Of a DNA stretch of 64,000 bases, positions 1 to 64,000 are shown one piece after another. The translations under genes and the position numbers were made by a program. The stretch's first letter is position 1. Every line of letters begins with the position of its first letter. Below the pieces are notes generated by a model. The model was not told the origin of the DNA, did not search any database, and saw nothing but the letters and a program-made list of their open reading frames with translations. The stretch lies in contig OY970212.1 of assembly GCA_963713925.1 (NCBI GenBank), forward strand, positions 352,001 to 416,000. Direction: 5' to 3'. The stretch comes from an uncultured bacterium. GTDB taxonomy: Bacteria > Babelota > Babeliae > Babelales > Vermiphilaceae.

Positions 1-1185
1 AACCTGATCAAAGAAACTGCTCCCGATTTTGACCCTGAAGTTGCGATCGAATTGCTGACCTTGTTTGAGCATTTCACTGTCCAAGAACGTCGTTTGGGAT
101 GCATGTTTAATTTTGAATACAATATTGATGATTGGAGATTGTGGTTTTATTTTCCTTTCTATTGGAATGTGCGTAATCACTTTGTAACGCCAGAAGTTCA
201 AAATGCACTCGAGCATATTAGTGAACCTCTCTATGGCACGCCATGCCAAATACAGCAAGATGCATTCACTCAAGCGCATTTAATTGATGACAGGATTGGG
301 TTTGGCGATTTTCGATTTGAGTTTGATTATCCGGTTTGCTGCTTTCCTTGGCTTGATTCTCGATTAGGCTTTTTTACAACCATACCGACGGCACTTCCAA
401 TCGGCGGTGAAATACTCGGGACGAATTTGCATCCGCCCTGTCGTCGACAAACATTAAATTTTTCCGATCTGTTTGATAATGTGTTGGCAGGTCAAGATAT
501 TTCAGAATCGGAAGTGGCGACTTTTTTTACCTCCGCGCTTGATAACTTATCGGCGATCTTGCTTGATTCTCGATTAGGTAATAATGGGCATATTGGCTTG
601 GGTGTTACTTTTAAAACGTTCACCTGTTTGGGCGATTTAATCAAACGGCCATGGGCACAAGAAATTCAATGGAGAGGGCGATTTTCTGCCGAATGGCTCA
701 CGCCGCGTCAAGAGCGTCGCTTTTTCATTCCAAATAATAATGCAGCGGCATTTCGAAATTTTGATTTTAACAATGAGGACCAAGCCTCAAAAAATTTAGA
801 CTTCTTGATGAATACATTGACCGATCGATTGTTCCCTCAGTTTCAAGATGTGACAGTCTATCCGGGCCTTATATTGCGTTCGACATCTCGCGCAATATAT
901 TATGGTGAAAAATGGAGTTTCTTCTTGGGCACAGATATGTGGATACAAACAGGAGATACCATTATTCAATCAAATAGAGCGGCACGACAAATACGCACCG
1001 ACGTTAAAAAATCTCAGACACAGCTTGGGTATCAAAGTAAACTCATGGCAGGAATCTCTCGTCAGCATGTGGCTCCTGAGACTGGCAGAACATGGACATT
1101 CTCCTTAAATGCTGATTCCACCTATTATAGTTCGGGCATAGGACAAGATTTTATGATAACATGTAATATGGACGTCAATTTTTAA
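1..1185 (+). CDS. Hypothetical outer-membrane beta-barrel-like protein, 5' truncated by window edge
   Basis: Frame is open from base 1; C-terminal Phe (NMDVNF); motif order GFGD..PT..LGNNGHIGLG resembles 12308..13735. Confidence 0.5.
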   Translation, partial: NLIKETAPDFDPEVAIELLTLFEHFTVQERRLGCMFNFEYNIDDWRLWFYFPFYWNVRNHFVTPEVQNALEHISEPLYGTPCQIQQDAFTQAHLIDDRIGFGDFRFEFDYPVCCFPWLDSRLGFFTTIPTALPIGGEILGTNLHPPCRRQTLNFSDLFDNVLAGQDISESEVATFFTSALDNLSAILLDSRLGNNGHIGLGVTFKTFTCLGDLIKRPWAQEIQWRGRFSAEWLTPRQERRFFIPNNNAAAFRNFDFNNEDQASKNLDFLMNTLTDRLFPQFQDVTVYPGLILRSTSRAIYYGEKWSFFLGTDMWIQTGDTIIQSNRAARQIRTDVKKSQTQLGYQSKLMAGISRQHVAPETGRTWTFSLNADSTYYSSGIGQDFMITCNMDVNF

Positions 1186-1194
1186 GAGGATATC

Positions 1195-1866
1195 GTGAAA
1201 AAATCTCTACTATTACTTTCGTTGTTTATGTTTTCAGTGCGAGCAGATGCTGATCTTGATCGTTATTTGAGATCAACGTCCAGCAGAGCGACGCTCGAAT
1301 CTCCGGTGCTTGCGTTGATCGATGGATTGGCAATGGGTATTGATGGTCAGAAAATCGGTTTTATGTTGCGAGTCAGAAGAGATTTGCAAAAAATACAAGG
1401 TGTGCGATCGCATGAAGATCATTCGATTTCTCACGAAGGAATTTTTGAGTTTGATGGAAAGCTTTATTCTATTCATGGGCTTGCAACTATGGAACATCTT
1501 GCTTTAGAAAATCATGATTCAGAAATGGTCGCAAGACTTCATACTATTCTTGGTGATGCGCGCAGCTATTTCTTGGCAAAAGTGAAACAGTTCATGTCGG
1601 TTGCTCGCGGTTCAAAACGTCAGATGTTGTTACTTATTGAAGAATGGTGTGCAAAGAATAAGCGAGCAAAAAGTATTTTGCTTCGCTGGGGCGGGACAAA
1701 AGACGGCGATGAAGATCGTCAATTCCATGCGGATGCAACTTCATTTATACACTTTGATGAATTTTGCACTGATCTGATATTCTTTATAGAAGATTTGATT
1801 CGCAGCTGTCCGAAGGCATTTGCACAATTTAAGCAAATGATTGAGAAGCAACAAGAAAATAAGTGA
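1195..1866 (+). CDS. Secreted hypothetical protein
   Basis: GTG start after GAGGA; signal-peptide-like N-terminus. Confidence 0.7.
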   Translation: MKKSLLLLSLFMFSVRADADLDRYLRSTSSRATLESPVLALIDGLAMGIDGQKIGFMLRVRRDLQKIQGVRSHEDHSISHEGIFEFDGKLYSIHGLATMEHLALENHDSEMVARLHTILGDARSYFLAKVKQFMSVARGSKRQMLLLIEEWCAKNKRAKSILLRWGGTKDGDEDRQFHADATSFIHFDEFCTDLIFFIEDLIRSCPKAFAQFKQMIEKQQENK

Positions 1867-1920
1867 AGCTCGCGCGGCCTAAAGGCCGTGGCTTTCTTAT
1901 TTAATAAAATAGTCTCAAAT

Positions 1921-2307
1921 CGTTCGTGGTGAGCGTAGTGCAACGAAGTCGAACCATACGAACAAGAAAATAGATATGCAAAATTTTTATGTATATATTC
2001 TTCAATGCAGTGATAACTCATATTACACTGGCCATACCGATAATATCGAGCTACGAATTCAAGAACATCAAAGCGGTCGGTATCAAGGTTATACCGCGAC
2101 ACGCCTGCCGGTACAACTAGTTTTAGTTGAAACAATGGCTTCTCGTGCGGATGCTTTGGAAGCAGAAATGCAAATTAAGAAATGGTCACGCAAGAAAAAA
2201 GAGATTCTTATTAAATATGGATGGCAGGGAATGAAAAGCTTTGCAAAACAATACAAGTAAGAAAGTTCGTATGGTTCGACTTCGTTGCACTACGCTCACC
2301 ACGAACG
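1921..2307. mobile_element. Putative GIY-YIG element bounded by perfect 43-bp inverted repeats (family A)
   Basis: 1921-1963 is the exact reverse complement of 2265-2307; only the nuclease ORF lies between. Confidence 0.7.
1976..2260 (+). CDS. GIY-YIG nuclease (small YhbQ/UPF0213-like)
   Basis: YVYILQC..YYTGHT..R..HQ.G..YT..R.PV.LV..E..AL..E.QIKKW motif pattern. Confidence 0.92.
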   Translation: MQNFYVYILQCSDNSYYTGHTDNIELRIQEHQSGRYQGYTATRLPVQLVLVETMASRADALEAEMQIKKWSRKKKEILIKYGWQGMKSFAKQYK

Positions 2308-2340
2308 CCTATACATCACACAAAAAAAATTGATTACATT

Positions 2341-4515
2341 ATGAATGAATTACAATTGAGTGGTACTGTTGAGCGACATCTTTTTCAAAACTCTGAAAAC
2401 GGTTACGCAGTTTCTGTGATAAGTGTTTCTGATCGACAAACCATTGTTGTCAAAGGTCACATGGCGCATGTGCAACCAGGTGAACAAGTACTGGTCACTG
2501 GCGCATGGGTGCAGCATCCCAAATTTGGCAAGCAGTTTGAGGCTGCAACATGTGTCACGCAAGTTCCCACAAGCCTTGTGGGGCTCAAAAAATATTTGGG
2601 CTCAGGTCTCATTAAGGGAATTGGTCCATCATACGCACAACGATTAATTGATGCATTCGGTTCACAAGTGCTCGAAGTCATAGATAAGCATCCGGAAAAA
2701 TTGACGCTTGTTGAAGGAATTGGTCAAAAGCGAGCGCAAGAGATTACCACTGCTTGGCAATCGCAAAAAGATATCGCTTCCATTATGGTCTTTTTACAAG
2801 AGAAGGGCGTTTCCCCTGCGTATGCGGTTAAGATTTATAAAAAATATGGACAAGCTTCTATTGCGATGGTGCAAGAAAATCCGTATCGCTTGGCGGAGGA
2901 TATTTGGGGAATAGGTTTTAAGCTTGCAGATCAAATTGCGCAAGCGATTGGTATTGCTTCCGATTCATTAAAACGGGTGATGGCTGCTTATTTGCATCAA
3001 TTATCAGTAGAAGCCTCAAGCGGGCATTTATATTCGTTCATTGAGCCTCTCAAACAAAAGACGGCACAATTGCTCGAGTTTGATCTGCAAGAACAAGCGC
3101 AGAAGCTCAAGAATGCGTTACATCAATTGCATGATGAAGGTAAGATTAAACTGATCAGCAGTGGTGATGAACATTACATTGGGTTGGCGTTACATTATTT
3201 TACCGAAAAAAATGTTGCCGATCGTATCAAACTTCTTTTAAGCCAGTCTCCTACCGTCAGCTACGATACGAACGTGATATACAACAAACTGCGCGCTCCA
3301 GATGCGAACAAAAAAATTCATCTCAATGAAGATCAACAGCATGGCATTGTCACGGCATTATCGCATCAAATATCGATCATCACGGGCGGACCGGGGACCG
3401 GTAAAACGACATTAATTAAAGAGTTGCTTGATATTATTGATGAACACAGGGCTGTGTACCGGCTTGCTGCTCCCACCGGACGCGCAGCAAAACGAATCAC
3501 TGAGGGCACGCAGCGCAATGCGGCGACAATACATCGATTGCTCGAGTTTGATTTTTTAACGCATCGATTTTTGAAAAATGAACAAAATGCGCTCAAGGTT
3601 GATTTTCTTATCATCGATGAATCATCAATGCTTGACGTGTTTCTCATGCATAGTGTACTGAAGGCAATTCCGTTTGGTGCGCGTGTTGTTTTTATCGGTG
3701 ACATTGATCAGCTCCCGTCAGTCGGGGCCGGCAATGTGTTGCATGATATGATTGTCAGCGGCGTTGTGCCGACGGTGCGTCTCAAAACAATATTCCGACA
3801 AGCCCAAGACAGTATGATTGTAGTCAACGCTCACCGCGTAAATAGCGGTCAATTCCCGCTCGGCTATCAAGAAGGTGCGCGCAGAGATTTTATTTTCATC
3901 AAAGAAGAGAACCCCGAACAAGCGATGACACACATTCGGGAGCTTCTGCTCAAGCGGCTTGGCCTTCATGGCATGCGTGCCGAGGATGCAACGATCTTGG
4001 TGCCTATGAACAAAACAATTGTCGGCGCACAAACGATGAATGCACAGCTGCAGGAGTTACTCAATCATAATCAAGAACGTGTGGAACATCATGGCACGAC
4101 CTTTAAAATGGGTGATCGAGTCATGCAGATTCGCAACAATTACGATAAAATCGTGTTTAATGGCGATGTTGGCATCATAGAAGAAATAACGTCTGAAAAA
4201 AAGTTGCGCGTGAATTATTCCGATCGGATCGTTGAATACGAATTCAATGAGCTCGATGAGTTAACGCTCGCCTATGCAATGACGATTCATAAAAGCCAGG
4301 GATCGGAATATCCGGCGGTGATCATTCCGATTTTTATGCAACATTTTACTCTTTTGCAACGAAATTTGGTGTACACTGCAATTACGCGCGCTAAGCGTTT
4401 GTGTGTTCTGATCGGGCAAACGAAGGCAATTGCGATGGCCATTAACAATGACAAAGGAACGGTTCGATTAACATTGCTGAAACAATTTTTAACTTCGGAT
4501 CTTGCGTGTCGATGA
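2341..4515 (+). CDS. recD2: ATP-dependent RecD-like DNA helicase RecD2
   Basis: HPKFGKQF, HhH repeats (IKGIG, VEGIG), Walker A GGPGTGKT, TIHKSQGSE, YTAITRA; start moved to ATG 2341. Confidence 0.93.
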   Translation: MNELQLSGTVERHLFQNSENGYAVSVISVSDRQTIVVKGHMAHVQPGEQVLVTGAWVQHPKFGKQFEAATCVTQVPTSLVGLKKYLGSGLIKGIGPSYAQRLIDAFGSQVLEVIDKHPEKLTLVEGIGQKRAQEITTAWQSQKDIASIMVFLQEKGVSPAYAVKIYKKYGQASIAMVQENPYRLAEDIWGIGFKLADQIAQAIGIASDSLKRVMAAYLHQLSVEASSGHLYSFIEPLKQKTAQLLEFDLQEQAQKLKNALHQLHDEGKIKLISSGDEHYIGLALHYFTEKNVADRIKLLLSQSPTVSYDTNVIYNKLRAPDANKKIHLNEDQQHGIVTALSHQISIITGGPGTGKTTLIKELLDIIDEHRAVYRLAAPTGRAAKRITEGTQRNAATIHRLLEFDFLTHRFLKNEQNALKVDFLIIDESSMLDVFLMHSVLKAIPFGARVVFIGDIDQLPSVGAGNVLHDMIVSGVVPTVRLKTIFRQAQDSMIVVNAHRVNSGQFPLGYQEGARRDFIFIKEENPEQAMTHIRELLLKRLGLHGMRAEDATILVPMNKTIVGAQTMNAQLQELLNHNQERVEHHGTTFKMGDRVMQIRNNYDKIVFNGDVGIIEEITSEKKLRVNYSDRIVEYEFNELDELTLAYAMTIHKSQGSEYPAVIIPIFMQHFTLLQRNLVYTAITRAKRLCVLIGQTKAIAMAINNDKGTVRLTLLKQFLTSDLACR

Positions 4516-4555
4516 TGAAATCAGACCTATTGCGAAATTAAAAAAAATTGTTCTC

Positions 4556-4746
4556 CGTTCGTGGCGAGCAGAACGGGTTCCCGATCGTAGCGTAAGTGTA
4601 GATTGGGGTTAAAACGTAGTGCAGTCGAACCATACGAACAAAAAAATAAATGTGCATGTATATAGCGGGAAATGAAAAATTTTGTAAAAAAGATACAAAA
4701 AAAGTTCGTATGGTTCGACTCCGTTGCACTCCGCTCACCACGAACG
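4556..4746. mobile_element. Non-autonomous internally deleted derivative of the family A element
   Basis: Inverted repeats 4556-4639 (with 41-bp insert) and 4704-4746; 64-bp interior resembles both ends of the GIY-YIG interior. Confidence 0.7.
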
Positions 4747-4812
4747 GTTGGAAACTAGTTTATTAGGATTTTCAAAAATTCAACGGACTCTAAATATCGA
4801 GAATGTATAATT

Positions 4813-5547
4813 ATGAATTATAATAGTTTCGCAGTGGGCATATTGAATCGAATGTATCTGATGACGTCGGTATTTCTTTTTGGCGCCGTTTTTGCTCGTG
4901 TAAAAATTCCGATGTACACACAAGTCGATTCGATCGAATCGAATCAGCGTCGTGACCCTATTATCATTATGATTGATCCGTACGGCGATGTGCGCTCAAG
5001 TGGTCGCGTGATCGGAAACAAATTTGAATCTGAATTAACCTATGCATGTGCGCAGAAACTGAAACAAGATCTGGAACAAGAATATGATCATGTCACTGTT
5101 GTTATCAGCCGAACGGTTGGAGAACAATCGTATGAGCTCGCACGCGCGCAGTATGCAAACAGATTACAGGTGCACGGATTTCTTTCTATTCAGTTTTTTC
5201 ATGAAACAAACCCTATTGCGCGATGGTTTATGTATCGATATTGCCAACAAGCACTTCCCGAATTTCAGGCGCAAAAGCACAGCATTTTATCAGTTGATCA
5301 AGCCTATCTGCTCAATAAGAATATCACTGATGCATGGGCACAGCGGGTTGATAAGCTTTTAGAACGAAATGAACTCAAGCGATTTGAGCCGCAAGGTCTG
5401 ATCTCCGTGCCATGCACCCCACTCAAAGGAGTCCTGCCCCCGGCATTATTGTGTGAAGTTGGATTGAAGTCGCCTGATGATTGGACTGTCGCCTGCGCTC
5501 AGATGAAAGAGATAATCAAAGCATTAATCGATCTGTGTGCGGAGTAG
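4813..5547 (+). CDS. N-acetylmuramoyl-L-alanine amidase (Amidase_3)-like, degenerate active site
   Basis: IMIDP, E..LT, R...AN, FLSIQ, LCEVG order; the Zn-ligand histidines are absent. Confidence 0.7.
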   Translation: MNYNSFAVGILNRMYLMTSVFLFGAVFARVKIPMYTQVDSIESNQRRDPIIIMIDPYGDVRSSGRVIGNKFESELTYACAQKLKQDLEQEYDHVTVVISRTVGEQSYELARAQYANRLQVHGFLSIQFFHETNPIARWFMYRYCQQALPEFQAQKHSILSVDQAYLLNKNITDAWAQRVDKLLERNELKRFEPQGLISVPCTPLKGVLPPALLCEVGLKSPDDWTVACAQMKEIIKALIDLCAE

Positions 5548-5549
5548 TC

Positions 5550-6113
5550 ATGAAAGGATTTATCATTGGCGCGATACTTGGTTCAATTGCGTTTGGAATA
5601 GTGATCGCTCTTTTTCAACTTGGAGTTTTGCAAATCAATCTTACTCGAGCAAGTCATGTGTTGCCGACTGAGTATCGACGTTCTGAAAAGCAAACAATTA
5701 AGCTGTACATTAAAAAAAACGGATCGTGGTTGAGCGAAAATCTGCATACCGTGTTGAGTGATGATAGGGCGCAAAAAATACACCGAGTAGTGACCCAATG
5801 GCTTCTCTTTGCCTTTGACGAAGGAATGATTGCAAAGCCCGCTCGTGTGCAAACGGTATTTTGGGATGAGAAAAATAATACCTTTTTATTAAGCTTTGAC
5901 CGTTCATTTTTTTCCAAAGAATCATGCCTGCACGATAATCTGATGCTCATTGAGGGATTGCTCAAAACGCTCAAGGATAACAATATGTGTGATGGTTGTA
6001 CTGGGGCCCCCGCACGAAGTGTGGAGTATTTTATTTCTTTTTATATTAACTATCAACCATGGGAAGATCGAAATCTGGATTTTTCCGAGCCATGGCCGGT
6101 ATCGCAATCCTAA
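5550..6113 (+). CDS. Membrane-anchored protein, GerMN-like
   Basis: N-terminal TM segment; LSFDRSF..LMLIEGLLKTL..FYINYQ pattern; follows amidase. Confidence 0.5.
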   Translation: MKGFIIGAILGSIAFGIVIALFQLGVLQINLTRASHVLPTEYRRSEKQTIKLYIKKNGSWLSENLHTVLSDDRAQKIHRVVTQWLLFAFDEGMIAKPARVQTVFWDEKNNTFLLSFDRSFFSKESCLHDNLMLIEGLLKTLKDNNMCDGCTGAPARSVEYFISFYINYQPWEDRNLDFSEPWPVSQS

Positions 6114-6350
6114 CCATTCTGATTAGAGATCTCATACATGCAGCAATTCGCTTTGATTAATCTTCGAATGTTTGAAGTAACTAAAAAATAGCCACCCGCC
6201 ACTCAAAATTTTCTATTTTTCAATTGATGATAATTTGCATTTGCAAAAAATAAGTTTTTATATTAATTTTACAATAATTACAATTCCTACCAAAAAAACG
6301 GAGATCTGTTTTGCAGCGAGCATTGTATTTCATAAGCAAGGATCTCAAAA

Positions 6351-7250
6351 ATGAAAAAATTGTTAGTTGCGGCAGTAGCCGTATTTCAATTGTCGGCAGT
6401 GCCGACAAACATTTATCAATCAATCCGTTCACAAGCTTTTTGCGAACTCAACAATGATCTTTACCTCAAAAAGGATTACGAGGATCTCTATAAAAACTTC
6501 GGTCTCTTTATAGAAAGCATGGACGCCGATTCCGATTTTTCTGAACAAATTTCAAAGACTGAGCACGAATTTTTGGAGAATATAGAAGTAAAAAACCGTT
6601 ATTGTGCAGCTCCACCGAGTTATCGTGATCCAAGAAGGCACGCCACCAAGCGTCATGACAAAGTCTATTTCCAATTCATCAGCGAGTATTACGATTTCGT
6701 TAAAGAGAAGCATGCTGATTTGCTGATAAAACATCCGGAATTTAAATGTTTCTTGGATGGAATGAAAAGACTTGATACGGTATCTAAGCTGCTTTTTGAG
6801 CAATCCCTTGATCAACTTGAACATGACATTCCAAACATCAAACAAAAGATGTATGAAGGTCACGATCAGTTGACCGTGATCTCAAAAATAGTTCGATATG
6901 AAAAATCGGAAAAGTGGGGAACGACGCCACATTTTGACAAATCGACGCTTACATTGATATGGGATTCAAATGATGAAGACCATGATTGCCTCCTTGTTTG
7001 TAAGGACTCAAACAATTACTCAATGCAAAGTCTTGTCAAACCAGAAAGATTGTATGCGCATCAAGAAGACGCAACTTCAGTTTTGCTTATTACGGGACTT
7101 GCGCTTCCAACTATCGGCATTGATATTAAACCGACATTGCATGGAGTTGCACCTATCAAGTCTGACTATAGATATGCAGTTATTTCCTTCTTATTGGCAC
7201 CGAATCTCGACATGAGTCAAATGAAAACTGATTACGTTGAACAAAAATAA
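6351..7250 (+). CDS. 2OG-Fe(II) oxygenase family protein with signal peptide
   Basis: HFD..LTLI..H.V..RYA motif set. Confidence 0.75.
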   Translation: MKKLLVAAVAVFQLSAVPTNIYQSIRSQAFCELNNDLYLKKDYEDLYKNFGLFIESMDADSDFSEQISKTEHEFLENIEVKNRYCAAPPSYRDPRRHATKRHDKVYFQFISEYYDFVKEKHADLLIKHPEFKCFLDGMKRLDTVSKLLFEQSLDQLEHDIPNIKQKMYEGHDQLTVISKIVRYEKSEKWGTTPHFDKSTLTLIWDSNDEDHDCLLVCKDSNNYSMQSLVKPERLYAHQEDATSVLLITGLALPTIGIDIKPTLHGVAPIKSDYRYAVISFLLAPNLDMSQMKTDYVEQK

Positions 7251-7253
7251 TAA

Positions 7254-7754
7254 ATGGTGCATACTCCTTTTTGTCTCACTGTAGGAGTCAAAAAGATGCT
7301 TTTCCCCTCTGCAAAAATCATTTTACGCGATCCGAATGATGCAAATAAAATTCTTCTTATCAAGAGGAATATCAATGGGAAAATTGCGTATGAGCCTGCG
7401 GGAGGAAAGTTGGAAGTCGACTTCAAAAACAAACGTGCGGAAAGTCTTGAAGAATGCGCTTTGCGAGAGGCAAAAGAAGAGCTTGGTGTTTGTGCAAAAA
7501 TAGACAAGTATATAGGAAGTTATCACTTTTTCTGGACAATTGATCCCGATAAATTTTCCTCATGTGCGGTATTTATCGGGACCATTATTTCTCGTGACAA
7601 CGATTTCAAAGCAAATGCTGATACTTGCGAACTTTCAATCGAGCCTGCATGGGTCGACGTCAGCGACATCGTTAGCTCAAAGATTGAGTTCGAGCCATCA
7701 TATGTTGGGCTTAAAGAGACCATTCTTAATTATTTTACTCAGCAAGAGCTTTGA
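7254..7754 (+). CDS. NUDIX hydrolase
   Basis: GGKLE...CALREAKEELG Nudix box; exact start uncertain. Confidence 0.85.
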   Translation: MVHTPFCLTVGVKKMLFPSAKIILRDPNDANKILLIKRNINGKIAYEPAGGKLEVDFKNKRAESLEECALREAKEELGVCAKIDKYIGSYHFFWTIDPDKFSSCAVFIGTIISRDNDFKANADTCELSIEPAWVDVSDIVSSKIEFEPSYVGLKETILNYFTQQEL

Positions 7755-7928
7755 AATTTTTTTAAAAAAATTTTTTAATTCATCATCGATAATGTCTGGA
7801 TATTTGATAAGCATTATCGAGCTGAGAAGATTTTTCTTTAGATCCGGTCAAGTGTTTTTTATACATGAAATTGTCGCACAAGGTGTGCAACAATTTCATG
7901 TATTACCAATTTTTAACACTGGAATATT

Positions 7929-9089
7929 TTACTTCTGATTTCTCAAAAAAGATGGAGTATCAAGATCAGAATCATACTGATTCATTGTTTTATCACTCCA
8001 ATCTTTCTGATGAGGAACGCTGTAATCAGGCAAAGGACGTTGTTGCATTGCTTCATGTCCCGAGGCTGCAGGCTCGGCTCGTGTTGCTCCACCTTTTGCT
8101 CTGATTGATGTTGCATGTTGCAATTGTTGTTCACTGTCAAATCCGGTTGCAATCAGAGTCACTGCCACTTCATTTTCCATTGATTCATCAACAACCGCTC
8201 CGATGATAATATGCGCATTCGGGTGAGCTTGATCATGCATAATAGAAGCGATTTCGCTGATTTCATGCAATGCCAAATCCATGCCGCCTGTGATGTTTAA
8301 TAATATTCCCTGAGCTCCCGCGATGCTCATATTTTCCAGCAATGGAGAGTTGATTGCTTGCATTGCAACTCTTTGAGCGCGATCAGCTCCGGTTGCGCGT
8401 GAAGTTCCCATGACTGCGATGCCGCGCGATTGCATGATCGTTTTGACATCGGCAAAATCAACGTTGATGTGGCCCGGTTTGGTGATAATATCTGAAATTC
8501 CTTTGACTGATTGTCCAAGCACTTCATTGATACGCGCGAAGGCTTCAATCATTGATACTTTTTGATCAACTGATTCAAGGAGTTTTTGATTTGGAATGAT
8601 AATGAGCGTATCAACATCTTTTATAAGCAGTTCTATTGCTTGATTTGCAATGGTGGCACGTCGTTTGCCTTCAAATGCAAATGGCTTTGTCACGACGGCG
8701 ATGGTCAAAATGCCGCGCTCTTTGAGTGTGTGAGCAATAACAGGAAGTGCTCCCGATCCGGTGCCGCCGCCCATGCCCCCGGTTAAAAATACGATATCGG
8801 CATCGCCGGCAACATCAAGCACTTTATCAATATCTTCTTCAGCTGCGCGTTTTCCCACTTCCGGGTTAGCGCCCGCGCCAAGACCTTTACTCGCCTTGAT
8901 TCCCAATTGTATTTTGTGATCAGCTTTGGAATTTTCAAGCGCTTGCACATCGGTGTTTGCAACAACGTAATCAATTCCTGAATATCCGGATTCGATAATA
9001 CTGTTAACGGTATTTCCGCCGGCTCCGCCCACTCCAATGACTTTAATGCGTGCAACCGGACGTTCAAGTTCTTGCAATAATTCGATCAT
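7929..9089 (-). CDS. ftsZ: Cell division protein FtsZ
   Basis: GVGGAGGN, GMGGGTGSG, INVDFADV, C-terminal LDTPSFLR. Confidence 0.98.
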   Translation of the reverse strand: MIELLQELERPVARIKVIGVGGAGGNTVNSIIESGYSGIDYVVANTDVQALENSKADHKIQLGIKASKGLGAGANPEVGKRAAEEDIDKVLDVAGDADIVFLTGGMGGGTGSGALPVIAHTLKERGILTIAVVTKPFAFEGKRRATIANQAIELLIKDVDTLIIIPNQKLLESVDQKVSMIEAFARINEVLGQSVKGISDIITKPGHINVDFADVKTIMQSRGIAVMGTSRATGADRAQRVAMQAINSPLLENMSIAGAQGILLNITGGMDLALHEISEIASIMHDQAHPNAHIIIGAVVDESMENEVAVTLIATGFDSEQQLQHATSIRAKGGATRAEPAASGHEAMQQRPLPDYSVPHQKDWSDKTMNQYDSDLDTPSFLRNQK

Positions 9090-9176
9090 ATAAGCTCCTT
9101 TATACCCACACTACACTTTGTGTTTACCCAAATTTCGCTTTCGTTCTCTTTGGGGCCGTTTCATGTGGAACCTTGT

Positions 9177-10409
9177 TTAAAAAAAATCATTTATCCATGA
9201 TTTCATTCGTGAAAATATTCTTTTTACTAATGGGCCGGATAAAGCATTCATTGTTTCATGTGTTTGTTTCTTAATCATATGAACGAGCAAGCCGTAACCG
9301 GTTGCGTATTGAGGGTTTTGCAGCAGAGCATGTTCTGCCGTTTCTATCCGAGGAATTCCAACACGCACGGGACAGCGGAATATTTGCGTAGCGAGCGTGG
9401 TGATTCCCGGAAGCAAGGCCCCGCCGCCGGTTAATACGAGCCCCGAATGTAGGCAATGCTGCAGATTATGTTTTATGATGTCATTATGTATGAGATGCAA
9501 CAGTTCCGTTGCTCGCGATTGCAATATTTCTATGATATCCGAGCGGTATGCTTGTTGGGTGCCGCGTCCGTGAGCAAGAGAGATTTCGATAAGCTCATCC
9601 CGTTCAAGCAATGAAAGCATTGCCATCCCATATTCTCGCTTAATTCGTTCTGCGTCGACTATAGTGGTGCGCAAGCAGGTGGCCAGATCATAAGTAAAAT
9701 GGTTTCCAGCAATCGGCAGCACCATAGTATGCACGATAGAGCCATTTTTGTAGAGCGCCAAGTCTGAGGTACCGCCACCGATATCAAGCATCGCAACTCC
9801 AAGATCTCGCTCGTCTTCAGATAACACAGCATCGGCTGAAGCGAGTTGTTCAAGGATGATATCTGTCACTTGCACTCCTGAAGCGGTCACGCAACTGAGG
9901 ACATTTTGAACGGAAGTAACTCCGCCAACAATAATATGCGCTTGCACTTCCAACCGTACGCCATGCATACCGATAGGATCTTGCACGCTTTGTTCGTCAT
10001 CAATAATGTAGTATTGCGGAATCACGTGTAAAATTTGTTCGCCTTGTGCCAATGAAATAGCTTTTGCTGCTGCTAGAGCTTGGGCAATGTCATATTCACT
10101 GATTTCTCGGTGTTTGACCGGAACAACGCCATGAGAATTTAACGAGTGGATATGGCTACCCGACACGCCGACACTTGCCGATTCAATAGTGAGTCCTGCC
10201 ATGAGTTCAGCTTCTTTAACGGCACTTTTTATAGATTGAATTGTTTTGGCCACATCAACGACAACCCCCTTTTTTAAACCTTCCGAAGGGGATCTTCCAA
10301 TGCCGATAATTTCTATATGATTATCTATCAATTGGCACACAAGAACGGAAATTTTAGTGGTTCCGACATCTATTGAGACATACAAAGGCCCGGTGATTAT
10401 ATTAGCCAT
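9177..10409 (-). CDS. ftsA: Cell division protein FtsA
   Basis: IDVGTTK, LDIGGGTSD, LTGGGA, PQYATGYGL; start at 10409 with AGGAGA RBS. Confidence 0.95.
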   Translation of the reverse strand: MANIITGPLYVSIDVGTTKISVLVCQLIDNHIEIIGIGRSPSEGLKKGVVVDVAKTIQSIKSAVKEAELMAGLTIESASVGVSGSHIHSLNSHGVVPVKHREISEYDIAQALAAAKAISLAQGEQILHVIPQYYIIDDEQSVQDPIGMHGVRLEVQAHIIVGGVTSVQNVLSCVTASGVQVTDIILEQLASADAVLSEDERDLGVAMLDIGGGTSDLALYKNGSIVHTMVLPIAGNHFTYDLATCLRTTIVDAERIKREYGMAMLSLLERDELIEISLAHGRGTQQAYRSDIIEILQSRATELLHLIHNDIIKHNLQHCLHSGLVLTGGGALLPGITTLATQIFRCPVRVGIPRIETAEHALLQNPQYATGYGLLVHMIKKQTHETMNALSGPLVKRIFSRMKSWINDFF

Positions 10410-11271
10410 AGATGTCTCCTTTAGACCCATGCTCGCTTGGGGCACAAATACTTTCACCCAAACTTTGCTTTGCTTCCGCCGTCGCCTGTTGGCTATGGCG
10501 TGACAGGCCGCATGGGATACGGCTATCGGGGCCCCCATGTGCAACAGGGGTTAAATTTTTTAATTCATAGAGAATGACCTGGTTATCAAACCTCACATCA
10601 GCGATCCATTGGTTTTTTTTAGTGCGTGATGATCGGACCTGTTGATTTTTTTCAAGGAAGATGTTGTTAATGGCGTGTAAAAGGTCTTGAGTGAGAAGAA
10701 TGTCTGCGCAGGTAAGAATTGAGTTGTTATTGTTTATTTGATCATGAAGGAAAAATGCATGATCTCCTTTATATTCAACGGTATATCGTTCTCTTATCTG
10801 TTCGTACGCATGATTGATAAAAGAAAGAAGCGGTTGTGTATCGGCAATAGAATCGGGTGAAAGGGCGGTGTAAATGCAGGGCAGGGCTGTTCTTCTTGTC
10901 ACACAATAATGTTCAGCCGGAACAAGAAGCCCCTGGCTCGTTATGCAGTGAGTATTGCCAAGGCAGGCAACCGGTTTTTGTGCACTATAGGTTATGTGAT
11001 AAATCCCGGGAGCCATCATTCTTATTGCGCATGTATGTAAAAAGGGAAATTCATTTTTAATAGCCGATATACTATCGTCACTGTTGAGTAAGGGTGCAGC
11101 TCTTTTTATAAAAGCATTGATGGTAGAGCGTGTTTCATACGCGAGGGTGTAATCGTGCTCTATGCGGAGTTGCTCGGCCCCGATTGGTTTTCTTAAAAAA
11201 TGAAACGCATACAGGCCGGTAGCAATGCAGCATGCAACACTGAAACAGAATATACTTTTTTGTATTCCCAT
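10402..11271 (-). CDS. ftsQ: Divergent FtsQ/DivIB-like protein with repeat-derived C-terminal extension
   Basis: N-terminal TM, position upstream of ftsA, ADVRFDNQVI motif. Confidence 0.55.
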   Translation of the reverse strand: MGIQKSIFCFSVACCIATGLYAFHFLRKPIGAEQLRIEHDYTLAYETRSTINAFIKRAAPLLNSDDSISAIKNEFPFLHTCAIRMMAPGIYHITYSAQKPVACLGNTHCITSQGLLVPAEHYCVTRRTALPCIYTALSPDSIADTQPLLSFINHAYEQIRERYTVEYKGDHAFFLHDQINNNNSILTCADILLTQDLLHAINNIFLEKNQQVRSSRTKKNQWIADVRFDNQVILYELKNLTPVAHGGPDSRIPCGLSRHSQQATAEAKQSLGESICAPSEHGSKGDIYG

Positions 11272-11514
11272 GAGTTCCCCAACCCTCTTTCTGTTCTTTT
11301 TTCTACTTTTTTTATGATCAAAAAGTCAATATAATTGAAAAAGACATAGAAATATTTTTACTTTTACCCCCAATGTGAAACATTTTAGTTTCCTCGTTTT
11401 GTTTTCGGAGTCCCCGTGCGGATTCGGGGTCCCCATACTTGGGTATGGGGTGAAAATTCGGGGCCCCCGTGCCTTGGCATGGGGTATGGGCTTGGGGTAT
11501 ATTTTGGAGTTAAT

Positions 11515-12258
11515 ATGGCGCAGCAACCTCGTGTTGACGGAGAAATTGTGTATGGGATCAATCCCATCGTTGAACTTTTGCAGGCGAAGCGACGCAAGCT
11601 TATTAGTCTGTATACGACAAAGCCAACTCCGAAATCATGGTCAAAAATTGAACAGTTAATTTCGGGGCGCTCAGTGCAAGTCAAATTTGTCTCAAAAGAT
11701 CAGCTCGCTTCCTTGGCAGGCACAACAGATCATCAAGGGGTTGTCGGTATTGCCCAAAAGATGACATTCCGTTCAAAACCTTTTACTCCTGAGACTGCGC
11801 CACTATTGGTGCTTCTTGATGGGATTCAAGATCCTCGCAATATCGGAGCTATTTTACGCTCGGTCTATTGCTCCGGGTTTTCGGGCGTCATTATTCCTCA
11901 AAAAAACAGTGCTCCGCTCAATGCAGTCGCGCTCAAATCTTCAGCCGGGCTGGCCGAGCATCTGCAGATTTATACACCGGCAAGTTCAGCTGTTGCTGTG
12001 CAAGAGTTAAAAAAAGCGGGATATCAGATCTATTTGGCTGCTTTTAACGGCGAAAATGCGGCAACACTCGAATATAAAAAACCATTATGCTTAGTCATCG
12101 GCAGCGAAGGGTCGGGCATCGACCAATCACTATTAAAAGCAGGCACGCAGGTGACGCTTCCCCAAGTGAATGCGCAAGTCTCTTACAATGCCTCCGTTGC
12201 GGCCGGTATTTTGCTCTTCTTGATTGCAATGCAACAGAGGTCTATTGCTATCCCCTGA
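11515..12258 (+). CDS. rlmB: 23S rRNA 2'-O-methyltransferase RlmB (TrmH/SpoU family)
   Basis: YGINP, HQGVV, LDGIQDPRNIGAILRS, IGSEG, SYNASVA; start moved to ATG 11515. Confidence 0.9.
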   Translation: MAQQPRVDGEIVYGINPIVELLQAKRRKLISLYTTKPTPKSWSKIEQLISGRSVQVKFVSKDQLASLAGTTDHQGVVGIAQKMTFRSKPFTPETAPLLVLLDGIQDPRNIGAILRSVYCSGFSGVIIPQKNSAPLNAVALKSSAGLAEHLQIYTPASSAVAVQELKKAGYQIYLAAFNGENAATLEYKKPLCLVIGSEGSGIDQSLLKAGTQVTLPQVNAQVSYNASVAAGILLFLIAMQQRSIAIP

Positions 12259-12307
12259 CCTATGAATCCGAATTTTCGTCGAAAGAGATGGCAAGACGAC
12301 GCTCTGC

Positions 12308-13735
12308 TTAAAAGCGAGCATCAACATTTACCCAAACGGAAACAATGCTTGCAGAGTTTTTATTTGCAGCGCCTTCGTATGATACATTAACACCAAAATC
12401 GAAACAGTCGCCATGATAGCCGATAGAACCAAATACCCCATTGGTACATGATGCCGCCTGTGCACCACTACACACGTTTATATTTTTTGCAGTTTCGAGT
12501 GTGTATGTCGGGTCACGTGGCATTTGGAATTCATTTGGATAGACACCTTCAGAAATGGTTGCTGCGCTTGAGCTCGTAACTGTGACAGGCATAGCGTTAG
12601 CAAGTTGCGCAATGCCGACAAGATCAGCAATACCGACAGCAGGGAGGCTGATGCAAGGGTCAACTTTTTCTGCTTGACGATACCAGAAATTATAGCCAAC
12701 TTCGAAAATGGCGTTGCGATGTTCAACGTGTACTGCCAAAAGGAGATCAACCGCATTGCGAGGAGTAACATCCGTTTTAAACGTAAGAACATTAATAGCG
12801 GGGAATGGAGTTGCGACTGCCGTTGGTGTTGTGAATAACAGGTAGCGTGACCATTGACCATTTGGTGTTAAATCAAATGATCGTAATTCTCGCGCCCTAC
12901 AACCATAACGCCATTTGAACTCGCCATAGAATGAAAAATAGTCACATCCGCAGAAGCCAAACGATTTCTCAGCATTACATCCAAGTCCAACTTGTGTATG
13001 CCTTGACCCGACAAGTGGCTCGAATAAATAGCGCGCTTGTGAGCCGCGTCCGGTCGGCACTCCGACTAATGCATAGATATCAGCAAAAAATGATTCCCCA
13101 CATGACCAGAAATTCTTGAGCAATTTTATTTGCAGATCATCAACACCACCTTTTGAGACCGTGCCACAAATTCTACCATAGTTCAAATCTGCATTTGCGA
13201 AAGCTTGTGTTACGGTAGCAAATCCGGGTGCTTGTCCAATATCGCCGGAAATAATGCCTTGCTCGCAAATATGTATATTATTTTTACGTTGTATTGCAGC
13301 AGTGTTTATGGTTATCGCAAAATCTGCAGGCAACATCCATGCCAAATAGAGCAGAGCGCCATAGGTCTTTTGTATCGGGTGAAAGGAGAGTGTTGAAGAA
13401 TAAAAGGTCCCCGGAGCAGAAATGACTTGGAACCATAATGGATCAATGTTACCTGAACCATTTTCTTGTACATTCATTGAGCATGCGTGATTGATGTTAA
13501 AATATTTTTTGATTGAGCTCCCGACCGTTTGAGTGTAAATAGGCTTGACTGAAAATAAAAACTGCTCATCCATGTGCGCATATTCATTAAAGACAAGTGC
13601 ATTTTCATAGATAGGGTTATAAGCCATTTGCCGTGGTACAAAGATAGTATGTGCATAGCAATCTGCCCGTAGGAGTTGAGCGTGGTTCACGAGTGCAATG
13701 AGCGCAAGTGTATATTTTGAAATAAAGATTTTCAT
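12308..13735 (-). CDS. Secreted probable outer-membrane beta-barrel protein
   Basis: Signal peptide, amphipathic strands, C-terminal Phe. Confidence 0.6.
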   Translation of the reverse strand: MKIFISKYTLALIALVNHAQLLRADCYAHTIFVPRQMAYNPIYENALVFNEYAHMDEQFLFSVKPIYTQTVGSSIKKYFNINHACSMNVQENGSGNIDPLWFQVISAPGTFYSSTLSFHPIQKTYGALLYLAWMLPADFAITINTAAIQRKNNIHICEQGIISGDIGQAPGFATVTQAFANADLNYGRICGTVSKGGVDDLQIKLLKNFWSCGESFFADIYALVGVPTGRGSQARYLFEPLVGSRHTQVGLGCNAEKSFGFCGCDYFSFYGEFKWRYGCRARELRSFDLTPNGQWSRYLLFTTPTAVATPFPAINVLTFKTDVTPRNAVDLLLAVHVEHRNAIFEVGYNFWYRQAEKVDPCISLPAVGIADLVGIAQLANAMPVTVTSSSAATISEGVYPNEFQMPRDPTYTLETAKNINVCSGAQAASCTNGVFGSIGYHGDCFDFGVNVSYEGAANKNSASIVSVWVNVDARF

Positions 13736-13747
13736 GATAATTTTCCT

Positions 13748-14977
13748 TTACAAGAGCGGTCCGTATTTTTGTTGGAGTAGTGTCACGAAAGGAGTTGCGG
13801 GTGGTGGGGTAGGTGCAGGAGTTGCATAAAATGTTGCATAAGCATTAGCATCGTTAGAATCGAGCCACGTCGCTATAAAGCCTTGAGTATTCGCACTCAA
13901 TCCAACCGGGCCTCCGATAGTTGTTGATGTGAGAGATAAAATAGAACATACTGGTGCCCAATTGAATCCATTGTTATTGGAAAGAGTCCACACTGGCGAT
14001 CCGGGGCTACCCTGACTAGCGCCAACAACCCAAGTTGACATAAATCCGGCATGATTTGCTGCAACCCATGGACCGGCATCAGGGTTAGCTGGTGATGATG
14101 TAAGTAATGAAAATACCCCCCAATTGGAAGGAATAGTAGCTGTGGCGAAAATCGTTACGCCCGAGCCTTCATTGGCTCGCGCAGCAGTCATAAAATATCC
14201 ATTTTGTTCTGCGACAATAGGAACGCTTTCAAAAAAACCTACCGCGACTATGGGATACGCGGTTGTGGAGGAAAAGGGATTGATTGATCCAAAATAGGCT
14301 GAAACGGTTGCTAGCGTTTGTGTGATCCAGCTTAACATGCAGCTATTTCCAGCCAGGGCTACGCACACGAATCCCCTTGTTGTTTGTGAGTTCCAATTTT
14401 GATTATAGACAGAGCCATCATTGGTCACTTGGGCAGGCGTGCTCCACGCACTGGTTCCCGTTGAAAAAGCCACGTAAGCGTTGTCATCAGCCCCGATCAT
14501 GGCGGCAACAAAACCTGCGGAACTTCCACCGACAAAAACATCGGAGTTGGAATTGAGTGCCAATGTGTTGGGATTTATTTGGAGTTTACCGCTCCACGTT
14601 GTGCCACTATCAGCAGAAAAACTTGACCAGCCATTATTTGAACTATCTATCCATGTTACTATAAAACCGACGCTGTTACCCGCCACAAAAACGTCTGACG
14701 AGGAAGCAACTTCTCCTTGCGCGGGCCCAACTAAACCACCATGCCACGTAATTCCATCAGGCGAAAAACTATAATTTGCATTGTTGGAAGAATCTGCCCA
14801 CACGGCCATAAATCCCGCTGGGGTGGCAGCAGAAAATATATTACTTGTTATGTTGCCGGAGTTACTTATGTTAACAGGAACAGCCCAGGGCGTAGTTGGA
14901 GCGCATGCCGCATCTAAAAGTGATGAAAAAAAACAGAAAGCAACCAACAAATTCGATAGGTATTCACTATGTACCAT
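13748..14977 (-). CDS. Secreted Ser/Thr/Gly-rich repeat protein (BNR/Asp-box-like beta-propeller)
   Basis: Repeated GF..TW.DS.NN..SFS.DG.TW units; signal peptide. Confidence 0.65.
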   Translation of the reverse strand: MVHSEYLSNLLVAFCFFSSLLDAACAPTTPWAVPVNISNSGNITSNIFSAATPAGFMAVWADSSNNANYSFSPDGITWHGGLVGPAQGEVASSSDVFVAGNSVGFIVTWIDSSNNGWSSFSADSGTTWSGKLQINPNTLALNSNSDVFVGGSSAGFVAAMIGADDNAYVAFSTGTSAWSTPAQVTNDGSVYNQNWNSQTTRGFVCVALAGNSCMLSWITQTLATVSAYFGSINPFSSTTAYPIVAVGFFESVPIVAEQNGYFMTAARANEGSGVTIFATATIPSNWGVFSLLTSSPANPDAGPWVAANHAGFMSTWVVGASQGSPGSPVWTLSNNNGFNWAPVCSILSLTSTTIGGPVGLSANTQGFIATWLDSNDANAYATFYATPAPTPPPATPFVTLLQQKYGPLL

Positions 14978-15140
14978 TATACAACCTTCTTTGCCAATGT
15001 AGTTACGTAAATAAAAGCATTACAGGGTTGATATACCAAACAGAGAGTAATGTGTGCAAGAAAACTAACTCTTTTTTGTAGACCGGGCTTTTCTTTGAAA
15101 CTTCTTGTCCAACTTTTCAATTGTCTTATCGCTCAAGAAG

Positions 15141-15545
15141 ATTTTGCGCCTTGTCTATTGTTCCGGGTTTTCGGGCGCCATTATCCCTCAAAAAAACAGC
15201 GCTCGGCTCAACGCAGTCGCACTCAAATCTTCAGCCGGACTGGCCGAGCATCTGCAGATATATACACCGGCGAGTTCAGCCGTTGCTGTGCAAGAGTTAA
15301 AAAAAGCGGGATATCAGATCTATTTGGCAGCTTTTAATGGCGAAAATGCGGCAACCATCGAATACCGAAAACCATTATGCTTAGTCATCGGCAGCGAAGG
15401 GTCGGGCATCGATCAATCATTATTAAAAGCAGGGACACAGGTGACGCTTCCGCAAGTGAATACGCAGGTCTCTTATAACGCTTCCGTTGCGGCCGGTATT
15501 TTGCTTTTCTTGATTGCAATGCAACAGAAGTCTATCGGTAGTTGA
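15141..15545 (+). pseudogene. rlmB: Duplicated 3' half of rlmB
   Basis: Aligns to 11851-12250 at offset 3290; lacks N-terminal domain and DPRN motif. Confidence 0.85.
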
Positions 15546-16285
15546 TTGATTTTTATGTTAGACGAGAATAGATATAAGTCACGTATTTTTCTAAGAAAAC
15601 GTATAGCAGATAACAAGTTTGCTTTAAAAATACCTCCTTTATAAAATTGAAAACGTAGATCGTCTAAAATAGATATCATCTCATTAAGATATGGAGACCA
15701 ATTTTCTGGTAATGTATTAATCGTATTAATGTTTGCCGTAATTAGTATCGCCAGAGTCCGAAGAGCCTCAAAAGATTCACCCATGTAGAAATTGGGACCA
15801 TTTTTGCGGACAAAATCCAAAATCTTTTCGGGAAGAGATTGCCACAGCTTAGATGCTAATTCAGTAAAATATTTTGAGGTCGGAAAATCTGACCTCAGAT
15901 GGTCATCTGTTGTGCTCTCAGCAAAAATTTGTTCAAGGCTGATATTATTATTTTTGAGCCATTCTTGAGCCCCCGGGGTTCCCAGCGCATATGCGATGGC
16001 TGATTTTGAGGTATTCCATTGTTTACTGGTGTTTTCAAGTAATGCATTTATTGTTGTAGGATCATCAAGAAGTTGTCGCCAATATGTATTGACCAAACGT
16101 TTATCTTTTAACTTTGGGATGAACTCATCAAAGGTATTGCCTTCTTTACTGAGCAGAATGATCTGCAGTTGAAGGTCTGGGGGCAGGGTTTCTTGAAGAT
16201 AATTTTGGTTAATGTCTGCGGATTGAACACACGATATTAAAAAAAATGCGTTGATTACAATTATTTTCTTCATAATTTCATCCAA
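15473..16285 (-). CDS. Secreted hypothetical protein with F-box-like motif
   Basis: Signal peptide, then LPPDLQLQII...RLVNTYWRQL. Confidence 0.55.
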   Translation of the reverse strand: MDEIMKKIIVINAFFLISCVQSADINQNYLQETLPPDLQLQIILLSKEGNTFDEFIPKLKDKRLVNTYWRQLLDDPTTINALLENTSKQWNTSKSAIAYALGTPGAQEWLKNNNISLEQIFAESTTDDHLRSDFPTSKYFTELASKLWQSLPEKILDFVRKNGPNFYMGESFEALRTLAILITANINTINTLPENWSPYLNEMISILDDLRFQFYKGGIFKANLLSAIRFLRKIRDLYLFSSNIKINQLPIDFCCIAIKKSKIPAATEAL

Positions 16286-16519
16286 AAAAAAATTATAATT
16301 CTAATATTAATTATATTAAAAGAAGTTTGTCTACGTAAATGGTTTTTAAAAACGGTTCATTCTTGACGAATTCATAATGATCGAAATAGTATCGGAAGCA
16401 GAAGAAAAATTCGAACTAACCCAGGGCCCCAAATCAAGCGTAAGCAAGTTTGGGGTATAATCCGGGGGTCCCCCGTGCGTAACGTAAGTGTAGCAATGGG
16501 GGTTTTTATAGGAGTTTTT

Positions 16520-17209
16520 ATGAAATATAAGTCGAGCCACTCATTGCGTTATTTGTTTTTAGTTTTCTGCTATCTAGACGCATTCGTACTCCAAGCGGGT
16601 AGTCTCATTTCAATAAAAGAAGTTGCTGCTCAAGAAAGTCCTCTTGAACAACAAGCGGACAATGCTATAGTATCAAAAAAGCAGCAATCTCAAACCGCTT
16701 TCGCACCTTCACGTGAGAGCAATCAAAAAGGATATTCTATGGAACCAAATATCGGCATAACAAAAGCAGATCAAAAAAAGATTGGCGCCTCGCTCAATAC
16801 TCTCCTTTCGGATAACTTCGCATTGTATGTGAAGCTTCTCAATTATCATTGGAACATGAAAACAAAACATTTTCATGATCTACATGCATTCTTCAAAGAA
16901 TTGTACGAAAGCCAATTTGATATCATCGATGATATTGCAGAACGCGCTCAAACGATGGGCTCCGTGGCATATGGTTCGATGGCTGAATTTCTTAAGCATA
17001 CGCAATTGAAGGAAGCTTCTGGAAAACAACTCACCGATCAACAGATGCTCAAAGATCTTCTTGCAGATTATGAAACGGTTATCAGATCGACACGTGATAC
17101 AGCAAATAAAATGCTTGATAACAACGACATTGGCACTAACAACTTTTTAATCGACATTTTAGAACGCCAAGAAAAAAAAGCGTGGATGATTCGTTCAAGC
17201 ATTGAGTAA
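16520..17209 (+). CDS. dps: Dps family ferritin-like protein (core from 16739)
   Basis: YHWNM..F..LH..F..Y..DDIAER ferroxidase motif, EKKAWM; two plausible starts. Confidence 0.9.
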   Translation: MKYKSSHSLRYLFLVFCYLDAFVLQAGSLISIKEVAAQESPLEQQADNAIVSKKQQSQTAFAPSRESNQKGYSMEPNIGITKADQKKIGASLNTLLSDNFALYVKLLNYHWNMKTKHFHDLHAFFKELYESQFDIIDDIAERAQTMGSVAYGSMAEFLKHTQLKEASGKQLTDQQMLKDLLADYETVIRSTRDTANKMLDNNDIGTNNFLIDILERQEKKAWMIRSSIE

Positions 17210-17305
17210 AGCGCCCGAATTGAAAAGATGCTTCGTCGTAATACTTCGAAGTAACTGTAAATTGGGTAAAAAAATATACGCAAATATCTGAATACATTTC
17301 ACTGT

Positions 17306-17339
17306 ATAGGACGCATAAAAGTATGCGTCCTATTTTTTT
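17306..17339 (+). terminator. Intrinsic terminator after dps
   Basis: ATAGGACGCATA/TATGCGTCCTAT stem plus T run. Confidence 0.75.
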
Positions 17340-17443
17340 CTTGAATCTCGTTTTTTCTCTGTGTTAAAACAGAGAAGCCCCTATTTAGTTGGGTCCCAAA
17401 ATCAGGATGAAATAAGATTTCGGGTATAATGAGGAGAAAAAGA

Positions 17444-20400
17444 ATGAAGCATTTAATACTTCGATATGTGTTATCTTCACTATTAGTCGTATGTGGATTT
17501 ACGCATGCTCAAGACGAGCAAGAAAATTTTGAAAAAATGAAATCATCTTCTGAATCGCAATCTTCGGAGCCTTTAACCGAAGAAATAGATCAACAGGCCC
17601 CGGAATCTCTCATTGATTGTCTCAATACTTTGCACGCATGTTTGCTTGCGTGTGTTGAACTTGATTATCAACCCGAATCGCTTGAGCAAATTGTGCAATG
17701 GCTGAATGATGAAAATCATGATGAAATTACGCTTGCTGAGCTCGTTGAATTACTTGTTGAAGAACTTGAGGCGACCACACTCGATGATGATCCAATTGCG
17801 GAACTTGCAAAAAAGTACATTCCTCAATTGGAACAAAATGTCGATATGTTGCGTAGTCGCTCTCTTTCTTGCGGAGACCAGAATGCGCATGAAATCGATT
17901 TAGGTGTGAGTCGTCGCGCACGCATGGGTGCAGCATTGCGCTCAAGCACATTTGTCAGACCGACATCATTGACGACAAATGGCAATCTCTATATGGTCCA
18001 TTCAAACACAGCTTCTAACGTTGGCTTTATATATAAAAATAACGTTGTCTTTATGAATGACCTGGGCACCAACAGTGTTGGGCTTGGAGCTGCCGCGGGT
18101 GAGGATATAACGACAGCTTCAGATTGCACCGCAATTGGCGCAAATGCGCTATCGCTCAACACAACAGGCAGCGACAACACCGCCGTTGGATACAATACAC
18201 TTGCGCTCTGCGTAGCCGGGGGCACAAACGTTGCCGTTGGATCGCAAGCTCTTTCAAAAACAACGGCAAGCAGTACAACTGCTGTTGGATATCAGGCAGG
18301 AACAAATCTTACCACAGGAACACAAAACACTATGCTCGGATATCAAGCGCTCATGTCGGCTACCGGTGCTACCGACAACACTGCGCTCGGATACCAAACA
18401 ATGGTCAATTCGACCGGCGGAGGAAGCAATGTCGCCGTTGGATCATTCTCATTACAAAATTACACTAGCAATTTTACGGTAGCCGTTGGACACCAAGCAG
18501 GACAAGCACTCATTTCAGGAAATGAAAACACCGTGATCGGTTATCAGGCAATGGTCAATAGTGCAGCGGGCGCGGGAAATGTTGTTGTCGGCTATCAAGC
18601 AATGAAGAATGGTGGATCGAGCAACAATGTCGCCGTCGGAGCACAGTCATTGGAAAGTTGTACCGCAGGAAATACAACTGCTGTCGGATTTTTGGCGGGA
18701 CAGCAACTTACGTCAGGATCTCAAAACACCATGCTTGGTTATGACGCATTATCCTCAAGTTTAACAGACTCCTCAAATGTCGCTGTCGGGTATGAAGCGA
18801 TGACGAATGCAATCGGCGGCTCAAACAATGTCGCTGTCGGTGTAAGCGCGTTAAGTAACATCACTGTGGGCAATACTACGGCCGTCGGATATCAAGCGGG
18901 AACTGCACTTACATCAGGAAACCAAAATACGGCAGTCGGATATCAAGCTCTTTCTTCTGCAACGACATCTTCACAAAATACTGCAGTCGGATCACAAGCG
19001 ATGGGTAACTCGACAGGAGGAAGCCAATGTGTCGCGGTTGGTCAGAATGCTTTAATTAACAATGCCTCAGGGGGAGACTTCAACGTTGCCGTCGGAGCAA
19101 ACACGCTTTCAAGTAATACTTCAGGCAATGTCAACATTGCTATTGGGGTAAATGCTTTGGACAGTAACATAGCCGGAAGCGCAAACCTTATGATAGGTGA
19201 TAATGCTGGAGCATCCTTAATTGGCGGTGGTAATAATATCGGCATTGGTCGCTTTTCTCTCAATAGTAGTGCAACTGGTTCTACTAACGTTGCAATAGGC
19301 GAAGACGCTTTGCGGGCATATATGGGAAGCTCGAGTGTCGCAATTGGCTATCAAGCAGGACAAACACTTATAACGGGATCTCAAAACACTATACTTGGCT
19401 TTCAGGCAATGCTCTCAAGCGTGACTGGTGCGTTTAATACCGCTATCGGCTATCAAGCGATGGAATCCGCAACAATAGGTCAAAACAATGTTGCTGTTGG
19501 AGATGTAGCAATGATCGCAGCCTCCGGAAATAATAATATAGCTGTGGGAGCTAGCACGCTCGTGAGTGCTACCGGAAGTGATAATATAGGTGTGGGCTTT
19601 CAAGCACTGGAGAATGTTTCTGGAAATCAAAATATCGCTATCGGTTCATCGGCCGCCGCGGGCCTTTCCACCGGAACAAAAAACACGTGTGTAGGCTACC
19701 AAGCCCTCGGATCGGCAGTTGTAAGTAACTTCTCTCAAAATACAGCCGTTGGATGGGAATCCATGTCGAATCTCACCAACGGGTCACGAAACTGCGGCTT
19801 CGGGGATCAATCGTTGCAAAATACAACCGGGACACAAAATTGCGCTTTTGGTTCTCTTTCGGGGGAAAATCTATCTTCAGGAAGCAGTAATATTTTTATC
19901 GGAGCAGGCGCAGGACAAAATATTACTACCACTTCAAATAATATTGACATAGGAAATAATGGGACTTTAGGCGATTCCGGCATCATTAGAATTGGAACAT
20001 CAGGAACCGGAGCGGGACAACAAAATCAATGCTTTATTGCGGGAATCAGCGGATCAACTTCTTCGGGCGGTGTGGCCGTGCTCGTCAATGCAAGCGGACA
20101 ACTTGGAACAACCACTTCCTCGTTACGATATAAAGAAAACATTGCCGATATTACCAATGCGACTGAAAAAATGGCTGCTTTGCATCCCGTGCAATTTAAT
20201 TATAAAGTCGATCCGATAAAACATCTTGAATTCGGACTTATTGCCGAAGAAGTTGCACCGGTCATTCCAAATATTGTTGTCTATAATGATCAAGGGCAGA
20301 TCGAAACCGTGCAATATCACCAGCTTCCAGCACTCATCATCAAAGCATGGCAGGAGCTACAAGCGGTCGTCCAATCGCAACAAGCAGCAATCGCGACACT

Positions 20401-20488
20401 TCAACAACAGGTTTCCGATCAGACAACTCAGTTGTCACAACAACAAACTCAAATAGATGGCTTGTCTCAAAAATTGGCACAGGTTTAG
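17444..20488 (+). CDS. Secreted fibre/adhesin-like protein with NTAVG repeats and C-terminal S74 intramolecular chaperone domain
   Basis: Dozens of ~14-aa N(T/V)A(V/I)G repeats; SSLRYKENI..FGLIAEEV..V.Y..L; terminal coiled coil. Confidence 0.85.
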   Translation: MKHLILRYVLSSLLVVCGFTHAQDEQENFEKMKSSSESQSSEPLTEEIDQQAPESLIDCLNTLHACLLACVELDYQPESLEQIVQWLNDENHDEITLAELVELLVEELEATTLDDDPIAELAKKYIPQLEQNVDMLRSRSLSCGDQNAHEIDLGVSRRARMGAALRSSTFVRPTSLTTNGNLYMVHSNTASNVGFIYKNNVVFMNDLGTNSVGLGAAAGEDITTASDCTAIGANALSLNTTGSDNTAVGYNTLALCVAGGTNVAVGSQALSKTTASSTTAVGYQAGTNLTTGTQNTMLGYQALMSATGATDNTALGYQTMVNSTGGGSNVAVGSFSLQNYTSNFTVAVGHQAGQALISGNENTVIGYQAMVNSAAGAGNVVVGYQAMKNGGSSNNVAVGAQSLESCTAGNTTAVGFLAGQQLTSGSQNTMLGYDALSSSLTDSSNVAVGYEAMTNAIGGSNNVAVGVSALSNITVGNTTAVGYQAGTALTSGNQNTAVGYQALSSATTSSQNTAVGSQAMGNSTGGSQCVAVGQNALINNASGGDFNVAVGANTLSSNTSGNVNIAIGVNALDSNIAGSANLMIGDNAGASLIGGGNNIGIGRFSLNSSATGSTNVAIGEDALRAYMGSSSVAIGYQAGQTLITGSQNTILGFQAMLSSVTGAFNTAIGYQAMESATIGQNNVAVGDVAMIAASGNNNIAVGASTLVSATGSDNIGVGFQALENVSGNQNIAIGSSAAAGLSTGTKNTCVGYQALGSAVVSNFSQNTAVGWESMSNLTNGSRNCGFGDQSLQNTTGTQNCAFGSLSGENLSSGSSNIFIGAGAGQNITTTSNNIDIGNNGTLGDSGIIRIGTSGTGAGQQNQCFIAGISGSTSSGGVAVLVNASGQLGTTTSSLRYKENIADITNATEKMAALHPVQFNYKVDPIKHLEFGLIAEEVAPVIPNIVVYNDQGQIETVQYHQLPALIIKAWQELQAVVQSQQAAIATLQQQVSDQTTQLSQQQTQIDGLSQKLAQV

Positions 20489-20525
20489 GCAAATATCAAA
20501 GTGAATATTGATCAAGAATAAGACA

Positions 20526-20560
20526 AAAAGGGGTTGACTCTATAGAGTCGACCCCTTTAT
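20526..20560. terminator. Probable bidirectional terminator
   Basis: AAAGGGGTTGACTC/GAGTCGACCCCTTT stem between convergent genes. Confidence 0.7.
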
Positions 20561-20563
20561 TCT

Positions 20564-21037
20564 TCAAAGTCCCGGAATGGTATCGTTATACCGTCCACTC
20601 AGGATCGCTCGCTCGTAGATACGTGTACGGTTGTAAGAATCAATATATGCTTCACGTGCAACATCTGCCATTGTTTTCCAATAATTAGGATCATATGGAA
20701 TGTCGTTTGGAATGTAGTTGTATGGTGGGGTAGCAGTCGTAAGCTGATCGGCAGCCGGGCGCGCTGCTGGCATCGTCACATGAGCCACAGGCACTTCAGG
20801 GTTGATTGTGTTTTTGTTTTCCGCGAGAAGTTTCTCCCCGCAAAATCTAATATGCATACCAAAACCTTGTTTCATCATGGTTCTGCCACAATGCGGACAC
20901 TGTTTTTTTTCTTTTTTGGTTTTATTTTGAGCAGGGTGTGCTGCATACGAATCAACTATCGTTAAGGTAATACAATTAAGGATAATACATAAAAAGATCT
21001 TCAAATGAACTCCTCTCTCATATGAGTTTTGGGTCAA
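20564..21037 (-). CDS. Secreted hypothetical protein with C2HC zinc-finger motif
   Basis: CPHC-x11-H-x3-C; hydrophobic leader; start uncertain. Confidence 0.6.
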   Translation of the reverse strand: MTQNSYERGVHLKIFLCIILNCITLTIVDSYAAHPAQNKTKKEKKQCPHCGRTMMKQGFGMHIRFCGEKLLAENKNTINPEVPVAHVTMPAARPAADQLTTATPPYNYIPNDIPYDPNYWKTMADVAREAYIDSYNRTRIYERAILSGRYNDTIPGL

Positions 21038-21059
21038 TAATACACGGTTGAGAATTTGT

Positions 21060-21317
21060 TTATTTCTTAGTCGTAATACGCTTTATGTTATTGTCAAATA
21101 ATATCATTTTCCCGGTTTCGGCAAACTGTTGTAAGAGACATTGATGTTTCGATTTGCGGAATCTACGTATTAGTTGGCCGCAATATAAGCAGGGTTCTTT
21201 TTGAAAGCGATTTGATAGACGTGTTGCATCGTTCTCTTGATCAGTAAAACTACTGATATTCATATCCATTGAAACAAGACGGATGGTGAAAAAGAATAAA
21301 AAGAATAGTCTTTTCAT
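21060..21317 (-). CDS. Small secreted protein with CxxC-x11-HxC motif
   Basis: MKRLFFLFFF leader; CLYC...HQC. Confidence 0.55.
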   Translation of the reverse strand: MKRLFFLFFFTIRLVSMDMNISSFTDQENDATRLSNRFQKEPCLYCGQLIRRFRKSKHQCLLQQFAETGKMILFDNNIKRITTKK

Positions 21318-21338
21318 ATAAAAACTCTATTTAAAGAT

Positions 21339-21764
21339 TTATTCAGATGTATCGGAATCGGATGGGTAAACTTCTTCACGGCGTATTTTCGTTCCTGACC
21401 ATTCTGATAAGTCTTGCGCGACATCTTTTCGCACTACCCTCTTGGAACAAGCCCCTCCGCGCTCCAAACAACAGGAAGAAATTGCCGACCCATGCATAGG
21501 CCCTTCTTGAAAGACGGTCTTAACAGCCGGGGGCGTTGATACGACAACTTTTGCAACATCGGACCACGGTTGTATGTCATGCCATGAAAACGCGCGCTCG
21601 ACCTTGAACTCATCATAACGCTCAACCTGAGAACAACCGGCAAAGAAATTGGAATGAGATCGATTAGCTTTTTTTTCCGATCCGTTCGCAAAAAAAACTC
21701 CAAGAAGATGCATCGTCAAAAAAATCGTTCTTTTCATATAATTCCTCACATTTATTACGATCAC
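21339..21764 (-). CDS. Secreted hypothetical protein
   Basis: MKRTIFL leader after GAGG (probable start about 21737). Confidence 0.5.
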   Translation of the reverse strand: MIVINVRNYMKRTIFLTMHLLGVFFANGSEKKANRSHSNFFAGCSQVERYDEFKVERAFSWHDIQPWSDVAKVVVSTPPAVKTVFQEGPMHGSAISSCCLERGGACSKRVVRKDVAQDLSEWSGTKIRREEVYPSDSDTSE

Positions 21765-21897
21765 GGTATTTTAAATTAAACGAACAATTTCACAGTAAAT
21801 CATACTCTTTTTGCCATTTTTCACAACAACTGTTTTTTACAAATAGCAACATTTGCTACTATTTTAATATACCCCTTAACAATGCAAGGATTGTACT

Positions 21898-22605
21898 ATG
21901 TCTTTGTTTTATAGAATAAGCGAAAAACGACTCTATTTTCTAAGCACAACATTCACAATATTCATGTCCATTTGGATGCCACAAAGTGAAATACGTGCTC
22001 AAACCTCCAATTTTTGTAGCATTTCAGAGCCGGCCAATGTCAATATTGTCCGAACCCAGGTGTATGATTATTTCAATTCGGGTGCATATATCAAGGATAT
22101 TAGGTGTATCGCTGACCAGGCGAGAGCTTATTTGGATACGATTTCCAAGGTTACCCCGGATATGGTTGTTGTGTTTGATATTGATGAGACCATTATTTCA
22201 AATTGGGCCCACAATAAGCAGCATCAATTTATTTATCATAAAGACCTATTAAAGGCCTGGGAAGAATCGGCAGCCGCTCCTGCCATTGAGCCCATGAGAG
22301 AACTTTTTCATTACGTCCTCAAGCGTGGATTTACCATTGTTATCATAACCGGCCGAGGCCCACATACAAGAGGTTATACGCTCAAAAATCTTGAGAGCGA
22401 CGGATACTATGGATGGAAAGCACTCATATTCCGGCCGCATGGTTATCATGGTCCAAATGCTTTCTACAAAGCTGAAGTTCGTCGCCTGATTGAGCGGCGG
22501 GGGTATACCATTGTGGCAAATCTTGGGGACCAAGAGAGCGATCTGGCAGGCGGCCATGCGCGCAAGACATTTAAGTTGCCTAATCCTATGTACTACTTAC
22601 CATAA
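21898..22605 (+). CDS. HAD subfamily IIIB acid phosphatase
   Basis: FDIDET, ITGR, GDQESDL, FKLPNPMY. Confidence 0.9.
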   Translation: MSLFYRISEKRLYFLSTTFTIFMSIWMPQSEIRAQTSNFCSISEPANVNIVRTQVYDYFNSGAYIKDIRCIADQARAYLDTISKVTPDMVVVFDIDETIISNWAHNKQHQFIYHKDLLKAWEESAAAPAIEPMRELFHYVLKRGFTIVIITGRGPHTRGYTLKNLESDGYYGWKALIFRPHGYHGPNAFYKAEVRRLIERRGYTIVANLGDQESDLAGGHARKTFKLPNPMYYLP

Positions 22606-22643
22606 TGGAACACTTGGCCCACTATACAGGAGCAGGTCAAAAG

Positions 22644-23056
22644 AGCCCCGCTCCCCGCGGGAAGGGGCAAGAGTAGTTTTGCCACCACTCTTGCATCTCG
22701 GGCAATTAAGACCAAGGTCTTAATGATCCCTTCAGCCGCGCCGAGTCGGCCATACAAAATTTCTTACGAAATTTCTTCATGGCTTCCACGTCGCTCATTG
22801 GGATTTCTTTTCTTTACCAATGCGACATTATTATCCAAGCCAAATTATAATGCAACACAAATAGCTACGATGAAATAAAAAAATCTATGCAGCTTCATTC
22901 GGACCATTAAGAGATTTGTGAAACAAATCACGTGTGGTCGAACCTGAAGCGATTACAGCGGCTTCTTAAGGCAGCAGGCCTTAAGTGCCTGGATTCCAAA
23001 GGAGGTGGCAGCACCTCCTTTGGCGCTGGTCCCCGCGGAGGGGACAAAAGTTCTTT
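22644..23056. repeat. Multi-hairpin element D, copy 1
   Basis: Colinear with reverse complement of 49218-49770; long imperfect terminal inverted repeats. Confidence 0.7.
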
Positions 23057-23220
23057 GGTGCCCGCCCCTGCATAAGGGGCTTAAAACTTCTTTTGCCTAT
23101 TTGCCAATTTCATGTTACCCTTTATACCAGTATTGTTATTATTTAATAAACCCCTTTGATCCTCTTGCTTCAGGCGAAACTCAGTTCTTGAGTCACTCAA
23201 AGAAAGCACACAGTATCCAA

Positions 23221-25059
23221 ATGTCAAAAGAATTTATACGTCCTTCTCAGTTTGCGCATGTTGACGCAACTGGCCTCATCAACCATGAACAATTTGATCT
23301 GAATGATGAGCAGCTGAAAGAACTTGATGCGCTCTATTCAGGCATGTTTGCAAGCTTGAATCCGGGCAAATTGACTGTCGGTAAGGTAGTACGCGTTGAT
23401 TCAGACGGTGTACTTGTCGACATCAACTTTAAATCAAATGGTCTTATCCCTCGCTACGAATTTACTGAGCATGAATTGAAAAAATTGCAGCCGGGCGATG
23501 AGATTGAAGTGATCCTTGATGAGCTTGAAAGCGTTGACGGTGCGGTTGTTCTTTCTTATGAAAAAGCAAAAGCATTGCGCGCATGGGATCATATCACCAA
23601 GCTCTTTGAAGAAGGCAAACCAGTTGAAGGTGTCGTTACCCATAAAGTTAAAGGCGGTCTTAACGTCGATGTGGGCATTCCTGCATTCTTGCCAGGTTCA
23701 CAAATCGATCTTCAACGCGTTATGGATTTTGATCAATATGTTGGTCAAACCATCACTGCAAACATTTTGAAATTAAATCAAAAGCGTGGAAACATTATCA
23801 TTTCCCGTCGTAAATATCTTGCAGATCAACGCAGTGAAACACGTAAACAAATCCTTGATACACTCAAAGAAGGTCAAGTGATCCAAGGTCAAGTTAAAAA
23901 CATTACGAACTATGGTGTGTTTATTGACATCGGCGGTGTTGACGGATTGCTCCATATCACCGATATGACTTGGGGACGCATTTCACATCCAAGCGAACTT
24001 GTGAAAGTCGGACAAACACTCACCGTTAAAGTGTTATCGTTTGACAAATCAAATGAGAAAATTTCCCTTGGCTTGAAACAGCTTTCTGATAACCCATGGC
24101 AAAAAGTTGCTGAAACCTTAACGGTCGGCAGCAAAGTCAAAGGTAAAATTTCAAGCATCACCGATTATGGTCTTTTTGTTGAAGTGCAAAAAGGTGTTGA
24201 AGGATTGGTGCACATTTCTGAAATTTCATGGACTGATCGCATCAATGATTTGACTCACAAATACAAAGTTGGTCAAGAAATTGAAGCGCTTGTTGTTTCT
24301 ATTGATCCTGCAAACCGACGCATGTCATTGAGCATTAAGCAACTTGAGAAGAATCCTTGGGAAACAATTGATACACAGTTTGCAGTTGGTCAAAAGATCA
24401 AAGGCACTGTGAGCAACGTTACTGATTTCGGTATTTTCGTGCAACTATTGCCGGGAATCGACGGATTGGTGCATATTTCAGACCTTTCATGGACTGAGCA
24501 TATCAATCATCCGAGCGATATGTTCAAAAAAGGTCAAGAAGTTGAAGCTGTTATTCTTGGCATCGATAAAGAAAACAAGAAGATCTCATTGGGCATTAAG
24601 CAGTTGGCTCAAGATCCATGGGATGCTATTGAACAAGAATATAAAGTCGGCTCAATCATTGATGGCGAAGTTTCAAAGATTACCAACTTCGGTGCGTTTG
24701 TAAAACTGAAAAACGGCGTTGAAGGATTGGTTCATATTTCTGAGCTTTCCGATCAGACCGTTGAAAAAGTTGAAGATGTGCTCAAGGTTGGTCAAATCGC
24801 GCAATTCAGAGTCATCAATGTTAACAAAGCGGATCGCAAGATTGGCCTCAGCCTTAAGTTAAATCCTTCAGCAAGTGATGTGAAGAAAGAAACACGTCAA
24901 TTCAAAAAATCTGAAGAAAAACCTTACAAAGCTCCTGCTGCAGGTAAAAAAGAAAAACCTGTAAAAGAAGAAACAAAGGTTAAGAGCATGTTGCAACTTG
25001 AGCTTGAACGTCACGCTGCTCGCCAAAAAAACTCTTCAGATGATGAATCAGGAGAATAA
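23221..25059 (+). CDS. rpsA: 30S ribosomal protein S1
   Basis: Six S1 repeats (DGLLHITD, EGLVHISE); start moved to ATG 23221. Confidence 0.96.
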   Translation: MSKEFIRPSQFAHVDATGLINHEQFDLNDEQLKELDALYSGMFASLNPGKLTVGKVVRVDSDGVLVDINFKSNGLIPRYEFTEHELKKLQPGDEIEVILDELESVDGAVVLSYEKAKALRAWDHITKLFEEGKPVEGVVTHKVKGGLNVDVGIPAFLPGSQIDLQRVMDFDQYVGQTITANILKLNQKRGNIIISRRKYLADQRSETRKQILDTLKEGQVIQGQVKNITNYGVFIDIGGVDGLLHITDMTWGRISHPSELVKVGQTLTVKVLSFDKSNEKISLGLKQLSDNPWQKVAETLTVGSKVKGKISSITDYGLFVEVQKGVEGLVHISEISWTDRINDLTHKYKVGQEIEALVVSIDPANRRMSLSIKQLEKNPWETIDTQFAVGQKIKGTVSNVTDFGIFVQLLPGIDGLVHISDLSWTEHINHPSDMFKKGQEVEAVILGIDKENKKISLGIKQLAQDPWDAIEQEYKVGSIIDGEVSKITNFGAFVKLKNGVEGLVHISELSDQTVEKVEDVLKVGQIAQFRVINVNKADRKIGLSLKLNPSASDVKKETRQFKKSEEKPYKAPAAGKKEKPVKEETKVKSMLQLELERHAARQKNSSDDESGE

Positions 25060-25061
25060 GC

Positions 25062-25487
25062 ATGGCACGCGAAATGACATTTGCTATGATCAAGCCTGAT
25101 GCTGTCTCAAAAGGACATATTGGGCAAATCGTTGACGCAATCGAAAAAGCGGGTTTCAACATCGTTCATATGAAAAAGATTCATATGAGCAAAGACATGG
25201 CACATAAGCTTTATGAAGAACATAAAGAACGTCCCTTCTTTGGCGAAATGGTTTCGTTTATCACATCAGGTCCTGTTGTTTTGATGGCTCTTGAAAAAGA
25301 AGATGCTATTAAAGGCTGGCGCGAGCTGATGGGAGCAACAAACCCAACGCAAGCAGAACCGGGAACATTGCGTAAACGCTTTGGAGCATCCATTGGAAAC
25401 AATGCGGTGCACGGCTCAGACAAGCCTGAATCGGCAGCTCGAGAGCTCGGCATATTTTTTGCCCATGAGCTTGAGGCAATGAGCTAA
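25062..25487 (+). CDS. ndk: Nucleoside diphosphate kinase
   Basis: IKPDAV, NAVHGSD. Confidence 0.97.
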   Translation: MAREMTFAMIKPDAVSKGHIGQIVDAIEKAGFNIVHMKKIHMSKDMAHKLYEEHKERPFFGEMVSFITSGPVVLMALEKEDAIKGWRELMGATNPTQAEPGTLRKRFGASIGNNAVHGSDKPESAARELGIFFAHELEAMS

Positions 25488-25505
25488 GACAATTTTGTTA
25501 TTAGG

Positions 25506-25545
25506 GAGAGCGAATGTCACAGAGGTGGCATTCGCTCTTTTTTTA
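25506..25545 (+). terminator. Intrinsic terminator after rpsA-ndk
   Basis: GAGCGAATGTCAC/GTGGCATTCGCTC stem plus T run. Confidence 0.75.
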
Positions 25546-25581
25546 TCTCCACATAAAGGTGCGGGAGTTTTGGAGGATTAC

Positions 25582-26076
25582 ATGAACTATTCTTTTACGA
25601 AATATATCGTTATATTACCCATCTTTTTTTTGAATGTGCTTGATGCAAGTTTTATCAGAGAGCATCGTTCTCCCACTGTTGTAATAAAAAACAGTTCTCA
25701 AGGGGAATATGAGGTAGATATATATAATATGAGTACGAAACCTTTTATGTCCGTTCATATTTATGCGGCGCATACAAATAAGACCATTGCGGAGATAACC
25801 GGCTATTTTGGAGTTGGAGCTCGTAATTATTTGGCATATGCTATAAACAAGCTTCCGGATATACAACGTCATGCGACAGGTAAGAATTTTATAAAAACAG
25901 AAGTATTTATTCGTAATCTTAAATGTCGTGCCAACAAAGCGATAATCACAGAAGCATTCGAACCAAAAAAACCAAACATATGTGAGGATGGTTTTATCGC
26001 ATACACTCTCGACAAAAATGATTTCCCATTCATTCCTCCGGTCTTTCGAATTGAATCACTTGATAACATAAAATAA
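25582..26076 (+). CDS. Secreted hypothetical protein
   Basis: GGAGG RBS before ATG 25582; hydrophobic leader. Confidence 0.65.
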   Translation: MNYSFTKYIVILPIFFLNVLDASFIREHRSPTVVIKNSSQGEYEVDIYNMSTKPFMSVHIYAAHTNKTIAEITGYFGVGARNYLAYAINKLPDIQRHATGKNFIKTEVFIRNLKCRANKAIITEAFEPKKPNICEDGFIAYTLDKNDFPFIPPVFRIESLDNIK

Positions 26077-26090
26077 AAGAAAGTTGTTAC

Positions 26091-26810
26091 ATGAAAAACA
26101 TATTGTTCATCACATTGGTGAGCTTTTTTACAATCATTGTATATGCTGCGGATAATTCACGTGTTGTCATAAAAGGCGGAAAATCAACAGGGCGCTTTGC
26201 TAATGCTCAATCAACACAACCTTCTCGTTCACCAGGATTGAGAAACGACTTGGATTCTCAGCCTCGTCCACCAGTATCAGTAAGCAACTTGGATTCTCGG
26301 CCTAGTGTGCCAGTATCCGGAAACAACTTGGATTCACAGCAGCCGGATAATTTTTCCGGGCCATATGATTCGTTTTGGTATACACATTGTTTGCAAGTCA
26401 TGAAGAGAAAGCAGAGCGGCGCAGATCACGATGATTCTCAAGTTGAATGCGATCTTATGCTAGAGCATTCCTCTGGACATCGCTTTGCTCTTTTATCAAC
26501 AGAAATAATCAAAGTTTCTATAATGAATGACTCGGGGTACACGAGTTTGCCGCTTTTGAGAGAGCTCGAGCGTTCAGAATTGGCAAAAAAACATGAAGAT
26601 ATTGTTCCCGCTTTGTTTTCGCGCGCTCTTGATGCGATTTCTTCCAATTATTTCATTGCAGAAAAAAAGTGCGAAGAGAGCTTTAAACGATTTGGTTGTC
26701 GCATGCAACACGAGCATCCATTTCAGTTGAATGCAAAATATGCTCTTTTTTATGTTGATCACAAGCTAAAACTTGGTCGTCTTATACAAAATGGTATCAT
26801 TATACAATGA
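26091..26810 (+). CDS. Secreted hypothetical protein with three short (N/D)LDS repeats
   Basis: Signal peptide; ~13-aa tandem units around 26244-26340. Confidence 0.65.
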   Translation: MKNILFITLVSFFTIIVYAADNSRVVIKGGKSTGRFANAQSTQPSRSPGLRNDLDSQPRPPVSVSNLDSRPSVPVSGNNLDSQQPDNFSGPYDSFWYTHCLQVMKRKQSGADHDDSQVECDLMLEHSSGHRFALLSTEIIKVSIMNDSGYTSLPLLRELERSELAKKHEDIVPALFSRALDAISSNYFIAEKKCEESFKRFGCRMQHEHPFQLNAKYALFYVDHKLKLGRLIQNGIIIQ

Positions 26811-27286
26811 TTAAAAAAATGCTCATCTTAACAATTGCTTTTTTGACGCAGCACATTCATTCATCCAGCTGGATTGAAACGTTGCTTCCTGATGGCTCAC
26901 GATTGAAAAATGAATACACCAAAGAACAACAGCGATTGCGCGATTACAAACCAAAACGATTGGATGAAGTCGAAACGAAACCCACCGTTTTACAATGTTT
27001 TAATCAGTGGCTTGGAATTCAATATGAACACAGAGAATACAAAGACATTCCATTGGATGAGATCATCAAAGTTGTTTCATTATGCCTACCAAACACGCGC
27101 GGCTATCTTAGAGCAAAAGAAGTAGGTTATGTTGAAAAAATACTACGAGTGCCACAACCAAGAGAGCCTTGGCGTCCACGATCCATCGCGATTAAAGAGA
27201 TTGATATACATCTCAATCCGCATATAGAAGGCACAAACGTTCTTGTATCTTCACAAGGATCTGGGCTTACTAAAAGCAATGGATAA
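26807..27286 (+). CDS. Secreted hypothetical protein
   Basis: ATGA overlap with previous gene; signal peptide. Confidence 0.65.
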   Translation: MIKKMLILTIAFLTQHIHSSSWIETLLPDGSRLKNEYTKEQQRLRDYKPKRLDEVETKPTVLQCFNQWLGIQYEHREYKDIPLDEIIKVVSLCLPNTRGYLRAKEVGYVEKILRVPQPREPWRPRSIAIKEIDIHLNPHIEGTNVLVSSQGSGLTKSNG

Positions 27287-27297
27287 AAAAAGATGCG

Positions 27298-27954
27298 TTA
27301 ATCACGTTTTGATAGGAGTCGCTCATAGGCGGCTCCTATATTTTTTGAACTGAAAATGGCCTTTGCAACCCCGAACGATTCAACGCCCACCGCTGATAAC
27401 CGTGCACTATTTTGTTCATTTATGCCGCCATCAACTCCAATTTCGAACTTCAGTGTATGCTTCGAGCGATAAGCGACTAGCTCTTCAATCCTATTGAAAG
27501 TTTCGGGTAAAAATGACTGCCCCGATCGCCCTGGTTCGACAGACATCACAAGTATATGGTCAATGCCTCCCGCATAGGGGAACAGATGTTCTAGGGGTGT
27601 TTTTGGGCTTATCGCGAGCGACGCTCTTAATTTTTTTTCTTTTATAACTTTTATAATATTTTCGATGCTTTCTTTGGTTTCAATGTGAAAAGAAATGATG
27701 GAATGTGTCGGCACTGTTATTTTTTCTATATACCACTGTGGGTTTGTCACCATTAAATGAACCCACTGTTGCGGAGCTTTGCTTTTTTTTGCGATTGCGT
27801 TAATAAAATCAGGCCCCCAGGTCAGATTTGGCACAAAATGGCCATCCATCACATCGAGATGATATCCGGGAACATATGGATCAAGTAGGCCAATCACTTG
27901 TTCCAAATTTAAAAGATCTGCGCTGATAAGAGAGGGATATATCTTCGGTACCAT
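27298..27954 (-). CDS. rpe: Ribulose-phosphate 3-epimerase
   Basis: HLDVMDGHFVPNLT, MSVEPG, VDGGIN. Confidence 0.96.
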   Translation of the reverse strand: MVPKIYPSLISADLLNLEQVIGLLDPYVPGYHLDVMDGHFVPNLTWGPDFINAIAKKSKAPQQWVHLMVTNPQWYIEKITVPTHSIISFHIETKESIENIIKVIKEKKLRASLAISPKTPLEHLFPYAGGIDHILVMSVEPGRSGQSFLPETFNRIEELVAYRSKHTLKFEIGVDGGINEQNSARLSAVGVESFGVAKAIFSSKNIGAAYERLLSKRD

Positions 27955-28183
27955 TCTTAAACTCCTATTTCATCCCGAATTTTCAAGCAATCTCCGAACT
28001 CGGGAGGTTATTTTTTCGATCAGTATAGCCTTAGAGAATTGGTTTGGCCACTCCGTTTCGAGCGGCTTACAGCGACCTTGTTGCCTATCGGTAAAACGGC
28101 TATACTGATGGAATACCCCCGATGTAACTTTGTTGGGGGGGGCCGAAAACATCGGTTTCAACCGTCAATTATATGGAGACGTT

Positions 28184-28660
28184 ATGCAATTCAACCCTGT
28201 CGTAAACAAGGTTGCCATGCTTATTTTGATGCAACCGGATTTGGACAAAGCGATAGCTTTTTATCAAGAATTGGGCATACCCCTTAAATTTCGTATGAAA
28301 GATACCTGGGCTGAATTTGAGCTCGATGGTATTAAAATAGGTCTTTGCCAAACCCATCACGAGGCTCAAGATAATCGAACCGGCATTGTGTTGCAGGTAG
28401 AAGACCTACCGAATTTGTATGAGCATATGAAGGGAAAAATAGCCTTTTTAAGCGAGCCGGTAAGTGCGGCGCATGGCATTATGACCAGCATTAAAGACCC
28501 GGGTGGCAACATCTTGGATATTTATCAACCGACTCCCGAACGCTTAAAAGAAGCCCTTGATAAAGCCGCTCGAGAAGCAGAGCAAACCGCCCAGGCTGAT
28601 CAATGCTGTAAGCCTCAAGGTTGCTGTAAAAATGATGACCAAAAAGTTGGTTGTTGTTAA
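28184..28660 (+). CDS. VOC/glyoxalase family protein with Cys-rich tail
   Basis: DLDKAIAFYQ.LG, KDPGGNIL; GGAG RBS. Confidence 0.85.
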   Translation: MQFNPVVNKVAMLILMQPDLDKAIAFYQELGIPLKFRMKDTWAEFELDGIKIGLCQTHHEAQDNRTGIVLQVEDLPNLYEHMKGKIAFLSEPVSAAHGIMTSIKDPGGNILDIYQPTPERLKEALDKAAREAEQTAQADQCCKPQGCCKNDDQKVGCC

Positions 28661-28906
28661 AAATTTTTAAAGTGGGAAAAAAGAGCAATAATAAGCTGTT
28701 TTTCTGATATCAGCTACCATAAAATTAGAAAAAATGTTGAGTGTGTTGCTATCAGATAAAATAAGTTGAATTTGTTAGATTTTTTCCTATAATATTGGTA
28801 ATAGTTAATGTGAAGCCCCTTTTATTTTCGGGGCCCCCAATGAAAGCATTATGCAGCGCCATACTGAGAAGTGAGGCGTCATCGGGGTATCTATAAGGAG
28901 TTTATT

Positions 28907-29194
28907 ATGTTCGAGAAATTTCGTCCTCTTGGCGACCGTGTGTTGATTCAAAGAATAGAAGAACAAGAAAGAACAGCTTCCGGGCTTTATATCCCTGATG
29001 CCGCAAAAGAAAAGGCGCAAACCGGCCGTGTAGTTGCCGTAGGAAATGGGAAAACCACCAATGATGGCAGAGTCATTCCAATGGCTGTTAAAGCTGGAGA
29101 CACCGTCTATTTTGGTAAATATGCCGGCACCGAAACAGGCAAAGATCATTTGGTTCTTCGTGAAGATGAAATTTTAGGTATTGTAGAAAAATAA
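28907..29194 (+). CDS. groES: Co-chaperonin GroES
   Basis: [25 protein letters not shown]. Confidence 0.97.
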
Positions 29195-29211
29195 AAAACA
29201 AAGGGGACGCC

Positions 29212-29583
29212 ATGAAAAGAATAGTATTGAGCCTTGCACTCATAGCATCAACAGCTCTTTTTGGTAGCGAAAGCGGTAAAAAAGTGTCTGTGTTTGGGTG
29301 CCAAACCTTTATGAGTAAGTGCAAAAATCAAGCGATTGCGGGGATTAGTTCGAGATTTGCACCAATCAAGCAAAAAATGGCTGAGGCTCAGCACCATGAA
29401 GAAGCTCTCTTCAAGTTCAAGGCGAATGCGCTTCGTTCCATGTTTGCAAACAACAATGTCGCGCAAAAAGTGGCGCAAGCACAACATCATGAAGACTTGC
29501 TTATGAAACATCAGGCTACGGCAGTTCGTTCTTTTGCCGTTACATTTGTGGATCGTTACAAAGGCATTACACAGGTGCACTAA
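29212..29583 (+). CDS. Secreted hypothetical protein with duplicated QK.A.AQHHE motif
   Basis: Signal peptide; internal repeat. Confidence 0.7.
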   Translation: MKRIVLSLALIASTALFGSESGKKVSVFGCQTFMSKCKNQAIAGISSRFAPIKQKMAEAQHHEEALFKFKANALRSMFANNNVAQKVAQAQHHEDLLMKHQATAVRSFAVTFVDRYKGITQVH

Positions 29584-29592
29584 GGCTAGAAT

Positions 29593-29937
29593 ATGAAAAA
29601 ATTGATAATTTCATTGATAGGGTTAACAATTCTTTCAATAATGTCTGCAGAAAAACCTGCTGAAGATATTTATATCTGGAACGAAAATGACATAGAGGCG
29701 CTTTGCAGAAAATTTGCAGCTAATCCAAATTCATTACCTTCTAATGAATTTGAAGCTCTCATTCAGTCACGATGCAAAGAATGTCGTGGGCTTTTGGGGC
29801 GTGCGCGTACAGCCTCTGATGCATGCAGCGCAATACTTGCTTCGGAAAAAGCAGTGAGATGCTTCAGAAAAGACCTAGAGCCTTTGACAGAAGAATCTGA
29901 ACTTAAGTTCGATCCAAATGGAATTTTTCTAAATTAA
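29593..29937 (+). CDS. Secreted Cys-containing hypothetical protein
   Basis: MKKLII signal peptide; five Cys. Confidence 0.65.
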
Positions 29938-29952
29938 TCAGGAGTAAAAAAC

Positions 29953-31593
29953 ATGGCATCAAAAATAATTATCTTCGGTGCGCAAGCACGCGAAAAGGTG
30001 CGCAAAGGCGTCGATACATTGGCTGACGCAGTGAAAGTCACTCTCGGGCCCCGTGGACGTAACGTTATTTTCGAACGTTCATATGGTGCTCCAGCGATCA
30101 CCAAAGATGGTGTGACCGTTGCAAAAGAAATCGAGCTTGAAGATAAGCTTGAAAACATGGGCGCACAGATGGTTCGCGAAGTTGCCAGCAAAACAGCCGA
30201 TGTTGCTGGCGATGGAACAACCACTGCAACCGTGCTTGCACAAGCAATTTTCCGCGAAGGAAACAAATATGTGACCGCGGGTGCAAACCCAATGTCATTA
30301 AAGCGCGGTATTGAAAAAGCTGTTGCAGCCGTTGTTGAAGATATTAAAAAAATGGCAAAGCCAGTCAACAATAAAAAAGAAATTGAACAAGTTGCCACCA
30401 TTTCTGCCAATTCAGACGTTGCAATCGGTGAATTGATTGCTCACGCAATGGAAAAAGTTGGTCGCGATGGCGTGATCACCGTTGAAGAAGCAAAAGGAAT
30501 GTTCGACGAGCTCGACATTGTGGAAGGTATGCAATTTGATCGCGGTTACTTGTCACCTTATTTTGTGACAAACCAAGAGAAAATGGAAACCGTTCTTGAA
30601 AATCCTGTGATTCTCATCCACGAGAAGAAAATCAGCAGCATGAAGTCGATGTTGCCAGTGCTTGAACAAGTTGCAAAAACTGGTCGCTCACTCCTCATCA
30701 TCGCTGAAGATGTTGAGGGCGAAGCGCTTGCAACGCTCGTTGTCAACCGTTTGCGTGGCACACTCAACGTTGCAGCAGTGAAAGCTCCCGGCTTTGGAGA
30801 CCGTCGCAAAGCGATGCTTGAAGATATTGCCACTTTGACCGGCGGTAAGATGATTGCTGAAGAAGTCGGCCTCAAGCTTGAAAGCATCAGTGTGCATGAT
30901 CTTGGTGTCGCAAAACGTGTTGTCTTGACCAAAGATAACTGCACCATCATTGAAGGCCAAGGCAGCCAAGACGCAATCAAGGGACGCGTTGCTCAAATTC
31001 GCATGCAAATTGAAAACACATCATCAGACTACGATCGTGAGAAGCTCCAAGAGCGTCTTGCCAAGATCGCAGGCGGTGTTGCAGTGATCAAAGTTGGTGC
31101 GGCAACTGAAGTTGAAATGAAAGAAAAGAAAGATCGCATTGATGATGCATTGAGCGCAACCAGAGCTGCTGTTGAAGAAGGTATTGTTGCCGGCGGTGGC
31201 GTTACATTGCTTCGCGCGCAAACAGCTGTCGAAAAACTTGCTCTGACCGGTGATGAAAAATTGGGCGCACAAATCGTATGGCGCGCACTTGAAGAACCAT
31301 TGCGCATCATTTCTTCAAATGCTGGTTTTGAAGCATCAGTGATTGTTAACAAAGTGAAATCAGAAACTGGTTCAATGGGCTTTGATGCAAAGAACGGTGA
31401 ATATGTCGATATGGTCAAAGAAGGTATTATTGACCCGGCAAAAGTAGCTCGCTCTGCAATTCAAAATGCTGCTTCAATTGCAGGATTGTTGCTTACCACA
31501 GAAGCAACCATCTGCGAAATTCCACAAGAAAAGAAAGAAGCTGCTCCTGTGAACCCAGGAATGGGTGGCATGGGCGGAATGGGAATGTACTGA
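29953..31593 (+). CDS. groEL: Chaperonin GroEL
   Basis: [18 protein letters not shown] tail. Confidence 0.99.
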
Positions 31594-31670
31594 TACCCAA
31601 GCTCCGCAAATGCTCCGCTTGGGTGCCCGTAAACCTACGAAGTAAACCTTACGTAGCATTTTAAAAACTG

Positions 31671-31716
31671 AAAGAGACCGATTATCAAATGAGATAATCG
31701 GTCTCTTTTATTTTTC
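31671..31716 (+). terminator. Intrinsic terminator after groEL
   Basis: AAAGAGACCGATTATC/GATAATCGGTCTCTTT stem plus T-rich tail. Confidence 0.8.
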
Positions 31717-31921
31717 TAGTGTGTTTGTCTTATTTGGTATTGTTTGTTTCTATTTTTGCAATAGCCGCGTCGACAACTGACTCAGGATAGTGAATCTACG
31801 CCGCACACTGCCGTAGCTCGATCAGGTCCAAATCAAACACAGTGTTGATTTGGGTGATGATAGTGAAGGCGGAATCTTCGAGGTGGGGTTGTTATGTTCA
31901 AGAGTCGCTTATTTGGCTCGT

Positions 31922-32122
31922 CTAGGATTTTTTTGTGGCTAAAGCCATCGCTTTATTGTGTGTCGCGTCTATTTTTCGAAATATTTCCATGATGGCGGCA
32001 AAACCTATGGGGTATGATGGATATGGAGCGGGAAAGAAAGGCTTCGCGGCATGCTCGGAGGTGTATACTTTACACGACATTATCAAAAGAGTGGCATAAT
32101 AGATTTTTACTCGCATTTTCAT
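31922..32122 (-). CDS. Short hypothetical protein, possibly truncated
   Basis: Signal-like leader; stop follows an A run. Confidence 0.3.
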   Translation of the reverse strand: MKMRVKIYYATLLIMSCKVYTSEHAAKPFFPAPYPSYPIGFAAIMEIFRKIDATHNKAMALATKKS

Positions 32123-32785
32123 TACAACCTTTTGTTTAAGATGATAAATTTTTATCAGTGTGCAAAAGGTTAGATTCTAAAGCAAGACTTTTGTGCCTTA
32201 TTTTTACCTGGGTCCCCGAGTGCAGCATTAGCGAGTGTGGGTAATTTATTTATTCATATATCGGCCAATAGAGCTTTGGTGCTCCACTTTTTCTTCTGTT
32301 TTTTGCTTTTTTTGATGGTCATGTGAATCGATATGTTTCGTTTTTTTATTTTTTTGTTCGGAAACAGTTTCTATATCTGTTTTTTTCTTATTTTTTACCA
32401 TGATAATCCCCTTAATTATACTGGCTTCAAGTAGGCATAGTTTTTTGTTTTGGATACTGTGTTTCTTATCAGTATAATAACAATTTTATATTCAGGTTGT
32501 AAATATAAAACTTAACAAGAAATAAAATTGGGCATAAGGGTAGCAAAACTGAACTTTAAAAATCAACAAATTTGTGTTACAAGTTATCCATGTATTTTCA
32601 GCGAAATAAATTTGAAGCTATGTCTCCCGGGACATACAAGTACACAAGCTCCGTTTAAATCCCGGGGCCCCCAATTGCCGGGCCCCATGCGTAACGCATG
32701 TGCAGCATGGGTGTAATCGTAGTAATTTCTGCGTTAAAGCATCTGAGAAATACGAGGATTGGGGCAATGAATAAAGGCAATTTTA

Positions 32786-34180
32786 ATGTATTTACGTACG
32801 CGTATTTTTCTCATACTTTTTACTTTTCATACTTCTTTCTTGATCGGAAATGAATTTGGTCAATCGTATGGTGCAACCCTTGAGGAATTCGAGGCACCAA
32901 CTGATGGAATTAAAAAAGAGTCTGTTTTCGATCAATTAAATCCGGGCCACTTAAAAGTTCCCGTTTTGGCTGCAAAACCGGTGAAAATAACTATGTCTGG
33001 CTTTGTCATGAATAATCTTTTCTGGGATACTCGCCAAACTTTTGCATTTCAGGCTTCTGATTCGCTCTTATTTCCTCTTGCAGTTGTGCGCGATCCACAG
33101 GGAAATGATATTAATGCTCATGGGAATGTCAATATTACTTCTATTGAAACAGTTTTGCGGTTTTCTCTTGATGGACCATATATCGGGTGTGCAAAAACAA
33201 GCGGTGCTATTGAAACAAATTTTTTTGGTCTCAAGGATTTCTCTCTCAATATTAATGATTTGACTCTGCTTAAAGCATATATGCAATTGTCATGGGAACA
33301 TCTTGATATTGTGCTTGGACAAGATGTTCATCCAATTGCCAATCCGTTAGGCTTACCAAATGTCGTAGGATATAGTATTGGTAACCCCTTTAATCCATAT
33401 GCATATACTCCACAAATGAAGCTTATCTATCATTTTCCCAAAGCAGACATTATTTTTGCGCTTATTTCAGAAATGAATACTCCAGGACTTGGACCAGTTA
33501 GCTTTAACGTTATTGATTTTAGTTCTGAGTTTTTCAGAAATAGCATGATGCCCAAAATTCATGGTCAATTGAGAGTTCCATTTCTTAATTATTATACATT
33601 TGGGATTGCTTACGATGCAAAACGAATTGTTCCACGATTGGAAACCAACGATGGTTTTAAATCTTTTGAATCACTTTTTTCTTCAACAGGGATCACATAC
33701 ATTGAAATGAAAAAAGATCCGTGGACGGGGATTCTCAAGGCAACCATGTCTCAAAATGGAATTGATTATGGTGTCGTTGGCGGATACGCAGTGCATTCGG
33801 TCGATCCAGTAACAGATCGACGCACCTACACCAACTTTACTGTCGGCGCATTGTTCATGGATATCGAATATGATGCAAATGTATATCAACCCGGGTTTTT
33901 TGCTGGAGTTTTAAAATCTATGGGAGCTGACAGGTCAGTGATTCAAGAAATTCCTACCCCACAGGGACCAGAAACAACTCTTTACAGTTTGGGTGCAGAT
34001 ATTGATGTCATGTTTCGATTTGCTCCTCGACTTCGCTACAACATTCCTCCGGTCCAGATAGCGGCTGAATTCGAATACACACAAGCACGCCATGGCACCA
34101 TTCTTAACAGTGGAAAAATTGTAGGTGGAGAATCCGCGGGTAACTGGCGCTTTTTGTTGGCAATGTATTACTTCTTCTAA
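32786..34180 (+). CDS. Outer-membrane porin-like protein (DcaP-like)
   Basis: Signal peptide; IETNFFG..AYMQL.W..LGQ pattern; C-terminal YYFF. Confidence 0.65.
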   Translation: MYLRTRIFLILFTFHTSFLIGNEFGQSYGATLEEFEAPTDGIKKESVFDQLNPGHLKVPVLAAKPVKITMSGFVMNNLFWDTRQTFAFQASDSLLFPLAVVRDPQGNDINAHGNVNITSIETVLRFSLDGPYIGCAKTSGAIETNFFGLKDFSLNINDLTLLKAYMQLSWEHLDIVLGQDVHPIANPLGLPNVVGYSIGNPFNPYAYTPQMKLIYHFPKADIIFALISEMNTPGLGPVSFNVIDFSSEFFRNSMMPKIHGQLRVPFLNYYTFGIAYDAKRIVPRLETNDGFKSFESLFSSTGITYIEMKKDPWTGILKATMSQNGIDYGVVGGYAVHSVDPVTDRRTYTNFTVGALFMDIEYDANVYQPGFFAGVLKSMGADRSVIQEIPTPQGPETTLYSLGADIDVMFRFAPRLRYNIPPVQIAAEFEYTQARHGTILNSGKIVGGESAGNWRFLLAMYYFF

Positions 34181-34238
34181 GCAGGAATTCATGATATCTT
34201 ATACTTAAGTTCCATAGATTCTGTTGAGTTTTTGAAAA

Positions 34239-34345
34239 GTTCGTATGGTTCGACTTCGTTTCACTTTTGCCCAAGCTTATACCCCACACTTACGTGCGGG
34301 GGCCCCGAATTCGCATGGGGCCCGAAACTCCGCTCACTACGAATG
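34239..34345. repeat. Solo family A repeat containing two nested family B hairpins
   Basis: Removing 64 bp between ACT copies restores a 43-bp family A unit. Confidence 0.75.
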
Positions 34346-34460
34346 GCTAAAGCAAAAAATCAATTAAGCATCAATGAATGAATTTTCTCATGATTTCAAA
34401 AATTCAACGAACCCTAGATTTTGCATTCTTCCAAGATTGTGCCCTGTAGAGGATTTTTTA

Positions 34461-35714
34461 ATGAAATTAACAACACTCCTGACGAAAACAAAAAAAGATA
34501 TTTCAAGTCAAGAAACAAGCATTAACGCGCAATTGTTAGAACGTGCGGGTTATGTGAGCAAGGTTATGGCGGGGGTATATAACTTTTTGCCGCTTGGGCT
34601 GAGGGTGCTTTCAAAAATTGAAAACATCGTGCGCCAAGAAATGCAGGCGCAAGACGGACAAGAACTTTTAATGCCGGGGCTATTGCCCAAAGAACTATGG
34701 CAAACAACAGGGCGTTGGGACAAAATTGATGTGCTTTACAAGCTTGTTGCCCATGATCGCGACTTGTGTTTGGGGCCAACTCATGAGGAAGTCGTCACTC
34801 CATTAGTCGAGCCATTTATCAAATCATACAAAGATCTTCCAAAAGCCGTTTTCCAAATTCAAACAAAATATCGCAATGAAGCCCGTCCAAAATCGGGCCT
34901 TTTGCGTGGGCGTGAATTTCGCATGAAGGATCTCTATTCATTTCATATCAATGAACAAGATTTAGATGCATATTATGAACGCATGATTACCGCTTATAAC
35001 AATGTTTTCAAACGCTGCGGGCTTGCACATTTGACCTACATGACGTATGCTTCAGGCGGCGTTTTCAGCAAATATTCACATGAATTCCAAACAGTTACCC
35101 CGCATGGTGAAGACATTATTTACATATGTCATGCATGTAAAGTGGCGATCAATAAAGAAATTATTGCCGAGCACTCACAATGCCCACAATGTTCTTCAAC
35201 GAATCTAGAAGAACAAAAATCAATTGAAGTGGGTAACATCTTTAAGCTTAAAACGCGATTTTCCGAGCCGTTTAAGCTCCATTTTGCTGACGCGAACGGC
35301 GCAGAACATCCTGTTATTATGGGTTGTTATGGCATCGGCACCTCACGCCTTGTCGGAGCCGTTGTTGAAGCATTGCATGACGCAAAAGGAATCATTTGGC
35401 CAAAAGAAATTGCTCCCTATAGCATCCATTTGATTGGTCTTGGTAAGGAAACGGAATTAAACAAAGCTCAAGAAATCTATCATCAACTCAAATCACAGTG
35501 GTTTGAAGTAATCTACGACGATCGACCTGATATCCAAGCAGGAGCAAAGTTTGCCGACGCCGATCTGTTAGGTATGCCGTTGAGAATTGTAATAAGCAGA
35601 AAGACACTTGAGCAAAACAAAGCGGAAATCAAGTTACGAAGTTCGCAAGAAGCGGAACTTGTTGACCTTTCAACGCTTACATCAACAGTTACAGATTTGC
35701 TGAATCGCATATAA
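34461..35714 (+). CDS. proS: Proline--tRNA ligase (short form)
   Basis: LGPTHEE, KYRNEARPKSGLLRGREF.MKDLYSF, IEVGNIF, MGCYGIG. Confidence 0.95.
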   Translation: MKLTTLLTKTKKDISSQETSINAQLLERAGYVSKVMAGVYNFLPLGLRVLSKIENIVRQEMQAQDGQELLMPGLLPKELWQTTGRWDKIDVLYKLVAHDRDLCLGPTHEEVVTPLVEPFIKSYKDLPKAVFQIQTKYRNEARPKSGLLRGREFRMKDLYSFHINEQDLDAYYERMITAYNNVFKRCGLAHLTYMTYASGGVFSKYSHEFQTVTPHGEDIIYICHACKVAINKEIIAEHSQCPQCSSTNLEEQKSIEVGNIFKLKTRFSEPFKLHFADANGAEHPVIMGCYGIGTSRLVGAVVEALHDAKGIIWPKEIAPYSIHLIGLGKETELNKAQEIYHQLKSQWFEVIYDDRPDIQAGAKFADADLLGMPLRIVISRKTLEQNKAEIKLRSSQEAELVDLSTLTSTVTDLLNRI

Positions 35715-35831
35715 AAAAATACAATTCATTTTTTGGATGCAAATATAATTTTTGATTTTATTATTGCTTTTTGTCAATGATATGTTTTATGACTACATAT
35801 AAAGACAACCTATTTTTTAAGGAGTTTTTAT

Positions 35832-36059
35832 ATGAATTTGTCTCGATTTGAATTGGGATTGATCAGTCTTGTCCTCGGGTCGTTGATCTTGTTGTATGCG
35901 CTTAATCTTTTGACCTCGGGAATGAATTTTCTTTTCATCGCAACCGCCATCGCGCTTATCGCCTGGGGGCTTTACAGTATAAATGCATTTCCGTACATTC
36001 AAAATTTCATAAGCGGAATCGCGCGCAAAATTACATCCATTTTTAAAAAGAATAAGTAA
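35832..36059 (+). CDS. Small two-TM membrane protein
   Basis: AAGGAG RBS; two hydrophobic segments. Confidence 0.65.
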   Translation: MNLSRFELGLISLVLGSLILLYALNLLTSGMNFLFIATAIALIAWGLYSINAFPYIQNFISGIARKITSIFKKNK

Positions 36060-36078
36060 GAATAAACCGAGAATTAAA

Positions 36079-36126
36079 ATGAAATTGGGTAGAAAAGATA
36101 AAACTTTCTACCCAATTTCATTTTTT
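36079..36126. terminator. Probable bidirectional terminator
   Basis: TGAAATTGGGTAGAAA/TTTCTACCCAATTTCA stem between convergent genes. Confidence 0.7.
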
Positions 36127-39100
36127 ATTTATGATGTTCTATCTGCTGCCGTTCGTGATGAAAATCATTATTTCGCAAGATTCTAACAGGAACTGCAATG
36201 TCTATGCCGCTTTCACGCAGACGCTTAGTTATGGTAAGCCGAATATCGCTGGCGATTTCCCACTGTTCAAGCGTGTAGTTTGAGCTCATGTAACCGCGTA
36301 TCAAGAATAGATATCCATTTTCAGTGAAATTTTCAAGACGAACAATCGGCTTAGGATTTTTAAGCATGTATGGGCTATCTGCAAGTACCGATAAGAAAAT
36401 TTGCTGCGCCAAGTTAGGATCTGATCCATATGAGATGGTCACAAAAATATCATCAAAGGCAATGAAATCGCGGGCGTAGTTCCAGTTAATAATCCGTTGG
36501 TTAATCACATGCGAGTTGGGCATAATGACGGTTGTACTATTTCTCTTGCGCAAAACGACTGCTCGTGGAGTAATGCGTCTGACGACTCCTGGCACTTCCG
36601 AATCACCAAATTTTACCAAGTCGCCCACTTTGACAGGCCGCTGTACTAAGATAATAAAATAAGAAACAAAATCGCTGACTGGATCTCGAATAATCCAACC
36701 AAGACCAAATACTAATGCGAGTAAGTAAACCAACAATGATGTCAGACCCACCGCGTTAAATCCGATGATAACAGCCAAAGCAAAACATACATAATAGGTA
36801 ATGCTTGATATTGCATTCTGTATGCCAGGATCGACAAGCAAAATATCAAAAATTTTGCCCAGCACAAGATGATTAATGGTAAATGAAAGTGTAATGCCTC
36901 CAATGACAAAGAACACGAGTTGAAGTAATAACCAAACTGAGACCGGTTTTTGATCAACATAGCCAAATGATTGGTTGAGCCAATTAACAACATCGCCCAA
37001 ATGAGTCATTTTTGCCAAATGCTCTGGCCAGCCCCATGTTTTTGCCAAGATAAGGGCGCCCACGAAGATAAAGAGCACGAAAAGTAAAATCATTGTCACG
37101 CCGTACCATGTTTTGCCATAGACAAAACGCTCTTTTGAAACTTCATCTTCTTCCGTTATGAAGAAAATGTATGAGACTAACTGTTTGACATAGCCATGCA
37201 ACCATATCAAGAAGAATACGATTGCGATGCTGACAACTATTTTTCGCAGCGTATACCATATAAGTCGTCCAAACCCAACATATGGGTTACTCATGATAAT
37301 GACTGATATGACTCCAAATAGTACAAAATAGTAGTACCGATCTATCTTGTTATAGAGCCATTCTCCAATGCCGACTCGCGGGATAAGCCCTAACACTTGC
37401 TCTTTGCCAATTGAGGCAATCAGTGCAATCTGCAGCAATATAAAATTAAGTGCAACTAAAATAGTCGGCAATTCTGATCGTCGATAGGTACCGGTTAAAA
37501 ATGCCAATCGGAAGAAATAGAGAATAATAGTCAGATACACGAGCACAGAAAGTATGATACTGAACCTGAATTCGTATTCTTGACTGATAAAGACATAACC
37601 ATGATCTTGGTTAAATTGATTTAAGAAAACGAGTAACTTGTTGGCAAGAAATAAAATGTACGGAATAGAAAAAAGATAGAAGAGGCTATGCACGTATGGA
37701 TCGGCCAAAAATCCTGTTTTAAATGCCGCCCACAACAGAAGCCATATGAGAATGGAATAGAAATATTCTAAAAAGAATCTGCCAATTGCGATAAAAAGCA
37801 TGCCAAGCATACGCATGTGTGGATGCGTTTGAATCCACACTTGCACATGATGCAGCAGGCGTGGCAAGAATCGACGCAATACAAATAAGAAAATGAGCAA
37901 GAAGAGCAATTGCGCTAAAATAAGCAGTGAGCTGATGGGCTCGTTCACATAAGAAGTAAGTCTCGATATAATTCCGCTCGTATCAAATCTAACAAAATGA
38001 TTTAAAAGCCCCTTAAAATATTCTTCCAAATCAGGAATTAATCTTTGCAGCCCACCCCAGGTGATTGCATACTGCGGCCGGTACCAAATGGTAATGGAAT
38101 TTAATTCGGAAACAATGAAATCTATTTGCTTGAGAGAACTTTGCAATGAATTGATGATATCGGTATAATCCGCGATAATTGCATTCAAAGCTCGCTGACT
38201 TTCAATAATTGTCTTTCGTGATGTATTTAATACATCAAAAATTCTGATCATTTCACGCTGAGAATCTTTAAACAAGGTTTCTCTGCGTGATTGAACTGCA
38301 TCTTTAAAATGAGTATGGTTATCGAAAGCCTTTTTTCTCGATTCAAGCATTTCATTATATGTGTTTCTTCGCTCAATATATTTCGAGAGGCTAGCTTTAA
38401 CACTTGCCGTAAGCGCATCATATATTTTTATTTCTTGCGTCAGTTCTTGCGCTGTGTATTTGCGTGCCCGTATCTTATGAAATGTTTCTTTAATTTTTAC
38501 TAATATTTCTTCATGATGTATTTTTTCTTGTTCACGTTCTAAGCGGACTTGTGTTAAATCTCTTTTGAGTTTTACGAAAATTAAGTCAGTATTTTCAGCG
38601 CCTACCTCAGCTATTCCTAAATAGGAAGAAACAACTTCTCGTGGTTCTTTCGTCCATTTATCTAAATCAGAATCAAGAGAAATATTATAACGCTTGCTTA
38701 AGACGTCTAATTCTGCCTTTCGAGATTTAATTTCATTATCAAACATCTCCATATCATTATCAAAAGTAGTTCGTCTTGCTATGGCGGGAGATTGCTCTCT
38801 TTGCTTTTCAAAAGCATCTTTTACATAAGCAACATCAGCTTCGCTCACAGAAACGGTCGATTTGTGCTCTTTAAAAAGCTCACGAAGTACATCGCGCTGC
38901 ATTTTTGCATTAAAAGTTTTCAGTTTTAAGAGCTCAATTTTATATTCAATGCCTTCTTCTTGGAGCTGATCAAGTTTCTTTCGTTCGGTAAAGACTCTAT
39001 CTTCCAGGGCAATCAATTCATCTGATTGACTTAACGCACCCTCTCTGAGCAGCTTCCTATTTTTTGCGTGATTTTCAGCATTGACTATTGCCGATCGTTT

Positions 39101-39682
39101 ATAGTTTTCAAGTTCATAGTACGCGTTTTTCTCTTGACCATCCAAAGTTGCCACTAACTTTTCTTGATCGAGCATTCGCTGATAAATATCTTGGAGATCT
39201 TCAAAGGAAAAAACTTGTTTATCCGTACGTTTCAATTTTTCAAAAAGCGGATCTTGTAAATAGTCTGTCAATGTTTTAATAATAGCGTCAATTGAGCTTG
39301 AAAGTTGCCCGTATACCTGCTGAATCGATTTTAGAATCGCGTACAACTCATTATATAAATTGAGTTTCTTTCTTAAAACTTCATTTTCAGTGTCTTTTGA
39401 TTGTGCATCCTTTAGAATCTTAATCTGGGCACGCACCTCTTCCAGGGTATCCTGTATACCTTGAGCAGTCAGCTGGATTCGTTGCTCAAACTCTGTTTTC
39501 TTTTTTTGATATTGAGCCAGCATCTCCTGCTTACTTTCAATATCGGTTATGAAAATTTTTTGTGATTCTTGTGATGGTAAGAGTTTTTCACCAATCTTTT
39601 TTATATCCGAGAAACTACCATGCAAAGCATTGCCGTATAGGGCTGAAAGCGCACTGCATACTAATATTATTTTTTTATTCAT
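36125..39682 (-). CDS. Large MscS-family mechanosensitive channel (MscK-like architecture)
   Basis: Signal peptide, long coiled coil, multiple TMs, RPVKVGD, PNS..IINW, ISYGSD. Confidence 0.85.
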   Translation of the reverse strand: MNKKIILVCSALSALYGNALHGSFSDIKKIGEKLLPSQESQKIFITDIESKQEMLAQYQKKKTEFEQRIQLTAQGIQDTLEEVRAQIKILKDAQSKDTENEVLRKKLNLYNELYAILKSIQQVYGQLSSSIDAIIKTLTDYLQDPLFEKLKRTDKQVFSFEDLQDIYQRMLDQEKLVATLDGQEKNAYYELENYKRSAIVNAENHAKNRKLLREGALSQSDELIALEDRVFTERKKLDQLQEEGIEYKIELLKLKTFNAKMQRDVLRELFKEHKSTVSVSEADVAYVKDAFEKQREQSPAIARRTTFDNDMEMFDNEIKSRKAELDVLSKRYNISLDSDLDKWTKEPREVVSSYLGIAEVGAENTDLIFVKLKRDLTQVRLEREQEKIHHEEILVKIKETFHKIRARKYTAQELTQEIKIYDALTASVKASLSKYIERRNTYNEMLESRKKAFDNHTHFKDAVQSRRETLFKDSQREMIRIFDVLNTSRKTIIESQRALNAIIADYTDIINSLQSSLKQIDFIVSELNSITIWYRPQYAITWGGLQRLIPDLEEYFKGLLNHFVRFDTSGIISRLTSYVNEPISSLLILAQLLFLLIFLFVLRRFLPRLLHHVQVWIQTHPHMRMLGMLFIAIGRFFLEYFYSILIWLLLWAAFKTGFLADPYVHSLFYLFSIPYILFLANKLLVFLNQFNQDHGYVFISQEYEFRFSIILSVLVYLTIILYFFRLAFLTGTYRRSELPTILVALNFILLQIALIASIGKEQVLGLIPRVGIGEWLYNKIDRYYYFVLFGVISVIIMSNPYVGFGRLIWYTLRKIVVSIAIVFFLIWLHGYVKQLVSYIFFITEEDEVSKERFVYGKTWYGVTMILLFVLFIFVGALILAKTWGWPEHLAKMTHLGDVVNWLNQSFGYVDQKPVSVWLLLQLVFFVIGGITLSFTINHLVLGKIFDILLVDPGIQNAISSITYYVCFALAVIIGFNAVGLTSLLVYLLALVFGLGWIIRDPVSDFVSYFIILVQRPVKVGDLVKFGDSEVPGVVRRITPRAVVLRKRNSTTVIMPNSHVINQRIINWNYARDFIAFDDIFVTISYGSDPNLAQQIFLSVLADSPYMLKNPKPIVRLENFTENGYLFLIRGYMSSNYTLEQWEIASDIRLTITKRLRESGIDIAVPVRILRNNDFHHERQQIEHHK

Positions 39683-39701
39683 AGGGAACCTGCAGGGGTA
39701 T

Positions 39702-40322
39702 TCAAAAATATTTTGTTTTCATTTTTCTTGCCTCAGGATGAGATGCTATACATCGCAGCAACCACTCTTCAATAGTTTTTTCATCTTCGTCAGGAAGTTC
39801 TATCAGTGGTAACTCTCCCGGGACCATGCTAAAAAGTTGATATACAAATCTTTTCTTAACATCTTTGTAATCAGGAGTCATCCCAAATAGTGTAAAAAGT
39901 TTTGAAAGAAAAATCTTCTTTCTTTTTTTATTTAATAACGCAAGGTCTGAAATGTACAATATCTCGAGTAAATCAAAGATATTTTTTGCCTCAGAGCCAA
40001 GCGGAATAAAAAAATAACAAAGTTCTATGACATGATGAAGAAAATAAATATCATCTCGAGCAACTTGCATGGGCATTTCATACAAATGGAACGCCGGCAA
40101 TAAAAAAGAGTTTCTGTTCCCCGTCCGTTGATCAAAATTGTATTCTATGAATGCCCCCACGCACGCATTTTCTGCGTGTCGGCTGATGACTTCGATTTTT
40201 CCATACTGGTCATCAAGCAAAGATAATTTAGACGTTTTTGGGCTATAATTGCGTAACACAATAGCACGATGCAGCGCTGACATACAAACTCTCAGTGCAT
40301 GCCCCGAAAAAAGTCGAGGCAT
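39702..40322 (-). CDS. recO: DNA repair protein RecO-like
   Basis: AIVLR....K..LLD..YGKI N-terminal OB-fold pattern; start uncertain. Confidence 0.6.
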   Translation of the reverse strand: MPRLFSGHALRVCMSALHRAIVLRNYSPKTSKLSLLDDQYGKIEVISRHAENACVGAFIEYNFDQRTGNRNSFLLPAFHLYEMPMQVARDDIYFLHHVIELCYFFIPLGSEAKNIFDLLEILYISDLALLNKKRKKIFLSKLFTLFGMTPDYKDVKKRFVYQLFSMVPGELPLIELPDEDEKTIEEWLLRCIASHPEARKMKTKYF

Positions 40323-40351
40323 GCAAGTTTTAATCGGTATAAAAACTATTT

Positions 40352-42454
40352 TTATTTTGTGATATTTAATCCAATGCTTTCCAAGAACGCCTTTTGGTTC
40401 GGTTCACGACCCAAGAAATTATAAAGGAGCGTATTTGGATCAACACTTCCGCCTTCTCCAATTACCTCAGCACGATATTTCATGCCTATTTCAGGATCGA
40501 GCAACCCATGTTTTCGAATTTCTTCAAACAGATCAAGTGCGAACACCTTTGACCATAAATAGCCATAATATTTTGCTCCATATCCGGTCAAATGCCCAAA
40601 TGATGCATACATATGATCTACAGGATCAAAATAAAGGTGTGTGCGAATTGATTCATACAATTGCTTCATGATTGCGTAGGGATCTTTTTGAGCGCCCGGA
40701 CCAAACATCTTCAACGCGAGACTTGCGTAAAAGAGTTGGGTTTGGGTGCCAATTCCCGAGTCAAACGTTTTGAGCGCTTGAATTTTTTTAATGAGATCTT
40801 CAGGGAGCGATTCGCCTGTTTGATAGTGAGAACTAACGAGTTTCAAAATGCATGGATCAAACAACCATTCTTCAAGCATTTGGGATGGCATTTCAACGAA
40901 GTCAGTTTTTACCGACGTTCCTGAGAATGATCCAATATGAGTTCTTCCGAGCTGCGCATGCAATGCATGACCGAATTCATGGAAGAACGTATTCACATCA
41001 CTACGATTTAAAAGCGCAGGCTTGTCTGTCGATGGTCGTGGGAAATTTGCGATAACCACTGAAACGGCAATCGGTTCCTTGCCATCAGGCAAGTAGTAGG
41101 AAGGAACAATAGTGATGTGGCACGCATGTGAATATTTAAAATCACGCGGGAACAAGTCAAGAACGATATATCCCAACACTTGTTTACTTCCTTGTGGATG
41201 GAGCTCAAGCAACATTAAATCGTCTGACCACAATCCTGAAATTGGTTTTTTCTCAAATGAAATTGATAAGAATTTTTCATACACGGAAAATAAGCCATCA
41301 ATCGTTTGCTCAAGTGGAAAATATTCTGCGATTTTGGTTTCATCAATATCCAGATATTTCTTCTTATACTGATCGCGCAAATAAGCTCCGTCCCACGGCA
41401 TTAGTTTTCCGGCCTCATTTTTGGTGACTCCCTGAGGCATCTGTGCGGTCAACTCTTTAATCTCTTGAGCAGCTTTTTCCTTAACTTTGGCAATTAAATC
41501 TTTCAAGAAATGTTCAACACGCTCAGGAGATTTGACCATTTGGTCGCTGACGTCATACGCGGCAAAACTTTCATATCCCAAGATATGAGCCAGTTGATCG
41601 CGCAATGCGATAATTTCTTTCAACAATGCGTCATTGGTCGGCATTGCTCGATTCAAGCGAGCTTCATACATTTTTTTGCGTGTTTCGCTTACCGAGCAAA
41701 GCTCCATCACTTTCGTGAAAGTCGGAGTATCCATGCCGAGTATATAATTCCCGGCGTCATCTTTTTTTAACTGAGCGATAAAATCATCTGGCAGCCCTGC
41801 GAGCTCTGCGCGTGTGACAATCACTTTTGTTTGATCAGCGGCGATGTTAGCATCAAATTCCAGTGACTTGGCGGCAATTTCTTTTTTTAACCGAGCAACT
41901 TCTGCTTGTTTTTGCTCATCAAGTCCAAGCCCTGCACGCTTAAATTGATCTAACACTTCAGTAAGATAATAGACCTCTTTTTCTGAGAGCATATCTTTTA
42001 AGGCGCCGTTTTGTTCATATTCTTTGATTGCTTTGTACAGCTCTTTGTTTTGAGAGATACGATCCACTGCAAATTCTTGTATTTTAATCAATGCCTCACG
42101 TGCGGCATTTCTGACCGATTCATCTTTGCTAACCATCTCTACTGTGGCAATACAGTTTGATTGAATAGCCAAATTTGAAAGCGCATTTAAATAATCAAAT
42201 GCCAAAAGTGTGTTTTCTTTTGTTCTTTGCTCGGGAGCAATGGAAACAATTGCTCGTATCGCTTCATTGGCTTGATCAATGACCTGTTGCGTACGTCTTG
42301 TGATTTCGGATGCTGAATTGGGGAATAGATTTACCAAATCCCGCGCTGAGTTGACCTGAGCGTACATAACGTGAGTTCCTTGAAAATATTTAAATACTGT
42401 AACCGCAAGTAAAATCGCTCCGAAAAGTATACCATATCCCACTATTTTTTTCAT
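40352..42454 (-). CDS. M3 family Zn oligopeptidase
   Basis: FFHEFGHALH, DFVEMPSQMLEEW, YYGYLWS. Confidence 0.93.
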   Translation of the reverse strand: MKKIVGYGILFGAILLAVTVFKYFQGTHVMYAQVNSARDLVNLFPNSASEITRRTQQVIDQANEAIRAIVSIAPEQRTKENTLLAFDYLNALSNLAIQSNCIATVEMVSKDESVRNAAREALIKIQEFAVDRISQNKELYKAIKEYEQNGALKDMLSEKEVYYLTEVLDQFKRAGLGLDEQKQAEVARLKKEIAAKSLEFDANIAADQTKVIVTRAELAGLPDDFIAQLKKDDAGNYILGMDTPTFTKVMELCSVSETRKKMYEARLNRAMPTNDALLKEIIALRDQLAHILGYESFAAYDVSDQMVKSPERVEHFLKDLIAKVKEKAAQEIKELTAQMPQGVTKNEAGKLMPWDGAYLRDQYKKKYLDIDETKIAEYFPLEQTIDGLFSVYEKFLSISFEKKPISGLWSDDLMLLELHPQGSKQVLGYIVLDLFPRDFKYSHACHITIVPSYYLPDGKEPIAVSVVIANFPRPSTDKPALLNRSDVNTFFHEFGHALHAQLGRTHIGSFSGTSVKTDFVEMPSQMLEEWLFDPCILKLVSSHYQTGESLPEDLIKKIQALKTFDSGIGTQTQLFYASLALKMFGPGAQKDPYAIMKQLYESIRTHLYFDPVDHMYASFGHLTGYGAKYYGYLWSKVFALDLFEEIRKHGLLDPEIGMKYRAEVIGEGGSVDPNTLLYNFLGREPNQKAFLESIGLNITK

Positions 42455-42483
42455 TTGAAAGGTTCCTTGTTTTTTGCAAACAA

Positions 42484-42523
42484 AAAAGGAGATCAGGTTA
42501 TTATTTGAACCTGATCTCCTTTT
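42484..42523 (-). terminator. Intrinsic terminator
   Basis: AAAAGGAGATCAGGTT/AACCTGATCTCCTTTT stem. Confidence 0.7.
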
Positions 42524-42532
42524 ACAAAAATC

Positions 42533-43621
42533 TTATTCTTTATTTTTTATTAATAAAATGTGGCTTCCTACAAGAGCTAAATCACCGGCCTTATTTGCAG
42601 CGCATGCGCCTAAATGATATCCTCCGAGATCAAAATAAGGATGGTTTTTCTCTTTTTTGCGCGTCACCACCGGCGCTACATTATCCCGACTAACATATGG
42701 GGTATTTGCAAGCACCCAGAGACCGCCCGCACGATATGCCAATCCAGAGATCCAAGGTCGTTCCAGACCATCTATCGGTTCGCCCTTGTCGCTTGTTGGA
42801 TAATATTTTGTTTCTTTGTCCATAGGATCTACCAACAACCCGAGGTTATCACCGGAATAGAGTCCGCCATCCTTTGTAAAGCAAACTGCTTGCACGAGTG
42901 AATGATCTTTATTTGGTTTTTTTGACCCGGCACGAATTTGCAGTGCGCTTCCAATATCTCCATAGTCTACTTGACACCCGTTGGCGATGGCTATTTTTTT
43001 CCCATCGGGGCTCACCTCAACACGCGTGATAAGACCAGGTACCTTATAATATCGTGCTAAGCTTTTTTGTTCTCGAAGGTCATAAACCAACAAAGTGATG
43101 TTATTATTCTTTTTTAAAATATCATCATAAGTGATTCCGCCCACTGCAAGAACATTTCCATCATCAGACATTGAAAGAGATTTAATTTGTCCGAGGATAC
43201 TATTTTCACCCGGCAATGGCTCTTCCGAATTGTCGACTCGCGGGTCACATATTTTTACGTTCGTTCCATATCCTACAGCAACTTTATCACCACCACTCGC
43301 GAGCGCGGCGATTTTATCTTTTTTCTCACCGGAAGTATTTACGACGCGTCCGTCAGTATCATACAGAATAACTTCACGGTTTACTCCGGCGACAATTTTA
43401 TCATGGAACCACGTGACCGCTTCTGCCGGTTGAGTCCCGTTAAAGAAGTAATCGTAAGGGGGTTTACGCATGCGATCAAGACTATCGATGATAAAGCAAT
43501 CATCTGAGATTCTGCTAAAACCTTCGCTTGCCCGCGGCGCTTTGGCAAAGACGGCGCCGGCCTGATCGGCCGCGTGTATGGTACAAGATGCTAATAAAAA
43601 GAGTAAACATAGGGTGCGCAT
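42533..43621 (-). CDS. Secreted WD40-like beta-propeller protein
   Basis: Signal peptide from 43621 with AAGGA RBS; repeats such as VSPDGKKIAIA, MSDDGNVLAVG. Confidence 0.7.
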   Translation of the reverse strand: MRTLCLLFLLASCTIHAADQAGAVFAKAPRASEGFSRISDDCFIIDSLDRMRKPPYDYFFNGTQPAEAVTWFHDKIVAGVNREVILYDTDGRVVNTSGEKKDKIAALASGGDKVAVGYGTNVKICDPRVDNSEEPLPGENSILGQIKSLSMSDDGNVLAVGGITYDDILKKNNNITLLVYDLREQKSLARYYKVPGLITRVEVSPDGKKIAIANGCQVDYGDIGSALQIRAGSKKPNKDHSLVQAVCFTKDGGLYSGDNLGLLVDPMDKETKYYPTSDKGEPIDGLERPWISGLAYRAGGLWVLANTPYVSRDNVAPVVTRKKEKNHPYFDLGGYHLGACAANKAGDLALVGSHILLIKNKE

Positions 43622-43911
43622 TACAATCCTTTCCTTGATAATGGACGTATATACTGGCGAAATCCTACTATTCTTGGGGGGAAAGATCAAGGATTGCAAA
43701 TGGGCCCCGAGCGAACATTGTGAGCTAGGGTATAAAATGGCCCCAAGCAGCCCGTCACGCCATAGCTCCCCCTTGAGCGACGGCGGAAACATTGTGAGCT
43801 AGGGTATAAAATGCTGCTTTCCGAACCCGGCAGGATGCTTTCATAATTGATTTTCTTTGGTATAATAAGACTAAATCAATATTTCCTTATCTTCCTTTAT
43901 TTTGTGATCCT

Positions 43912-45048
43912 ATGAGCACTAAACGAGACTTTTACGAAATCCTAGGTGTTTCGCGCACCGCCTCTCAAGATGAAATTAAAAAGGCTTATCGCGCCTTAGC
44001 GATGAAATATCATCCCGACCGCAATCCGGGTAACAAAGAGGCTGAAGAAAAGTTTAAAGAAGCCGCACAAGCATATGAAGTGCTCTCTGATGCCAAAAAG
44101 AGAAAACAGTATGACCAATTCGGACACTCTGACATGGGTAACATGGGAGGTGGTCACCCGGGTGGCATGAACATGAATGACATTTTCGAAAACTTCGGAG
44201 ATATCTTTGGCGATCTTTTTGGCGGTGGCGCAACAAGTCGCAAGCGATCCAAAAAGACAGGCCCTGAACCAAAACGTGGCCATGATTTATATAAAGATAT
44301 CGAAATCTCTCTCAAGGACGCGTTCACGGGAACAACTGTTGAGATCTCATATCCTCATTTTGCAATCTGTCCGACGTGTAATGGTAAGGGAACACAAAAG
44401 GGAACTTCCGCACAAACATGCCCTACGTGTGGAGGCCATGGACAAGAGACCATCCGTCAAGGCTTTTTCATGTATTCTCAGCCATGTCCCGATTGTGGCG
44501 GAGAAGGTTTCATTATTCCAAGCCCATGTTCCGATTGTAAAGGTCAATCGCGCAAGCAAGTGTACGATAAATTAAGCCTTAATATCCCAAAAGGTATCTA
44601 TGACGGAGCAGAGCTCCGTGCAACTGAGCGAGGAGACGCAGGCGTCTATGGTGGCGCCCCGGGAGATTTGCTCATCAAAGTGCATATCATGCCCGACAAG
44701 CAATTTAAACGCACCGGAGATGATTTGATCGTGAATGTGATGCTCACCTATCCGCAACTTGTTTTTGGGGCTCAGGTGGAAATTGAAAGCATCGATGGAT
44801 CAAAAGAAGCAGTCAAAATTCCAAAGGGATGTCCAGTCGGCGAGAAGATTATTATTGCAGGCAAAGGCTTCCCAAAACTGAAGGGCGCCACGCGAGGCAA
44901 CTTAGTTGTTGTTACCAAATGCCATATTCCAACAAAGCTTTCCGCAGAGGCAAAGAAGGCTTTAACAGAATATTCAGAAATCATCGGGACCAAGACTGAT
45001 GCACAAGAGGGCGCTATCGCAAGCTTCTTTAAAAAATTTCTTGGCTGA
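43912..45048 (+). CDS. dnaJ: Chaperone DnaJ
   Basis: HPD motif; four CxxCxGxG repeats. Confidence 0.98.
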
Positions 45049-45070
45049 TTTTAGTCGCATTTAACGGAAA

Positions 45071-46570
45071 TCACTTTTTTGCCGGTTTTTTGTCATCTTT
45101 TCTGTGAAAGCTCTTTTTTTTGCGAGAAGACATCTTCTGTGCTTGAGTTGTGGTGCCAAGTGTACGGGGCTTTGGGGATTCAACTCGCCCAATTGCATCA
45201 TCAATTGTCCATGATTCTACATATTCGTCGGTCGATGGTTCGATTTCAGAATCAGAGTCTGTGTCTGAATCAGTTTCAGGATGATCTTCATCATCACCCA
45301 CCGAGTCCTCATCAGAAAGAGAAGTAAAATCAGAGAAATATCTTTTCCAAGAATTCTTCGAATGATGTTTTGGTTGGAGAGCTATCGGCTGGTCACCATC
45401 TTCACCATCCCATAGTCCAGTTCGAGCATTAAGGAGTATTTCCAATGGCGGCGCGGTTTTAGTATTGAGAGCAATCGGCCGGCCATCATCTTCGTCTTCA
45501 GGTTCATACAAATCCGATCCTGTCTCCGACGCATTGTCCGCCAGTCCAAGGCTTGACAAATCGACCACAGGTATTTCCGTTGGCAACGATCCTGATGAGT
45601 GTCGCTTGTTTCTAAATGGGGATCCAGCTTCTGTTTCATCTGTATCGTCCGTACTATAATTGCGTGGTGAAGAAGGGGCTGATTTGATTTGTAAAGCAAT
45701 TTGCGGCGCACTATTTATTGATCCTACTGTCGGAGAGCCGATAAGGCCTTGCAATGAATCAGTGCGGCTTCTTGGCGAATAACATTCTGAAGTAGATTCA
45801 TATTCATCATCAGGCACCGATCGTAAAGCCGGAATCTTTTTGCCTCTTTTCAAAACTATCTGGCGGAGTTCAAGAAGTTCTGAGCGCTGTGAGACAAGTT
45901 CTGCGCTCAATAGTTTGATACGATTTTCTTGTTCTGAAGATCGTTTGTCTTGTTCTAAGACCCGCTCTTTCAGTTTTCGAATTAGGTCATCATGCTTACC
46001 ATGCGATATCTCCATGGATTCGCAAAGACTGATCAGGTGGTTATCTTTTTGTCCTGCGATATCATTAAGTGTCAAGACAGGTTTTTCTGCGTCGTGAACA
46101 GGCTTTGCTATGGTTTCAGTCAAGAGTTGAACATGTTGTTTCAGCGCGCTGATATCATTATGAAATCCATCCATAATTAACTCGATGGAAGTATATTTTT
46201 TTGTATGTTGTTTGTCTGATTCAAGTAATTTTTCTATGTGTTCAATGAACCAATCATTGTTTTTCTGTTGTATTTCAAATCCTTTGGCAAATTTGTCTGT
46301 AAATTTTACGATGTTCTCAGCACTTTGTTGATTTTGAAGCTCTAACGATTTATTTACTTTGTCTTGAGCTTCCATCCTATAACGTATATGCAACAAGACG
46401 GAATTCATTTTTTTATTTAGAGGTAGATTGTCTAGATCAAAGCCTTGACTAAAATGTTCGGCTAACCGTTTCCATTCTCCCACGGAAGCGCTTTCTGTCG
46501 GCATATCCGCAGCTTTCACGCTCATAGAATAAAAGAGCATTATCATCACACACGTCTTTTTTATATTCAT
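45071..46570 (-). CDS. Secreted coiled-coil protein with acidic low-complexity region
   Basis: Signal peptide, heptads, S/D/E-rich C-terminal half, basic tail. Confidence 0.7.
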   Translation of the reverse strand: MNIKKTCVMIMLFYSMSVKAADMPTESASVGEWKRLAEHFSQGFDLDNLPLNKKMNSVLLHIRYRMEAQDKVNKSLELQNQQSAENIVKFTDKFAKGFEIQQKNNDWFIEHIEKLLESDKQHTKKYTSIELIMDGFHNDISALKQHVQLLTETIAKPVHDAEKPVLTLNDIAGQKDNHLISLCESMEISHGKHDDLIRKLKERVLEQDKRSSEQENRIKLLSAELVSQRSELLELRQIVLKRGKKIPALRSVPDDEYESTSECYSPRSRTDSLQGLIGSPTVGSINSAPQIALQIKSAPSSPRNYSTDDTDETEAGSPFRNKRHSSGSLPTEIPVVDLSSLGLADNASETGSDLYEPEDEDDGRPIALNTKTAPPLEILLNARTGLWDGEDGDQPIALQPKHHSKNSWKRYFSDFTSLSDEDSVGDDEDHPETDSDTDSDSEIEPSTDEYVESWTIDDAIGRVESPKPRTLGTTTQAQKMSSRKKKSFHRKDDKKPAKK

Positions 46571-47700
46571 ACGCCGATACCTCTTTTTTTGATACTTTTT
46601 TGCGACATGCGAAATTTTTGATTTCGCTCATATCCAATTTTATACACCAAATGATAAAAAAACTCACGATCCGGGCCTTTGATAACCGCTTGTTCATGTG
46701 CTTCTGCAAGCACCACCGGATAGCCTCTTCCTTTGAGACATTGATCAAAAACAGCTGAAGCGACAAAATCTACTGTATCCATGTCACGCGCCACCCACGC
46801 GGGAATTTCGACTCGTCCGACCTCATCTCCGACATGCATATAGAAAAAATAGGGAGCACAATGATCAGGATAATACCGATTTATAGCGCTGCCGCTTTTA
46901 AACACCTGCGTGCGTTGACCCGGAGACAGTTGTCGGTTCATAATCGTCGCATCGACACACTCGTCAAAATCAGAAAGCTCACCTTGATATGTAATCAATT
47001 TATTCTCGACACTGGTGCGCATAAGCGTAATAAGATCTTTTGCTTTTGCAAGGCTAATGTATCCGGCAATAATCATCCGCGCTTCATACATTTGATGCAA
47101 GAGCGCGAGATAACAGCTCAGGAATGTATGCTTCATTTCAATATCTTTTGATTCCAAGTGCCAAAAGATTAATGATCCATCAAATAAATGTACGGCGCTC
47201 ATTGGCTCCGGTAAGCTATCTTTTATTTTCATATGATGCGCGAGCATGGCCTTCAATTCATATTCCTGGCGTTTGCAATTGACTAATTCCGCGCTTAAAG
47301 GAAACAGATCATCGTCGGTTGCTGAATCGGTAAACACAAACGGTTCATTTTCCATCACAACGCGTGATGCATTTTGATCGTAAGAAATATCTACTAATCC
47401 CGTGTTGATCAAAAAGCAGGATGTGCCTTGATGTTTATCAGGGTAAATTTGAGAGCCATCAATGCTGATTGCTCGATACGAATTTTGTATGCTTTTGATT
47501 TGAAAAAGGGATTGCAGATGCTCGCCATAGGTCGGAAGTGGAGCTTGTGCCGTAAGCGCTTTGAGCTTGAAAGGGATGGTCTGATCTTCTGCTATCGCGC
47601 ACCACAATTGATACACGCGTTCGTAGATATCGGCGTTACTTGCAAATAATTCTGATGAAATATCATGTAACTGCGCAAGTAACCGTGCCCGATCAAGCAT
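46567..47700 (-). CDS. nurA: NurA-domain nuclease
   Basis: IDGSQI, FDGSLI, RVEIP.W, GYP..L.EAHEQAVI. Confidence 0.88.
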   Translation of the reverse strand: MLDRARLLAQLHDISSELFASNADIYERVYQLWCAIAEDQTIPFKLKALTAQAPLPTYGEHLQSLFQIKSIQNSYRAISIDGSQIYPDKHQGTSCFLINTGLVDISYDQNASRVVMENEPFVFTDSATDDDLFPLSAELVNCKRQEYELKAMLAHHMKIKDSLPEPMSAVHLFDGSLIFWHLESKDIEMKHTFLSCYLALLHQMYEARMIIAGYISLAKAKDLITLMRTSVENKLITYQGELSDFDECVDATIMNRQLSPGQRTQVFKSGSAINRYYPDHCAPYFFYMHVGDEVGRVEIPAWVARDMDTVDFVASAVFDQCLKGRGYPVVLAEAHEQAVIKGPDREFFYHLVYKIGYERNQKFRMSQKSIKKRGIGV

Positions 47701-47710
47701 AGTATTTTCC

Positions 47711-48070
47711 CTACAACTGATTTTTTAAACCCTCGTGCAACGCTTCCAAACAGAGCATTGCGCATCGCAATCTATTTGGCCCGAGCTGTAGATTAAGAAG
47801 TTGTAATATATCTGGAGCGCCCAGTTGTAATATAGCGCTGACTGATTTTTTTTCAATATATTCAGCCAATAATGATGCCGCTGCCTGGGAAATGACGCAT
47901 CCAGAACCCTGAAAGCGGGCGCATGTCACCATCCCCTCACATACGGATGCCTGGAATGAGATGGCATCCCCGCAGGACGGATTAAAAACACCTGAGCTTA
48001 CCTGAGGTTTCTCAAGAACGCCACGATAGGTGGAATGCTGAAAATGATGTAATAAGTCGTGATTATACAT
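47711..48070 (-). CDS. Fe-S scaffold IscU/SufU-like protein
   Basis: NPSCGD, GCVISQA, RLRCAML. Confidence 0.9.
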   Translation of the reverse strand: MYNHDLLHHFQHSTYRGVLEKPQVSSGVFNPSCGDAISFQASVCEGMVTCARFQGSGCVISQAAASLLAEYIEKKSVSAILQLGAPDILQLLNLQLGPNRLRCAMLCLEALHEGLKNQL

Positions 48071-48272
48071 AAAAAGCCCAAAATTACACTGTTTTCCCCC
48101 CCAAATGTTACCATGGGGGGGGCCAGTTTTATTAATTCTAACATAAAAGAGGTTTCAGGTTAATCTTTTCTGCCTGAATAAATACGAAGGGGGGCCGATT
48201 TACAATACTCTTCAATTCTCTATGATGAAGAAGAATAACCCTTTTAAAGTTGATAGAAAATGGAGGAATCCT

Positions 48273-49211
48273 ATGAATCAATTTACCCTGTACATGATGG
48301 CTTTGGCGTGCGCGAGCGTAACTGGCCTTGCCCTATTGGCGGACAGTTCAAAGACGTCCGTAAACAAACCCGGAAATACTGTTATGACAGCGCCAATAAA
48401 CGAAGATTTCAATCCCAATCTTAAGGCAAATATCCTTTTTGACCTCAATGGTGTTCTAATGGATACCAAAAAAGCAACGGCTGCCAATGTGATTGGTTTG
48501 ATTCCGCTTATTAGAATTTTTGTGAACAAAATGAACCCGCGTGAGTTCTTTTTTGAATATTTTGATTCAATAATGCCGCGCGCTCATGATGCTCCTTTTT
48601 CTTGCGATGAGCATGGCAGACCAACTCCACAACTCATGATTGATTGGATGAGCGGTACACGAACTGGAAAAGATATTTATGAGTTTATTTGCAAATCGCT
48701 CAAAGAAAATCAGAATCTCAAAAAACATGAAAAGAAGGCTATCAGACGATTCTCAAAAATGCTGTTTGGTGACCCTGAGCTTTTCGTGACGACCAAAAAG
48801 ATGGTCGAAAAGGGTGTCAAGTTTGTGAAAGAATGCAAACGAGGCGGACACAAAGTCTTTATTATCTCCAACTGGGACGTTGATTCGATAGCAATTTTAA
48901 GAAAACAAGTTCCTGAATTTTTTGAACTCTTTGATGGCATCATTATTTCTGCCGAGGTCGGATTGCTCAAACCGGACGCACGCATATTCCAACATGCGCT
49001 CGATACCTATGGTCTTGATGCTTCACACACCATTTTGATTGATGATCAAAAAGAAAATATTGAGGGCGCTCAAAAATGTGGCATTGCCGGTATTCATATG
49101 CAACGAAGTGGAACACCATTATTGACCAAGCCTGATTGGAAGCGAGCTAAACGAGAATTCTACTCGTGGTGTCGACACAATTACCCACAATGGGCAACAG
49201 CCAAAATATAA
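48273..49211 (+). CDS. HAD-family hydrolase with N-terminal hydrophobic leader
   Basis: FDLNGVL, ISNW, KPD.RIF, IDD..ENI; GGAGG RBS. Confidence 0.8.
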   Translation: MNQFTLYMMALACASVTGLALLADSSKTSVNKPGNTVMTAPINEDFNPNLKANILFDLNGVLMDTKKATAANVIGLIPLIRIFVNKMNPREFFFEYFDSIMPRAHDAPFSCDEHGRPTPQLMIDWMSGTRTGKDIYEFICKSLKENQNLKKHEKKAIRRFSKMLFGDPELFVTTKKMVEKGVKFVKECKRGGHKVFIISNWDVDSIAILRKQVPEFFELFDGIIISAEVGLLKPDARIFQHALDTYGLDASHTILIDDQKENIEGAQKCGIAGIHMQRSGTPLLTKPDWKRAKREFYSWCRHNYPQWATAKI

Positions 49212-49217
49212 AAGCAA

Positions 49218-49770
49218 AAAGAACATTTGTCCCCTGCGCGGGGACCAGCGCCCATGCGTCGCCTATCCACGCCTTCCGGCTTGGCAGGCTATGCAGGGCG
49301 CGGCCAAAAGAAGGTTTCGCTTGTCCTGCGAAACTTGCCGAGCTGAACGCCCGGACAAGTGAAGCATGGATGACCCCTTTTGGAATACGCACGCTTAAGA
49401 CTACGTCTTAATAATCCCTTATTTCGTTTCAAACCTCGACACACACAATTTCTCCGAAATTGCTTCGGTCTCGTGAAACTACCTGACTATTTTATTTCAC
49501 CATTGCCACTTTTCATGCATTGTTATGTTGCTGGAATCGTAATCTCGTATTAATAAAGAAAAAAATCTGATGAGGTTCACCTGAACACATGACAGAATGT
49601 TTTTTACAATTATGGCCTGCCCGCCGTAGTTTGCCGAGCCGGAAGGCCCGGATAAACGTAGGCTGGGTGAGTTGAACCTCAAGGGATCCTTAAGACCTTG
49701 GTCTTAAGTGTCTGAGTTGCAAGAGGGGAGACAAGACCCTTCTTGCCGTAAGTCCCCGCGGAGGGGACTA
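49218..49770. repeat. Multi-hairpin element D, copy 2 (inverted, with family C inserts)
   Basis: GTCCCC-N5-GGGGAC hairpin at both ends; colinear with 22644-23056. Confidence 0.7.
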
Positions 49771-50661
49771 ATGTCCTTCTTGTTCCCCGACCCCAACTCT
49801 CTTGCGCGAAACAACCTTTCTTTTTGCAAGTTTCATATTTTTCAAATAATTTTTTCGTGTTTCGCACGTCGGGTGTGATCCATACCACTCACGATCCGAT
49901 TTTCTTTTTTCCACCAGATCAGGCCGCTGTGGCAATTCAGCATCGAGTTCTTGGAGATATTCTTCAAAATTATTCATGAGCATACATCCGCCATCGGCCG
50001 TTCCGAGCGCTCGGGCAGCTTCCATATCAGCTTGTCGCTCACAAAAACGGGAGAATGCTATTTGTGAGAAGCCAATAGAAATGGGTACCAGCAGGTATAA
50101 CTCGCTCCACCAATCTTGTATATAATCATTAAATGCAGTTGTTTTGACATAGTCACGAATGTATTGAAACCCTATCGTGATACCAATGGCTGACACAAGT
50201 GCAAATAAGATCTTTTTGGTTGAATGGTGATAGACCAAATGCATTGTCTCATGTGCGATTAAAAATTCTTGTTCTTCATCCGAAAGCGTCCAAAACCACG
50301 ATTCGTTGACATACATATATCGTGGCAGCGGCCCCAAATGTATAACAAAAGCATTATGATCACCAATGCCGCTAAACATCGCGACTCGAGCAATTTGTCG
50401 TATGTTGAGAGTGTCGTGATGTTTAAAACCGATTTTTTTTAAAATAGATCGAATTCTTACATCAAGTTTTTTTGATACGGGCCGCGCACCGCACTGATTT
50501 TCAATAACTGCTTCACCAACGTGGTCGCAATAGCTATTAAAATGACCTTTAATATATCCGGTTGCAGATCTTGTTTTGTTGGCAATCCATGAAAAAGGGG
50601 ATGCAGAAACAATGCTTGAGATAAGACCGACAAAAATAACAGATTTTATAAAGATGCTCAT
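49768..50661 (-). CDS. M48 family metallopeptidase
   Basis: NAF, AHETMH, SR..E.QAD, SHP...R. Confidence 0.85.
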   Translation of the reverse strand: MSIFIKSVIFVGLISSIVSASPFSWIANKTRSATGYIKGHFNSYCDHVGEAVIENQCGARPVSKKLDVRIRSILKKIGFKHHDTLNIRQIARVAMFSGIGDHNAFVIHLGPLPRYMYVNESWFWTLSDEEQEFLIAHETMHLVYHHSTKKILFALVSAIGITIGFQYIRDYVKTTAFNDYIQDWWSELYLLVPISIGFSQIAFSRFCERQADMEAARALGTADGGCMLMNNFEEYLQELDAELPQRPDLVEKRKSDREWYGSHPTCETRKNYLKNMKLAKRKVVSRKRVGVGEQEGH

Positions 50662-50968
50662 ACAAATACTTTCCTCTTTTTTTTAAGCATCAGCTTATCA
50701 GAAGGTATTTGTTTGCCAACATGAGGATCGTTACAGTTCTTTTTCAAAAAGGGGTGAGATATGGATCGAAAATAGAAGTCTAAAAAAATGTATCAGGCTT
50801 TTCAAAAAATGGATACTTTTTGAAAAACAATGCTTGAATACACCCTAAAAGCAGAGTTATTACCATTTAACAACAACTAATTAACAACAACTAATGTCAA
50901 TTTAATGTTTATTTAATGACGTTTTAATGTTATAATATTATTAGATAGTAAAACAGAGGGGATTTCGA

Positions 50969-52066
50969 ATGTCGACTAAATTTAAACCTGTCTATGAGAT
51001 AAATTCGAATATCGCAAAAAGTTTAATGCGAATTGAGGCGGCCAAGCAGAAAGTCTTTTTCCTTCCGGTTAATCCGACCGTTTTGGCTTCTTTACGGGAA
51101 ACCGCAAAGTTATATACGACTCATTACTCAACCATGATTGAAGGCAATCGTTTGAGTGCCGAACAAATCAAAGAAGTGATTACACTGAATGGCCATTTTC
51201 CCGGGCGAGAACGGGATGAACGAGAAGTGAGGGGATATTATGCATCATTGGCACAACTTGAACAGTATGCGGCGCAACATCATCCAATTACAGAAGATAT
51301 TATAAAAGCTTTGCATGCATTAGTTATGAGTGACGGTCGAACCAAGGCGGAGCCGACACCATATCGCGATGGGCAAAATGTTATTAGAAATGGGGCGACG
51401 GGCGCAATTGTTTATTTGCCTCCTGAAGCAAAAGACGTCCCTGCATTGATGGGCGATTTAGTCTCGTGGATTGCAGAGAGCAAGGATATTCCGGTTCCAA
51501 TTGTAGCAGCTATCGCGCATTATCAATTTGCAACTATTCATCCTTATTATGATGGCAATGGTCGCACTGCTCGACTATTGACCACACTGATTTTACATGT
51601 GGCGGGATATGGCTTGAAAGGGCTTTATTCTTTGGAAGAATATTATGCCAAGAATTTATCCGCATATTATCGTGCGATTAGTGTCGGACCTTCACATAAT
51701 TACTACCTCGGTCGGGCCGAGAGCGATATCACCGGTTGGGTAGAATATTTCATTGAGGGGATGGCTTTTGCTTTTGAGAAAGTTATTGATCATATGACTA
51801 CAGCTCAACGCAAGGGGGGAAAAGACCACTCTGTTCTTATGAGGACGTTAGACCCTCAACAGCGGAAGGCATTGGAGTTGTTTCAAAATTATGCGGTTGT
51901 TACGAACAGTCAGATTGGAGAACTGCTTGGATTTAATCCTCGGATTGCCAATGCATTATGCAAAAAGTGGGTCGAAACCGGCTTTTTGGAAATCGTTGAT
52001 CCGTCGAAAAAAGCACGAAAATATAGGTTGTCCGAACCGTATGAAGCTTTGATTGGTAAAGAATGA
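50969..52066 (+). CDS. Fic family protein with C-terminal HTH
   Basis: STMIEGN inhibitory-type motif; HPYYDGNGRTAR. Confidence 0.92.
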   Translation: MSTKFKPVYEINSNIAKSLMRIEAAKQKVFFLPVNPTVLASLRETAKLYTTHYSTMIEGNRLSAEQIKEVITLNGHFPGRERDEREVRGYYASLAQLEQYAAQHHPITEDIIKALHALVMSDGRTKAEPTPYRDGQNVIRNGATGAIVYLPPEAKDVPALMGDLVSWIAESKDIPVPIVAAIAHYQFATIHPYYDGNGRTARLLTTLILHVAGYGLKGLYSLEEYYAKNLSAYYRAISVGPSHNYYLGRAESDITGWVEYFIEGMAFAFEKVIDHMTTAQRKGGKDHSVLMRTLDPQQRKALELFQNYAVVTNSQIGELLGFNPRIANALCKKWVETGFLEIVDPSKKARKYRLSEPYEALIGKE

Positions 52067-52505
52067 AAGATATGAAATTATGTTATTGAATAGAGCCCAG
52101 ATACAAAATTTCGTTGAAGAACGTTATTGTAAGCGTGGACAGGAATATTATAGAGACGGCATGATTAAGATGCTTTCTTCTGACAAAGAAAGTGTTAAAG
52201 CTTGGGTGGTTGGTGAGAATATCTATTCGGTGACATTAATTTTAAAGAATGGAAGGCTTTCGGGCGATTGTTCTTGTATTGCTTTTTCCGATTATGGACC
52301 TTGTAAGCACATAGCCGCGACAGGATTTGCAATTATTGATTATAATCAAGGTTTGTATGAGCCATCGGAAGAATGTGTCGAACGCATTGAAGAATATCAT
52401 GAGTTTGAAACAATTCTGCGTAGAAAATCAAAAGAACAATTGATAAAAATGATTATTCAGATGCAGACTGCGTATCCTGATATTATTCATGAATACTTTG
52501 AATAA
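52053..52505 (+). CDS. SWIM zinc-finger protein
   Basis: RG..YY, CSC..CKH; probable start at 52080. Confidence 0.8.
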   Translation: MVKNERYEIMLLNRAQIQNFVEERYCKRGQEYYRDGMIKMLSSDKESVKAWVVGENIYSVTLILKNGRLSGDCSCIAFSDYGPCKHIAATGFAIIDYNQGLYEPSEECVERIEEYHEFETILRRKSKEQLIKMIIQMQTAYPDIIHEYFE

Positions 52506-52570
52506 ACCTTTAAAAGGCTGGTCTGCCAGCCATTTCTCTGAGAAGATCGAATTTTCTAGAAATTGCCCAG

Positions 52571-52912
52571 GCTACGTTCTTACTTTCGAGGTTAAACCTT
52601 CCAGCCGTCGCTCTTCGAGCTATGGCGGACGCAGCAGGAAGTATTAAGCTTCGCAGGACAGCCTACACTTGTTCTACAGATGTTAACAGTTCTACCTTTG
52701 AGGGTGGCGTAGCATGCCGATCCTAAAGGTCCGGATAAGCGCAAGTATATTGATTGGTCCAGTCCGTGCTACGCTATTACTCCGAAGTAAATCCTCAGGA
52801 AGTATTGAGCTTCGCAGGACAGGATTCGCACTTGTGCTATCAATATCAATCATCCTACCTTAGCTTTAGCTACTGGCAGTGCCAGGCGTAGCCCTTTATG
52901 GGCGAAGCCTGG
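52571..52912. repeat. Cluster of nested family C hairpins
   Basis: CAGGAAGTATT(A/G)AGCTTCGCAGGACAG occurs twice; CGTAGC/GCGAAG stems. Confidence 0.6.
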
Positions 52913-53001
52913 AGGAGAGAGGGGGATTCGAACCCCCGATACCCCTCTCAGGGTATAACGGTTTTCAAGACCGCCGCAATCAACCGCTCTGCCATCTCTC
53001 C
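52910..53001 (-). tRNA. tRNA-Ser(TGA)
   Basis: GGAGAGA/TCTCTCC acceptor stem, CTTGAAA loop, long variable arm, GTTCGAATC, CCA. Confidence 0.95.
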
Positions 53002-53148
53002 AATATCAAAACTTCGCTATGCTCCGTTTTGATGCAGTAATGTTCGGAATTTTTCAAAGGCCTTAAAATGAATATTGTTTTTGTAATTTCATTGATTGGC
53101 CGCGCCAGGCGTAGCTTGCCGAGGAGGAAGCCCCGGATAAGCGAAGAC

Positions 53149-53225
53149 TGGTGCGCCTATAAGGAGTCGAACCTTAAACCTTCAGATCCGTAGTCTGACG
53201 CTCTATCCAATTGAGCTATAGGCGC
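53149..53225 (-). tRNA. tRNA-Arg(ACG)
   Basis: GCGCCTA/TAGGCGC acceptor stem, CTACGGA loop, GTTCGACTC, CCA. Confidence 0.95.
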
Positions 53226-53330
53226 ATACATTTCAAGATTTCAAATCATTCCAGGGAGCTTATTAAGCCTTTGCGAAGGATGGGACCTAAGCATAAAGCT
53301 GGCCTGTCAGTCATTTCCTGCGGAAATGAC

Positions 53331-53423
53331 TGGCGGAGAGGGAGGGATTCGAACCCTCGCGTCCGGTTTTACCCAAACTCTTGCTTAGCAGGCAAGCGCT
53401 ATAGACCACTCAGCCACCTCTCC
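53331..53423 (-). tRNA. tRNA-Ser(GCT)
   Basis: GGAGAGG/CCTCTCC acceptor stem, CTGCTAA loop, long variable arm, CCA. Confidence 0.95.
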
Positions 53424-53554
53424 CTAAAATGTCAAAAGTATGGTATTAGAATAAAGTATTTCATATTTTATGCAATTGTTTTTCTTCTATTTCTCTGTGA
53501 AAATCATGTATTTTCATTAGCAAGGCTAACAGTAAAATTTTGATTTAAACCCCA

Positions 53555-53731
53555 AATAAGGGCCCCAAAAAGTAGCGCGAGCGAAATTTTGGGTAAGAAT
53601 AAGGGGTTCCCAAAAAGTAGCGCGAGCGAAATTTTGGGTAAGAATAAGGGGTTCCCAAAAAGTAGCGCAAGCGAAGTTTTGGGTAAAAATAAGGGCCCCA
53701 AACGCAATAAACATGAAGTTTGGGTATTATA
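53555..53731 (+). repeat. Tandem array of four family B hairpins (period about 45 bp)
   Basis: GGGTA at 53591, 53636, 53681 and 53722; first three units nearly identical. Confidence 0.85.
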
Positions 53732-53742
53732 TAAGGCTCATT

Positions 53743-54027
53743 GTGATCATAGAAATTAAGGTAGTTCCCTCAGCTGGAAAACAGGGCTTTAAGCTCGATA
53801 AAGCCGATAGGCTGGTCTGCTATTTAAAAAGTGCCCCCGAGCGGGGGTTAGCGAACCATGAATTGGTCTCCCAGCTTTCCAAAGCACTTAAAATTCCACA
53901 AGCAAAAATAACCATTGTTTCAGGGCAAACATCGCGCACTAAGAGAGTCTCGATTGATGCAAAGCTAGAATATGTCGACATTCTTGCTTTGTTGGGCATA
54001 GAGCCACAGCTCTCATTGCTGAAATAG
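53743..54027 (+). CDS. DUF167/YggU family protein
   Basis: IKVVP, APERGLANHEL, IVSGQTSRTK. Confidence 0.88.
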   Translation: MIIEIKVVPSAGKQGFKLDKADRLVCYLKSAPERGLANHELVSQLSKALKIPQAKITIVSGQTSRTKRVSIDAKLEYVDILALLGIEPQLSLLK

Positions 54028-54110
54028 AATATGTGCAACTATTGAATTTTATGTGTGTATTTTGTTACACTTATTTATGGAGTTATATAATAAAAAATGA
54101 GAGGGTTATA

Positions 54111-54587
54111 ATGAAAAAATTCTTAATAATAATCACTTCTATAGTAATGATTTCCGGATCAATTTATGGCCGTACTGTGAGCGCCGATACTAATGATAAG
54201 TTTGGTAAGCTCAGCGAGCTGAAACAGAAGCTTGAATACGCACGGGACTGGAAAAATTCTGTATTGGAAAAATATGCATCTTATAGAAATTCGAGCCCTG
54301 GCATTTTTGGAGCAGCTCCCCAGCCGGCTAATCCTTTTGCAAAGATCGTAGCAGCCGCGAAAGCTGTGAGTGCTTTTGGGGGAGTTCCGACTCCGAATTT
54401 TGGAACAGCATCGGCGGTGAATATGTTTGGGCAACCGACACAACAGCCACAAAAGCAAGCTGGAGAAGATGAAAAGGAAAAATTTCGAGAAGAAGCTTTT
54501 AAAGAATATGAGGCAGCTGAAGCTAATTTGAAAAAAGTGACTGAAGAGTATCATGCTGCATTAAAAGAATTTTTCATGGGAAGCTGA
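54111..54587 (+). CDS. Secreted protein with FG-containing low-complexity segment
   Basis: Signal peptide; IFG, AFG, NFG, MFG between helical segments. Confidence 0.7.
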   Translation: MKKFLIIITSIVMISGSIYGRTVSADTNDKFGKLSELKQKLEYARDWKNSVLEKYASYRNSSPGIFGAAPQPANPFAKIVAAAKAVSAFGGVPTPNFGTASAVNMFGQPTQQPQKQAGEDEKEKFREEAFKEYEAAEANLKKVTEEYHAALKEFFMGS

Positions 54588-54617
54588 GAACCCTGAGAAT
54601 CAGTTATTTAATCATTA

Positions 54618-54661
54618 TGGGCTTGCAATTGAAAAAACATTGCGAGCCCATCTTCTTTTTT
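54618..54661. terminator. Terminator between convergent genes
   Basis: TGGGCTTGCAAT/ATTGCGAGCCCA stem plus T-rich tail. Confidence 0.6.
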
Positions 54662-54700
54662 GTTACCGATAAATACAACACCCGTTTCGTATGGCTTTTT

Positions 54701-55690
54701 TCAAATATCTTTTTTAGCTCCGTATGTTTCAAATAACATGTGTCGCAATGATGTTCGAGTCGCTTGAAGTCGAGCTAACTCTTCCTCAGGCAGCTCATAA
54801 ATAAACGGACGAATTTGCTTTCCAACAGGTAAGCCATATTTTACAGCTTTTTCGGTGGCTATTTGGCTATATTCCATGACCCGAACTGCTGCATCCACTT
54901 TTTGCGCGAAAGATAAAGGTTGCGCCTGGTTTGCAAGTGCGGATTCATTAGTTTGGTTCGATGATCCGGCAGCACATATTGCTGCTGCTCCAGCTGCGCT
55001 GGTTGGTATTGTAGTAGAAGGAGCGGTAGCGGCTGGTGCGGCCGAAAGGGCTGCGGCCTTCAGATACGCCATGCCAGCTGTGATTTTTACCGCGAGAAGG
55101 GATCCGGGAAACAATATCGGTATGAGCACAACGCTTCCTCCAATGACAACCGTCGTAACGCCAAGACCGATTAACACTTTTGTTTTTGTTGAATATCTTT
55201 GTTCTATCTTTTTTTGTTCGTTTAACAAGCGGATTATTTCGCGAAATTCTGACCTCATTTGTTCCATTTGTTCGATTCCCGCAACTCGTAAGTATGATTT
55301 TGTAAGTGATGTACATGCGCAGGGCAGATCATTTTCTTTTGTGTCGAAAGCATTATCGACAAGGCATTGCTTAAAATATCGTTCAATTTTCAGGATCTTT
55401 ATTCGTCGTTGGATACATTCAAACGACAGGCGTTGGTTTTCATTTGGAGCAAGATAAGGTTGAGCTTCTGACCAAACGTTTGCAAACGTATTCAATACAT
55501 AGAGACCACAATTGCTTGCATGTATAATTTTATGAGTTTCGTGAAGCTGATCCCAAAAAGCTTTTTGGGGATTAGCTTCTTGCCGATTCTGTTGCTCAGT
55601 ACAGGAATTGCCGGAAGCTGGCTTTTTTTCTTGTGTTCCACACGCATAAAAACCGATACATACGATCGATAAAATTAATTTTATTCGCAT
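54701..55690 (-). CDS. Exported hypothetical protein, possible lipoprotein, with TM segment
   Basis: FYAC leader; hydrophobic segment; Cys motif shared with next gene. Confidence 0.65.
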   Translation of the reverse strand: MRIKLILSIVCIGFYACGTQEKKPASGNSCTEQQNRQEANPQKAFWDQLHETHKIIHASNCGLYVLNTFANVWSEAQPYLAPNENQRLSFECIQRRIKILKIERYFKQCLVDNAFDTKENDLPCACTSLTKSYLRVAGIEQMEQMRSEFREIIRLLNEQKKIEQRYSTKTKVLIGLGVTTVVIGGSVVLIPILFPGSLLAVKITAGMAYLKAAALSAAPAATAPSTTIPTSAAGAAAICAAGSSNQTNESALANQAQPLSFAQKVDAAVRVMEYSQIATEKAVKYGLPVGKQIRPFIYELPEEELARLQATRTSLRHMLFETYGAKKDI

Positions 55691-56505
55691 GAATGTTTTT
55701 GTTTGGCTATATCGAATGATGCTTTTTCCTGATTAAAAAGGGCGGTCCCAAAGGCTTTTAAAAAAGCAGTGGATTGTTCCTTGCAACTTTTTGGAAACCC
55801 GTTGTCACCTAAATGTTCATACTGATGTTCTCCGAGGCATTCATTAAAAGCTTCGATTACATCCATTCTTTTTATGTCGGCTAAACATTCTTTTTTGTGC
55901 TTTATTTCTTCTTCAGTGGGCGCCTTGGGATAAAATTGGCGGTAGGCCCATCGGCCAAATTGATATGTTTTTTCAGCAACATTCGCTCCATCTGAAGCTA
56001 TAGCTATAACTTTATGCGTCGTATCAAGCGTTTCTTTGCTTGTCATATAATCAACATATTTTTTGAGAGAGCCGGTGGTTTCTTCGGTTGATTGAGCTGT
56101 TTCCTGACTCGATTGAGCAATTTGTTCAGTCGATTGAGCTATTTTTTGATTTACTACAAGGATGTCTTGTTGCTTTTTTATGAGCTTGATTTGAGTTATA
56201 TTGATATTATTGCATGTTTCGTTAGATTTGGTTGCCAATTCGGTTAATTTTTCATTTTGATCTTTAATTTGAGCATCTTTTGTTTTGCTATTCTCTTTTT
56301 CAACTTCGTTTTCTTTTTGTAATTTATCACATTGCTTTTTTGCCGCTTCTCCTTCTCCGTGACTTATCAAGAAATTAGTAATAGCTTTTCCTCCGCAAGC
56401 ATTCCATGCCAATTCTGCAAAAGTCGTTTGTTCAGTTGGTTGGTTGTCCGGCGAGGCATTCGTTATAGAGATGAAAAGTAGTGCGAAAAATAGAGTTTGT
56501 TTCAT
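55681..56505 (-). CDS. Secreted coiled-coil hypothetical protein
   Basis: AAGGA RBS; signal peptide; IAQS heptad repeats. Confidence 0.7.
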   Translation of the reverse strand: MKQTLFFALLFISITNASPDNQPTEQTTFAELAWNACGGKAITNFLISHGEGEAAKKQCDKLQKENEVEKENSKTKDAQIKDQNEKLTELATKSNETCNNINITQIKLIKKQQDILVVNQKIAQSTEQIAQSSQETAQSTEETTGSLKKYVDYMTSKETLDTTHKVIAIASDGANVAEKTYQFGRWAYRQFYPKAPTEEEIKHKKECLADIKRMDVIEAFNECLGEHQYEHLGDNGFPKSCKEQSTAFLKAFGTALFNQEKASFDIAKQKHSCE

Positions 56506-56543
56506 ATTGATTTCCTTTAATTAGATTTTGTCCTGCTTGTTGT

Positions 56544-57029
56544 TTACTGATTAATTTTGATTAAATGTTCACCGAGTTCCTCTATTTCTTTCATAATGAG
56601 TTCAAGTTCATCAAGCATTTCTTTCAATCGTTCCGTATCAAGCGCATACTTGATTTGAAAAAATTTTAAAAAAATAGTTTTGTTTCCGAGCTCTTCATAG
56701 AACTTGTCATTAGTGAGTAATCCATTTTCTTGGGTAATTGTTTGCAAGGCTTTTAAAAAATCAGAATTTTTTTTCATAGCTAGATCAAACACTGCGTCGT
56801 CTGAGATTTGTGAGGCTCCTTTCTCTAGTATATTTTGTTTGATCATTGACTCTAATAACACTAGATACTCAATGAAATTTTTATCCATTTCAATCGCCTG
56901 TCGTGATAATACGAGTATTTTCTCGCTTAACTGGTAAGCTCTTTGTTTCTTTTCCTTTAATTGATCTTGTATTGAAGCAAGCATTGTTGACGCACATAAT
57001 AATGCGCCGGCAAGCATGATGTTTTTCAT
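56544..57029 (-). CDS. Secreted helical hypothetical protein
   Basis: GAGG RBS; signal peptide. Confidence 0.7.
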   Translation of the reverse strand: MKNIMLAGALLCASTMLASIQDQLKEKKQRAYQLSEKILVLSRQAIEMDKNFIEYLVLLESMIKQNILEKGASQISDDAVFDLAMKKNSDFLKALQTITQENGLLTNDKFYEELGNKTIFLKFFQIKYALDTERLKEMLDELELIMKEIEELGEHLIKINQ

Positions 57030-57463
57030 GATGACCTCGTAGAGTATGAAACGTGAATAAATGAAATGTTTCGATGGGAAAATATGATTTTGTGAAAAAT
57101 TAGTATGAGTTGAGAATCATGGAAAGACTCCGCTGAAATATGGTTGATGTATAATTATCGCACTGCTTGCTTCATTTCACGGATTTTAAAAGAATCTACA
57201 AAATTCATTGTCTCATGTCAAAACCGTAATCTCGGCTTTCAACAGTTGCACGATCGACTTCTTTTTTGTTACCTATAAATATAACGAAACATTTCATTTT
57301 TATTGGGTTCTCAATTTGGGTCCCAAAATGTAATTGGGTCCCAAGTGCAGGGACCTGTACTTCATAGCTCGAAGAGCGAAGTAGTAAGCGTATCGGGTCC
57401 CAATCGAAATGAAAATGCAGATTGGTTAAAAACTTGGGTATAATAACATGGAGTTTGGGTAAA

Positions 57464-58279
57464 ATGACGATACATTCAATCAAACACGGCTTTTATGCCG
57501 GTATTCGAGCATTTAGATTATTATTAGGCAACTCGCATACGCGCACGGTCTTTTCAATTGGGTTATTGGTGCTTTCTGCGGCATTTTCATTTCCAGTCAT
57601 GATGTTGATCACAAAATTTTCTGCTCTGACTATAACTTTCAATCTCACTTCGGGCAGCATCATTTGGATGATATTAAAATCGATTTTCGCCATGATCACC
57701 TTTGTAGTATTTTCGCTTCTGTGGAGTATTTTGATTGTTGAATCAGTGCTGCATCCCGAATTGAGCATTCGAAAACTGTTTTCAACAAGCTTACCAGTAG
57801 TTTTGTCAGGCTTAGGGTATGCGGCTGTAAAAGCAGTTGCCATGCTGATTTTAGCTCCGCTGTATGCCATTTCATTTGGTCTGTTTCCGGTGATCCATTT
57901 TTTTGTCAATTACCTGACTTCGTTCTTTTTCGTGCAGGTAGTTGACGAGCGCACTCTTTTTATCGATACCAAAAAATATGAGCAATTGATCAAGCACAAC
58001 CTCGCCGATTATTTTGGCGTGTGGTTATTCAGCTTCATTGTGGGAACAGTTATTGTATTTATCGCAAGTCTTGTGGGATTGTCTCTTGCGGGAGTCATAC
58101 TCGAATATCAATTTTCTTTCTTGGCTTTGTTGACCAATTCGCTTTTTCTTTTTGTTGCGGCATTTAGTTTTCTTTTCACATTCCTTGTCGCGTCGACCGT
58201 TGATTTGGTAGGAGTTTGCTTGTTGTATAAAGATGAAAAAGATGAGAAGCCTCAATTAGAGCAGAATTACACGAAATAA
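57464..58279 (+). CDS. Multi-TM membrane protein, paralog 1
   Basis: About 6 TMs; HSIKHGF N-terminal motif. Confidence 0.7.
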   Translation: MTIHSIKHGFYAGIRAFRLLLGNSHTRTVFSIGLLVLSAAFSFPVMMLITKFSALTITFNLTSGSIIWMILKSIFAMITFVVFSLLWSILIVESVLHPELSIRKLFSTSLPVVLSGLGYAAVKAVAMLILAPLYAISFGLFPVIHFFVNYLTSFFFVQVVDERTLFIDTKKYEQLIKHNLADYFGVWLFSFIVGTVIVFIASLVGLSLAGVILEYQFSFLALLTNSLFLFVAAFSFLFTFLVASTVDLVGVCLLYKDEKDEKPQLEQNYTK

Positions 58280-58294
58280 ATCAAAGGGTTCATA

Positions 58295-59131
58295 ATGGCA
58301 AATTCAATCGGTAATGGCTTTAGAGTTAGCTTTCGATCATTAAAAGAGATTGTAAAGAGCTCAACATTTTATTGGATGGTCGGCATTTTTTTTCTGTTGT
58401 CTGTGGTAGCGATTCTTTTGACAAAAGAGATTGGATTCCATTTTCCTTCAATTGTTGAGGCTATAAGAAACTCAAATTCTTATTTTGAAGTAATTGAAAG
58501 TTTTAAAATGCTATCTTTTTTTAAAAATAGTGAAAATTTAAAAAATACGGCGGTCCTAATGCCATCAGTTCTTTTAATCGGTGTTATGGCTTCATTTTTG
58601 TCGCTGATATATTCTCGGATTCTCATTAATAAAGCACACGGCAAAAAGGGAATACCTACGGATGATATTATAAAGTTTCTCTTTTTTGCAATTCCGGTGA
58701 GTTTGGTTGTGGGAGGACTGAATGCATTGATCGGATTGATAGATCTTTCATCGATTGGGTTAGCAATCGGTAGCAGCATACTGCGGTTTGTCCTTCGATT
58801 CATTGTATCGATTTTATCATCATTTTATTTGGTGTTTGTTGCTGCCGAACATCGTCTTTTTATTTCGTGGAAATTATTTTTTACTACCATTTCAACCAAC
58901 ATATTGAATTATGTCGGTTTTAGATTATTTGTTATTGTGGCAGTGACTTTATATACAGTCATCTTATCTTTAATAGGCATCAGAATATTCTTGGGCTTGA
59001 ATTTGCATAACTCTCCAAATGCAGTTTTATATGCGGGAATAGGCGTTTCATTTTTAATCGCACCGTTGAGCTTTTTCGTAGCGCATGTTTTAACCCGCTT
59101 CTATCTTGAATCAAATAAATATAGAGGCTAA
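58295..59131 (+). CDS. Multi-TM membrane protein, paralog 2
   Basis: MANSIGNGF; clearly similar to the next gene. Confidence 0.75.
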   Translation: MANSIGNGFRVSFRSLKEIVKSSTFYWMVGIFFLLSVVAILLTKEIGFHFPSIVEAIRNSNSYFEVIESFKMLSFFKNSENLKNTAVLMPSVLLIGVMASFLSLIYSRILINKAHGKKGIPTDDIIKFLFFAIPVSLVVGGLNALIGLIDLSSIGLAIGSSILRFVLRFIVSILSSFYLVFVAAEHRLFISWKLFFTTISTNILNYVGFRLFVIVAVTLYTVILSLIGIRIFLGLNLHNSPNAVLYAGIGVSFLIAPLSFFVAHVLTRFYLESNKYRG

Positions 59132-59166
59132 TTTCGTGATTAATTTAATCAGTAAAGGAGTTTTTT

Positions 59167-59976
59167 GTGGCAAATTCAATTGGCAATGGCTTTCGAGTTA
59201 GCTTTCGATCATTAAAAGAAACGATAAAAAGTTCGACATTTTATCAGTTAAGTGCCATTTTCATATTTTTGTCTTTAGTAGCTCTTTTTTTATCAAAAGG
59301 TCTGGTACCGCTTTTCCCTTCAATTTCAGAATTTATAACCTCAATCTCATATTTTCAAAGAATTGAAAATCCAAGCAGGTTTGTCTACCTTTTTCCAGCG
59401 CTATTTTTGATTGTTTTTATAACGACATTTTTATCATTGGTCTATTCACGTATCCTTATTAATAATGCACAAGGTAAAAAAGGGATAGATGCTAAAGATA
59501 TTATTCGGTTTATTTTCTTGGCAATTCCGGTAGTGCTCATTGTAGGGGGCGCCCCAGTTTTGATCGGGATGATTACTGCTCCGATTGTTGGTTCAGCGGC
59601 TGGCGGTAGAATAATAGAAATGATCCTTAAATCTACCGTAACAATTTTATCATCGTTTTATGAGGTATACGTTGCAGCCGAGCGTCGTCTGTTTGCCTCA
59701 TGGAAATCATTTTTTGTTACTGTTTCTAATAACATATTAAACTATATTGGTTTTTCTCTGTTTGCTGTTGTGGCGATATTTTTTATAGAACTAATTTTGA
59801 TCTTATTAGCAGCCGGAATATTTTTGGGATTAAATTTGCATAATTCTCCAAATGCAATTCTATATGCAGTAATAGGTATCATTTTTTTAATTGCGCCGTG
59901 GGTTTTTTTTGGAATTCACGTGTTGACTCGCTTTTATCTTGATTCAAACAATTATCGTGGTGAATCTCGTGGTTAA
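59167..59976 (+). CDS. Multi-TM membrane protein, paralog 3
   Basis: GTG start after AAGGAG; MANSIGNGF. Confidence 0.75.
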   Translation: MANSIGNGFRVSFRSLKETIKSSTFYQLSAIFIFLSLVALFLSKGLVPLFPSISEFITSISYFQRIENPSRFVYLFPALFLIVFITTFLSLVYSRILINNAQGKKGIDAKDIIRFIFLAIPVVLIVGGAPVLIGMITAPIVGSAAGGRIIEMILKSTVTILSSFYEVYVAAERRLFASWKSFFVTVSNNILNYIGFSLFAVVAIFFIELILILLAAGIFLGLNLHNSPNAILYAVIGIIFLIAPWVFFGIHVLTRFYLDSNNYRGESRG

Positions 59977-60775
59977 TTCAATAGGTAACGGAATCAAGAT
60001 TGCTTTTGAGGCGATCAAGCTTGTTTTCACGCGCTGGTACACTTATCTTATTGCAGTTCTTTACGCTGCGGCAGCATATATTCTTGCCGAGCTTATGATT
60101 TACATTGAAAAATATTACCGAATGCAACAGCATCCACATTTATTTCAAGGAATTGAGGGCTTTGGCTTTGATACATATTTCGATGTTTTCGCATCTATTT
60201 TCAAAAGAGGTTTGTGGATAGGGAGTATTAAAGTTTTGATGGTACCAGCTCTGATATTTTTTATTGATGCAATCATGAGTCAATATCGTCGGGAGCCGAT
60301 TTCGTGGAGCTCTTTGATATTAAAAATTTTTAAATATAGCATGTATTCAATACCGATAATGATACTATGGACAGCCGCATCACTATTAATTTTTGACGTG
60401 CTTGGTGATACTATTTTTTTTAAGCTTCTGCCAATATTGGTAGCGACTTTTCTTGGTTTTTACGTTGCCGCAGCGATTGATTCTAAGAAAATTTTTGTGC
60501 CTGTATCAGAATATCTGCATATCTTGAAATCTAATTTTTTTAATTATTGTGGATTTCTTTTAATTTGGTTGCCCTTTGATAGATTTCTTTCCTTTGCTGA
60601 AATGAGGATAATGGATTTTCTTATCAAGAACGAATTAATAGTTAGTTTTTTTGGGCTATCAAGATTTTTGTTTTTATTTATTAGTTTCAGCACATCATTT
60701 TTTATCCTGTGTGCGGCAATAACGCTCATGTATCTATGCACACCGAAAGAATCTCATGATCAATTCAATCGGTAA
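59969..60775 (+). CDS. Multi-TM membrane protein, paralog 4
   Basis: GTG start giving MVNSIGNGI. Confidence 0.7.
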   Translation: MVNSIGNGIKIAFEAIKLVFTRWYTYLIAVLYAAAAYILAELMIYIEKYYRMQQHPHLFQGIEGFGFDTYFDVFASIFKRGLWIGSIKVLMVPALIFFIDAIMSQYRREPISWSSLILKIFKYSMYSIPIMILWTAASLLIFDVLGDTIFFKLLPILVATFLGFYVAAAIDSKKIFVPVSEYLHILKSNFFNYCGFLLIWLPFDRFLSFAEMRIMDFLIKNELIVSFFGLSRFLFLFISFSTSFFILCAAITLMYLCTPKESHDQFNR

Positions 60776-60830
60776 CGAAATGATAGTAAGCCTCTTCCTC
60801 AATTATTATAATTGTCGAGATTGGAAAGAA

Positions 60831-60872
60831 GTTCGTATGGTTCGACTTCGCTATGCTTCGCTCACCACGAAC
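60831..60872. repeat. Solo family A repeat
   Basis: GTTCGTATGGTTCGACTTCG...CGCTCACCACGAAC matches 2265-2306 apart from the loop. Confidence 0.85.
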
Positions 60873-61070
60873 AGGTGAACAGATTTTTTATTTTGTTAGT
60901 TTCGGAAGAAGTATATCGGAAAAAATCAGATAAAAAGTCTCAATCTGGGCCCCCAAGTGTAATGAAATGAAGCTTGGGTAAAATTGAGCTTAGTAAGAAG
61001 CGCAGATTGAGTATAAAACGGGACCCATACATTGGGCCCCAGTCGTAACGAAGTGTAGACAGGGTAATGT

Positions 61071-62273
61071 ATGGGTATTTATAGATGGTCCGGCGTTGAT
61101 CTGACCGGACAATTTCAAAAAGGCATGCGGTATGCGCGCTCGATAGAAGAGCTTGATGTGCATTTATTGCAACGCTCTGTTGCGCTCACACGCGCACGGC
61201 GGGTACGGAGCTTTATCACAAAAAAATGTAATCAACGAGAAACCGCCCACTTTTATGCTTCGATGGCAACTTTGCTGCAAGCAGGCTTAAAAGTGCCGGA
61301 GGCGCTTGAAGTGGTGGTCAAGAGCGCATCGCGTCCTGAAATAGCTCAATTGTATGATATGTTATGTGCTGATGTTGTTCATGGTGCTCGGTTAGCTGAT
61401 GCGTGCGACAAACAAGCTCAGTTGGCTGATGCACCAAGCGTAGCCATGATTTTGGCAGGAGAATCGAGTGGCAAGCTCGCTGCTGCCTTAAGCGCTAATT
61501 ACCATCGTCTGCAAGCTATGAATGAATTTAAGTCGCTCACGCGCAATGCGCTTTTGATGCCAATGATCACATTTGGCGCATTTATCATGTTGCTTCTCTT
61601 TGTTTTCACGTGGCTCATTCCGATCATGAAACCATTTATTACAAAGGCAACTGGACAGCTGCCATGGAGCGCGCGAATTATGTTCGTAATCAGTGAGATG
61701 CTCAGGCAACCGCAGGCATTGTTGTATGTCGCGGCTCTTGGCGGGGGTATCTATTTTTGCTTTCGATTACTTCGGCGACGGCAAAATGTAAAGAAAACGT
61801 GGGAACAATTTCTTTTGTCTCTTCCTTTTTTTGGATCACTTTTGATTGTCAGAGAACGGGCAATCGTGTTTGATATTTTAAAATTGCTCCATGCGCAAGG
61901 CATTGAAATGTTACAAGCACTTGCCATTGCCCGTGCGTCAATTTCATATTCATCAATTGCAGATGAATTTCTATTAATTGAATCAGCAGTGTCTGCAGGG
62001 ACTTCGATCAATCAAGCATGCGCACGCACAAAAACATGGTATGATCCTGAAATTGCCGGACTTTTGCTCGTGGGCGAGCGGAGCGGCACATTGCATGATT
62101 CTCTCGAGCGCATTGTTCGCTTGCAGCGCACGCAGCTTTCTGCAAAATTGAAGCTCATTTCAATTCTGGTGCAACCGCTTATTATTGCCGTGTTAGGCGG
62201 CATTATCGCGCTTGTGATGGTCTCGATCTATATGCCACTGTTACAAATGCCGAACATCATCTCTGGTTGGTAG
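61071..62273 (+). CDS. pilC: Type II secretion/type IV pilus platform protein (GspF/PilC)
   Basis: LLQAGL, AGESSGKL, VGERSGTL, QPLII..SIYMP duplicated T2SSF domains. Confidence 0.88.
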   Translation: MGIYRWSGVDLTGQFQKGMRYARSIEELDVHLLQRSVALTRARRVRSFITKKCNQRETAHFYASMATLLQAGLKVPEALEVVVKSASRPEIAQLYDMLCADVVHGARLADACDKQAQLADAPSVAMILAGESSGKLAAALSANYHRLQAMNEFKSLTRNALLMPMITFGAFIMLLLFVFTWLIPIMKPFITKATGQLPWSARIMFVISEMLRQPQALLYVAALGGGIYFCFRLLRRRQNVKKTWEQFLLSLPFFGSLLIVRERAIVFDILKLLHAQGIEMLQALAIARASISYSSIADEFLLIESAVSAGTSINQACARTKTWYDPEIAGLLLVGERSGTLHDSLERIVRLQRTQLSAKLKLISILVQPLIIAVLGGIIALVMVSIYMPLLQMPNIISGW

Positions 62274-62897
62274 GAACGCCGATTGTCCAGGCAAGGTTTG
62301 AAAAGCAAAAAAATTCTGCTGCGGTGCATACACAATAATCGGTGGCTGTTGCATGGAAGTAGGTGTTTTGAGCTGCTTGGAAATAAACTGCTGTTGGATC
62401 ATTGCAGGGGAAGGTTTGAAGGCTTTCGGGGCCGCGGGTTGTTTGGGCATTTGAGTTGCTACCGGGTATATGGGGATTGGATGTTGAGGTTGTCCCATCA
62501 TAAAATGAGGGTTATCAGCCAATGGAGCGGGATTCAGAAGGCTGCTGATGCTCATTGTTGTAGTGCGTTTGGGAAGTTTGGGAAAATCTTTCTTTTTTAT
62601 GTTCGATTCTGGTTTTGGTAGCTCATAGCGGCTCTCGTCAACAAACTTGATTTTATTAGAGCTCGAAGTAGGTGCGGACAAAGGTATTCGAGTATTAATA
62701 TGAGTAAGTAGTGCATTCCAATCAAAAAATGTCGGACTTGCGTCTATCTCGGTTTGCAAATAGAACGTTATTCTTTCTCCTTTGCTATAAATAGCAGTTA
62801 CGGGTTTACCGTTCTCTACCTCTTTTTTGAGTTGGAATTCAAAGGCGTATGTGCCTATCGGACATAATAAAAGGATAAGGGTATATTTCATTTTCAT
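62241..62897 (-). CDS. Secreted Pro/Gln-rich hypothetical protein
   Basis: Signal peptide; low-complexity C-terminus. Confidence 0.6.
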   Translation of the reverse strand: MKMKYTLILLLCPIGTYAFEFQLKKEVENGKPVTAIYSKGERITFYLQTEIDASPTFFDWNALLTHINTRIPLSAPTSSSNKIKFVDESRYELPKPESNIKKKDFPKLPKRTTTMSISSLLNPAPLADNPHFMMGQPQHPIPIYPVATQMPKQPAAPKAFKPSPAMIQQQFISKQLKTPTSMQQPPIIVYAPQQNFFAFQTLPGQSAFLPTRDDVRHL

Positions 62898-63013
62898 AAG
62901 ATTCTTTCTAATTATTGGGTAGATTTGTTTATACCTGTGCCGGCGAAAAGGCGCTCAGCTCGTGGGATTGTAGCATTCGGGAATAGGCAATGGATGGAGC
63001 GATACATTCAGAA

Positions 63014-63358
63014 TCATCCTGAAGAGCGAAAATAGGGAACAATAGGAGCTTGTTGTAAGGCTGTTATTTGTGGAATATCTATGATTTGCCCCCAAGGACC
63101 CAGTTTTATAGCCAGTGGAATGAGGAGTTGTTTTCTGGGTGCTGCCACGGAGGCTTTATCTGTCTGCGCGAGAAGCTCCTTTGCTTGTGCAATACGTTTT
63201 TCAATATCTGCAAGACGTTTTGCAACAACGTTTGACTGAAGAGATTCGTAATTATCGGCAGCTTGTATTGCCATACCGCAAAACAAAAGAATAAGGGTAT
63301 ATTTCAGACTTATAGGGTTCCTCCAAATCTTTTTATGAGTTATATCATTATCTGTCAT
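63014..63358 (-). CDS. Hypothetical protein sharing a leader with 62241..62897
   Basis: KYTLILL.C leader; start uncertain. Confidence 0.45.
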   Translation of the reverse strand: MTDNDITHKKIWRNPISLKYTLILLFCGMAIQAADNYESLQSNVVAKRLADIEKRIAQAKELLAQTDKASVAAPRKQLLIPLAIKLGPWGQIIDIPQITALQQAPIVPYFRSSG

Positions 63359-63486
63359 TATACCTCATATCAGACGTCATTTCAAATGCATAATAAGAAA
63401 TGTTTTCTCCCTGTGTATTATACCGCATTTATTTCTGATATACTCATAATAGCTTCTGATTCTTAATTGCTAGCAGCTGAGGGATT

Positions 63487-64000
63487 ATGTCTTTTATTTC
63501 TTGTATAAAAAAATTGGTCTTTATTATCGCATTCATAACCATGAGTCTATCTGCCGTTCAAGAGCTCACAGAGATTGATTCTCTTTTGCAAGAGCGTTTT
63601 GGCAGCCATCAGTTTGATACTGCGTATTCTGGGGCTCAAGAGGGGGTAATGATTATTTCTCAGGATGAATGGCAGGAGCTCAAGATTGATGATTTTATAG
63701 AAAAACTTCATGAGCAGAATCTTATTAAAACACCAGTTGGAAAATGGGGGCTCAGTCGCACCCTTGTTCCAACGAGTAATGGGTCTCTGATTGCCGAGCG
63801 TCAGGAGCAGCTTCGAGCATTGAAAGATCAAGAGCTCTTTGATAGACTTGCTCGGACGTTGCATGTGGCCAGTGATGAATGTACAACGCTTGACTGGTAC
63901 CTCAAAAATAAAGATAAAAGCTTAGGAAGTTTAGCACCGTATTATTTTCAAACGTTTGATACATATCTTAATAATAATGAACTCATTTTGAGTGGATCAT
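63487..64000 (+). CDS. Secreted MutS-core-like protein, 3' truncated (absent from the ORF track)
   Basis: Open frame MSFISCIKKLVFII... to window end; KTPVGKWGL...P.....IAERQ resembles MutS domain III. Confidence 0.55.
   Translation, partial: MSFISCIKKLVFIIAFITMSLSAVQELTEIDSLLQERFGSHQFDTAYSGAQEGVMIISQDEWQELKIDDFIEKLHEQNLIKTPVGKWGLSRTLVPTSNGSLIAERQEQLRALKDQELFDRLARTLHVASDECTTLDWYLKNKDKSLGSLAPYYFQTFDTYLNNNELILSGS

Follow-up and report, generated by a model that had tools for sequence, protein, structure and literature searches.

A GIY-YIG nuclease gene between inverted hairpin repeats in a Babelota genome: a second nuclease-hairpin pairing of the Ssn type

The 64,000-nucleotide stretch analysed here (the window) belongs to the genome of an uncultured bacterium (G000; 1.32 Mb in a single contig, 95.75% complete) and carries, between a conserved host gene and recD2, a compact cassette of one GIY-YIG nuclease gene and two hairpin repeats (Table 1). 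As described in the original prediction, the two repeats are exact reverse complements (43/43 positions), and their match stops at 43 bp on both sides. The predicted gene between them was likewise found, starting 12 bp past the left repeat and ending 4 bp ahead of the right one. Its product gives a clear Pfam GIY-YIG match (E 1.5e-17) and an AlphaFold model with a pLDDT of 90.9, and no NCBIfam model matches it. For the 223-aa host gene no Pfam match was obtained. A promoter scan gave a signal no higher than chance. Next to the left repeat lies a short outer flank, termed 'A', which elsewhere joins the repeat to an IS5-type end; at the cassette locus no such end scored above threshold.

Table 1. 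Features of the cassette, its surroundings and related elements of the same genome (window positions unless marked G000).
Feature	Position	Strand	Remarks
Conserved 223-aa host gene, left border of the insertion site	1195..1866	+	directly 5' of recD2 in relatives
Outer flank 'A'	1903..1920	+	common to the second gene copy and deletion derivatives
Left hairpin repeat, CGTTCG-tagged, TGAG...TCGAA core	1921..1963	+	directed into the gene; from sequence and stem covariation
94-aa GIY-YIG nuclease gene, one domain	1976..2260	+	Y7, Y17, G19, R27, H31 and E64 intact
Right hairpin repeat	2265..2307	-	perfect reverse complement of the left repeat
recD2 helicase, host gene, right border of the insertion site	2341..4515	+	
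Gene-deleted derivative	4557..4745	+	repeat, gene reduced to its first bases plus the final ~50, inverted repeat
Flank 'A' plus IS5-type terminal repeat	4746..4792	-	bounds the derivative on its outer side
MITE, both ends of IS5 type	34213..34419	.	one long repeat copy inside
Single repeat copy	60831..60872	-	
Common-junction derivatives	4557; G000 1111.4, 1113.3, 1253.0 and 1274.8 kb		the 1111.4-kb one has a single arm
IS200-type remnant (L116)	G000:735700-736000		Y1 transposase fragment of about 30 aa, preceded by a hairpin

The repeat is abundant throughout the genome, where 84 complete copies were counted (95 left and 96 right arms), compared to 3–6 left and 0–1 right arms in three mononucleotide shuffles. 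This includes the four further window copies announced in the original prediction (at 4556, 4704, 34239 and 60831), two of which, at 4556 and 34239, are longer because a second hairpin is nested in the loop. In general, the arms are constant, and the loop ranges from a few bases up to nested hairpins. Of the copies, 24 stand alone, and the others form 18 head-to-head and 12 tail-to-tail pairs; by a crude test 82 of the 84 lie outside long open reading frames. Other small hairpins, of the GGGCCCCATGC...GCATGGG and GGGGTCCCCGAT types, occur at about 40 sites genome-wide (in the window at 4570-4612 and 34266-34330), where they either nest in the repeat loop or stand alone. No Rfam family was detected at the repeat, neither in the window, where an E-value scan returned one chance-level hit, nor in 20 homolog loci.

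The view of each repeat as an imperfect hairpin stood in part: a single repeat folds as drawn, but the fold is weak (-5.6 kcal/mol, z -0.62), and 49 of 200 shuffles fold as well. The case for a hairpin comes from compensatory changes across genomes and not from folding energy. When 264 distinct repeats, taken from 91 loci, were compared, five pairs of columns showed Watson-Crick pairing in 209–243 of the 264 sequences, with changes on both sides of the stem, compared to maxima of 144–209 in shuffles that ignore relatedness; slid-pair controls were also high for two of the stem columns (204/264 and 202/264). The implied stem contains tandem G-A mismatches and a bulged T. Such mismatched pairs can be stable in DNA.

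The Ssn family, described in 2025 (Chenal et al., PMC11893778), already consists of GIY-YIG genes enclosed by cognate hairpins. There, SsnA of Neisseria meningitidis (cd10448) binds its hairpin as single-stranded DNA only, cuts upstream of it and needs Y6, Y17 and E64. The system described here resembles Ssn in its one-domain gene of about 94 aa (PF01541 alone), its inverted, dispersed and directional hairpins, their copies throughout the genome and its catalytic positions, the six residues of Table 1 being conserved in the clade and aligned with those mutated in SsnA. Moreover, the C-terminal half of the protein, including a W motif, is Ssn-like, and the best tree places this clade together with Ssn, at an unsupported 39/97. 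A divergent Ssn family member with a variant SRM (the published Ssn hairpin) is nevertheless very unlikely. Using 15 SRM-flanked Ssn proteins as stand-ins for N. meningitidis SsnA, none matched below E 1e-10 (13 gave matches at 3e-9 to 8e-5; the N. gonorrhoeae frame, E 1.7e-5), and the same 15 queries all reached E < 1e-10 with another gene of this genome. The CGTTCG tag and TGAG...TCGAA core do not fit the SRM pattern, which was found in 0/84 of the genome's own repeats and at 0/99 clade loci, compared to 25/43 Ssn-like loci. In a tree of 47 rows (subsampled from 110, no outgroup), the 16 Ssn rows form a branch of their own that excludes this clade (98/100).

The protein scores nearer to the UPF0213/YhbQ/YazA proteins, for which cd10456 is presumably the label. 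Its closest solved structures by sequence are the UPF0213 proteins 1zg2 (E 6.7e-17) and 1ywl (E 6.5e-13), and UPF0213 structures also take ranks 1–2 of a Foldseek search, with Slx1 next. YazA scores 76.6 bits, compared to 37–50 bits for Ssn, and substitute profiles gave 93.8 bits (UPF0213 set) and 55.6 bits (Ssn set), with the same preference in 99/99 clade proteins; the N-terminal motif YIL.C.D.SYYTG.T is shared as well. A grouping with YhbQ/YazA obtained an AU p of 0.546 on 93 columns, and the clade may equally be sister to Ssn. However, an ordinary YhbQ/YazA-like repair nuclease next to which the repeats lie by chance is hardly credible. YhbQ and YazA reside among host genes without the repeat, and UPF0213-like genes, which coexist with clade genes within the same genomes, have the repeat core GYTCRYNNYGAG nearby in 1/11 cases of a first comparison set and 0/16 of a second sample, whereas the clade gene is patchy (13/41 genomes of its own order), non-syntenic, repeat-flanked and equipped with the Ssn-like W motif. 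Since the protein departs from Ssn in similarity, hairpin and clade and scores nearer to UPF0213/YhbQ, we regard gene and repeat as a second nuclease-hairpin pairing.

This pairing extends far beyond the present genome. A scan of GTDB genomes confirmed at least 344 relatives, and the 80 loci that it yielded come from Pseudomonadota, Chloroflexota, Thermodesulfobacteriota, Nitrospirota, Babeliales and others, and a clade profile search gave 130 clusters at 50% identity (E up to 1e-30). The homologs' flanks behave as proposed: among 97 unique clade loci, from which three broken genes (L109, L177 and L178) and nine duplicate loci had been dropped beforehand, 90 have the core GYTCRYNNYGAG no more than 250 bp away on one or both sides. 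It is present on both sides in 67 and points inward on both in 60. Control windows 1 kb away had it in 0/56 upstream and 1/56 downstream cases. Because the motif was drawn up after the flanks of the first 80 loci had been viewed, counts on these are partly circular, and the flank test was therefore repeated on a second sample (251 genomes, evenly drawn in another order, with 30 loci taken from matches in 96 genomes). Here, the core was found at 10/10 intact clade genes, one of them that of the centre genome, and on both sides in 6/10. At least 11 repeat matches occurred in 9/10 genomes with a clade gene, compared to 23/241 others. The core was found at 0/43 Ssn-like genes.

Within the own order (this genome and 40 relatives, whose kinship makes them non-independent), 13/13 gene-bearing genomes contain at least four repeats. 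Of those without the gene, 18/28 are repeat-free and 10/28 carry repeats, with up to 68 matches; the gene is thus rarely without repeats, but the converse does not hold. Repeat sequence and protein phylogeny also co-vary as anticipated (Mantel rho 0.40, reached in 0/2000 permutations), again among kin that are not independent. Altogether, these comparisons support that the repeat family is tied to one nuclease clade across phyla. By eye, neighbouring GIY-YIG subclades (L255, L256 and L257) have a TGAG...CGAA core with other tags, and L257 lies inside a 905-codon open frame.

Several observations concern the movement of the cassette. recD2 is present in all 40 relatives, all of them from other genera, and 29 of these loci were compared. 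The nuclease gene is found in 0/29, so that empty sites expected 5' of recD2 do exist: in 28/29 loci the 223-aa gene lies directly upstream, with a gap of 24 bp or less in 22, compared to 474 bp here. One relative has a gene-less pair of the same repeat at this site. The orthologs are not syntenic, as a neighbour gene is common to only one pair among 20 own-order loci. The genome further contains a second intact gene copy (G000:141650), which is 81% identical, with a dN/dS of 0.25 between the two copies indicating purifying selection, and five gene-deleted derivatives which are 75–96% alike and have one common deletion junction, besides at least two other gene deletions. Two of the derivatives (G000:1111192-1111500 and 1113220-1113481) lie 2 kb apart around a 544-aa open reading frame and have identical outer flanks, which suggests a local duplication. 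Judged from empty sites, second copy and shared-junction derivatives, the cassette is mobile.

Further traces concern the repeats themselves. In the two intact copies flank 'A' precedes the gene, whereas in those derivatives that have it, it lies 3' of the gene remnant, which points to inversion at the repeats. While only 2/666 pairs among 42-nt repeat copies are identical, and six other neighbour pairs of equal length differ at 7–11 positions, the arms at the cassette locus are identical, which suggests that one arm has recently been the template for the other. The only contig joint across the gene (1976 to 2258), from a sequencing run which may represent the source sample, was considered as a sign of excision; it matches a short derivative at G000:315960-316109 and hence provides no evidence of excision at this locus. 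In other bacteria, in-frame fusions join the clade gene to host genes, at the 5' end of the latter, and the repeat seems to be translated as the linker. The partner is a SpoU-type RNA methyltransferase at six Sphingomonad loci (L029, L035, L042, L043, L067 and L078), and once each an FGGY kinase (L019) and a GFA protein (L027). The domains were assigned by Pfam for three of the six SpoU loci and for the FGGY and GFA loci.

Such findings could also be expected of an autonomous transposon, the strongest version of the original prediction, in which the GIY-YIG protein is the sole mobiliser, the repeats are the ends and the gene-deleted forms its MITEs. The IS-like layout, a different site in nearly every genome, the five derivatives with one junction and the fusions via a repeat-derived linker are in line with this option. 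We consider it quite unlikely, as the original statement that no target-site duplication is obvious held for the repeat ends of 8/8 cassettes (by eye) and as the derivatives adjoin IS5 ends. Furthermore, the repeat ends are no sharp boundary, since outer flanks of 20–70 bp are common to and mixed among copies. GIY-YIG domains hydrolyse DNA, and to our knowledge no strand-transfer step has been described for them, which argues against this option as well.

The IS5 ends deserve special attention as a confounder, as many repeat copies reside in MITEs with such ends, so that a DDE transposase may account for some of the spread. The original prediction had overlooked this. The motif TAGGTTCCGTTGAGTTTTTGA, scored at the 99th percentile of random windows, points inward at 29/53 repeat groups (18 left, 20 right, 9 on both sides). 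A relative (G020) contains an intact 863-bp IS5 element (NF033580, 261 bits) of which this motif is the terminal repeat, and in another relative (G012) IS5-type ends lie 865 bp apart. The outer terminal repeats of about 20 bp, with TA at the edge, match the relatives' intact IS5, and in three relatives MITEs with such ends enclose this repeat or SRM-like hairpin pairs. The within-genome spread is thus not creditable to the nuclease alone, and part of it, derivatives included, may have occurred by IS5 transposition. On the other hand, an IS5-type end (at most one mismatch) lies within about 400 bp at only 1/97 clade loci, counted with a pattern that does not pick up the degenerate end beside the second own copy, so that an IS5 route leaves the cross-phylum linkage unexplained. 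IS5-end MITEs (in the window 34213-34419 and 4746-4792; elsewhere L239, L241, L243 and L244) house hairpins of different GIY-YIG systems.

Taken further, this leads to the alternative that the nuclease cuts at the hairpin without spreading it, with a role in ssDNA restriction or hairpin processing, and that repeats and cassette are cargo of other elements, in this genome of IS5-derived MITEs. Apart from the inward IS5 ends and the relatives' MITEs, this reading can draw on SsnA, whose demonstrated role is the restriction of transforming DNA and not mobility (PMC11893778). It is still unlikely, as most of the clade loci have repeats in spite of the rarity of IS5 ends there, and as the inversion of the interior and the identical arms are not accounted for by MITE transposition. 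Moreover, this genome contains no trace of an IS5 transposase, and no match to the DDE transposase domains PF01609, PF13586, PF13358 and PF00665.

Other mobilisers were considered and rejected. For Y1/IS200, the genome gave a single match, the remnant listed in Table 1, which lies 9.3 kb from the nearest repeat; a repeat-flanked RAYT/IS200 transposase, which would have spoken against the nuclease as partner, is absent from this genome. The cassette does not represent a DDE insertion sequence either, as the enclosed gene encodes a GIY-YIG protein and the repeat ends are without target duplication. IS110 was discarded because its three identical copies adjoin an Ssn-type hairpin and not the cassette repeat.

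The linkage of gene and repeat, the conservation of the hairpin, the intact active site, purifying selection, changing position and deletion derivatives are all observed. In our preferred reading, to which we assign a probability of about 0.55, the cassette is a mobile unit whose nuclease acts on single-stranded DNA, where it binds its own hairpin and makes a cut a few bases to the 5' side, with substrate, strand and cut site taken over from Ssn. In the system described here the cut would fall just 5' of the CGTTCG tag, on hairpins bared during replication or DNA uptake, and the inward-pointing repeats would then lead to one cut per strand, at the outer ends of the cassette. Host recombination or template switching at other repeat copies could mend these cuts and thereby copy, invert and homogenise repeat-bounded segments, occasionally including the gene. 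Some repeat units of this genome would have spread further as cargo of IS5-derived MITEs. By analogy, the nuclease thus likely helps the repeat unit to spread. Slx1-type nucleases are among its nearest structures, so that the enzyme could be selective for structure rather than sequence.

The original prediction of a REP/REPIN-like system with a GIY-YIG enzyme is borne out with regard to the cross-phylum link of repeat and nuclease clade, the empty sites and the lack of synteny. Its concept, however, was already published: Chenal et al. (PMC11893778) present such nuclease genes, enclosed by cognate hairpins, and themselves liken them to IS elements and to RAYT/REP. The present locus is therefore a second nuclease-hairpin pairing of the Ssn type, which is real, widespread and mobile, and not a new principle. 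What sets it apart from Ssn is the separate clade, the different hairpin and the signs of movement obtained by comparison, namely empty sites, a second copy and deletion derivatives, whereas mobility of Ssn cassettes is, in that text, hypothesised only (PMC11893778). As in RAYT/REP and REPIN systems, the hairpins are mostly intergenic, stand singly or as doublets and flank a cognate gene; in RAYT/REP, however, this gene encodes an HUH tyrosine transposase, which is not the case here. CGTC-tagged REPs, which are described with stems of 8–9 bp, loops of 4–5 nt and no dedicated transposase (Di Nocera et al., 2013, PMC3733652), have another tag and, judged from their description in the text, differ from the bulged core found here, although a related repeat may be among them. 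With IS5-family MITEs the system shares the outer terminal repeats; these are, however, an overlay in this lineage, as the gene-repeat unit is without them in 96/97 loci.

Within the text and supplements of PMC11893778 that were searched, neither UPF0213 nor cd10456 occurs, and the main text of a preprint naming SsnA repeats (10.64898/2026.09.22.753630) does not mention GIY-YIG. A literature search, covering mainly sources other than subscription journals, found no paper on this clade and its repeat. The locus supplies a second pair with a defined, covarying target and with footprints of movement, i.e., empty sites, second copy, derivatives, inversion and identical arms, which makes it directly testable whether a GIY-YIG nuclease drives the spread of REPs. 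Such a pair is of special interest, as CGTC-type REPs are reported to have no mobiliser of their own (PMC3733652). Should the enzyme recognise a particular sequence on ssDNA, its specificity would furthermore differ from those of the published Ssn enzymes.

Three candidate GIY-YIG-hairpin pairs are found side by side in this genome. More tentatively, clades of tiny GIY-YIG nucleases outside Ssn, each with its own tagged hairpin, might form a class of transposase-free selfish elements, in which a cut followed by host repair copies the unit. If this were the case, such enzymes would be the missing drivers behind a large part of the REP families that lack a RAYT, and ssDNA cutters with sequence specificity would have a second source.

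The other GIY-YIG genes of this genome include an Ssn-like one (at 104371, within G000:104204-104820, L114), which matches the N. gonorrhoeae SsnA frame at 51%. It lies amid copies of a GTCATCCTGAA...TTCAGGATC hairpin, 27 of which occur in the genome and which do not match the published SRM pattern. An 80-aa GIY-YIG gene, presumably SLX1-like, lies on the minus strand right behind a tRNA-like sequence (G000:1102670-1102920, L111) and is flanked by a third repeat family, CTTCGC...GCTACGCCTGGCACAGCC, with 6 strict matches; by eye, a similar layout is seen in relatives (L101, L103 and L104). The IS110 copies (G000:678587, 1122024 and 1276337; L275-L277) are about 1.25 kb long, have identical scores and each start directly after an Ssn-type hairpin doublet. 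Elsewhere in the window, we noted a 300-bp duplication at 91% (11851-12150 and 15141-15440), a repetitive protein gene (18173-19407), a 45-bp tandem repeat (53564-53698) and an array of paralogs of about 833–872 bp (58275-59992).

What the first reader, a model, noticed from the sequence alone, without database searches (positions are those of the whole stretch)
4556..4746. MITE-like internal-deletion derivative of the GIY-YIG element
Seen: the same inverted-repeat pair (right copy has 2 mismatches to 2265-2307) encloses only 64 bp. The interior start AAAAAAATAAATGTGCATGTATATA resembles AAGAAAATAGATATGCA...TGTATATA at the nuclease 5' end. The interior end GCGGGAAATGAAAAATTTTGTAAAAAAGATACAAAAAAA resembles GCAGGGAATGAAAAGCTTTGCAAAACAATACAAGTAAGAAA at its 3' end. 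Inference: the whole repeat-gene-repeat unit was copied and then lost its interior, giving the autonomous/non-autonomous pairing typical of transposons. This is the best evidence that the gene travels with the repeats.
Basis: partly seen in the sequence, partly recalled or inferred. Interest (0 to 1): 0.8.

Follow-up and report, generated by a model that had tools for sequence, protein, structure and literature searches.

The report
Gutted nuclease cassette inside transposon ends
This 191-base element is a real gutted copy of a nearby tiny DNA-cutting gene with its flanking hairpins, found at five places in the genome, but the copied piece runs on to the end of an ordinary insertion sequence, so it likely spread as that transposon's cargo rather than by the nuclease's own action.

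Summary
Deletion confirmed; the inference from it needs correcting. 4640-4703 is the first 17 and last ~47 bases of the interior of the arm-GIY-YIG-arm cassette at 1921-2307 (2 of 5000 shuffles as good). Four siblings share the junction or its 3' side and the same derived bases: one deletion, then copying. The left arm is not a plain copy (45-nt insert), and the arms are a REP-like family (~75-100 copies) without target duplication. Identity with the two closest siblings continues 46 bp past the right arm and stops at TA after a 20-bp motif, the terminal repeat of an IS5 element in relatives; 27 of 56 arm loci have it facing inward, none outward. A second genome holds 11 gutted copies of its own cassette, 9 beside IS982 ends; such shells show 6-8 bp duplications. 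So gutted copies likely ride in IS-derived MITE shells moved by DDE transposases since lost. Against: all five siblings show the IS5 end on one side only. Gene-arm linkage is real (62 of 96 homologue loci); the protein is UPF0213-like, with the layout of the published Ssn system. The scan noted this cassette type and gutted copies before on other DNA.

The parts
1896..1920 (-). Linker A beside the left arm of the intact cassette (homologous to 4747-4770); no IS5 end follows it here, an unrelated hairpin stands in its place
   Evidence: 62-nt inverted match 1902-1963/4704-4765; alignment; TIR score low
1921..1963 (+). Left hairpin arm of the intact cassette (43 nt)
   Evidence: perfect inverted pair with 2265-2307
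1976..2260 (+). 94-aa single-domain GIY-YIG nuclease gene, UPF0213-like; second copy at G000:141650-141931 (81% aa)
   Evidence: Pfam PF01541 E 1.5e-17; PDB 1zg2 E 6.7e-17
2265..2307 (-). Right hairpin arm of the intact cassette
4522..4555 (+). Left flank of the gutted copy: a repeated end-like motif plus short A-rich linker, shared with the sibling at G000:1252942 and with single-arm loci; parent element not identified
   Evidence: no parent found
4556..4639 (+). Left arm of the gutted copy, 84 nt
4570..4614 (.). 45-nt hairpin of a second repeat family sitting in the loop of the left arm
4640..4656 (+). 5' stub: leader and start of the nuclease gene (matches 1964-1980, 14 of 17)
4657..4703 (+). 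3' stub: last codons and trailer of the nuclease gene (matches about 2217-2264)
4704..4746 (-). Right arm, 2 mismatches to 2265-2307
4747..4770 (+). Linker A, shared by sibling copies
4771..4792 (-). IS5-family terminal inverted repeat (4771-4790) followed by TA (4791-4792); similarity among siblings ends here
   Evidence: same motif ends intact IS5 elements in relatives; matrix score 22.7

Best explanation
4556-4746 is a gutted copy of the hairpin-nuclease-hairpin cassette, one of five siblings from a single deletion, and it was likely spread as cargo inside an IS5-derived miniature transposon whose right end lies at 4771-4792. Steps: (1, shown) a cassette of two inward hairpin arms around a 94-aa GIY-YIG gene is widespread and sits here at a site that is empty in relatives. 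(2, inferred from Ssn by analogy) the enzyme nicks single-stranded DNA at its own hairpins, which seeds arms at new sites and lets arms recombine. (3, shown as anatomy, inferred as history) a cassette came to lie between IS5 ends. (4, junction shown, cause inferred) one deletion between the short ATATG matches at the start and near the end of the gene removed ~240 bp. (5, inferred) a DDE transposase, no longer detectable in this genome, copied the IS5-bounded unit to TA sites. (6, inferred) later exchange between arms and nested insertions replaced the left ends and flipped the interior relative to the linkers.
For: Shared junction region and derived bases in 5 copies. Two closest siblings 41-42 of 46 identical from arm end to TA, 8-15 of 40 beyond. 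The motif ends intact IS5 elements in G031 and G020 (NF033580, 259 bits). With a matrix trained only on relatives' IS ends: 27 of 56 arm loci have an inward end within 200 bp, 0 outward; 1 of 27 and 0 of 15 loci of the two other hairpin families in the same genome; 8 of 10 gene- or stub-bearing loci. No duplication at arm ends in 18 pairs (0.61 vs 0.70 permuted). Independent parallel in G017: 11 gutted copies with several junctions, 9 of 11 with an IS982-type end, 6 on both sides; IS982-type shells show exact 6-8 bp duplications in 14 of 39 (0.8 expected), like intact IS982 (4 of 10). In G010, G016, G020 arms are dispersed but no clear gene stubs came up.
Against: All 5 siblings show the IS5 end on the right only; only 3 of 56 arm loci pass the threshold on both sides, and a DDE transposase needs two ends (established knowledge). 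Left flanks are of two different types. One sibling (G000:1252942) is only 21-23 of 46 identical in the linker-plus-end stretch. The intact window cassette and one gutted locus (G000:315959) have no detectable IS5 end, nor do 2 of 11 G017 copies have an IS982 end. TA is too short to test as a duplication. The 6-8 bp test was chosen after a fixed 7-bp test gave nothing. G020 has intact IS5 with this end and also has arms, yet its pattern hits look like IS ends only. No cognate transposase in G000.
Confidence: 0.55

Rival explanations
1. One reading: the arms are the ends of a minimal transposon, the GIY-YIG protein moves both the intact and the gutted unit, and the IS ends are only neighbours or favoured targets.
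For: 62 of 96 homologue loci in many phyla have inward arms on both sides, 0 of 179 control windows; intact genes rarely have either IS end type nearby (2 of 22 in this lineage, 0 of 71 others); both window sites are empty in relatives; arms disperse in G010 without visible shells; siblings have an IS5 end on one side only.
Against: Similarity among copies passes the arm and stops at the IS end in two genomes with two IS families; no duplication at arm ends; SsnA was shown to cut ssDNA, and mobility was offered as a hypothesis only (PMC11893778); GIY-YIG domains are known as hydrolytic nucleases without strand transfer (my own knowledge).
Confidence: 0.2
2. IS shells and arms were scattered first; the gutted interior then spread between existing loci by gene conversion or recombination through arm homology, started by nuclease nicks or by the host's RecA, with no transposition of the gutted unit itself.
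For: Two left-flank types on one interior; interior flipped relative to linkers A and B when the siblings are compared with the intact copy at G000:141562; hairpin inserts in arm loops differ among siblings; gene order around the window copy is conserved, which fits conversion rather than rearrangement.
Against: Four of five siblings share the same variant of the IS5 end together with linker, arm and stub, which a tract ending exactly at TA explains less simply than transposition; stub-bearing G017 shells keep exact duplications in 3 of 8, though conversion inside a shell would keep them too.
Confidence: 0.22
3. The interior match is chance similarity of A-rich sequence.
For: The 5' stub alone is not significant; one unrelated interior also scored 0 of 500 in the genome-wide test.
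Against: 2 of 5000 and 0 of 5000 shuffles; siblings keep clearer matches and a shared junction.
Confidence: 0.01

Closest known systems
Ssn nucleases with NTS/SRM hairpins (SsnA, cd10448; Chenal et al. 2025, PMC11893778)
   Same: Single-domain ~94-aa GIY-YIG gene between inverted hairpin repeats that are also dispersed in the genome; the authors note the layout resembles an insertion sequence.
   Different: Other protein group (nearest solved relatives are UPF0213; separate in the tree from this genome's GTC-hairpin-flanked nuclease) and another hairpin (published SRM pattern 0 of 96 loci). The paper's main text has no occurrence of 'MITE'; I saw no gene-stub derivatives or IS shells in the parts read; supplements not seen.
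IS-derived MITEs and mobile insertion cassettes (IS5 and IS982 families; e.g. IS982-derived MITECca01, PMC9769881; terms in PMC3129680)
   Same: 200-350 bp non-coding units with IS ends and, for the IS982 type, target duplications; moved in trans.
   Different: The interior is not a remnant of the IS but hairpin arms of a nuclease cassette, at times with the gene or its stubs; the cognate transposase was not found in G000, and no IS982 above cut-off in G017.
REP/REPIN with RAYT (PMC3116915, PMC3733652, PMC3184786; passages read)
   Same: Imperfect palindromes as singlets and inverted doublets between genes, nesting into one another, enzyme gene flanked by inverted copies.
   Different: Partner is a GIY-YIG nuclease, not a Y1/HUH transposase; the only Y1 match in the genome is a short fragment without these arms.

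Membership tests
Ssn/SRM | Single-domain GIY-YIG protein of about 90-100 aa | tested here: met
   94 aa, PF01541 only
Ssn/SRM | CDD cd10448 assignment / Ssn clade | not testable with these tools
Proxy points away: best solved matches are UPF0213; quick tree separates it from the GTC-hairpin-flanked group (no bootstrap)
Ssn/SRM | Flanking repeat fits the published SRM pattern | tested here: not met
   0 of 4 window arms, 0 of 96 close loci; weak test, since the pattern also missed the GTC hairpins around G000:104371
Ssn/SRM | Gene flanked on both sides by inverted hairpins that are dispersed in the genome | tested here: met
   stem covaries, 124 of 134 arms paired vs 74.5 shuffled, kinship not corrected
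Ssn/SRM | Site-specific cleavage of single-stranded DNA at the hairpin | not testable with these tools
   needs purified protein
   18 pairs, mean 0.61 vs 0.70 permuted
   runs 46 bp past the right arm
IS5-derived MITE | Terminal repeats of a known IS at both ends | tested here: inconclusive
   right end yes (22.7), left end no (-3.0) for this copy; both ends at other arm loci
IS5-derived MITE | Short, non-coding, several copies | tested here: met
   5 siblings
IS5-derived MITE | Target duplication of the family (TA; recalled for the IS427 group, seen at intact elements) | tested here: inconclusive
   TA follows the right end in all siblings shown; too short to test
IS5-derived MITE | Cognate transposase in the genome | tested here: not met
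   none in G000, 95.75% complete; present in relatives
REPIN/RAYT | Inverted doublets of short palindromes between genes | tested here: met
REPIN/RAYT | Y1/HUH transposase gene flanked by the same repeats | tested here: not met
   one Y1 fragment, no arms beside it

The most novel reading that the evidence does not exclude
Hairpin-nuclease cassettes are a general MITE factory: a UPF0213-like GIY-YIG enzyme plants its hairpins in resident insertion sequences, recombination between arms replaces the transposase gene with the cassette, and the IS ends then carry the nuclease gene and its gutted copies around. This would be a two-tier parasite in which a single-strand nuclease hijacks DDE transposons (IS5 here, IS982 in relatives) and disarms them, and a second, very widespread branch of programmable-like ssDNA nucleases beside Ssn.
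Probability: 0.25. Interest if true: 0.75.

Novelty: new variant of a known kind. Interest (0 to 1): 0.45.

Why it matters
Whether small GIY-YIG genes between hairpins are mobile by their own enzyme was left open by the Ssn paper. Gutted copies look like proof of self-mobility, but here and in a second genome their boundaries point to IS transposases, so such copies should not be counted as evidence without checking the flanks. The locus also gives a clean test set: a defined 43-nt candidate substrate for an untested nuclease branch, and a defined IS5-bounded unit for a mobilisation assay.

Tried and rejected
Rfam on 1800-4900: no match. NCBIfam on the nuclease: no family. Single arms fold no better than shuffles as DNA (z -0.1 to -1.1); the whole unit does (z -4.4), as expected from the arm pair. 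Fixed 7-bp duplication test on IS982-type shells: not significant for G017 (699 of 5000) or metagenome loci (1630 of 5000), 45 of 5000 for 5 loci of other relatives; lengths proved to vary, and the 6-8 bp test followed (3 short spurious pairs dropped by a 190-bp floor; one row of the 'intact' control is probably not an IS). An IS4-like element first taken for the source of the G017 ends proved to be inserted into a shell. Generic search for outer inverted repeats around intact genes: 2 of 59 and 1 of 58, but the positive control found only 1 of 8, so it is uninformative. Parent of the left-flank motif 4522-4540 not found in 61 and 251 genomes; the one hit was coding sequence. DNA search with 4540-4800 in 60 relatives: only short weak hits, so no close strain for an exact empty site. 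Sequencing runs: no RNA holder listed; the one DNA holder re-found a paralogous gutted locus and may be the source sample, so it is not independent. Promoter scan: 2 sites vs 1.0 expected. The careful tree did not finish; only the quick tree was seen. Literature searches that found no description of this cassette or of the nesting: (open-access library only; supplements of PMC11893778 not read and could list this repeat).

Full report
Observation. The window holds a perfect 43-nt inverted pair (1921-1963, 2265-2307) around a 94-aa ORF with a single GIY-YIG domain. At 4556-4746 a second pair encloses 64 bp; its right arm differs from 2265-2307 at 2 positions, but the left arm is 84 nt because a 45-nt hairpin sits in its loop. 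A global alignment with a free long gap scores 49.6 against the cassette interior; 2 of 5000 shuffles of the small interior and 0 of 5000 of the large one reach it. The 3' stub carries the signal (9 of 5000); the 5' stub alone does not (1261 of 5000).

It is a family. The genome (1.32 Mb, one contig) has a second intact cassette at 141562 (88% nt, 81% aa). Of 20 head-to-head arm pairs, 2 are intact and 7 more have interiors matching the cassette in at most 1 of 500 shuffles, 1 more in 12 of 500; one of the 7 belongs to a spacer family whose other members do not match and is probably chance. The window copy and those at 1113268, 1252942, 1274732 and (right half only) 1111396 share the junction region and derived bases absent from both intact copies, and are mostly closer to each other (35-44 of 47) than to the intact copies (32-38 of 47). 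The junction joins two ATATG-like stretches, at the start codon and near the end of the gene, so one microhomology deletion followed by copying is the simplest history (inference). Other junctions occur at 1204545 and 315959, and a one-armed 5' piece at 1126422.

The arms are REP-like. 75 complete arms match a strict pattern, 0 in a shuffled genome; 56 loci include singlets, head-to-head and tail-to-tail pairs, often with other hairpins in the loop. There is no duplication at arm ends in 18 pairs. Among 96 close homologue loci from several phyla (80, the rest; edge loci left out; one pair identical), 62 have an inward arm on both sides and 81 at least one arm; 0 of 179 control windows do. The central stem covaries: 124 of 134 arms paired against 74.5 after shuffling, kinship not corrected. 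The protein's nearest solved relatives are UPF0213 proteins. The genome also has two other stand-alone GIY-YIG genes, each beside its own repeat family; the quick tree keeps the three apart.

Both window units are insertions. In relatives, recD2 and the amidase gene were adjacent in 22 of 29 loci, overlapping by 10 nt in 15 and within 54 bp in 21, against 297 bp here; the upstream gene and recD2 were within 30 bp in 23 of 29, against 354 bp here, and none held the nuclease.

The copied unit does not end at the arm. With the two closest siblings, identity from the right arm to position 4792 is 41-42 of 46 and falls to 8-15 of 40 beyond; the third is 21-23 of 46. The last 20 bases before TA form a motif that in relatives ends ~870-bp elements encoding an IS5-family transposase. 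A matrix trained on relatives' ends only gave 47 hits above 14 in this genome against 5 in a shuffle; 27 of 56 arm loci have one facing inward within 200 bp and none outward, against 1 of 27 and 0 of 15 loci of the other two repeat families; 8 of 10 gene- or stub-bearing loci have one. But only 3 loci pass on both sides, and all five siblings have it on the right only. Their left flanks are of two types, and the interior is flipped relative to the two linkers when compared with the intact copy at 141562, which requires exchange between arms. No DDE transposase was found in the genome.

A second genome repeats the pattern with another IS. Four relatives were searched with their own cassettes. 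G017 has 11 gutted copies with several junctions, three sharing one; similarity again passes the arms and ends at a terminal repeat that, in metagenome contigs, bounds ~980-bp elements with an IS982 transposase. 9 of the 11 have it on at least one side, 6 on both. A fixed 7-bp duplication test failed; allowing 6-8 bp, chosen afterwards, 14 of 39 shells have exact duplications against 0.8 expected, stub-bearing ones 3 of 8, intact IS982 4 of 10. G010, G016 and G020 have dispersed arms but no clear stubs in the hits returned (G016 is 69% complete; at most 40 candidates were scored). Intact genes seldom have either end type nearby: 2 of 22 in this lineage, 0 of 71 elsewhere; other IS types were not testable.

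Mechanism. I commit (0.55) to a two-tier history: the nuclease likely nicks its hairpins as single-stranded DNA, as SsnA does (PMC11893778: abstract, parts 2-4 and Discussion read), which seeds and swaps arms; a cassette came to lie inside IS5 ends, lost its middle once, and was likely copied by a DDE transposase since lost. Rivals are self-mobilisation by the nuclease (0.2) and conversion among existing shells (0.22); the one-sided ends keep both alive. No enzyme activity or movement was shown here.

Relation to what is known. It works like Ssn/SRM and REPIN/RAYT in layout, and like an IS-derived MITE in its outer boundary (PMC3116915, PMC3733652, PMC3184786, PMC9769881, PMC3129680: passages only). 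It fails the SRM pattern test and has no RAYT. Eight searches of the open library found no account of this hairpin-nuclease branch or of its nesting in IS ends. Earlier notes of this scan describe the same type of cassette and gutted copies on other DNA; their summaries do not mention IS shells. Verdict: real, new variant of a known kind, moderate interest; the gutted copy is not evidence that the nuclease moves itself.

Noticed in passing
G000:104200-104830 (L005): Second stand-alone GIY-YIG gene flanked by GTC-tagged hairpins (43 pattern hits genome-wide); looks like an Ssn-type system by layout, though the published SRM pattern misses these hairpins.
   Followed up: partly
G000:1102620-1103050 (L002): Third small GIY-YIG gene just downstream of what looks like a tRNA gene (by eye), with its own repeat (18 hits); close repeat pairs at 404875/405098 and 1191612/1191826 may be its gutted copies.
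   Followed up: no
G000:634754, 777147, 880883, 900165, 1012285, 1163897, 1197063, 1271667, 1293125, 27463: A larger family of arm pairs sharing a 43-51 bp spacer that does not match the nuclease gene; origin unknown, several inside IS5 ends.
   Followed up: partly
window 4570-4614 and arm loops genome-wide: Two further hairpin families sit in arm loops, at times three deep; no enzyme was linked to them.
   Followed up: partly
window 1868-1895; G000:1113540, 1274910: A hairpin resembling IS200/IS605 ends (recalled) stands where the IS5 end would be at three cassette loci; the only Y1 transposase match is a fragment at 735855.
   Followed up: partly
L148 (G047), L324, L327 (G008): IS5- and IS982-type shells filled with GTC-tagged (Ssn-like) hairpin pairs instead of these arms, so the nesting is not limited to one hairpin family.
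   Followed up: partly
L325:1500-2780 (G017): An IS4-like element with an 8-bp duplication inserted into the left linker of an IS982-type shell; five copies of its transposase in G017.
   Followed up: partly
G000:1253014-1253667; window 2221-2340: The 3' stub of a sibling opens a frame running through the arm into the next gene; the intact cassette does the same into recD2. Probably incidental.
   Followed up: no
L159 (G026), L185 (G017): Independent arm insertions at the same two gene junctions as in the window.
   Followed up: no
window 34239 and 60831: Two more arms in the window; the first lies between two IS5 ends.
   Followed up: partly
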